Below are positions 1 to 35,073 of a stretch of DNA of 35,073 nucleotides, in pieces. Position 1 is the stretch's first letter; each line of letters begins with the position of its first letter. The position numbers and the translations under genes are program-made. The stretch spans positions 1-35,073 of the forward strand of contig CANRAJ010000003.1 of the NCBI GenBank assembly GCA_947628545.1, given 5' to 3'. Under the pieces are notes generated by a model that was given only the letters and a program-made list of their open reading frames with translations, searched no databases and was not told the origin of the DNA. The DNA comes from an uncultured Bacilli bacterium (GTDB taxonomy: Bacteria; Bacillota_I; Bacilli_A; RF39; UBA660).

Positions 1-336
1 AAAACTAAATATGATAGACTTTATAGAAATAGAAATGATAAGTTTATTGAAAAGCCAGAAATATCAGAATATGATTTGTTTAAGGAACAAGAACAAGAAC
101 AACTAAAAGATATAATCTCTTTATTTGAATTTAAAGAAAATAATAATAGAACTTATGCTAGTTTTGAATTGTCTAAACCACTTAATACAAAAGAATTAAT
201 ATTTATTAAGGGTAAAAATAAAGAAGTATATCATGTGGAAATTGATAATGGTAATAATACTAAATCTACTATTGAAATACATTTAAAAAATCCTTTAGAA
301 CAAGATTTAACTTTAGAAAGGGAAAAGAAAGAATAA
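1..336 (+). CDS. Hypothetical protein, 5'-truncated by the window edge
   Basis: Frame open from base 1 to TAA 334-336. The 76 start in the track is internal. Confidence 0.55.
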   Translation, partial: KTKYDRLYRNRNDKFIEKPEISEYDLFKEQEQEQLKDIISLFEFKENNNRTYASFELSKPLNTKELIFIKGKNKEVYHVEIDNGNNTKSTIEIHLKNPLEQDLTLEREKKE

Positions 337-380
337 TGTCTAAATTGATATTATTGTTCATTTCTATTAAATTTATTCAT

Positions 381-409
381 ACACTTCTACTAGTTGGAGG
401 TGTTTTTTT
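381..409 (+). terminator. Intrinsic terminator
   Basis: acacttcta-ctagt-tggaggtgt stem followed by a T run. Confidence 0.65.
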
Positions 410-449
410 GAAAAAAATTGAAAAAGTTTTCAAATATGCCCATAATGAT

Positions 450-478
450 TTGACAATCCTTTTCAAGCGAGGTAACAT
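450..478 (+). promoter_or_regulatory. Putative sigma-A promoter for small ORF + LSR1
   Basis: TTGACA (450-455)-17 bp-TAACAT (473-478). Confidence 0.5.
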
Positions 479-532
479 GCAATCAACTAAAAGATTAAAT
501 GATAATTTTTCTCTTATTTTTGGAGGCTCTTA

Positions 533-691
533 ATGGTGAAAACTCCAAAAATAACTATCCTTGAATATGAATTAATAATAAATAAAAAATTATATGATAA
601 AGGTGTAATTACTGAACAACAGTATAATGAAGTTTGTAAAATTATTTATGAGAAAATTAATCATTGTAGCAAAGAGGTAAAAAGTTGTTAA
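533..691 (+). CDS. 52-aa SHOCT-like small protein preceding the recombinase (candidate directionality factor), absent from the ORF track
   Basis: GGAGG SD, then ATG533: MVKTPKITILEYELIINKKLYDKGVITEQQYNEVCKIIYEKINHCSKEVKSC. Its stop overlaps the AGGAGG SD of LSR1. Resembles 28604-28786. Confidence 0.7.
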   Translation: MVKTPKITILEYELIINKKLYDKGVITEQQYNEVCKIIYEKINHCSKEVKSC

Positions 692-702
692 GGAGGTAGA
701 TT

Positions 703-2433
703 ATGAGATTTTATAAAGTTAGAGAAGAAATCTTAAAAGGTAAAAATATTGCCGATCTACCCTTAAGAGTTACTTTTTATGCTCGCGTTTCTACTGAAAG
801 TGATGAGCAGTTGAACTCTTTAGATAATCAAATATCTTTTTTTGAAAATTTTATAAAGTTAAATAAAAATTGGACTTATGTTAAAGGTTATATAGATGAA
901 GGTATTAGTGGTAGTACTGTCAAAAAAAGAAAAAAGTTTTTACAAATGATTGATGATGCTAAATCTGGTTATTTTGATTTGATAGTTACAAAAGAAGTTT
1001 CCAGATTTTCTAGAAATTTATCAGATAGTATCAAATATACACAGGAATTACTTGCTAATGATGTTGGTGTATATTTCCAATCTAATGGTATAAATACTTA
1101 TGATCCTAACTCTGAATTTATACTTAATATGATGGGAAGTGTGGCTCAAGAAGAGGTTAAAAGACTTTCTTCTCGTGTAAAATGGGGACATAAGGAAGCA
1201 ATAAAAAAAGGTAGAGTTTTAGGATCTAGTACTATTACTGGTTATAAAAAAGATGATGCAAAATTAGTTATTGTTGAAGAAGAAGCAAAGAAAATAAGAA
1301 AAATATTTGAATTATATGCATCTGGTAAATATGGTTTTTATAAATTAGCGATGGAGTTACATAGACAAGGAATAAATAATTATAAGGGAAATATCTATGA
1401 TAAAGATACTTTAAAAAGAATAATACAGAATCCTAAATATAAAGGTTTTTATCGTGGACACATTACTGAAACTATTGATTATAGAACTAAGCAAAGAGTT
1501 TACATTCCTAAAGAAGAACAAATAATATATAAAGATGATAAAGTACCAGCCATAGTTAGTGAAGAATTATGGAATCGTGCAAATGAAGTATTAGATAGTA
1601 GGAGTATTTTAATGAAAGCAAGTAAAGGTAATGCCAAAAGATCTGAAAGGAAGTATTGTTATACTACAAAAATATTTTGTAGTGATCATAATGTTTCTTA
1701 TCAAAGAATGACTAATAAAAGAAAACAAACAAAACCTAGATGGGCTTGTGGCAATTATGTTAAATATAGATTAGATGCTTGTGAAAGCCCTATAATTGCT
1801 GAAATGGACTTAAATAATATTTTCACAATTATAATGGGGCAAGTATTTAATAATAAAAATGAAATAATAAAAGAAATGTTAGATTATTACTCTAATTTGA
1901 GAATAGATAATAATTATCAATATGAAATATCTAACATAAAAAAAGAAATTAAAAACATTGAAGCAAAAAAAGAAAAACTATTAGAGTTAAATATGGATGG
2001 TAGTATCAATAATCTTGAATTTAAAGAAAGAAATGATAAATACAATGAAGAAATATTATCTTTAAATATTAGAATTAGCAAAGTTGAACAAGAAAGAAAA
2101 TTAATGGCAGATAGTTTTGGAAATATCAAAGTTATTGAAGATGCTATAAAGAAACAAGTTGATTATAAAAATAATGTTAGTGAATTCGTAGATAAATTTT
2201 TAGAAGAAATAATTGTGTATAAAGAAGATAATGATAGGCATAAACTATTATTAAAAATATATCTAAATCTACTCAAAAAACCAATTCCAACTGGAACTGG
2301 TGCTAGACATATAAATGATGATACTTCTTTACCAATATTTAGCAAAGAAGTTGAAACTTTAGATTTAGGAAGATCTGACTTTCAAAGAAATAGTTTTAAA
2401 ATAAAAGTATATTTAAGTTATGACATTGACTAG
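703..2433 (+). CDS. Large serine recombinase (resolvase + recombinase + Zn-ribbon + coiled coil)
   Basis: YARVST catalytic Ser, DEGISG, KEVSRFSRN, NPKYKG, PAIVSEELW, CxxH...C...C. Confidence 0.95.
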   Translation: MRFYKVREEILKGKNIADLPLRVTFYARVSTESDEQLNSLDNQISFFENFIKLNKNWTYVKGYIDEGISGSTVKKRKKFLQMIDDAKSGYFDLIVTKEVSRFSRNLSDSIKYTQELLANDVGVYFQSNGINTYDPNSEFILNMMGSVAQEEVKRLSSRVKWGHKEAIKKGRVLGSSTITGYKKDDAKLVIVEEEAKKIRKIFELYASGKYGFYKLAMELHRQGINNYKGNIYDKDTLKRIIQNPKYKGFYRGHITETIDYRTKQRVYIPKEEQIIYKDDKVPAIVSEELWNRANEVLDSRSILMKASKGNAKRSERKYCYTTKIFCSDHNVSYQRMTNKRKQTKPRWACGNYVKYRLDACESPIIAEMDLNNIFTIIMGQVFNNKNEIIKEMLDYYSNLRIDNNYQYEISNIKKEIKNIEAKKEKLLELNMDGSINNLEFKERNDKYNEEILSLNIRISKVEQERKLMADSFGNIKVIEDAIKKQVDYKNNVSEFVDKFLEEIIVYKEDNDRHKLLLKIYLNLLKKPIPTGTGARHINDDTSLPIFSKEVETLDLGRSDFQRNSFKIKVYLSYDID

Positions 2434-2474
2434 GTTATCATATATTATTGTATATGGTAATCTAGTCTTTTTTT
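2428..2474 (+). terminator. Intrinsic terminator after LSR1
   Basis: 17-bp stem gactaggttatcatata / tatatggtaatctagtc followed by T7. Confidence 0.75.
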
Positions 2475-2506
2475 CATTGTTTTTTTAGGTATCGTTTTCG
2501 GTGGTT

Positions 2507-2680
2507 ACTTTCAAAATAATAACGCTTGCTGCGGCGTTAAACGAAGGTTTAGTTAATTTAGATAAAGATACTTTTTATGATGCTGGTAGTGTAAAAGTTG
2601 CAAATGCTAAAATAAAGTGCTGGAAAGCAGGCGGTCATGGTTATCAAACGTTTTTACAAGTGGTAGAAAATTCTTGTAAC
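2507..2680 (+). CDS. spoVD: Internal fragment (~58 codons) of stage V sporulation protein D (class B PBP), between two inserted elements
   Basis: TFKIITLAAALNEGLVNLDKDTFYDAGSVKVANAKIKCWKAGGHGYQTFLQVVENSCN closely matches the SpoVD transpeptidase segment (STFKIITLAAAL...CWKxGGHG.QT.LEVV.NSCN). Confidence 0.92.
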
Positions 2681-2702
2681 CTTGGTTGTTTACGTGGGAC
2701 AA
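2678..2702 (+). other. attL of element 2 (core AACC; predicted crossover AA 2678-2679)
   Basis: gtAACCttgg here vs gcAACCctgg at 30552-30561. Arm 2682-2702 is a 15/21 inverted repeat of 30531-30551, symmetric about the AA. Confidence 0.85.
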
Positions 2703-3225
2703 AAATAAACAACACGTCTATAAACTTAACGGGAAACATTTAACAACAATGGTGGAAGCCGAATGTTTAATGTTTCCTATTTTAAAATCAGATTTAGAAA
2801 ATAAACAAAAACGTAAAGATAATATTTATCAAAATATTAAAACATCAAGTTTAATCGCAAGTATTGATAGACAATTAGAATATGTTTCAAAAGAAAAATT
2901 TTTTCATAAATATCCACATAGTATGGAATTAGTCGAATATATAAACAAAAAAATAAATAGCCTCTTTGATAATGTTAAAACGCATTATTGTTCAAGAAGT
3001 ATTTCTTATTCGTCAAACAGAGTTTTTATGAATGTAAATATTAATAAAACATTTTTAAGAGTTACATTTTTAGGTATAAATGATACAATAAAAAATAAAG
3101 TTATTGATATTTCATCTAATGCTACACCTATGAATGGACAACTAAATGTATATTGTAAAAAAGATTTTGATTATTTATATGAAACTATAAAATATAGTTA
3201 TGAATTGAGTTTATCCAAAATATGA
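2686..3225 (+). CDS. Start-less ORF; predicted 3' extension of LSR2 in the excised circle; C-terminal part resembles DUF5655-type domains
   Basis: Open from the att site with no good SD, in frame with LSR2 across attP. Ends ...QLNVYCKKDFDYLYETIKYSYE. The domain guess is by eye. Confidence 0.65.
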   Translation: MFTWDKNKQHVYKLNGKHLTTMVEAECLMFPILKSDLENKQKRKDNIYQNIKTSSLIASIDRQLEYVSKEKFFHKYPHSMELVEYINKKINSLFDNVKTHYCSRSISYSSNRVFMNVNINKTFLRVTFLGINDTIKNKVIDISSNATPMNGQLNVYCKKDFDYLYETIKYSYELSLSKI

Positions 3226-3647
3226 AATACGAAAGGTTAGTAAATATAATGAAAAAATTAAAAAAATTAGACAGTGAATGGTTAATAAGAAAAGAATTAT
3301 TTAAAAAGTATTGTAATATATTCAAAGAAATCAAACTAAAAATATATAATGAGGATTCGTTTACAAATGATAATTATAAAATGAATATAGATTATTCTAG
3401 TTTTATTGAAGAAAACATATATAAAAATGAAAAAGATTATTTTATTAGATTTATTGATTCGTTTAATAGATTATCATTAAAACAAAGATTAATAATATAT
3501 TTATGTTATATCGAAAATGAAAATGAATATTTAGATTTATTTATTGCTCATAATATGGGGTACTCTTTAGGTTATTTTTATAATTTAAAGAAAAAGGCTA
3601 TATTAGATTTTACAACATCTTTTGGGGTGATTACATTTGGACAATAA
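3222..3647 (+). CDS. ArpU/sigma70-region-4-like transcriptional regulator
   Basis: C-terminal LSLKQRLIIYLCY...IAHNMGYSLGYFYNLKKKAILDF pattern. ATGA-coupled to the upstream ORF. Confidence 0.65.
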   Translation: MKYERLVNIMKKLKKLDSEWLIRKELFKKYCNIFKEIKLKIYNEDSFTNDNYKMNIDYSSFIEENIYKNEKDYFIRFIDSFNRLSLKQRLIIYLCYIENENEYLDLFIAHNMGYSLGYFYNLKKKAILDFTTSFGVITFGQ

Positions 3648-3819
3648 TACAAAGTTTAAACCCAAACCCACAAAAAATAAGGAACAATCAGATTATAAGT
3701 CATTATATATAAAAGAAAATCTGATAAAAGAAATTGAGAAGATAGCTATAGAATATAATACATCCTTTAACAATGTAGTTATTTCCATGATAGAAGAATG
3801 TTTAAAGAAGACTGAATAG
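3637..3819 (+). CDS. Small ribbon-helix-helix DNA-binding protein
   Basis: KSLYIKENLIKEIEKIA...TSFNNVVISMIE; GGGGTGA SD. Confidence 0.65.
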   Translation: MDNNTKFKPKPTKNKEQSDYKSLYIKENLIKEIEKIAIEYNTSFNNVVISMIEECLKKTE

Positions 3820-3830
3820 AGTCTTCTTTA
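3803..3830 (+). terminator. Probable terminator hairpin
   Basis: taaagaagact / agtcttcttta inverted repeat. Confidence 0.55.
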
Positions 3831-3840
3831 TATATTTTTA

Positions 3841-3869
3841 TTGAAACAAAACAAATGTTTGTGTATAAT
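3841..3869 (+). promoter_or_regulatory. Sigma-A promoter with LexA (SOS)-box-like operator in the spacer
   Basis: TTGAAA-17-TATAAT. AAAC-AAAT-GTTT at 3849-3860 resembles the Firmicutes GAAC-N4-GTTC box and precedes a Y-family polymerase. Confidence 0.65.
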
Positions 3870-3885
3870 TATATTGGTGATGAAG

Positions 3886-5376
3886 ATGGATAGAACATAT
3901 GCTTGTATAGATCTTAAAAGTTTTTATGCATCAGTTGAATGTAAAGAGCGAGGTTTAGATCCGATAACTACTAATCTTGTTGTCGCTGATAATTCTCGTA
4001 CTGATAAAACCATATGTTTAGCAGTTAGTCCATCTTTAAAAAGTTATGGCTTATCAGGTAGATCCAGATTATATGAAGTTGTACAAAAAGTTAGAAAAGT
4101 AAATAATGATAGAAAAAGAAATATTAATAATGCTAGATTTAAAGGTAAATCTTATAATGATATCGAATTAAAGAATAATAAGTATTTAGAATTAGATTAT
4201 ATTGTGGCAACACCACGCATGGCACTTTACATAAAATATAGCACTCAAATATATAATGTATATTTAAAATACTTATCACCTGATGATATATTTGTATATT
4301 CAATAGACGAAGTATTTTGTGATTTAACCAATTACTTAAAACTCTATAAGATGGAAGCTAAAGAGTTAATAACTAAAATGATACAAGATGTTTATAAAAT
4401 TACAGGTATAACTGCAACATCAGGGATAGGTACTAACATGTATTTAGCAAAAGTTGCTATGGACATTGTTGCAAAACATTCTAAACCTGATGAGTGTGGT
4501 GTTAGATTAGCCGAGTTAGACGAAATGTCTTATAGAAAGTTATTGTGGAATCATAAACCTATTACTGATTTTTGGAGAGTCGGCAGAGGTTATTCCAAAA
4601 AATTAGAAAAGCATAATATTTATACTATGGGTGATATTGCAAGGTGTTCTATTGATAATGAAGAATTATTATATAAATTATTTGGTATTAATGCAGAGTT
4701 GTTAATAGATCATGCTTGGGGTTATGAACCATGTACTATGAAGAGTATAAAATCATATAAACCCACTGTAAATTGTTTATCATCTGGACAAGTTCTTCAT
4801 TCTCCATATAATTTTGAAAAGGCTAAAATAATCGTAAGAGAAATGATAGATGTTCTATCTCTTGATTTAGTAGATAAACACTATGTTACGAATATTCTTA
4901 CATTAACTATCGGTTATGATATAGAAAATGTAAACAAAAGTGATTATAGTGGCGAGATTGTAAAAGATTTCTATGGAAGATTAATTCCTAAACCTGCTCA
5001 CGGAACAGCTAGATTAAATCATAAAACTTCATCTTCTAAAATACTTACTGATGCCTTTATGAAACTATATAGCAAAATAGTTAATCCTGAACTTACAATA
5101 AGAAGAATTAATATATCAGCTAATAATCTTATTAAAGAAGAAAATGTAAAAGAAAATGTTATATATGAGCAATTTGATATTTTTTCGGATTCTGTTCAAG
5201 TAGATAGTAAAAATAAAAAGGAAAAAATTGATGAGGCTAATGAAAAGAAAATTCAAAAAGCAATGATTAGTATAAAAAATAAATATGGTAAAAATGCAAT
5301 AGTAAAAGCGATGGATTTAGAAGAAGGAGCAACTATGATAGATAGAAATAATCAGATTGGAGGGCATAAAGCATGA
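3886..5376 (+). CDS. Y-family DNA polymerase (UmuC/ImpB/YqjW-like)
   Basis: CIDLKSFYASVEC, YSIDEVF, YLAKVAMD, C-terminal RNNQIGGH. True start probably ATG 3880 or 3886, since the track's TTG 3841 is the -35 box. Confidence 0.92.
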   Translation: MDRTYACIDLKSFYASVECKERGLDPITTNLVVADNSRTDKTICLAVSPSLKSYGLSGRSRLYEVVQKVRKVNNDRKRNINNARFKGKSYNDIELKNNKYLELDYIVATPRMALYIKYSTQIYNVYLKYLSPDDIFVYSIDEVFCDLTNYLKLYKMEAKELITKMIQDVYKITGITATSGIGTNMYLAKVAMDIVAKHSKPDECGVRLAELDEMSYRKLLWNHKPITDFWRVGRGYSKKLEKHNIYTMGDIARCSIDNEELLYKLFGINAELLIDHAWGYEPCTMKSIKSYKPTVNCLSSGQVLHSPYNFEKAKIIVREMIDVLSLDLVDKHYVTNILTLTIGYDIENVNKSDYSGEIVKDFYGRLIPKPAHGTARLNHKTSSSKILTDAFMKLYSKIVNPELTIRRINISANNLIKEENVKENVIYEQFDIFSDSVQVDSKNKKEKIDEANEKKIQKAMISIKNKYGKNAIVKAMDLEEGATMIDRNNQIGGHKA

Positions 5377-5789
5377 GTAATTATGATGATATTATTAATC
5401 TTCCACATCATGTATCAAATGTACACCCTAGAATGTCATTGTATAATAGGTCAGCGCAATTTGCTCCATTCGCTGCATTAACTGGTTATGATGATGCAAT
5501 AGTAGAAACTGCAAGACTGACTGATAAAAGAATTAATTTAGATGAAAGTTTAATTGAAATAATTAATAATAAACTGATAAATATAGAAAGTATTATTAAT
5601 GAACACCCATTAATATCAGTAACATATTTTGTAAAAGATAAGAAAAAAGATGGAGGGTCTTATATCACCATTAATGGTAATGTTAAAAGAATTGATAAAG
5701 ATAATAATTGTATAATATTAAATAACAAATCAAAAATCTCAATAGATGAAATTATCGATGTAAAATTATGTAACAATGATAGAAATTAA
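5373..5789 (+). CDS. YolD-like protein (UmuD-equivalent partner)
   Basis: YDDIINLPHHVS..HPRMS...RSAQFAPFAALTGY; coupled to the Y-family polymerase. Confidence 0.85.
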   Translation: MSNYDDIINLPHHVSNVHPRMSLYNRSAQFAPFAALTGYDDAIVETARLTDKRINLDESLIEIINNKLINIESIINEHPLISVTYFVKDKKKDGGSYITINGNVKRIDKDNNCIILNNKSKISIDEIIDVKLCNNDRN

Positions 5790-5835
5790 AAAATATTCAT
5801 AGTATAATTTTAATAGAAAGATAGAGGTAATAATT

Positions 5836-6033
5836 GTGAAATCAATATTGGACGAATCGATTTTAAAAGAGCTAGATCATTTTAATTTTAGAGGTAACGA
5901 AATTTCTATGATTATGAATAAACTATATAATAATAAGCTTAAAAATTCATTTTTATCTTTTTTGATAGAAAATCGAGGAAAAGTGATAACCATCCCAATA
6001 ATATTTAAAAAACTTAAAAATTTGGATGCATAA
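5836..6033 (+). CDS. Hypothetical protein
   Basis: GAGGT SD, GTG start, followed by a hairpin. Confidence 0.5.
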   Translation: MKSILDESILKELDHFNFRGNEISMIMNKLYNNKLKNSFLSFLIENRGKVITIPIIFKKLKNLDA

Positions 6034-6119
6034 AACATGCATTTTTTTTATACAAATTTTTTTAAATTGTTTTTCGTAAAGTGTACTTTGTTATTTTATA
6101 ATGGTTTCCGGATGAATTT

Positions 6120-6163
6120 TGCACTTTTCGTGCATTTTTCATGCACTTTTTGTGCACTTTTTA
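6120..6163 (+). repeat. 4 x 11-bp tandem direct repeat TGCA(C/T)TTTT(C/T)N
   Basis: tgcacttttcg / tgcatttttca / tgcactttttg / tgcacttttta. Confidence 0.85.
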
Positions 6164-6167
6164 TGTC

Positions 6168-6196
6168 TTGGTAAATAGAAAATGCCATGTTATAAT
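6168..6196 (+). promoter_or_regulatory. Putative sigma-A promoter heading the transfer region
   Basis: TTGGTA-17-TATAAT with extended -10 TG. Confidence 0.55.
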
Positions 6197-6396
6197 GAAG
6201 TAAAGTAGCAATAGTACGCTGAAAGAAAGGTACTAATGCTATTTTATATATTAGAAATTTCTAGAAAAACGCTTGATTTTTATTTTTTTTGTGATATTAT
6301 AAAAAACAATTAAAAATTTTAGAAACCAAGTGGAAGTAGTACATATCCATAAAGCTACTTCCATTTTTCCATCATAAGTGGGTGGGAGGATGAAAT

Positions 6397-6510
6397 ATGG
6401 TTATATATAAAGATGATTTGTTGTTTATTATAATGAAAAAGACGAATAGTAAATCAAAATTGATTGATTGGTATTATAATCTTAAAAAAACAATGGGTGT
6501 TTATCTCTAA
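6397..6510 (+). CDS. 37-aa leader/small ORF
   Basis: GGGAGGA SD; MVIYKDDLLFIIMKKTNSKSKLIDWYYNLKKTMGVYL; ends within a terminator hairpin. Confidence 0.4.
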   Translation: MVIYKDDLLFIIMKKTNSKSKLIDWYYNLKKTMGVYL

Positions 6511-6530
6511 ATAGGGATGAACACCCTTTT
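6495..6530 (+). terminator. Terminator-like hairpin in front of the transfer operon
   Basis: gggtgtttatctct / agggatgaacaccc followed by TTTT. Confidence 0.6.
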
Positions 6531-6555
6531 ATAATGCAAGAAAGGAGAGAAAGCT

Positions 6556-7077
6556 ATGAGTAAAAGATTTTTGTCTAATAATATATTAAAAATATATGAT
6601 TCTAATCTAATAAGAAGAAAAGTAGAAGAAGTATTTGATCTATTTGATTATCTGGATAGCGTTTTATATGATTTTGAATATCCAATAATTACAAGTACGG
6701 GTACCATTAGATATGAACAATTTTTGCCTGGGATTACCAGCTCTAAAGTTGAAAATTTTGTATTAGATAAAATTTTTAATGAGTTACGTGGTAATGACTA
6801 TAAAAGAAGGTTATTAATGACAAAAATTACTATGGCTTTGAAAAAACTTAATTCTACAGAATTACTTGTATTTAAGTATTCATATTATGAACAACTTGAA
6901 ATATATGATATATGTGAAAAAGTAAACTATTCAGAAAGAAAAGTTAAAGATATTAAAAAGAGTGCTAGTGTTAAGTTTTTATTGGCACTTAACTTAGATT
7001 TAGAATGTATTAAAGGAGGTGATGCTAGATTAGTAAACAATTATTTTAAAGAAAAAGTTATTAGCGCACAGGTGTAA
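6556..7077 (+). CDS. ArpU-family-like transcriptional regulator
   Basis: SSKVENFV, ALKKLNSTELLVFKYSY...ICEKVNYSERKVKDIKKSASVKFLLAL. Confidence 0.7.
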   Translation: MSKRFLSNNILKIYDSNLIRRKVEEVFDLFDYLDSVLYDFEYPIITSTGTIRYEQFLPGITSSKVENFVLDKIFNELRGNDYKRRLLMTKITMALKKLNSTELLVFKYSYYEQLEIYDICEKVNYSERKVKDIKKSASVKFLLALNLDLECIKGGDARLVNNYFKEKVISAQV

Positions 7078-7184
7078 AACAAATGTAATAATACACAAAA
7101 ATTCAAAATAAACTTTTTTTTAAAGTAAATGATTTGCAATAATTAGAAAAACGAGTTATTATGCAGGTAGTTGAGGTGAATAGT

Positions 7185-7766
7185 ATGAAAAATAAAAAAT
7201 TGTTAGCAGTAATAATATTTATAGTTTTAGCTCTTATAATTACTATAACTTTGGTTTTTATAAGTAGTAAAGATACCAATTCTAAAACTAAAAAATCTAC
7301 TGATAAAAAAAGTACTACTACAACTAAACTTGAAAAAGTAAACAAAGTTAAAGATAGTGCAGAAGAAATAAAGGAGGGAGAAAGCACTACTACAACAAGT
7401 AGTGAAACTACAAATAACGACTCTAATAATCAAATAGTAACAACCAGGGTAGTGGTTACTACAAATGTGAAAAATAATACCACCACGCAAAAAAAGTCTA
7501 CTACAACTAAAGTTAATACAACAACAAGACAAACAACTACAACAAAGAAAACAACTACAAGGAGTTGTACACCCAAAAAATTTTCTGTTTCTTGGTTTAG
7601 GGCGGATTTCAAAACTGAAAAGGAGTGTACTAACAAAGGTGATGATTATTTGGGTAGATATGGTTACCATTGCTATGATATGGTTGATGATTGTGGTGAT
7701 ACTTATTATATGTTGGATTTAAAGGATGAAAACGGGACTAGTTATGATTGGCACAATATTCAATAA
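7185..7766 (+). CDS. Membrane-anchored Thr/Lys-rich protein with small Cys-containing C-terminal domain
   Basis: N-terminal TM, poly-Thr stalk. Likely start MKNKK after GAGGTGA. Confidence 0.75.
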   Translation: MKNKKLLAVIIFIVLALIITITLVFISSKDTNSKTKKSTDKKSTTTTKLEKVNKVKDSAEEIKEGESTTTTSSETTNNDSNNQIVTTRVVVTTNVKNNTTTQKKSTTTKVNTTTRQTTTTKKTTTRSCTPKKFSVSWFRADFKTEKECTNKGDDYLGRYGYHCYDMVDDCGDTYYMLDLKDENGTSYDWHNIQ

Positions 7767-7777
7767 AAGGAGGATAA

Positions 7778-10282
7778 ATGAAGAATATATTAAAAAAACT
7801 TAAATGGGCTATACCCATTTTTTTATTTGGAATAATTTTTAGTATTCCATCACTCAAAGCAAAAGCTCTTACTTCTGATTCATTTTATTATGAATGGATA
7901 GACCCAAAAGTATATGTTTCAAAAACAAAAAACGGAGTTGAACGCTCCGAAAGAATAAGAATTTATCATAGGAGTTCAGATGGACAGGTTGTTTATTGTA
8001 TTCAGCCTGGTGTTGACTTTGCCGCTGGTGTTCCTATGACAGGTTATGATAGTGATCTAGTAGGTATATCAGGAATGACAAAAGAGCAGTTAGAAAAAGT
8101 TAGTTTACTTGCATACTATGGGTATGGTTATGGGAATCATACTGATTCCAAATGGTATGCTATAACCCAATATGAAATATGGAAAGTTTACAATTTAGGA
8201 TGGGACGTTTATTGGGTCGATTCGTTCCATGGTAATAGAATAAGTCAATTTGAAGCTGAATCACAAGAATTATTAAATTTAGTTAATAACCATTATAAGA
8301 TGCCATCTTTTCATGGACAAACAATAACAGGTGTTGTTGATGATACAATAACTTTAACTGATACAAATAATGTATTACAAAGCTATGATGTATCTATAAG
8401 TGAAAATGTAAATTATAGAAAGGAGGGAAATACTTTATATATTACACCAAATCAGGTTGGTAATATTACAATTACATTACAAAAGAAAAGTAATAGATTT
8501 GGGAGAGTAAAACTTGTATATGCAGAACCTGATTGTCAAAACTTGTTATTTGCAGGAGATTTAGATCCGATAAGTACTAATGTAAAAATAAATTCTATTG
8601 GTGGTAAAGTTACTATTCATAAAGTTGATAAAGATACTGGTTTTGCAATAGCTCAAGGGGACGCTACTTTAAAAGGTGCAACTTATGGTATTTATAAAAC
8701 CGATGGGATAAAGGTTGGTACTATTACTACTGGTGATGATGGTGTAATAACTAGTGGTATGCTTCCTAATCAAGGAGAGTACTATCTACTTGAAGAAAAA
8801 TCTTCAACTGGTTATGAAATAGATAATACAAAGTATTACTTCACTATAACAAGTGATGACTTATATCCTGAAGTTACTGTCTATGAAAAAGTTATTGAAA
8901 GAGATGTTAATATCTTTAAAGTGTTTGCAACCGATAAAACAGGTCTTTTAACTGGAGAACCAAACGTTCAATTTGATATTTATTTAAAATCATCAAATAA
9001 GAAAGTCGCTAGTATAACTACCGATGAAAAAGGTTTTGCCTCTGTTAAGCTACCTTATGGTGTTTATATTGTAAAGCAAGTTACTACTTCAAAAGATCAT
9101 TATAAAGTTGATGATTTTGAAATTGTAATTAATAAATATACTGATGATCCTTATTATAAACTACTTTCAAATGCTGAAATAAAAGCTAAACTAAAGCTAG
9201 TTAAAATAGATAGTGAGTCAGGTAATGTAATTAAAATGAGTGGAATTAAATTCAAAATATTTGATGTTAAAAATAATGAATATGTTTGCCAAACAATTAC
9301 ATATCCAAATTCTAAAAAGGTATGTGAATTTGAAACCACAAGTGATGGGGAGTTTATAACACCATACGCTTTAAGTTCAGGAAAATATATCCTAGAAGAA
9401 ATAGATCAAAAAATAGATGGTTATTTATGGAATATTAATCCGTATGAATTTGAAGTTGGAGAAAATTCAGAATTGATAAATGATGATGATTATGGTGTTA
9501 TGGTTTTAGTTAAGTACGCTAATAAACAAGTAAAAGGAAAAGTATCTATAAAGAAAACTGCTGAAAAGTTAGTTATTGAAGATGGTTCATACCATTATGA
9601 AGAAATATCTTTAGAGGGTGCAGAATTCGGTGTATATGCTGATGAAGATATTGTTACTAAAGATGGTGTTGTTCACTATAAAAAAGATGAGTTAGTTGCA
9701 ACCATCACATCAGATGAAGATGGATTGGCAGAGTTAGATAATATGTATTTGGGTAAATATTATATTGTTGAAACCAAAGTTCCTGATGATAATTTAGTAT
9801 TAGATAGCACAAAACATGAATTTGAATTAACATATAAAGATCAATATACTGAAATTATTTCAAAGACTTTTGATATTTTAAATAAATATAAAAAAGGAAC
9901 ATTAGAATTTACAAAGGCTGATGTTTCAACTGGAGAACCACTTCCTAATACCACTATTGAAATATATACAAGTGATGATGAACTTATCTTCACTGGTGTT
10001 ACTGATGAAAATGGTAAAATAATAATTAAAGATTTAGCTGTTGGAGATTACTATATCCTAGAAAAAAATGCTCCAGATAATTATAAAATAAATCCAGAGC
10101 GTATGTATTTTTCTATTAAAGAAAATGGAGAAATAGTAAAGGCTACACTAACAGATGAACTTATTATTGATATTCCAAATACTTCTAAAAATGAATTTAA
10201 TAATAATATTTTATTAGCATTAGGTGTTACATTAGGTTTAGGAGCTTTATTATATGTTAAAAAGAAAAATAACAAGAAATAG
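7778..10282 (+). CDS. Cell-wall-anchored adhesin with Cna-B/SpaA prealbumin-like repeats
   Basis: Signal peptide, YCIQPG thioester-domain-like motif, repeated KVD..G..L.GA.F / YYLLEEK..GY, IPNTS sorting signal + TM + K-rich tail. Confidence 0.9.
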   Translation: MKNILKKLKWAIPIFLFGIIFSIPSLKAKALTSDSFYYEWIDPKVYVSKTKNGVERSERIRIYHRSSDGQVVYCIQPGVDFAAGVPMTGYDSDLVGISGMTKEQLEKVSLLAYYGYGYGNHTDSKWYAITQYEIWKVYNLGWDVYWVDSFHGNRISQFEAESQELLNLVNNHYKMPSFHGQTITGVVDDTITLTDTNNVLQSYDVSISENVNYRKEGNTLYITPNQVGNITITLQKKSNRFGRVKLVYAEPDCQNLLFAGDLDPISTNVKINSIGGKVTIHKVDKDTGFAIAQGDATLKGATYGIYKTDGIKVGTITTGDDGVITSGMLPNQGEYYLLEEKSSTGYEIDNTKYYFTITSDDLYPEVTVYEKVIERDVNIFKVFATDKTGLLTGEPNVQFDIYLKSSNKKVASITTDEKGFASVKLPYGVYIVKQVTTSKDHYKVDDFEIVINKYTDDPYYKLLSNAEIKAKLKLVKIDSESGNVIKMSGIKFKIFDVKNNEYVCQTITYPNSKKVCEFETTSDGEFITPYALSSGKYILEEIDQKIDGYLWNINPYEFEVGENSELINDDDYGVMVLVKYANKQVKGKVSIKKTAEKLVIEDGSYHYEEISLEGAEFGVYADEDIVTKDGVVHYKKDELVATITSDEDGLAELDNMYLGKYYIVETKVPDDNLVLDSTKHEFELTYKDQYTEIISKTFDILNKYKKGTLEFTKADVSTGEPLPNTTIEIYTSDDELIFTGVTDENGKIIIKDLAVGDYYILEKNAPDNYKINPERMYFSIKENGEIVKATLTDELIIDIPNTSKNEFNNNILLALGVTLGLGALLYVKKKNNKK

Positions 10283-10856
10283 TATTATTGTATTATTATC
10301 TATCCTTTTGATATTGCTTTGTATTTTTATTAAAATTAATGATGTATATAATGAGAAAAAAATAGAAAAGCAAGAAGAGGAACAAATAACTGATATTATT
10401 AACAATAATTATTCATTAGAAGCCATAAATGAGACTTCTGACAACAAAACTAGTAGTAAAGGTGATAATTATATAGCAGTTTTAGAGATCCCTAAAATAG
10501 GCCTTAAAAAAGGTCTAGTTATGGCTACAAAAAACTTTAATTCAATTAATTATGCAGTAAGTATAGATAAGAATAGTAAATTCCCAGATAGTGTTGGAAA
10601 TTTTATCTTATATGCTCATTCCGGTAATAGTAAAATATCTTATTTTGATAAATTAAAAAACTTGGAAAATGATGATGAAATTAGAATTTACTATAATGGG
10701 TTATGGTATACTTATGTAGTAATAAGAAAATATGAGGTAGATAAAACTGGTAGATTAAGTATTTATTCTGATAATGAAAATAAGTACATTACCTTAACTA
10801 CTTGTAGTCAAGAAAATAAACAAAAGCAAATAGTAATTTTAGGAAAGGAAAAATAA
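10254..10856 (+). CDS. Sortase
   Basis: LEIPKIGL, YAHSG, ITLTTC catalytic motif; adjacent to its probable substrate. Confidence 0.9.
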   Translation: MLKRKITRNSIIVLLSILLILLCIFIKINDVYNEKKIEKQEEEQITDIINNNYSLEAINETSDNKTSSKGDNYIAVLEIPKIGLKKGLVMATKNFNSINYAVSIDKNSKFPDSVGNFILYAHSGNSKISYFDKLKNLENDDEIRIYYNGLWYTYVVIRKYEVDKTGRLSIYSDNENKYITLTTCSQENKQKQIVILGKEK

Positions 10857-10858
10857 TT

Positions 10859-11194
10859 TTGAATATTAAAGATTCATCAAAGATAGAAATGTTGTCAGAT
10901 GGGGTTTGCTGTTATTCAAGAAATAGTACTGAATTAGGTGCAAAGGCTTCTTCAGAACTATTTAATGCATTTTATAAAGAACATAATAAGAGAATAATAA
11001 ATGAATATATCGAACTTGATTATATAGTAAATAAAACAAGTAAGCCTGAATTATCTAAACTATTAAATAATGAAAATGATTGTGACATAATAGTTAAAAA
11101 CTTTTCTACATTGTCAAAAAATATAGAAGAATTTAACTATATCGTAAATAAAATAAAAGAAAAAAACCAAAAGACTTGGAGCTTTAATTTATAA
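10859..11194 (+). CDS. Stand-alone degenerate serine-resolvase catalytic-domain protein
   Basis: CYSRNST (cf. YARVST), EYIE, KPELSKLL (cf. RPEL..ML), IIVKNFSTLSKN (cf. VKDLSRLGRN). Confidence 0.6.
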   Translation: MNIKDSSKIEMLSDGVCCYSRNSTELGAKASSELFNAFYKEHNKRIINEYIELDYIVNKTSKPELSKLLNNENDCDIIVKNFSTLSKNIEEFNYIVNKIKEKNQKTWSFNL

Positions 11195-11205
11195 GCTCTT
11201 TTTTT
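11179..11205 (+). terminator. Terminator-like hairpin
   Basis: gagctt...aagctc followed by T7. Confidence 0.5.
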
Positions 11206-11216
11206 ATGGAAAGGAG

Positions 11217-11609
11217 GTGATGAAAATACAAAGGAATATAAGAGTTTTATATGTAGAGCCATATAAGGATCCAGTGGAAATGGTTATTAAAAATAATCTT
11301 TCAGAAAAACGTAAACTTGTAAAAGGCAACATAGAATATTCTTATTTAACCGATGATTATAGTGTTGCACTTATATGTAACGAAGAGGGCAAAATAAATG
11401 GAATGCGAGAAAACAGAGATATAGGTCACGATATAATCTTCGGACCTTTTATAGTTGTTGGGGATGATGGTTCAGGCGAAGATAGATCGCTAATTCAAGA
11501 ACAAGTAGATAAGTACAAACAATATTTTAATGACTTATCTATATGTAAAACTTATTTTAAAGTTAAAGAAATACTTGATACTCAAAAAGAAAAAGAAATT
11601 AATATGTAA
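11217..11609 (+). CDS. DUF3846-like ICE protein
   Basis: RVLYVEP..P.E....N.L....LVKGNIE...LICNEEGK.NG...NR...IFGPFIVVG. Confidence 0.7.
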   Translation: MMKIQRNIRVLYVEPYKDPVEMVIKNNLSEKRKLVKGNIEYSYLTDDYSVALICNEEGKINGMRENRDIGHDIIFGPFIVVGDDGSGEDRSLIQEQVDKYKQYFNDLSICKTYFKVKEILDTQKEKEINM

Positions 11610-11621
11610 AGGAGGAATGAA

Positions 11622-11969
11622 ATGTTGAATCAAGTAGTAGTAGTCGGAAGACTAGTTGATACACCAGATGTTAAAGAAACAGAAAATGGTAAAGCAGTAT
11701 CAAATATTACTGTTGCAGTACCAAGAAGTTACAAAAATGAAAACGGGGAATATGAAACTGATTTTCTTGATTGTACATTATGGGGTGATGTTGCAAAGAC
11801 TACATATGAATATTGTAAAAAAGGAGATTTATTAGGAATTAAAGGTAGAATTCAAGTAAGAACAATTGATGATGACGAAAAGTCTTACAAAAAAACCGAA
11901 ATAATTGCTGAAAGAATTACTTTTTTAAGTTCTGCAAAATCTAAAGAACATGATAATGAATTAGATTAA
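11622..11969 (+). CDS. ssb: Single-stranded DNA-binding protein
   Basis: MLNQVVVVGRL, AVPRSYKNENGEYETDF, KKGDLLGIKGRIQ. Confidence 0.92.
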   Translation: MLNQVVVVGRLVDTPDVKETENGKAVSNITVAVPRSYKNENGEYETDFLDCTLWGDVAKTTYEYCKKGDLLGIKGRIQVRTIDDDEKSYKKTEIIAERITFLSSAKSKEHDNELD

Positions 11970-11974
11970 TTATG

Positions 11975-12052
11975 AAAAAAGGTAAAGAAAAAAGTTAAAT
12001 CGCCGGTCAGCAAAATAACTCTGTGATTATTATATCATACTTTACCTTTTTT
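11975..12052. repeat. 13-bp perfect inverted repeat enclosing a GC-rich core
   Basis: aaaaaaggtaaag (11975-11987) / ctttacctttttt (12040-12052). Confidence 0.75.
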
Positions 12053-12075
12053 AATTTTTATTAAGGAGGGATATA

Positions 12076-12351
12076 GTGAATTATATTTTAGCAAATGGAA
12101 TACAAAAGTTAGATGGTGGAAGTTATAGCATTGATTCAATTATAAAAGCTATACAAACCTTTTCAAATTGGGCATTAAGAATTGGAATAGCATTGGCAGG
12201 TGTTTCACTAATCATAGGTTTTATTATGTATGCTGTTGCTGATGTTGATAAAAAACAACAAGTAAAACAAAGAATTATACAGACTATGTTTGGGATTGTT
12301 GGTATTATACTTGCAATATCAATAGTAAACTTAATAATTGATTTATTCTAG
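12076..12351 (+). CDS. VirB2/TrbC-like two-TM conjugation protein
   Basis: Two hydrophobic helices with a charged loop, first gene of the mating-pair cluster. Confidence 0.65.
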   Translation: MNYILANGIQKLDGGSYSIDSIIKAIQTFSNWALRIGIALAGVSLIIGFIMYAVADVDKKQQVKQRIIQTMFGIVGIILAISIVNLIIDLF

Positions 12352-12360
12352 GGAATATAA

Positions 12361-13686
12361 ATGTCAGCGTATGATTTTTTAAGAACTATAGGATGGTCTA
12401 TCATTGACTTTATATATGGTTTAATAGATTCTTTGTTTGAAATATTAAGAGAAATAAATGCTTATAATTTGATTGATAGCATATCTAACAATGAAATATT
12501 TAAAAATTTTCATTCTGGGATAATCATAATAGCTCTAACTTTATTAGGATTATTTTCAATATGGAAATTTGTTATGAAAATACTCGAGCCTGATGAAAAT
12601 ACAAATGCAGGAAGTATTGTAAAAGAAATAATTAAATGTACCTGTTTAGTTATATTATCAGTTTTTCTTTTTGCGCAAGTATCATTATTTTCAATAAAAT
12701 TAGGAAACTTTACAGCTTCTATGTTTGATAATAAAAATGTTACGTTAGCAAAAACAATGGAAGTAATGTATGTTAGCTATGATGAGGGATATAGTGAATC
12801 TACTGAATTTTTAAAGGAAGACTTTAAAACATCAATAGAAAATGACAACTTTACAAAAAAGAAAGAATACAATGAAAAATATGTAACTTCTATCGGATGG
12901 ATTTTACCTGGTACAGTAGAGTATAAATATAACATTAATTGGATATTATCAATTGTTGTTGGTGCTTTTTTTCTTTATGCATTATTTTTTAGTGGAATGA
13001 TGCTTGCAAGACGTCAAATAGAATTTATATTTTTATTTTTAATATCTCCAATTGTTTTTGCAACATCAATCAATAATAAACAAAGACGTGGTGCAGTATT
13101 TGAACAACTTACTTCACTTACGCTTCAGGCTGCAGTTGTAATGCTTATAATTGGAATTACAGTTTTAATTATGCAAGCCGTAAACGGAACAACATTCTTT
13201 TCTGATTCAACTACGAAAGACGTTATACTTAAAACAATTATGTATTTAGGATGTGCAACGTTTTTATTAACTGGATCACAAGCCGTTAATAGATTTATTG
13301 GTGCTAATGTTTCAGCTAATAGTGGTAGAGAACAAATGATGAGCTTGATGTCATTTAATAGAACCATGGGAGGTATTGCAAGTAGAGGAGCTTCTGGATT
13401 AACTGGTGGAGCATTATTTGGAGCTGGTATGTCAAGTAGTGTTTTAGGTAAATTAGGAGGAAATAAGATAATGGACAAAGTAGGAAAAGCTATACAAAAC
13501 TTTGGTAGTGGTATTTCCAATAATTCGAATGGTTCAAAAATTAAACAATCAGTTGGTAATTTTATAGGAAAGTTTGGTTCTAAATTAAGTGATAGTCCGT
13601 TGAGTAAAATGGGTAAAAAAATGAGGAGTCAAGGAAAACAAAGTATGGGTAATGCTATTAGAAGAGGATATTATGGGAGGTTTTAA
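12361..13686 (+). CDS. VirB6-like polytopic conjugation membrane protein
   Basis: Multiple TMs, RRQIEFIFLFLISPIVFA, Gly-rich C-terminal tail. Confidence 0.75.
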   Translation: MSAYDFLRTIGWSIIDFIYGLIDSLFEILREINAYNLIDSISNNEIFKNFHSGIIIIALTLLGLFSIWKFVMKILEPDENTNAGSIVKEIIKCTCLVILSVFLFAQVSLFSIKLGNFTASMFDNKNVTLAKTMEVMYVSYDEGYSESTEFLKEDFKTSIENDNFTKKKEYNEKYVTSIGWILPGTVEYKYNINWILSIVVGAFFLYALFFSGMMLARRQIEFIFLFLISPIVFATSINNKQRRGAVFEQLTSLTLQAAVVMLIIGITVLIMQAVNGTTFFSDSTTKDVILKTIMYLGCATFLLTGSQAVNRFIGANVSANSGREQMMSLMSFNRTMGGIASRGASGLTGGALFGAGMSSSVLGKLGGNKIMDKVGKAIQNFGSGISNNSNGSKIKQSVGNFIGKFGSKLSDSPLSKMGKKMRSQGKQSMGNAIRRGYYGRF

Positions 13687-13688
13687 TA

Positions 13689-13967
13689 ATGTATATAACA
13701 ATTAAAAGTATAAAAAAAACACTTGGTAAATATATAGAGTACATGGATTTATATATTGGGATACCAGCGTTATTTTTATTTCTTATTTTATTTTCATTTA
13801 CTAATTTTAAACTAATTTCTTTTATTTACTTAACCGTTGTCATATTCTTAATGTTACCGATAAATTTATCGAAGAAAAATAGAATGTATAAAGTTATGTT
13901 TTTAGTGTTTTATTTTCTAATAAAAGTTAAAGAATATAGCTATTACAAAAATAAAAAAGGAGAATAG
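13689..13967 (+). CDS. PrgI/VirB3-like membrane protein
   Basis: Small 2-TM protein upstream of VirB4. Confidence 0.55.
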   Translation: MYITIKSIKKTLGKYIEYMDLYIGIPALFLFLILFSFTNFKLISFIYLTVVIFLMLPINLSKKNRMYKVMFLVFYFLIKVKEYSYYKNKKGE

Positions 13968-14102
13968 CGTTTATTATAGTATTAGTAAATGATTATCGTA
14001 ATTTGACTTATTATTGAAATTTAGTGAAACTTTTAATAAACGATATTCTCTATATAATTATATATTAAATAAAAACAATATGTAAAAGCATATTTAAGGA
14101 GG

Positions 14103-16553
14103 TTGATTATAATAAGAACAAATGAAAAAGATATTTTAAATAAATTAAAGCCTACTGGTATATATATCGAAGCAAAAGGAAAAATGAAAAAAAGAATGAA
14201 AAATTCCAAGCATTTTTCTAATGTAAAAGAAGTTGACAATAGTGGATTATTAAAACTTAAAACAGGTGAGGTTGCTAAACTTATTGAAGTAAAGGCAATA
14301 GATTTATCTTTATCTTCAAAGTCGGATAAAGAATCTTTTTTTTATATGTTTAAAAATTTGTTTCAAATAAAAAACTTGAATTTAAAATGTTATAAGTTAG
14401 ATGAAATGATAAACTTAAACAATAATAAAATTAAACTTGATGAGCTAATTGAAAGTACTGATAACGAGAGTAAAAAAGCATTATTAATTGAAGAACGTCG
14501 ATTAATAGAAGAATTAGAAAGTAATGGATTTACAACGTCCAGCATTTATTATTTTGTTTTGATTGCAAAAGATGAGTTGTTGCTCCAAAAACAATTAAAA
14601 GAGTTAATGGAAGTTACTGAAAATCTAGAACCAAGTTTGGGTATAGAGATAATTAATAATAAACTAGAAATTTATAAGTTTTTAACCAATCTATATTTAA
14701 CATCTAATTCATTAGATCAATTAATATGGAGTGATTTACCAGAACTTGTGTCACCTTTAAATTTATCTGAAAAAACAAATATGTTAAAGTTCGATGATAA
14801 AGACGTTCAAATGCTTACTATCAAAACGATACCACCATTTGTAGATGAACTTTTTTTTGAAGATATATTTAATGTTCCAAATGTGCGAGCTTGTATATCT
14901 ATTAAGGACGCAATTAGCCAAGAGGAACTTATAAGATGGGTAAATACTCAATATCAATTCTTGTTATCTGATAGAAACACTACTAGGAAATTAAGTGACG
15001 CAACAGAACTTGATACTCAAAAAGAGAACTTTCAAAGACTAATGAATGATATAAAAAATGGTGATGAAAAGATTAAAGAAGTATCGTTAATATTAGTTGT
15101 TTATGGTTCTAAAAACGAAAGAGAAGAAACGATAAGAAATTTAAAAAGATTAACTGATAGTTATCAGATAAAATTAGATGCACCGAGATTAAGACAAATG
15201 GAATTATGGCAAACTTATGATATAACACCATTTTCTTTAAAAGATTATTCTGTGTATTTGCCAACGCTTACTTTAAGTGCTGGTTTTCCATTTACTCAAA
15301 CATATTTTAATGATTCAAATGGTTATATGTTGGGTGTTGATATACATACATCTTTACCTATCTATTTTGATAACTTTGTTTTGAATAATTTTAGAACATC
15401 CCATAACATGGCGATAATATCCTCAACTGGTGGAGGTAAAAGTTACACTATGAAGAAAATGATAATAAACGAATACGCAAAAGGAACAAAAATTTTTATT
15501 TTCGATGCTGAAAATGAGTATGAAAATATTGTTAAATTAAATGGTGGTGAATATATAGACTTATATTCTAAAAAAGGTGGTATTATAAACCCACTTCAAA
15601 TAAGATATATCCCGTCTGATGATGATAATGCTTCCAAAGAAACTGATTGTCCTTTGGCAAAGCATTTAGGGTTTTTAGAAGCTTTTTTTAAAACTGCCTT
15701 TGAAGATATATCCGAAAAGGAATTAGTAATGCTTTTATCTATTGTTGAAGCTTTATATAATAAATTTGGTATATTTAAAAATACTTCAATTAATACATTA
15801 GAATCCTTAAAAGCAAAAGATTATCCAATATTTGATGACTTGTATAATTTTTTGCCAGAGTATAAAAAAAGTATTAATAGTAAAGAAAAAATAAAGTTAA
15901 TAGAACAAATAGATATTTTAATTTCTAGATTTTTAACTGGTACTGATTCGTATTTGTTTAATAGTCATACATCAATAGATTTAAGCAATGATTTAATTGC
16001 ATTTAATTTACAAGAATTATTGTATAGTGGTAACCAAAGATTAATAAATACGCAAACTTTAAACTTGTTAACATATTTAAATAACTCTATTGTAGCTAAC
16101 AAAATTAGTAATGAAAAAACAAAAGAGGAAAGGAAACATATTTGTATAATAGTTGATGAGTTTCATTTGTTTATTGATGAAAAAAATAATGAGGTATTAA
16201 AAAACTTCGGTCAATTAGCAAGACGCATAAGAAAGTACTCTGGATCTTTAGTTGTATCTACACAATCGGTAAAAGACTTTGTAGGGAACGCAGAGGTGTT
16301 AAGACACGCAACAGCTATATTTAATAACTGTCAGTACTCAATGATAGGTATGTTAAAAGAGGATGATCTACTAGCTTATATTGAATTATTTAAGAATAAT
16401 CCATTAACTGATACCCAAAAGAATTTTTTATTTTCTGCAAAACGTGGTGAGTTTCTACTTAATATTGATAATAAAACCAAGTTAAGAATATGGGTGCGAG
16501 CAACACAATTAGAGCGCCAAATGATGGGTGAAGAAGTTAAGGAAGATGTTTAA
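14103..16553 (+). CDS. VirB4-like conjugation ATPase
   Basis: Walker A STGGGKS, FDAENEY, INPLQI, Walker B IIVDEFH, ARRIRKY, STQSVKDF. Exact start uncertain. Confidence 0.92.
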   Translation: MIIIRTNEKDILNKLKPTGIYIEAKGKMKKRMKNSKHFSNVKEVDNSGLLKLKTGEVAKLIEVKAIDLSLSSKSDKESFFYMFKNLFQIKNLNLKCYKLDEMINLNNNKIKLDELIESTDNESKKALLIEERRLIEELESNGFTTSSIYYFVLIAKDELLLQKQLKELMEVTENLEPSLGIEIINNKLEIYKFLTNLYLTSNSLDQLIWSDLPELVSPLNLSEKTNMLKFDDKDVQMLTIKTIPPFVDELFFEDIFNVPNVRACISIKDAISQEELIRWVNTQYQFLLSDRNTTRKLSDATELDTQKENFQRLMNDIKNGDEKIKEVSLILVVYGSKNEREETIRNLKRLTDSYQIKLDAPRLRQMELWQTYDITPFSLKDYSVYLPTLTLSAGFPFTQTYFNDSNGYMLGVDIHTSLPIYFDNFVLNNFRTSHNMAIISSTGGGKSYTMKKMIINEYAKGTKIFIFDAENEYENIVKLNGGEYIDLYSKKGGIINPLQIRYIPSDDDNASKETDCPLAKHLGFLEAFFKTAFEDISEKELVMLLSIVEALYNKFGIFKNTSINTLESLKAKDYPIFDDLYNFLPEYKKSINSKEKIKLIEQIDILISRFLTGTDSYLFNSHTSIDLSNDLIAFNLQELLYSGNQRLINTQTLNLLTYLNNSIVANKISNEKTKEERKHICIIVDEFHLFIDEKNNEVLKNFGQLARRIRKYSGSLVVSTQSVKDFVGNAEVLRHATAIFNNCQYSMIGMLKEDDLLAYIELFKNNPLTDTQKNFLFSAKRGEFLLNIDNKTKLRIWVRATQLERQMMGEEVKEDV

Positions 16554-17397
16554 TGTTAAGAAAAAAACCATTTTTATGTTAGGCCTTTTTTTAATAATTA
16601 TTTTTCTTTTTTTAACACCTGTTATGATGTTGTTAGATTTGTTTGAAGAGAATGGAACAAAAGTTTCTATTGATGAAAGTTATGTGTCAAATAATTATCC
16701 ATATGCAAATGATTATATATCTGTCTTAAATAAAAATATAAGAGATGGTAATGGTTATGTTACATTATCAAGAGTGGTATATTTTTTGTCAGAAAATAAA
16801 AATTTAACTTATGATGAGATATATACTGACAATTTAAATTTAGATAAAAAACAGGAAAAACCAATTTCGGAGGTTTGCAGTATGGAAAAGTACAAAAATT
16901 ATAAAGTATGTAATTCATTGGCGATAAAGGATTCTAACCAAACTGATTTTTATACTGAAAAGCCATTTGGTAAACCATTAAATTTTACGAGCATGAATGT
17001 GTCAAGTTTCTTTATGCAAAATAGAAGTATAGGTGTTTCTAAAGTACATAAAGCGTGGGATTTTTCAGCACCAGCAAAAACGCCGGTTTATTCTGTTTGC
17101 GATGGTGTAATAGAAACCGTGACTTTTCCATATGATAAAAATGTAAAAAATATGCTTGATAAGAACGGAGGAAACAGGATAAAACTCAAGTGTACATATA
17201 ATAACCAAGTCTATTATGTTTATTATATGCACTTATATCCAAATAGTTATATGGTTTCTAAAGGTCAAGCAGTTTCTAAAGGAGATGTATTAGCAGGTGT
17301 TGGTACAACTGGTATGTCGACTGGAAATCATTTGCATTTTCAAGTTAATTTAAATGGCAAAGAAATTGATGGTATGAAACTAGTGGATTTCAGATAA
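16528..17397 (+). CDS. M23 family peptidoglycan endopeptidase
   Basis: HKAWD (HxxxD), YMHL, GTTGMSTGNHLHF (HxH). Confidence 0.9.
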   Translation: MKKLRKMFNVKKKTIFMLGLFLIIIFLFLTPVMMLLDLFEENGTKVSIDESYVSNNYPYANDYISVLNKNIRDGNGYVTLSRVVYFLSENKNLTYDEIYTDNLNLDKKQEKPISEVCSMEKYKNYKVCNSLAIKDSNQTDFYTEKPFGKPLNFTSMNVSSFFMQNRSIGVSKVHKAWDFSAPAKTPVYSVCDGVIETVTFPYDKNVKNMLDKNGGNRIKLKCTYNNQVYYVYYMHLYPNSYMVSKGQAVSKGDVLAGVGTTGMSTGNHLHFQVNLNGKEIDGMKLVDFR

Positions 17398-17472
17398 AAA
17401 GTTGATTTTTTCTTTAAAAAATGATATATTATGCTTGCAGTAAAATAAAAAATATTTAATTGAGGGGGATAT

Positions 17473-19341
17473 ATGGAAAATATATTAACAGGTAAGCCAT
17501 CATTAGATAAACCATGGCTTAAATATTACGATGAAGAAGTATTAAATAAAAAATTACCTGAAAAAACTATATATGAATATATAGTAGATAATAATAAAAA
17601 GTTTCCAAATAGGGTTGCTTTAAATTATTTTGGTAGAAAAATTACATATGGTGAACTTATACAAAATATTGACCAAACCGCAAGAGCATTTAGAAAATAT
17701 GGAGTTAAAGAAGGTGAAATAGTAACTATTTCTATGCCTGCAATTCCAGAAGCTATATATATGTATTATGCATTAAGTAAAATTGGGGCTATTGCAAATA
17801 TGGTTGACCCAAGAACAAGTAAAGATGGTATAGAAGGTTATATTGCAGAAGCTAAATCAAAATTACTTTTTATAATTGATAGAGCAGCAGATAAAGTAAA
17901 AGACGTTAAGAAAAAAACGTCTGTTGAAAAAATAATAACGGTTTCACCAACCGATTCTTTGCCAATCGGTATAATGTTAAAAAAAGCAACTAAAGATATT
18001 AATAGCCAATATGAAGAAAGAAAAGAAAATGCTATTAAAGAAAATAAAAAAATTCCAAAAAAGAAGGATGTAATATTAGATTATTTTAAGGATATGAAAG
18101 AAAACGAAAGTGCTTTTGCTAAAAGTGGTGAATGCATTTCTTGGCCTAAGTTTTTTAAATCAGGAAAAGCACAAGATTATGAACCATATCCAAAGTATGA
18201 TAAGGATAAACCATTATTAATTGTTCATACTGGTGGAACAACGGGTCCATCAAAAGGTGTTGTACACACTAATTTTAGTGTTAACGCTGCATCATTTCAA
18301 TGCCAAAATGCAGGCTATGATTTCAAAAGAGAACATAATTGGTTAAATATAATGCCACCGTTTATAGCATATGGTATTGGTAATGGACTTCATTTACCAC
18401 TTGCGTGCGGAATGGAAGTTATATTAATTCCAGAGTTTAAAGCTGAAAAATTTGATGAATTATTATTAGAATATAAACCAAATCATATGGTTGGTGTACC
18501 ATCACATTACGGAAGCATTATTAATAGTAAAAAACTTGCTAAAGAAGATTTGTCATATATTATTGCGCCTACTGTTGGTGGTGATAAAATGGATAAAAAA
18601 TTAGAAAATAAAACAAACGAATTTTTAAAAAAGCATAATTGTGATTATAAAGTTGTTAAAGGTTATGGAATGACTGAGGTTAATGCTGCAGTTGCGGCTT
18701 GTACTTCAAATGACACTAACAAACTTGGTAGTGTAGGAATACCATTTCCTAATACGACTATATCTATTTTTGATCCAAAAACCAAAGAGGAATTAGGATA
18801 TAATAAGCAAGGTGAAGTTTGTATAACTGGTCCTAATACTATGCTAGGATATTTTAACAACGATGAAGAAACAAATAATATATTAAGAAAACATGAAGAT
18901 GGGTTAATGTGGATTCATTCGGGTGACTTAGGTTATATGGATCAAGATGGTAATTTATATGTTGTTGGTAGGTTAAAGGAAATGATAATAAGACCAGATG
19001 GATTTAAAGTTTATCCTAGTATGATAGAGGATGTCATTTTAAAACACAAGGATGTTTTAGAATGTAAAGTTGTTGGTGTAAGAGATATAAATTATTCACA
19101 AGGAAAGGTTCCAAAAGCTCATATTGTATTAAAAAGTGATAGTGTTGATACAAAAAAAGTTGAAGAAGAAATACTATTATTATGCAAAGAAAAATTGCCT
19201 GAATACTCACAACCAAGTGAAATAGAATTTAATGATAAATTACCACTTACATCAATTGGAAAAGTTGACTTCGTTAAACTAGAAAAAGACGATGAAGAAA
19301 AATTAAAATTAATATCATGTGTAAAGAAATTAAAAAGATAG
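17473..19341 (+). CDS. AMP-dependent acyl-CoA synthetase (cargo)
   Basis: HTGGTTGPSKG, GYGMTE, HSGDLG, LPLTSIGKVD. Confidence 0.92.
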   Translation: MENILTGKPSLDKPWLKYYDEEVLNKKLPEKTIYEYIVDNNKKFPNRVALNYFGRKITYGELIQNIDQTARAFRKYGVKEGEIVTISMPAIPEAIYMYYALSKIGAIANMVDPRTSKDGIEGYIAEAKSKLLFIIDRAADKVKDVKKKTSVEKIITVSPTDSLPIGIMLKKATKDINSQYEERKENAIKENKKIPKKKDVILDYFKDMKENESAFAKSGECISWPKFFKSGKAQDYEPYPKYDKDKPLLIVHTGGTTGPSKGVVHTNFSVNAASFQCQNAGYDFKREHNWLNIMPPFIAYGIGNGLHLPLACGMEVILIPEFKAEKFDELLLEYKPNHMVGVPSHYGSIINSKKLAKEDLSYIIAPTVGGDKMDKKLENKTNEFLKKHNCDYKVVKGYGMTEVNAAVAACTSNDTNKLGSVGIPFPNTTISIFDPKTKEELGYNKQGEVCITGPNTMLGYFNNDEETNNILRKHEDGLMWIHSGDLGYMDQDGNLYVVGRLKEMIIRPDGFKVYPSMIEDVILKHKDVLECKVVGVRDINYSQGKVPKAHIVLKSDSVDTKKVEEEILLLCKEKLPEYSQPSEIEFNDKLPLTSIGKVDFVKLEKDDEEKLKLISCVKKLKR

Positions 19342-19411
19342 AAAATAATTCCTATCTTTTTAATTTTTTAAAGTGTATAATTAATATAGATGTAGTAAAT
19401 AAATTTTAGGA

Positions 19412-21259
19412 GTGTTTTGTATGATAATAGGTATAACGGTTATTTGTTGTATGTTGCTTTTTAGTTTACTTGTAGGAACAATATATTTTTCAAAAGCAAA
19501 ACTTAAAAATACAGAAAATAAACTATATAGTAGGTTATTTATAATTACTTTTTTTGGACTAATAATTGAACTTTTATGTTTCTATTTTGTTTATAATAAG
19601 GATATATCAAGTATTTATAATATATTAAATGAATTTATAAATAGATTATTTTTAATTTATCTATTATTATGGGAATTTTTATTTACAGAATACATATTTT
19701 TTGTTTCTTTTGAAAGTAGATTAAAGTTTAAAGACAAATTAAAACATAATAGAAAAAGTATTTTAATTACTTTATCAATTATTTACATAATAATGGCTGC
19801 AATAATAATAAAATTACCTCTTAACTATTTTAATGATGGCAAATATATATATTCATATGGTACCGCAACAAATGTTTTATTATTAATGGGTGGTGTTTTT
19901 ATATTTATAGATATAATAAGTGTTTTATCTAATATAAAACGTGCTTCTAGCAAAAAATATTATCCATTATTTATGCTTGTTATAATGATGATTTTTGTTT
20001 TTGTAATTAGACAAATTAATCCTGGAATAACAATAATAAACTCTGTTTTTGCTTTTGTTACTATTTTTATGTATTTTACAATAGAAAATCCAGATTTAAA
20101 AGTAGTAAATGAATTATTAAGAAATAAAGAATTAGTAGAAAGACAAATGGAAGATAAATCAAGGTTTTTATTTGAAATATCACAAGATATTAAGACACCA
20201 ACAAAAAATATATTAGGGATTACTAAAAACTTTGATAAATTAGATAACGATATTGATAAAAAAGATGCGGTAAGATTAATTTCAAGTAATGCTAATGATT
20301 TACTATTTAAATTAAATAACGTACTAGATATATCATCTATGGATGCAAGTAAGATTAAAATAAAAGAAGAATATTATGATACGACTATGTTCTTTAAAAC
20401 GATTGAAAGCATGGTGCAAAATGCAATTGGAAATAAGAATATAAAATTAAAATTTGAAGTAAACAGTAACGTTCCAGAAAAACTTAATGGAGATGATGTA
20501 AAACTTAAACAAATTTTAATGTCAGTATTATTAAATAGTATTGAAAATACCGAAAATGGTTTTATAAGCGTAAACATAGGTAGTATAGTAAGGTATGATG
20601 TTGCAAGATTAGTTATAAAAATAGAAGATTCAGGAGTTGGAATGAGTCTTGATAAAATAAATAGTATATTAGACGATAATATGGAATTAACTTTAGATGA
20701 GACAAATAAACTTAATAAACTAGATATGGACTTAAAAGCAACCATTAAAGTAATAAAGTTACTTGGTGGAAGTATTAATATTAAGAGCAAAAAAGATGAA
20801 GGAACAACATTTATGATAGTATTAGATCAAAAATGTGACATTGAACAATCATCTAACTTTATGAAAAACGTAGAAAAATACTCATCTGATATATTTGGTA
20901 GAAAAAGAGTTTTATTAGTTAATGATGATAAGGAAGAAAATTTTAAGATATCAAATATTTTAGGAGAATATAACATTGATTTAAACGTATCAATGACAGG
21001 TAAAGATTGTATTGATAGGATTAATAATGGTGAGTTTTACAATCTAATAATAATAGACGATGAGCTAGGTGAAACATCTGCATTACAAACATTAAATGAA
21101 TTAAATAAAAATAATAAATTTAAAATACCAGTAATTGTTATGTTAAAAAAAGATAAAGAACATTTTAGAAAATATTATGTAGAAGATGGATTTAAGGATG
21201 TAGTTTTAAAAAGTGATCTAGTTAATGAATTAGAGATCATTATAAATAAATACATATAA
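19412..21259 (+). CDS. Membrane hybrid sensor-kinase/receiver-like protein, apparently catalytically degenerate
   Basis: ~7 TM, TIENPD, EISQDIKTP (His->Gln), DSGVGM, no G2 box, C-terminal receiver-like domain. Confidence 0.8.
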   Translation: MFCMIIGITVICCMLLFSLLVGTIYFSKAKLKNTENKLYSRLFIITFFGLIIELLCFYFVYNKDISSIYNILNEFINRLFLIYLLLWEFLFTEYIFFVSFESRLKFKDKLKHNRKSILITLSIIYIIMAAIIIKLPLNYFNDGKYIYSYGTATNVLLLMGGVFIFIDIISVLSNIKRASSKKYYPLFMLVIMMIFVFVIRQINPGITIINSVFAFVTIFMYFTIENPDLKVVNELLRNKELVERQMEDKSRFLFEISQDIKTPTKNILGITKNFDKLDNDIDKKDAVRLISSNANDLLFKLNNVLDISSMDASKIKIKEEYYDTTMFFKTIESMVQNAIGNKNIKLKFEVNSNVPEKLNGDDVKLKQILMSVLLNSIENTENGFISVNIGSIVRYDVARLVIKIEDSGVGMSLDKINSILDDNMELTLDETNKLNKLDMDLKATIKVIKLLGGSINIKSKKDEGTTFMIVLDQKCDIEQSSNFMKNVEKYSSDIFGRKRVLLVNDDKEENFKISNILGEYNIDLNVSMTGKDCIDRINNGEFYNLIIIDDELGETSALQTLNELNKNNKFKIPVIVMLKKDKEHFRKYYVEDGFKDVVLKSDLVNELEIIINKYI

Positions 21260-21339
21260 TTTATCTAAAGACTGAAAAATAGAGTGATAGAAATCATTAT
21301 AATGTAATAAGTTATCAGTCTTATAGATTTTAAAAAAGA

Positions 21340-21365
21340 AAAAAAGTAGCCGAAGCTACTTTTTT
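21340..21365. terminator. Bidirectional terminator between convergent genes
   Basis: A6-gtagc-cgaa-gctac-T6. Confidence 0.8.
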
Positions 21366-21384
21366 GCATAATTAATATACTTTG

Positions 21385-21621
21385 TTATCTTTTATATTCC
21401 ACAATATCCGTTATATCACACTTTAAATAATTACATATTCTTGCAAGAACAAGTATATCAATACGAAGAATATCACCAGTCATTAATCTTTTTATAACTT
21501 TATAATCAGTATTAGTATCACGCATTAACTTATTAATGCTAATGTTCTTATCATAAAGTAATTGTTCTAACTTAAATAAATAATAACCATTATCAACTTT
21601 TATCTTCTTAACTTTATTCAT
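21385..21621 (-). CDS. Cro/C1-type HTH regulator
   Basis: KLEQLL...ISINKL...LARICNYLKCDITDIVEY. Confidence 0.85.
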   Translation of the reverse strand: MNKVKKIKVDNGYYLFKLEQLLYDKNISINKLMRDTNTDYKVIKRLMTGDILRIDILVLARICNYLKCDITDIVEYKR

Positions 21622-21719
21622 AGACTCTATACCTTTCTATAAATAATATTAGCAATATGTATAGTTCATTGACTATTGGTTATATAACCTATATAATTGT
21701 GATATAGAAAGGGTAGAAC

Positions 21720-21962
21720 ATGAAGAAAGATAGTACGTTATTGAAACTTATAGATTTAGAATTACAACATCTAGAAAATAATTCTGATAAAATGTTAGAG
21801 TTCTATAAAGAGGATATTAATTTTTACAATATGTTAATAGATAATTTAAAAGCAAATAAACCTTATTTTTGGCAAAAAAAGAAATTAGAAGAATATAAAA
21901 AGCAATTAAATGAATATAACGATAAAATTACCGATTTATACAAGGTTATAGAAAAAATGTAA
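21720..21962 (+). CDS. Hypothetical coiled-coil protein, divergent from the HTH gene
   Basis: GAAAGGGT SD; 80 aa. Confidence 0.6.
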   Translation: MKKDSTLLKLIDLELQHLENNSDKMLEFYKEDINFYNMLIDNLKANKPYFWQKKKLEEYKKQLNEYNDKITDLYKVIEKM

Positions 21963-22001
21963 TTTGTGTTTAATTATATTAAATAGATGAGGATTTAAAT
22001 T

Positions 22002-22094
22002 ATGAGGTGGTTACTATGTATATTGATATTAATAGTTTTAGTAATAGTTCTAACTGGATGTGCTTATTTTGAAGGTAGAGTTATAAACAAATAA
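22002..22094 (+). CDS. 30-aa mini-lipoprotein or lipoprotein gene remnant
   Basis: GAGGA SD; MRWLLCILILIVLVIVLTGCAYFEGRVINK with LTGC lipobox. Confidence 0.5.
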   Translation: MRWLLCILILIVLVIVLTGCAYFEGRVINK

Positions 22095-22268
22095 TTAGAT
22101 TTTGATTTATATTTAGCAGAACGTAAGATTATAATGTATGTTTATGAGAAAGGAAATAAGATGCCTAAAAGTAGGATAGTAAAATTTATTATAAGACCTA
22201 CAAATAAGATTGATTTAAGGAACTATTTTGATAAAAATAGGAGCATTTTTGCAAGTGTAAAAATGAAA

Positions 22269-22321
22269 TTCCGGAATAAAGTTTGTTATAATATAAGCAA
22301 ATATTATACTTTGTTCCGGAA
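22269..22321. repeat. 14-bp inverted repeat (13/14)
   Basis: ttccggaataaagt / actttgttccggaa. Confidence 0.7.
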
Positions 22322-22685
22322 CGCTCTTATGCTCCTTTTGAATAATTATGGAAATAAAGCTTATTATTTAGCTTTTTTATTAATCAAAAAATATAATGTC
22401 CATTTATTAAATATTCAATAATATCCCTATGTACTATATAAGAAACGTTTTTAATATCGCTACCAAAAATACATTTTTATAAAGAGTTCAAATTCACACC
22501 TATTTAAAAATTTCATACAATTATTCCCCCCCTTTTTCGAGTTGTATATAATAAACAATATTATTGAAGAAATATGTCGAATAATGTAATAATAAATGTT
22601 ATAATGTAATTATTAAGAAAATGTTATTAATTATTATAGTAATGTTACTATAATAATTAATATCAATTTGAAAGTGTGGTGCAAA

Positions 22686-23216
22686 ATGAAAAAAATTAAA
22701 ATAATATATATAGTTATCATTCTTTTGGTTTCTTTAACTGGATGTGCGTATAACAATGAAATGAAAATATCCTATAAAGATGATGCTGAAAATGAATTTA
22801 GTAGTAATTATACATATAAATTTGTAGGTCAATCAGAACATTTTTATTTCGAAACTGGTAAAGTTTATTATAATGGTAATGAAAGAGAATTGTTAATTAG
22901 TAACTTTAACTTAAAAGAAAAAATGGATTCAGATACTAAATATTTAATAAATTTATATTTTAATGATATTTTATTGGATGGCAATATAAATGGGAAAGCT
23001 AATTTAGATGAAAATAATTATAAAAAAACTTTATTTGGTGAACATGGATATTTAGGTGAAAAAGATAAAAACGGAAATATTATTGGTGAATCTGATTCAT
23101 TTCTTGAAACAACAAAAGATACTTTTAAAAGTAGTATTAAATTAGAAATTATATATTGTTTAAAAAATGAATGTAATACAGAAGAGATGAAAATAAAAAT
23201 AATGGAGGAAAAATAA
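22686..23216 (+). CDS. Lipoprotein
   Basis: MKKIKIIYIVIILLVSLTGC lipobox. Confidence 0.8.
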   Translation: MKKIKIIYIVIILLVSLTGCAYNNEMKISYKDDAENEFSSNYTYKFVGQSEHFYFETGKVYYNGNERELLISNFNLKEKMDSDTKYLINLYFNDILLDGNINGKANLDENNYKKTLFGEHGYLGEKDKNGNIIGESDSFLETTKDTFKSSIKLEIIYCLKNECNTEEMKIKIMEEK

Positions 23217-24022
23217 TGCGAAAGAAAGTAATCATTATAATAAGTATAATTATTCTTACTTCTATTTTATTGTTTTTCGTTTCACAAATTTTACCTTTGG
23301 GATACTATAAAGAACAAATAATTTATGATACAACTAATGGTAGCCAAACAATAGAATTAGGTATTCCTAAATTATCATTTATGAAAAAAGAAAATGATAA
23401 GAGTTATTCATATAAAAACGTTAGAGGTAACAAAGTTTTAACTAAAGAAGTTAAAGAATTTTTAAACACATTAGAACCAATAGAATGTAATGATACAACG
23501 TATTACTATAACAGTGAAAATGATTTTACTATAATCGATTATTCGGTAAAAAATCATTATATATATAACACCATATCATATAGAGTTGTTGATGGGGATT
23601 ATTGTTATAATAATAAATTAGGTGAATATTCTAAAAAATTAGGTGGAATAAAAAGATATCATACTTTAAATGGTGGTACAATTTCGTTATATGAAAATTG
23701 GGATACTAAATTAGAAGTTTTATTTTTAGATGAAGTTAAAGATGACTCTAGCAGTAAATATGATTTTAGAGCAACTTTAAAAGTGCGACTTTATGAAAGA
23801 GTAACTGATAAATCATATAATACAATTACTTTGGAAGAATCTATAGGTGATATAGATATAAAAGATAATAAGCTATATTTTTATAGGAAAGATATAAAGC
23901 AAGATGATAATGTTAATTTAGAAATTCCTAAAGAGTCAGTCTTTGAAATAAAAGACGAAAAGTTAATTTTAATAGATAATTACTTAAGAGACTATTATTC
24001 AGATGAAATAATATTAAAATAA
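23216..24022 (+). CDS. Membrane-anchored/secreted hypothetical protein
   Basis: N-terminal hydrophobic helix; coupled to the lipoprotein gene. Confidence 0.7.
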   Translation: MRKKVIIIISIIILTSILLFFVSQILPLGYYKEQIIYDTTNGSQTIELGIPKLSFMKKENDKSYSYKNVRGNKVLTKEVKEFLNTLEPIECNDTTYYYNSENDFTIIDYSVKNHYIYNTISYRVVDGDYCYNNKLGEYSKKLGGIKRYHTLNGGTISLYENWDTKLEVLFLDEVKDDSSSKYDFRATLKVRLYERVTDKSYNTITLEESIGDIDIKDNKLYFYRKDIKQDDNVNLEIPKESVFEIKDEKLILIDNYLRDYYSDEIILK

Positions 24023-24039
24023 TTTAAAGTATAATTTTT

Positions 24040-24065
24040 GAGCAGAAAAATAATCTGCTCTTTTT
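24040..24065 (+). terminator. Intrinsic terminator
   Basis: gagcaga...tctgctc followed by T5. Confidence 0.7.
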
Positions 24066-24093
24066 ATTTTGTAAAAAAGGAGAGTGTTAATAA

Positions 24094-24276
24094 TTGAAAA
24101 AAAGATTTGATTTATATATTCCTATGGAATTATATGAAAGAATAGAATTAATGTCTAAAAATTATAGATTAAGTATAACTCAAATGATAATAAGATTATT
24201 AGAGTTTGGTTATTTAGATTTTTATAAACAAGATTATAAGGAGGAAAATCAACATGAAAATAAGAATATTTACTGA
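24094..24276 (+). CDS. Small RHH DNA-binding protein
   Basis: KRFDLYIPMELYERIE...LSITQMIIRLLE; AAGGAG SD. Confidence 0.7.
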   Translation: MKKRFDLYIPMELYERIELMSKNYRLSITQMIIRLLEFGYLDFYKQDYKEENQHENKNIY

Positions 24277-24649
24277 TGAAGAAATAAAAAAAATAGAAGA
24301 AAATGTATTTGTTATTAAAGTACAATATAGCAGAGCCATTATTTATGATCCTGCTTTTAAATTATGGTCTATAATGATGAGATTATACCATCCTGAATTA
24401 TCAGCAAAAGAAATATTTAAAGCAGGTGGATTTGATACTAATATATTAAATATTAGAACTCCACAAGAAAGAATTAGAGAATGGATGATTAATTATAAAA
24501 AGTATGGAACAAGTTATTTTTTGCCAGAAAATAAAGAGTATTTTACGCTACCTAAAACATTAGAAAAGTATAAGACTTATAATTATGATAGAAATCAATT
24601 TATTGAATCTGTAATAAGGTTATTAAATCAATATGACAAAAATAGATAA
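24254..24649 (+). CDS. Hypothetical HTH-like protein
   Basis: FTDEEIKKIEEN..V..V....I.YDPAFK...AKEIFKAGGFD. Confidence 0.6.
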   Translation: MKIRIFTDEEIKKIEENVFVIKVQYSRAIIYDPAFKLWSIMMRLYHPELSAKEIFKAGGFDTNILNIRTPQERIREWMINYKKYGTSYFLPENKEYFTLPKTLEKYKTYNYDRNQFIESVIRLLNQYDKNR

Positions 24650-24953
24650 GCATATATATTTAACTAACGAACAATACGTTTTAATTAATAATTATTGTAG
24701 AGATAAAAATATTACGTTTTCAAAAGCAATTTCAGAAATGATTGAAAAAGCTTTTGTCTATGATAATTATATTAATAAATTGGATTCTATACAAAATGAT
24801 AATAAGTTTATTGCAAGAAAGTTAAGTGCTTTATATTTTTTGGTCGAGCAAATGTATTCTGATTTTGATTTTTCTAATATTACTGATGTTACCAAATCAA
24901 AAGCATTAAAGGAATTTAATAATAAGCTTCGAAAAGGAAAATTAAATGACTAA
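24633..24953 (+). CDS. RHH relaxosome accessory-like protein
   Basis: KHIYLT...ITFSKAISEMIE, immediately upstream of the relaxase. Confidence 0.6.
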   Translation: MTKIDKHIYLTNEQYVLINNYCRDKNITFSKAISEMIEKAFVYDNYINKLDSIQNDNKFIARKLSALYFLVEQMYSDFDFSNITDVTKSKALKEFNNKLRKGKLND

Positions 24954-26208
24954 ATCACCGAACGTAGTTTTTAATAGTTTATTTACTCTAGGTTTTAATA
25001 ATCCTGATAATATTTATACTAATAGAGAAAAAACTATTAAAAGAGTTGTAGATATGTATAAATACTATACAAACGAAAGCAAAAGAGCAATGTCTATGTA
25101 TGATTATTATACTGGTAAATTAACAAAAGAAAAAACAATGAACTTGGTTTTGGAAAATGGTAAATATGCAACTGAAAAAGAAGTAGAAAAAAGAAAACAA
25201 CAGGCTGTTAAGTATTTGGAAAATTCTAATTTGTGGCAAGGGGTTATATCATTTAATAATGACTATATAAATAAAAATATTAACGTTCATAGATTAGAAC
25301 ATGAATTAGCAACAAAAATATTGCCAATGTTTTTTAAGAAATGTGGATTTAAGGATAGTAAAAAAATGTTTTATCAGCTATCGCTTCATACTGATACAGA
25401 TAATTTGCATTTTCATTTTTCATTTATGGAAAAAGAAGCTAATTATGTAAACTCTAAAGGGAAATTAAACTATCGGTATAAAGGGGAGTTATCTGATAAA
25501 GAAATGAACTTTTTAAAAAATCAGATAGTACATACTATAGAAAAAGAAAATATATACTCTAATAAAATAAAAGAAGTAAATGATGAACTCGATGATTTAA
25601 AAAAATATTTTAATCCAGATGAAAAAAACTTTTTGTTATGTGATAAAAAGTCTTTAATTTTAGAATCTAAAATTTTTGATCTTGGTAAAAGATTGGATGA
25701 ATTAGGGAAAGTAAAGGATGGTAAAATTTACTATAATTCAATAAAAGATAAAAAAACTAAAGAATTAGTGTCTGAAATAAAAAATTATTTATTTTCAAAG
25801 AGTAATGGTGAATTTAAGAAAGAATATAAAAAATTTAAGAATACCTTAAAAGATATTAATAAACATTTTGAAAGTATTAATAGAAATAATAATATTAATA
25901 CTGATGAGGTAGATAAAACGCTAGTAGATGCTAAAGAAAAAAGACTAGATAATTATATAAATAATGCCATAGTTAATTATTCAAAAAAGAAATTAACAGA
26001 AAATGATTTTTTAAAAATTCTTGTTCATCAAACATACAACAAAGGAAAGTTATGTAATAAGAAACAAGTATTGAAAAATTATCTATCTAAATCTAATATT
26101 CCATTTAATAATAAGTATGAAATAGAAAAATCTATTAAAGATATAAATTATGAACTTGAAAAATCAGCGGAAGAATTTAGTAAGTTATTTGAAAGTGATA
26201 TTGAGTGA
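24946..26208 (+). CDS. Relaxase (MobL/MobP2-like)
   Basis: MYDYYTG, LWQGVISF, HTDTDNLHFHF (HUH). Confidence 0.85.
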   Translation: MTKSPNVVFNSLFTLGFNNPDNIYTNREKTIKRVVDMYKYYTNESKRAMSMYDYYTGKLTKEKTMNLVLENGKYATEKEVEKRKQQAVKYLENSNLWQGVISFNNDYINKNINVHRLEHELATKILPMFFKKCGFKDSKKMFYQLSLHTDTDNLHFHFSFMEKEANYVNSKGKLNYRYKGELSDKEMNFLKNQIVHTIEKENIYSNKIKEVNDELDDLKKYFNPDEKNFLLCDKKSLILESKIFDLGKRLDELGKVKDGKIYYNSIKDKKTKELVSEIKNYLFSKSNGEFKKEYKKFKNTLKDINKHFESINRNNNINTDEVDKTLVDAKEKRLDNYINNAIVNYSKKKLTENDFLKILVHQTYNKGKLCNKKQVLKNYLSKSNIPFNNKYEIEKSIKDINYELEKSAEEFSKLFESDIE

Positions 26209-28091
26209 TTTTAATATTAATATTGATAGTATTTGTATTTTTCCTATTTTTTATTGAACTCATGTTAACACAAAATAAACTTACTAATAATAATGAGCAT
26301 GGATCAGCTAGATTTTCTACTAAAAAGGAAATAAAGAAAAATTTTAAAAAAAATAGAATTGATAATATAGATAAACCTGGATTTCCTATATATTTTTCAA
26401 AAGATTTAAATGTAGTTTACTTTGATAATGAAACACCTCATTGGTGTTTTTTAGGTTCTACTGGTTCAGGAAAAACAGTGACAGCTATGATTCCAGAGTG
26501 TACTTTTATAGCAACAGCAAAGGAAAAAAGAAGCGTTTGTATTACTGACCCTAAAGGGGAGATATTTCAAAGTACAAGTAAGATGTTTGATGATAATGGA
26601 TATAAAGTATATACAATAGATTTTAGACATCCAGAATTATCAAATCATATTAATATACTAGAACCCATAATTAATGAATATGAAAAATACATTAATTATA
26701 AAAAATTATCTTCTAGCGATATAAGATATGCCAATTTATCAAGGCAACATTATGCAGAAGCTAATAGACTTATTAATTCTATTTCTTCAATGATTATAGG
26801 AAGATCAAATAAAGAGAAAGATCCTTTTTGGAATAATAGTGCTAAAAATCTTCTATCTGGTTTAATTTCCTTTTTTTTAGAAGAATATGAAAAAGGGAAT
26901 ATTAAAAGAGAGCAAATAACAATAGTTGGTATTAAGAAATTTCAAAATTCTATTATGATAGAGAAAAACTTAGGAATTTTTAAAAATATTATAGAAGAAA
27001 AAGAATATGGTTATAAATCAAAAGATAATTTATTGTCTATATTGTCTGCTAGTGAAAATACATATAAATCAATAACATCGGTTTTTGGTGAAAAAATGGC
27101 TATTTTTGATGATGTTAACGTTGAAGTTATAACGTCAAATTCTGATTTTAGTTTTGATGATTTTGGTAATGTTCCGGTGGCTCTTTATTTAATAATTCCT
27201 GATGAAGATAAAACCTATTATTCATTAATAACAGTAATAATTGGATTGTTATATAAAGAATTAGTTAAGCTTGCTAATTTAAATGAGAATAAATGTTTAA
27301 ATGTAAAAATGGAATGGTTATTAGATGAATTTGCAAATTGTCCACCATTTATGGATATAGAATCAATGGTATCTGTTGGTAGAAGTAGAGGTATGAGATT
27401 CTTTTTCTTTATCCAATCATTTTCACAACTGAATAATGTTTATGGTAAAGAAGTTGCTCGAATTATTTTAGATAATTGTGGATTGGTTTATTTAAAAACA
27501 AACACACAAGAAACTGCTGATGAGGTTTCTAAAAGGTTAGGTAAAAAGACTATCGAATCTAAATCAATTAGCCAATCAGTTAGTCTAATACAAAAAGATG
27601 GAAACAAATCATTATCTTTAATTGCTAGGGAGCTTATGACAGCTGACGAAATAAAAAGACTATATCATAAGACTATTATATTCCCAATAATTGGACATCC
27701 AATTATAAGAAATACTATTTTATATAATAAGTTTAATTGTTATGAACCTGGTGTAATAACAAGAATTGAAAAAGTGAAAAATAAGAATTTTAATGATTAT
27801 TTTACTATTGAAAAAATAAATAAAATTCCTAATAATCCATATCAAAGTGATTTCAAAAGTAATGATATAAAAATATTAAATACTATATTAAAAGATATAG
27901 AAAATATTTTTTCTTCTGATATACATAGTTGTAATTACGAGATGGCAAATGAAAGGACTTATTTAAAATTATCTTTTGAAAAGGACATAAGAAAAGCAAA
28001 TGTTGTTAGTTTTAGAAATTATTTGAAAGATAAACCTTTATTATTAATTGAAAAAGAAAAAGAACTGGAAGTTCATATAAAAAATATTTAA
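26205..28091 (+). CDS. VirD4/TraG-like type IV coupling protein
   Basis: EHGSARF, GSTGSGKT, TDPKGE, DPFW, LLDEFAN, GRSRG, ARELMTADEI. Confidence 0.93.
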   Translation: MILILILIVFVFFLFFIELMLTQNKLTNNNEHGSARFSTKKEIKKNFKKNRIDNIDKPGFPIYFSKDLNVVYFDNETPHWCFLGSTGSGKTVTAMIPECTFIATAKEKRSVCITDPKGEIFQSTSKMFDDNGYKVYTIDFRHPELSNHINILEPIINEYEKYINYKKLSSSDIRYANLSRQHYAEANRLINSISSMIIGRSNKEKDPFWNNSAKNLLSGLISFFLEEYEKGNIKREQITIVGIKKFQNSIMIEKNLGIFKNIIEEKEYGYKSKDNLLSILSASENTYKSITSVFGEKMAIFDDVNVEVITSNSDFSFDDFGNVPVALYLIIPDEDKTYYSLITVIIGLLYKELVKLANLNENKCLNVKMEWLLDEFANCPPFMDIESMVSVGRSRGMRFFFFIQSFSQLNNVYGKEVARIILDNCGLVYLKTNTQETADEVSKRLGKKTIESKSISQSVSLIQKDGNKSLSLIARELMTADEIKRLYHKTIIFPIIGHPIIRNTILYNKFNCYEPGVITRIEKVKNKNFNDYFTIEKINKIPNNPYQSDFKSNDIKILNTILKDIENIFSSDIHSCNYEMANERTYLKLSFEKDIRKANVVSFRNYLKDKPLLLIEKEKELEVHIKNI

Positions 28092-28107
28092 AAAGGAGCT
28101 GATACAA

Positions 28108-28530
28108 ATGAATAATGTAAAAATAGACGGAAAAATTGTAGGTATTTCCAAACCTATTGGTAAAGAAGGTAATAAGTATTATTTTATAAAAATAAAACAA
28201 AGTAGAGTGTTCAATGAGGAAAAACATTCTACTTTTTTTGATGTGAAAGTATATAGTAATATTTTAAAAAAGCATAAAGAGTTATTTTTAGTTGATAAAA
28301 AGGTAATGATAGAAGGTAATTTAGACAGTTATTTTAAGGATGACAATTTAATAACATATATTGTTTTGGAAAAAATAAATGATAATTTTTACAATAAATT
28401 AGGTGATATTCTTTCTTATGATACAGATGGTACTATGCTATGGCATGGAAAAAGGTGTGATAAAGTCCCTATGAGTAATAAAGAAGAACAAGAATTAAAA
28501 GATTTGATTAAGGAAATAAGTGGAGGATAA
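28108..28530 (+). CDS. SSB-like OB-fold protein
   Basis: MNNVKIDGKIV...TFFDVKVY...KVMIEGNLDSY. Confidence 0.6.
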   Translation: MNNVKIDGKIVGISKPIGKEGNKYYFIKIKQSRVFNEEKHSTFFDVKVYSNILKKHKELFLVDKKVMIEGNLDSYFKDDNLITYIVLEKINDNFYNKLGDILSYDTDGTMLWHGKRCDKVPMSNKEEQELKDLIKEISGG

Positions 28531-28603
28531 GTATAAATTGTCAAGAAATGGCACTTTGTACTTTTTTAATTTTTTTAAAAATATATATTATAGAGAGGTT
28601 TAA

Positions 28604-28786
28604 ATGATAGAAAAAGAAATTATTAATAGTAGAGAAACTAATGATTTGCCAATTAAGTATAAACTATATGAAATTTTTCTTGCGATAAATGAATCTGCTT
28701 ATAATGAAGAAATAATTGATTATAACACCTTTGTAAAAGCACAGGATATTTTAATAAATTGGATGAAAAAAATATACATTAAATGA
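28604..28786 (+). CDS. 60-aa SHOCT-like small protein preceding LSR2 (candidate directionality factor)
   Basis: LAINESAYNEEIIDYNTF parallels LIINKKLYDKGVITEQQY of 533-691; same position relative to the LSR. Confidence 0.65.
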   Translation: MIEKEIINSRETNDLPIKYKLYEIFLAINESAYNEEIIDYNTFVKAQDILINWMKKIYIK

Positions 28787-28793
28787 TTTGCGT

Positions 28794-28829
28794 TTTATCC
28801 AAAAAAGTGCTACGCTTTTTTTGGATAAA
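28794..28829 (+). promoter_or_regulatory. Hairpin between the small ORF and LSR2 (possible attenuator)
   Basis: tttatccaaaaaag / ctttttttggataaa. Confidence 0.5.
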
Positions 28830-28857
28830 TCAATTCATTGAAAGGAGTTGATTTACC

Positions 28858-30579
28858 ATAGACATAATCAAAGCCAGAGAAGAAAGGAGAAATGGAAGAA
28901 CAATTTTCGATATGCCACTAAATGTGGTATATTATGCTCGTGTTTCGACGGATAAGGACGATCAATTAAATTCTCTTGAGAACCAATCTAAATATTTTGA
29001 GGATTATATATCAAATAATACAAGTTGGAATTATTGTGGCGCGTTTATTGACGAGGGAATAACTGGTACACAAACAAAAAATAGAAAAAATTTCTTAAAA
29101 ATGATTGATATTGCTACTTCTGGTAAAATAGACTTAATTTTAACAAAAGAAGTATCAAGATTTGCAAGAAATACAATAGATAGTTTGAGTTATACCCAAT
29201 ATTTATTAACAAAAGGTGTTATTGTTTATTTTCTATCAGATAATATAAACACGTTAGAAGAGGATTCAGAATTTAGACTAACTATGATGTCATCTCTTGC
29301 ACAAGATGAAGTTAGAAAGTTATCAGAGAGAGTTAAATTTGGTATGAATCAAAGTATAAAAAAAGGTAACATATTAGGTGGAAATATGTTAGGACTATTA
29401 AAGGTAGATAATGGTTATCAAATTATAGAAGAAGAAGCAGAAATGGTTAGAACATTATTTAATTTATACGCAACAGAGAAGTATGGATTTAGTGCTATAT
29501 CTAAAAAACTAGCAAAAATGGGTTACTTAACAAAAAAAGGTAAGCCATTTAGCACAACCTCATTAAGAGTTATTCTAACTAATCCAAAATACAAGGGATA
29601 TTATACAGCAAAAAAATCTTATGTTGAGGATTATAAAACGCATCGAAAGGTAACGATTTCAAAAGAAGAGTGGATATGTTACAAAGATCCAAGGATACCT
29701 ATTATAGTACCAGAAGAATTATGGAATTTATGTAATGAAATACATGATCGCAGAAATGAAAAGAAAAATAAGAATGTATTATCTAGACAAGATTTCATAG
29801 ATAAATCAAAGTATACATCTAAATTCATTTGTGCAGAATGTGGAGGCGTGTATTTTAGATGTTCGGGAGGAACTAGAAAGAATAATCCCAATTGGTGTTG
29901 TAGAAATTATAAACAACATGGTGTTAAATTTTGTGCTTCTCCTATACTATATGAAGATCAGTTAGATAAAATAATGAGCGATATTATAACTAATATAATA
30001 AAAAACAAAAAAAGGTATCTTGATACCTTGTTGAAAATGTATAAGGACTTAATATCGAAAAATGATATTAATGTAAATATTGATTCATACAAAGAAAAGA
30101 TTGATCACCAAAATACTATGAAAGATAAATTGTTAGAAATGTCTTTAAACGGACTAATTTCAGATGAAGAATTTAAAAGAAGAAATGAAAAATTTAATAG
30201 AGAAATCGGTGAATATGAAAAAGAAATTAGAAGTTTAAATCTTAAACAGGAAGACTTTGGCTATTATGAGAAAAAGGTAAAAACTATATCAGATTTTTTA
30301 AATACGAAATTTGATGTAAAAGAAAATATGAAATTGTTTGTTAATAAATTAATAAAAAAAGTCATTGTATCAAAAATTGATGGCGACAGAAAACACGTTA
30401 AACTTCATGTTATATTTGATTTTAATAATGAAGATTTGGACGTAGATGTTTTTCAAGAAAGAGATAGAAGATGTTGTTATAAACTAAAAATGGCAAATGG
30501 CAATGTCGAATCTATTTTTTTTGAACCAAGTTGTCCCCCGCTTACAATAAAGCAACCCTGGATTTGTAGAATTAGGTAA
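28858..30579 (+). CDS. Large serine recombinase (integrase of element 2); reads through attR; probable ATA start at 28858 (first ATG 28912)
   Basis: YARVST, DEGITGT, KEVSRFARN, NPKYKG, CAEC...C...C. Clearly paralogous to 703-2433. Confidence 0.93.
   Translation: MDIIKAREERRNGRTIFDMPLNVVYYARVSTDKDDQLNSLENQSKYFEDYISNNTSWNYCGAFIDEGITGTQTKNRKNFLKMIDIATSGKIDLILTKEVSRFARNTIDSLSYTQYLLTKGVIVYFLSDNINTLEEDSEFRLTMMSSLAQDEVRKLSERVKFGMNQSIKKGNILGGNMLGLLKVDNGYQIIEEEAEMVRTLFNLYATEKYGFSAISKKLAKMGYLTKKGKPFSTTSLRVILTNPKYKGYYTAKKSYVEDYKTHRKVTISKEEWICYKDPRIPIIVPEELWNLCNEIHDRRNEKKNKNVLSRQDFIDKSKYTSKFICAECGGVYFRCSGGTRKNNPNWCCRNYKQHGVKFCASPILYEDQLDKIMSDIITNIIKNKKRYLDTLLKMYKDLISKNDINVNIDSYKEKIDHQNTMKDKLLEMSLNGLISDEEFKRRNEKFNREIGEYEKEIRSLNLKQEDFGYYEKKVKTISDFLNTKFDVKENMKLFVNKLIKKVIVSKIDGDRKHVKLHVIFDFNNEDLDVDVFQERDRRCCYKLKMANGNVESIFFEPSCPPLTIKQPWICRIR
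30531..30557 (+). other. attR of element 2 (core AACC 30554-30557)
   Basis: ttgtcccccgcttacaataaa is inverted relative to 2682-2702; spoVD homology resumes at AAC CCT GGA TTT. Confidence 0.85.
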
Positions 30580-31417
30580 TCGTTTAGGAAAAGAAAAACT
30601 CTTTTCATACATTGATAAATTTGGTTTTGGTAAAAAAACTGGAGTTGACTTAAATGGAGAAGCTGAAGGAATAATATTTAATTTAGATAAAGTAGGTCCA
30701 GTAGAATTAGCTACTACTGCTTTTGGACAGGGTGTATCAGTTACTCCAATACAGCAAATAACCGCAGTATCAGCTGCTATAAACGGAGGCATATTATATA
30801 AACCATACATAGTAAAAAGTTTAAATGATCCAGAAACAAATTCGGTTATAAAAGAAAATAATAAAACAAAAGTAAGAAGGGTAATATCTAATGAAACATC
30901 AAAAGAAGTAAGAAGGGCTTTAGAAAGTGTTGTTACCAATGGTAGTGGAAAAAATGCTTTTATCGAAGGCTATCGTGTTGGAGGAAAAACTGGTACTGCT
31001 CAAAAAGTTGAAAACGGGGCATATTTAGTTGGAAATTATATTTTATCATTTATTGGTTTTTTGCCAGCAGATGATCCACAAATAGTAGTATATGTTGCTA
31101 TTAATAATCCTAAAAGAGTAGTTCAATATGGTGGGGTTGTATCAGCTCCTGTTGCAAAATCTATATTATTAGATTCCATTGATGCTTTAGGAATTAAAAA
31201 AAGAAATGTTTTAACTGAAAAAAAATATAATTGGAATGATAAGAAATATTATACGGTTGAAAATGTTATTGGAAAGACTCCTAAAGAGGCTGCAAAAATA
31301 TTATCAAAATATACGATTGAATATAGTGGTAGTGGTAATGTTGTAGTAGAACAATCACCAGAGGCTGGAACGAGGTTAGAAGAAACCTCAGTAGTTAGAT
31401 TAATGCTTGGTAATTAG
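30554..31417 (+). CDS. spoVD: C-terminal fragment of SpoVD (rest of the transpeptidase domain + PASTA)
   Basis: NPGFVELGNRLGKEKLF...VGPVELATTAFGQGVSVTPIQQ...GYRVGGKTGTAQK...PADDPQ...EQSPEAG. The track ORF 31061-31417 is only its tail. Confidence 0.95.
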   Translation, partial: NPGFVELGNRLGKEKLFSYIDKFGFGKKTGVDLNGEAEGIIFNLDKVGPVELATTAFGQGVSVTPIQQITAVSAAINGGILYKPYIVKSLNDPETNSVIKENNKTKVRRVISNETSKEVRRALESVVTNGSGKNAFIEGYRVGGKTGTAQKVENGAYLVGNYILSFIGFLPADDPQIVVYVAINNPKRVVQYGGVVSAPVAKSILLDSIDALGIKKRNVLTEKKYNWNDKKYYTVENVIGKTPKEAAKILSKYTIEYSGSGNVVVEQSPEAGTRLEETSVVRLMLGN

Positions 31418-31495
31418 TAAAATAAATATCAAGTAAGTATAAAAATATGTAAAAAAAAGAAAATATATAGTATAATTATATTTATAAATGAAGAG

Positions 31496-32497
31496 GTGAA
31501 AATAGTGTTTATATTAACAAAATCTTTATTAGCACTTATGATTGGATTTATTATATCAACTACAATTGGTTATTTTTTAATACCATTATTAAAAAAATTT
31601 AACGTAGGTCAAAGAATAAGTGTTTTTGTTGCAGAGGCTCATAAGAAAAAAAATGGTGTTCCAACGATGGGAGGATTAATATTTATTATTCCCACGTTCA
31701 TAACTGTTTTAATAATGTATTTTACTAAAAAAATTAATATTAATAGTAATTTACTTATCGTATTATTCGTTTTTGTTGCTTATGCTGTTTTAGGTGCGAT
31801 AGATGATATTATTAAACTTAAGCGTAAGCAAAATGAGGGTTTAACTGAAATACAAAAACTATTTGGCCAAGTAATAATCGCAATTGTATTTTTTTACATA
31901 TATATGAAAAGTGGTTCTGAACCATTGTTATGGTTTCATGCTTTTAATCTTAAGGTTAATGTTGGATGGCTTTACGGATTTTTCATATTATTTATGTTAG
32001 TTGCATCTTCTAATGCTGTTAATATAACAGATGGGTTAGATGGTCTTGCAGGTGGGTTATCATTTATAGCATCTTTAGTACTAGGTGTAATAACTTGGAC
32101 TACAAATTGGCTTTTAGGATATGAAGATATAGCGATATTTTGCTTTATATTATCAGGCTCAATTTTAGGATTTTTAGTTTATAATACGTATCCTGCCAAA
32201 GTAATTATGGGCGATACAGGTTCTCTTTGTTTAGGTGGTGTTTTAGCAACAATTGCAATATTAATTAGAAGAGAAATTACATTTGCTATTATAATGGGTG
32301 TGTTTGTAATAGAAACATTATCTGTTATTATTCAGGTATTTTCTGTTTTAGTATTTAAAAAGAAGGTATTTTTGATGACGCCTCTTCATCACAATTTTGA
32401 AAAATTAGGTTGGAAAGAGCAAGACATTGTAAAATTATTTTGGATATGTGGCCTTATTTTAGGTACCGCCGCATTAATATATGGTGCATGGCTTTAA
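31496..32497 (+). CDS. mraY: Phospho-N-acetylmuramoyl-pentapeptide transferase
   Basis: KNGVPTMGG, DD, SNAVNITDGLDGLA, MGDTGSL, PLHHNFE. Confidence 0.96.
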   Translation: MKIVFILTKSLLALMIGFIISTTIGYFLIPLLKKFNVGQRISVFVAEAHKKKNGVPTMGGLIFIIPTFITVLIMYFTKKININSNLLIVLFVFVAYAVLGAIDDIIKLKRKQNEGLTEIQKLFGQVIIAIVFFYIYMKSGSEPLLWFHAFNLKVNVGWLYGFFILFMLVASSNAVNITDGLDGLAGGLSFIASLVLGVITWTTNWLLGYEDIAIFCFILSGSILGFLVYNTYPAKVIMGDTGSLCLGGVLATIAILIRREITFAIIMGVFVIETLSVIIQVFSVLVFKKKVFLMTPLHHNFEKLGWKEQDIVKLFWICGLILGTAALIYGAWL

Positions 32498-32524
32498 ACA
32501 AATGATTTATTCATTTGTTTTTTT
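32496..32524 (+). terminator. Intrinsic terminator after mraY
   Basis: aaacaaatga-tttat-tcatttgttt followed by a T run. Confidence 0.7.
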
Positions 32525-32564
32525 ATATGTATATTTTAATTACTAAAAACAATATTTTATATCG

Positions 32565-32593
32565 TTCTTTTTTTATTAATACACGAATAATCT
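32565..32593 (+). promoter_or_regulatory. Possible sigma-E-type promoter of spoVE
   Basis: TTCTTT-15 bp-AATAATCT, a loose fit in AT-rich DNA. Confidence 0.25.
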
Positions 32594-32629
32594 TAATTAG
32601 TAAAGGTTATAGGAAAGGTGTGTTTATAC

Positions 32630-33622
32630 TTGAAAAAAAAGTTTGATATAACACTTTTTATAACAATAGTGTTGACCTCAATTTATGGAATAATTATGAT
32701 TTTTTCTTCTTCTAGCATATGGGCAGAATATAAATTTAATGATAAGTATCATTATGTAATTATGCAAAGTATATTTTTTTTAATAGGACTCATTTTAATG
32801 ATTATAATAAGTAAAATACCATATACCTATTATTTAAAGAAATCAAATATGATTCTTTTTATATGTTTTATTCTTTTAATATTAGTTTTAATTCCTGGAA
32901 TAGGGACAATTAGAAATGGATCTAGAAGTTGGTTTGGTATTGGAGGATTAGGTGTACAACCTAGTGAATTTATGAAGTTAGCTTTAATCATATTTACCAG
33001 TAAATATATTTATAATAATCCAAAAGATATGAGGTCTGTTGCTAAGGGTGCTTTACCTGTTTTAATTGTAACGATGATTGCTTTTGGCCTTATTATGCTT
33101 CAGCCCGACTTTGGTACTGGAACTATTTTAGTTATGACTATTATAGCTATGTTATTTATATCAGGTGTTAATTTTTCATTTTTTATAAAAATAGGATTAT
33201 TAGGCATGGTAGCGGTAGTATTATTAGTTTTAGCAGCGCCGTATCGTGTTAATCGTATAATCTCATTTTTAAATCCATGGAGTGACCCTTTAGGAACAGG
33301 ATTTCAAGCTATTCAATCATTATATGCAATAGGTCCTGGTGGATTATTTGGTTTAGGATTTGGAGGTTCTATTCAAAAGCATTTTTATTTACCAGAACCA
33401 CAAACTGATTTTATTTTCTCTATTATATCTGAGGAGCTTGGAATCTTTGGAATTATATCTGTTGCCTTTTTATTTCTAATCATAATATTAAGATGTACGA
33501 AAATATCAGTTAAAGCACCCGATATGTTTGCTAAGTTCTTAACTTTTGGAATAATATTTCAGCTTTCATTTCAAACTTTACTTAATTTGGCAGTAGTAGT
33601 AGGTTTAATACCAGTAACAGGG
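32630..33622 (+). CDS. spoVE: SpoVE/FtsW SEDS glycosyltransferase, interrupted before the last ~35 residues
   Basis: NGSRSW, QPSEFMK, LQPDFGT, PWSDPLGTGFQ, YLPEPQTDFIF, GLIPVTG, then unrelated YALLLYS* instead of xTLPFxSYGGSS. Confidence 0.9.
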
Positions 33623-34337
33623 TATGCCCTTTTGTTGTACTCATAACTACAATCAAATTTTTCCCTTATTATAAGGGCATTCGTGAGATTATAGTAACTA
33701 GTAAATTTTATCTAAAATCTTAAAATTTGAAAAAAATATTAAAAATAGCAAAAAAATTGCAACTTTTTTTAGGGGTTACTCTCTCATTACAACATTCAAA
33801 ATAAAGCGCTTGAGCTCTATAATTTGGAGGTTATTATGGTGAGCCATATCAAAGATTTAGATATTTAATAAAATATATTGAAAATTATTATCTTCTGTCA
33901 AAGAAAATGATTATATAAATTATCCTAAAGACCGGTATTTTAGAAAATACGAAATGTAAAAATACTTTGATTATTTTTGAAAAATTATATAATAAAAAGA
34001 AGAATAGTTATACCAAGTGACATAATAGAAAGTCTTAATATACAAAAACAAGATTATATTTAAGTATTAAAAAGCGAGATTAACGGAACAAAGGCTTAAA
34101 GAAAAAATAATAATTAGGGAAAAAATAGTTAGTAGTGATTATCTATCTAGTATTGGTAAGAGTAAATATTTAAAAAAGTAAAAAAGGTATGTTTGAATAA
34201 TTGAAATGTTAATTCCGATATTATTAATGATTGATTAAATAAATTATTTATTGAAACTAAAAACAATATTTTATTTAAAAATATTGTTTTTATGATAAAT
34301 TTCTAGTATAATATGTCTCAAAAATGTGGGGAAAATT

Positions 34338-35073
34338 ATGATAAATAGATTAGAATTAAAAGACGTATTACAAAACTATCTAAATCAGAAACAAGTTGAT
34401 TTATTCCTAAATAAAAAAATCAATACTTTATACAAGTTGGGAAATATTAATAATATTGAAAAAATATTAATTATACTGAATAAATACAAATTATTAAATT
34501 TAGTTTTACTTTGTCCTAGTATTTTAGCAGTAGGAAAAAGTAAAGAAATAGAAAATATTTTAAACATATTAGAAGAAAAAAATTTATTAGACTTAGTAAA
34601 TAAATGTCCTAGTATTTTAGCAAAAGGAAAAAGTGAAGAAATAGAAAATATTTTAAACATATTAAAAGAAAAAGATATAATAAGCCTAGTAAATAAATGC
34701 CCTAATATTTTAGCAGTAGGAAAAAGTGAAGAAATAGAAAATATTTTAAACATATTAGAAGAAAAAGATTTAATAGACTTAGTAAATAAATGTCCTAGTA
34801 TTTTAGCAAAAGGGAAAAGTGAAGAAATAGAAAATATTTTAAATTTATTAAAAGAAAAAAATTTATTAGATTTATTAAAGGACTGTCCAACTATTTTAGC
34901 AGAAGGAAAAAGTAAAGAAATAGAAGATATTTTAAATTTATTAAAAGAAAAAAATTTATTAGATTTATTAAAGGATTGTCCTAATATTTTAGCAGTAGGA
35001 AAAAGTGAAGAAATAGAAAATATTTTAAATTTATTAAAAGAAAAAAATTTATTAGATTTATTAAAGGATTGTC
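34338..35073 (+). CDS. Tandem-repeat helical protein (31-aa units, mTERF-like), 3'-truncated by the window edge
   Basis: ATG34338, open to the end; unit CPSILAxGKSEEIENILNILxEKNLLDLVNK. Confidence 0.8.
   Translation, partial: MINRLELKDVLQNYLNQKQVDLFLNKKINTLYKLGNINNIEKILIILNKYKLLNLVLLCPSILAVGKSKEIENILNILEEKNLLDLVNKCPSILAKGKSEEIENILNILKEKDIISLVNKCPNILAVGKSEEIENILNILEEKDLIDLVNKCPSILAKGKSEEIENILNLLKEKNLLDLLKDCPTILAEGKSKEIEDILNLLKEKNLLDLLKDCPNILAVGKSEEIENILNLLKEKNLLDLLKDC
34512..35073 (+). repeat. 93-bp tandem repeat, 6 full copies plus the start of a 7th
   Basis: Cys codons at 34512, 34605, 34698, 34791, 34884, 34977, 35070. Confidence 0.95.

Follow-up and report, generated by a model that had tools for sequence, protein, structure and literature searches.

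The window, by which we mean the whole 35,073-nt stretch of DNA that was analyzed, carries near its right end a spoVE-type SEDS gene that is cut short at a conserved motif. The open reading frame (32618..33646, plus strand) encodes 342 aa and ends in GLIPVTG|YALLLYS*. Its first 335 codons (32618..33622, plus strand), through the Gly of PVTG, are the 5' piece of the gene; the rest (33623..33646, plus strand) is a foreign tail of 7 codons, YALLLYS, followed by a stop, and the same tail is found in loci L039, L052, L064, and L087. Pfam profile PF01098 matched the 5' piece at 1.5e-97, covering only profile positions 4 to 331 of 356 (4 to 332 in a search of the window's own genome). In intact relatives (63 of 80 loci), the same frame goes on as [VI]TLPFxSYGG[ST]S and about 20 more residues, which form the last membrane helix, before the stop. 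The DNA match to these orthologues stops after GGG at 33622; beyond that point the orthologues have GTTACNCTNCC and the window has TATGCCC. Comparison with the 63 intact loci thus bears out the original prediction that spoVE is interrupted at PVTG and that homology ends at 33622, with loss of the TLPFxSYGGSS motif and the last helix.

Among NCBIfam models, the 5' piece scored best with spoVE (TIGR02615), at 394.7 bits versus 343.8 bits for ftsW. The curated cut-off of TIGR02615 is 448.8; the truncated window piece lies below it, the intact orthologue L017 slightly below it (445.6), and the bin's own intact copy on contig C56 above it (449.0); each of the three also lies above the ftsW cut-off of 337.5. 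SpoVE orthology is assigned here from model scores together with synteny. Relatives have three SEDS genes per genome, and the best models for the two SEDS paralogues of the bin are ftsW (C95) and rodA (C39). The 5' piece is 82 to 89% identical to intact orthologues, with a dN/dS ratio of about 0.06 against them; a pair of intact genes gave 0.05. A low ratio for the window piece is equally expected if the insertion is recent.

Upstream of spoVE lies mraY (31496..32497, plus strand), a 333-aa open frame with the Pfam domain Glycos_transf_4 that is 88 to 90% identical to its orthologues and, as originally predicted, stands intact between two interrupted cortex genes. The other of these is spoVD, pieces of which are found at 2507-2695 and from 30551 to about 31417, each with a large serine recombinase (LSR) gene before it. 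The spoVD 3' piece (30551..31417, plus strand; residues about 349 to 636) matched the intact PBPs of L019, L021, and L025 at 91 to 94% identity in tblastn; its best NCBIfam model is spoVD_pbp (TIGR02214), and the break falls at the SxN motif, SCN|PG. The LSR of the conjugative element inserted there (28912..30579, plus strand) has the Pfam domains Resolvase, Recombinase, and Zn_ribbon_recom. It belongs to a different and distant clade from the LSRs linked to spoVE, described below, with which it shares 22 to 24% identity. Because spoVD is cut twice, with an LSR gene 5' of each piece, these observations support the earlier suggestion that the spoVE insertion is of LSR type and is the third element of this locus. 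Spo0A_C and SpoIVA were present in all five genomes tested.

The left end of the inserted element (33622..33843) begins with an arm, G-TATGCCCTTTTGTTGTACTCATAAC, which we refer to as P'. From 33623 on, the window is 100% identical over 59 to 74 nt to the DNA that follows the junction in L039, L052, L064, and L087, whose hosts have SpoVE proteins 63 to 68% identical. Matches to L090 (80% over 222 nt) and L042 (74% over 179 nt) are more divergent. Elements in at least six other species have this left end in common. Its complete identity in four other species argues for recent spread. Past the foreign tail lies AT-rich DNA (33647..34325; 21% G+C) without an ORF of 40 aa or more, and an Rfam search of 33500-34400 gave no match at E values up to 0.1. 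A cargo ORF of 31-residue repeats with a weak mTERF-like Pfam match (34326..35073, plus strand) then runs off the contig end. This ORF overlaps a tandem array at 34512-35065 (93-nt unit, 6.0 copies, 90%), which probably caused the assembly to break. More than 1.45 kb of the element is visible; its LSR and the spoVE 3' piece are out of view because the contig ends, at 35073, in the tandem repeat.

Interruption at this site is recurrent. The spoVE site was intact in 63 of 80 related species-level loci and interrupted in 14, while two contigs end at the site and one ends earlier; the 5' pieces of all 14 interrupted loci are open. Insertion at spoVE went together with one kind of recombinase. Where the LSR was at least 45.8% identical (16 loci), a spoVE 3' piece was found in 14 cases, 66 to 118 nt past the LSR stop, and the motif was kept in every one of these 14 adjoining pieces; of the two others, one has no downstream DNA and one has no 3' piece. 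In L125, spoVE does not follow the LSR, although this LSR is of the spoVE clade, and Rfam gave no match on the DNA downstream of it; L125 is thus the exception within this count. Where LSR identity was 40% or less, none of 14 loci had a spoVE 3' piece. A quick tree placed the spoVE-linked LSRs together in a single clade (17 rows; SH-aLRT, 100), and other LSR clades in the same bacterial family sit in spoIVA and spoVD. According to PMC517825, spoVE, spoVD, and spoIVA are sigma-E-dependent mother-cell cortex genes in B. subtilis. The spoVE insertion therefore lies inside a mother-cell sporulation gene, as judged from sigma-E expression in B. subtilis (PMC517825).

In four related loci, the whole arrangement of 5' piece, element, LSR, GG, and 3' piece is visible, with elements of 11,681 bp (L101), 10,213 bp (L108), 11,202 bp (L109), and 2,750 bp (L078). 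In these loci, variable cargo is followed by a small conserved ORF and the LSR gene, and these by the P arm, GG, and the last ~29 codons of spoVE. The LSRs of L101, L108, and L109 have Resolvase, Recombinase, and zinc-ribbon domains, and the L078 element holds, besides the small ORF and the LSR, just a toxin-antitoxin pair. When the two gene pieces were joined in silico at GG, all four loci gave open frames of 364 to 371 aa, each of which aligns with intact orthologues over its full length. It had been predicted that an LSR gene followed by GG and the codons for VTLPFxSYGGSS would lie downstream of the window; this arrangement was found in the complete elements of other genomes and in 14 of the 16 loci with an LSR of the spoVE clade, and neither part of it was found in the genome studied here.

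The junction in the window has the composition of a hybrid attachment site, attL. Its host half, or B arm (33599..33619; ...CCAGTAACA), fits the left half of the attB consensus of the 63 intact loci, in a region where codon positions 1 and 2 are at least 90% conserved among those loci. The putative crossover dinucleotide is GG (33620..33621), G1G2 of the Gly codon, which is common to attL and attR and was present in 11 of 11 attL and 18 of 18 attR sequences compared. No base past 33622 matches the host, so the core is either G1G2 or G2G3; we place it at 33620-33621 because symmetry picks G1G2. Both the attB consensus, AGTAAC-A-GG-A-GTTACT, and the attP reconstructed from L109, AAAAGGGCAAAG-GG-GGTTGCCCTTTT, are imperfect dyads centered on these two bases. 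In a rejoined attB, ...CCAGTAACAGG would be linked to NGTTACNCTNCCNTT, and in a rejoined attP, a P arm of the AAAGGGCA type would be followed by GG and then by the P' arm TATGCCCTTTTG. Next to the LSR in L109, L113, and L121, the P arms read AAA(A)GGGCA, of which the P' arm is the reverse complement.

A different symmetry had been proposed for the window itself, in which 33593-33608 would pair with the reverse complement of 33635-33650 around a GG at 33621-33622. We found that this dyad pairs at 10 of 16 positions, which is at chance level, given that 7.5% of 3000 random centers in the window reached a pairing of at least 10 of 16 when the arm distance was left free. The dyad was rejected as chance; the two arms that it compares, the host arm and the element arm of a hybrid attL, need no symmetry with each other. 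Its center was also off by one base; the real axes lie one base to the left, at 33620-33621.

Metagenomes also contain a related element with its ends joined, the attP form. This form was seen in two of five assessable metagenome loci, L142 and L143, where the LSR and P arm are followed by GG and then by DNA that is 86 to 90% identical over 196 nt to the left end of the L084 element. These attP contigs could be free replicons instead of excision products. An exact-pattern scan of metagenome contigs with the P' arm of the window's element gave 0 matches. We consider it likely that a mobile element has integrated here, with its attL junction at 33620-33621, and that it belongs to a family moved by one LSR clade, whose attB is the DNA encoding PVTG|VTLPF, an invariant motif of SpoVE, the SEDS glycosyltransferase of sporulation. 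As part of the same reading, we infer that excision timed to sporulation restores spoVE.

A small ORF upstream of the LSR is conserved among the related elements (11 aligned), and we regard its product, a protein of 59 aa, as a candidate directionality factor for the LSR. A complex model of the small protein with the LSR reached an ipSAE of 0.68, whereas the best of three controls scored 0.00, and the predicted contact is with the C-terminal region of the LSR. Of 80 solved complexes, 58 reached the mark of 0.68, as did 2 of 110 mismatched pairs; these rates hold only roughly here because the alignments were custom-made. At least 82% of contacts agreed between model runs, and the partner pLDDT was at least 63. 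The model thus supports, as a prediction, binding between the LSR and the small protein. The small ORF had no Pfam family (best E value, 0.003), and hmmsearch found no homologue of it in the window (best E value, 0.03). No sigma-E- or sigma-K-like boxes could be established by eye in the AT-rich DNA that precedes the small ORF and the LSR. A conserved CATA-containing stretch lies 5' of the small ORF in L101, L108, and L109 and is absent in the L078 subgroup; it does not fit the sigma-E or sigma-K consensus.

The bin and the sequencing data bear on whether the junction is real and whether the element is whole. That spoVE was wrongly joined to unrelated AT-rich DNA during assembly would be conceivable in a metagenome, particularly as word depth in the probable source runs doubles from 12.4 on the host side to 24.8 on the element side and Logan contigs break 15 to 22 nt past the junction. 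However, a depth step and contig breaks are also what an element present in several hosts would give. The sequencing data comprised 20 runs as Logan contigs, with four runs from one sample holding 0.91 of the words, and a Logan contig of this source sample spans the junction, extending from 33000 to 33644, 22 nt past it; Logan contig cover is missing over parts of 33675-33860. The base-identical junction in four independent assemblies of other species also speaks against a chimera, which we regard as extremely improbable. Among the matches listed for the four runs, we found no rejoined spoVE allele and no loose end at 33622 in Logan contigs, from which rare variants are dropped. It is also very unlikely, in our view, that the window holds a decayed remnant, an old element of which just the left end is preserved, with the recombinase and the spoVE 3' end deleted and the gene a plain pseudogene. 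Consistent with such decay, about 700 nt past the junction are without an ORF of 40 aa or more, and the bin lacks both an LSR of the spoVE clade (in tblastn, the best match was 35 to 37% identical over ~200 residues, on C65) and a spoVE 3' piece, since the intact copy on C56 was the only match when all 104 contigs were searched for the motif in six frames. In blastn, no contig of the bin continued past the right end of the window. However, the bin-wide absence tells little because the contig ends in the 93-nt array and is probably foreign to the bin, its host genes probably belonging to another genus than the rest. The left end that is 100% identical in four other species and a 5' piece without a stop codon or relaxed constraint also argue against decay.

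If the preferred reading of an intact, excisable element is correct, the window element would run on beyond the contig end to an LSR and an attR of the spoVE-clade kind. The LSR and a directionality factor, for which the small ORF product is the candidate, would cut the element out in the mother cell as this cell differentiates terminally. In this way spoVE would be whole again by the time the cortex is made, and the element would be retained in the forespore chromosome. Such sporulation-timed gating of spoVE under sigma-E is suggested by analogy with skin (sigK), SPbeta (spsM), and gin (gerE). In this locus, cortex synthesis would need three separate excisions, because two other LSR elements cut spoVD. 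The main competing explanation is that the insertion is purely parasitic or a dead end: spoVE would be a conserved landing pad that is dispensable in growth, excision, if any, would serve transfer only, and the host would be cortex deficient or rely on another SEDS protein. Each genome does have two further SEDS paralogues, related elements carry conjugation genes, the content of the L078 element (a toxin-antitoxin pair, small ORF, and LSR only) is a selfish design, and excision and its timing are predictions for every member of the family. We nevertheless think this explanation unlikely. Interruption in 14 of 80 species-level loci, with every 5' piece open and the motif present in 14 of 14 3' pieces, runs counter to it, as does the dN/dS ratio of 0.08 between two split alleles (L108 versus L109). 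The related LSR clades, moreover, target spoVE, spoVD, and spoIVA, all of them mother-cell genes in B. subtilis, which is the signature of known excision-restored genes as described in PMC4191935.

Developmentally excised elements are known in sigK, spoVFB, spoVR, spsM, gerE, kamA, and yabG, according to PMC4191935, PMC5595907, and PMC6957869. A literature search of main texts outside subscription journals gave no paper in which elements of this kind are tied to spoVE, spoVD, or spoIVA, and none of these names occurs in the main text of any of the three papers. Like the skin element in sigK (B. subtilis, with recombinase SpoIVCA, and also Clostridioides difficile), the elements described here lie inside a mother-cell sporulation gene, and the complete relatives of the window's element have an LSR gene at one end beside the att site. 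Precise excision of skin restores the sigK reading frame, as these sources describe it (PMC4191935, PMC5595907, PMC6957869). Unlike skin, the target here is a membrane enzyme, SpoVE, rather than a sigma factor, and the cargo is variable and not prophage-like; the neighboring element in the window is conjugative. In Bacillus cereus ATCC 10987, gerE contains gin, a small nonprophage element with little beyond the recombination unit (PMC5595907), and the 2.75-kb L078 element has the same minimal form, although the target gene differs and the window's own element is larger.

SPbeta in spsM offers a parallel for the small ORF, in that SprA, an LSR, works with SprB, a small separate directionality factor (PMC4191935 and PMC5499854); here, a small conserved ORF precedes the LSR gene, and its product is predicted to bind the LSR. 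In contrast to SPbeta, the small ORF here has no detectable family, and no phage genes were seen. According to PMC6957869, recombination units can pass from one kind of mobile element to another. We liken to this SPbeta-type mobility the finding that the same cargo pair, an AMP-binding enzyme and a hybrid kinase (75% and 71% identical), accompanies a spoVD-targeting unit in the window and a spoVE-targeting unit in genome G041.

These findings add spoVE as a target to the known theme of genes rebuilt by excision, together with a recombinase clade whose protein-constrained target is sharply defined, a high prevalence of insertion at the spoVE site (14 of 80 related species-level loci), members ranging from a 2.75-kb addiction cassette to conjugative elements, and a candidate directionality factor without a known family. 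Orthogonal integrase tools might also be built from the attB/attP pairs and the small partner protein. More tentatively, we speculate that the mobilome of this family of gut spore-formers with genomes of ~1.1 Mb, conjugative elements included, may reside mainly inside mother-cell sporulation genes, each LSR clade being tuned to the DNA behind one invariant catalytic motif (SpoVE PVTG|VTLPF, SpoVD SxxK, SpoVD SxN, and SpoIVA near residue 120), and that the locus in the window may act as a three-lock cortex switch. This broader proposal is possible but doubtful. If it were true, cortex synthesis would open only after three independent excisions, and the excised circles, which would include a complete conjugative element, could make this stage of the doomed mother cell the main moment of horizontal transfer, coupling gene flow to sporulation. 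The finding is relevant to how gut commensals that form spores and have minimal genomes cope with mobile DNA or put it to use.

A SEDS gene on the forward strand of contig C3 (the window is this entire contig of 35,073 bases, from a bin of 1.10 Mb in 104 contigs) starts at 32618, and its frame ends in GLIPVTG YALLLYS and a stop at 33646. Only positions 4 to 331 of the 356 in the Pfam profile PF01098 are covered by this frame. Past the same point, intact orthologues read VTLPFFSYGGSS and then the last membrane helix, with a stop approximately 29 codons on. The original prediction that a spoVE-type gene is interrupted after PVTG is upheld by this truncated match and by the DNA homology with 16 intact orthologues, which ends after the GGG at 33622.

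Among NCBIfam models, spoVE (TIGR02615) gave the best score for the window piece, with 394.7 bits compared with 343.8 for ftsW and 264.6 for rodA. The spoVE cut-off is 448.8; the full-length orthologue in L017 (L handles denote loci fetched from other genomes or metagenomes, and G handles denote genomes) scored 445.6, and the bin's own copy on contig C56 scored 449.0. The spoVE-type proteins also pass the ftsW cut-off. The remaining two SEDS genes of the bin had ftsW and rodA as their best models, and relative genomes have three SEDS genes each. Judged by best model, the cut gene would be the SpoVE equivalent of these genomes. Spo0A_C and SpoIVA were found in all five genomes tested (G000, G041, G045, G046, and G050; the G000 Spo0A match is fragmentary, at the start of a contig), which suggests that these genomes of about 1.1 Mb belong to spore-formers. 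At just 1.0 to 1.3 Mb, the five are unusually small for endospore-formers.

The interrupted gene lies in a locus where spoVD is also cut. A first large serine recombinase (LSR) gene at 703-2433 is followed directly by a piece encoding SpoVD residues ~293 to 355 (2507-2695), and a second LSR gene (28912-30579, forward strand) overlaps at its end the last ~288 codons of the SpoVD-type penicillin-binding protein (30551-31417, forward strand; residues ~349 to 636 at 30551-31414). The breaks fall at the catalytic motifs SxxK (STFK) and SxN (SCN|PG), and each of the two elements in spoVD has a separate LSR gene at its end. Identity between these two LSRs is 42%. The ~28-kb element between the spoVD pieces encodes an M23 peptidase and is conjugative, given its genes for a MobL-type relaxase, coupling protein, VirB4-like ATPase, sortase, and SpaA-type adhesin. 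The insertion in spoVE is therefore a third element, as predicted, and mraY, which lies between spoVD and spoVE (31496-32497, forward strand), is indeed intact. In Bacillus subtilis, according to passages of PMC517825, spoVD, spoVE, and spoIVA are sigma-E controlled and required for the cortex. The genes spoVE, mraY, and spoVD are codirectional in the window, L019, and L021; in L017 and L025 (5998-8802), both among the closest loci with an intact orthologue, spoVE is on the strand opposite mraY and spoVD. This strand switch may reflect an inversion around a recombination-prone locus.

Both junctions of a spoVE element were found on one contig in four genomes: G045 (L108; 10,213 bp), G046 (L109; 11,202 bp), G041 (L101; 11,681 bp), and G049 (L078, 3752-6502; 2,750 bp). 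All four share a layout in which the spoVE 5' piece ending in PVTG is followed by variable cargo, with an LSR of 533 to 539 amino acids as the last gene, and then, ~70 to 120 nt after the LSR, by GG, codons for [VI]TLPF.SYGGSS, and a normal stop. The anticipated order of LSR, GG, and missing spoVE codons is thus present in these complete relatives. Resolvase, Recombinase, and Zn_ribbon_recom domains were detected in the three LSRs tested. When the pieces were joined in silico at the GG, each of the four yielded an open frame of 364 to 371 amino acids that aligned over its full length with intact orthologues (75 to 87% identity). The dN/dS was 0.08 between the split alleles L108 and L109 (SpoVE 90% and LSR 88% identical), ~0.06 between the window and intact orthologues, and 0.05 for one intact-intact pair. 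Such low values fit a spoVE gene still under selection, and a recent insertion would give the same picture.

The cargo of L078 comprises a RelB antitoxin, a ParE-type toxin, and a small ORF ahead of the LSR; beyond this addiction cassette and the recombination unit, the element carries nothing. An AMP-binding enzyme and a hybrid histidine kinase/response regulator occur as a pair both in the window's spoVD element (17473-21259) and in the G041 spoVE element (L021, 8008-11951), where they are 75% and 71% identical to the window's and a remnant of the coupling protein C terminus is retained. Recombination units seem to have been swapped between related backbones.

To the right of the break in the window, G+C is 21%, compared with 28% in the gene. 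No ORF of at least 40 amino acids was found in 33647-34325, and an ORF of 31-residue repeats then begins at 34326 and runs off the contig (34326-35073). The repeat consensus resembles LLDLVNKCPSILAKGKSEEIENILNILKEKN, and the ORF has weak Pfam matches to mTERF and DUF3791. A tandem array with a 93-nt unit in 6.0 copies encodes the repeats and is the probable cause of the assembly break. A short inverted repeat, CCCTTAT.ATAAGGG, lies at 33663-33677, ~45 nt inside the left end, and recurs at the equivalent positions of L042, L090, and L027; it could act as a terminator or as another site for a protein.

A break of this kind could also come from simple truncation of the gene or from an assembly chimera, and we did not find the LSR, the right junction (attR), or the spoVE 3' piece of the window's element in the bin's 104 contigs. 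This absence weighs little because the contig ends in a repeat, the bin has no contigs below 2.5 kb, and the contig's host genes look foreign to the bin. Elsewhere in the bin are another PBP-mraY region (C24, 9400-11282, 64% nucleotide identity) and an intact spoVE-type gene (C56, 6517-7608, 61% amino acid identity to the window's), giving the bin, with the window's copy, four SEDS genes versus three in relatives. The window SpoVE is 58 to 63% identical to those of genomes of the bin's genus versus 82 to 89% to those of other genomes, the window's host genes are 82 to 94% identical to genomes outside that genus, and host-gene G+C is 28% versus 32 to 35%. Contig C3 is probably misbinned.

Both alternatives were ruled out by comparing 33623-35073 with every fetched locus by BLAST, since the same junction and the same element left end recur, to the base, in more than one host. 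L039, L052, L064, and L087, from four other species-level genomes whose SpoVE proteins are just 63 to 68% identical to the window's, are 100% identical to it over 59 to 74 nt directly after the junction, and their contigs all stop within the element left end. Further matches to the left end were L090 (80% over 222 nt), L042 (74% over 179 nt), and L011, from the bin's own genus (87.5% over 56 nt). The matches belong to a single mobile element, or to a family of closely related ones, inserted at an identical base in several hosts. The window junction is real, and an LSR-family element in spoVE has its left end here.

Among the 80 best SpoVE loci, taken from one genome per species, 63 were intact and 14 were interrupted at the site dinucleotide, with at least 7 different left ends; of the other three contigs, 2 stop exactly at the site and 1 stops before it. 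Because it is so often found interrupted, the spoVE-type gene is presumably not essential for growth. LSR genes are very abundant in this bacterial family, with up to 34 first-look candidates per genome, and the L109 LSR matched (E ≤ 1e-80) in 165 of 301 genomes of the bin's order. Among the best 30 loci of that search, where we inspected the downstream DNA, a spoVE 3' piece lay 66 to 118 nt past the stop in 14 of the 16 with LSRs at least 45.8% identical (of the exceptions, L122 has no downstream DNA and L125 has other DNA) and in none of the 14 with LSRs at most 40% identical. In six of those 14, a spoIVA 3' piece was instead recognized by motif after the LSR; the two scanned matched NCBIfam TIGR02836, starting near residue 120. 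In a quick-search maximum likelihood tree of 33 rows, from which L115, L116, L122, and L129 (truncated or with a stop) were left out, the spoVE-linked LSRs formed one clade (17 rows, SH-aLRT 100) that includes L125, and the spoIVA-linked LSRs formed a separate clade (6 rows, SH-aLRT 100). The window's two spoVD-linked LSRs paired together, far from the spoVE-linked clade.

The splitting of spoIVA near residue 120 by elements with LSRs of another clade (34 to 38% identical to the spoVE clade) was seen in L110 (G041:C5:21000-38000), G045 C75/C9, L128, L129, L134, and L136 to L138; the G041 insert is ~13.7 kb, and its LSR abuts the 3' piece. One further LSR of at most 40% identity, in L132 (G256:C29:9604-13399), immediately precedes a piece encoding the C-terminal ~466 residues of a Ca-type P-type ATPase, which begins just before the DKTGTLT phosphorylation motif; this ATPase may be a further conserved-motif target.

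The uninterrupted host site (attB) has the consensus GTAGGATTAATTCCAGTAACA-GG-AGTTACTTTACCATTTTTATC in the 63 intact loci, with codon positions 1 and 2 at least 90% conserved and a 6-bp inverted repeat, AGTAAC/GTTACT, symmetric about G1G2 of the Gly codon. The element site (attP) rebuilt from L109, AAAAGGGCAAAG-GG-GGTTGCCCTTTT, is symmetric about the same GG, which is common to all 18 attR and all 11 left-junction (attL) sequences compared. The base after 33622 is foreign and 33622 is a wobble base, placing the crossover at 33620-33621 rather than at the GG of 33621-33622 on which the original prediction had centered an imperfect dyad. That dyad does not serve as evidence of an att site: host and element arms pair at 10 of 16 positions, which 7.5% of 3,000 random centers equal or better. 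Taking the reverse complement of the window P' (element) arm, G-TATGCCCTTTT, gives the AAA(A)GGGCA P arms that adjoin the LSR in L109, L113, and L121.

A metagenome scan with the LSR alignment recovered six loci of the spoVE clade (L141 to L146). L141, L144, and L145 contain LSR, attR, and spoVE 3' piece, and L146 has no downstream DNA. In L142 and L143, the LSR and P arm are followed by GG and then by left-end DNA like that at the attL of L084 (90% and 86% identical over 196 nt), with no spoVE fragment in either locus, so that both are in the joined-ends form, a natural attP (L142, 4114-4380; L143, 4105-4365). The L142 attP lies inside a 40-kb contig labeled with 68x coverage, on which a type IV coupling protein gene, the small ORF, and the LSR gene are consecutive; this may represent a circular form or a free replicon.

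A conserved ORF of 44 to 82 amino acids (core K..V.F.F...G..LK.IL; no Pfam family found) lies just upstream of the LSR in 11 loci, and the same peptide occurs in L078 and L114, outside the script's stricter filter. Complex modeling of the L109 LSR with the small protein gave an ipSAE of 0.68 versus 0.00 for the best of three controls. Of 80 solved complexes, 58 reach this mark, as do 2 of 110 mismatched pairs; these counts are rough because own alignments were used. Contact agreement between runs was at least 82%, and small-protein pLDDT was at least 63. The model supports binding of the small protein by the L109 LSR; the protein is a candidate directionality factor. The modeled interface involves LSR residues 365 to 409 and 468 to 529, in the C-terminal part, on which the directionality factors of other LSRs are said to act. 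The conserved strand V.F.F.F of the small ORF resembles an LSR C-terminal strand, V.VYFKF (alignments A1 and A2), and the model pairs the two edge to edge (LSR 518 to 526 with small-protein 10 to 17).

Among known systems, intervening elements of sporulation genes come closest. Those named in PMC4191935, PMC5595907, PMC6957869, and PMC10747680 include skin in sigK, SPbeta in spsM, vfbin in spoVFB, vrin in spoVR, gin in gerE, the kamA elements, and yin in yabG. The main texts of PMC4191935, PMC5595907, and PMC6957869 do not contain spoVE, spoVD, or spoIVA, and in the openly available literature searched we found nothing relevant tying spoVE or spoVD to recombinases or attB. The spoVE element is like these intervening elements on every point that could be compared in sequence. 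Sporulation genes interrupted by mobile elements were already known, and the spoVE insertion described here adds a member.
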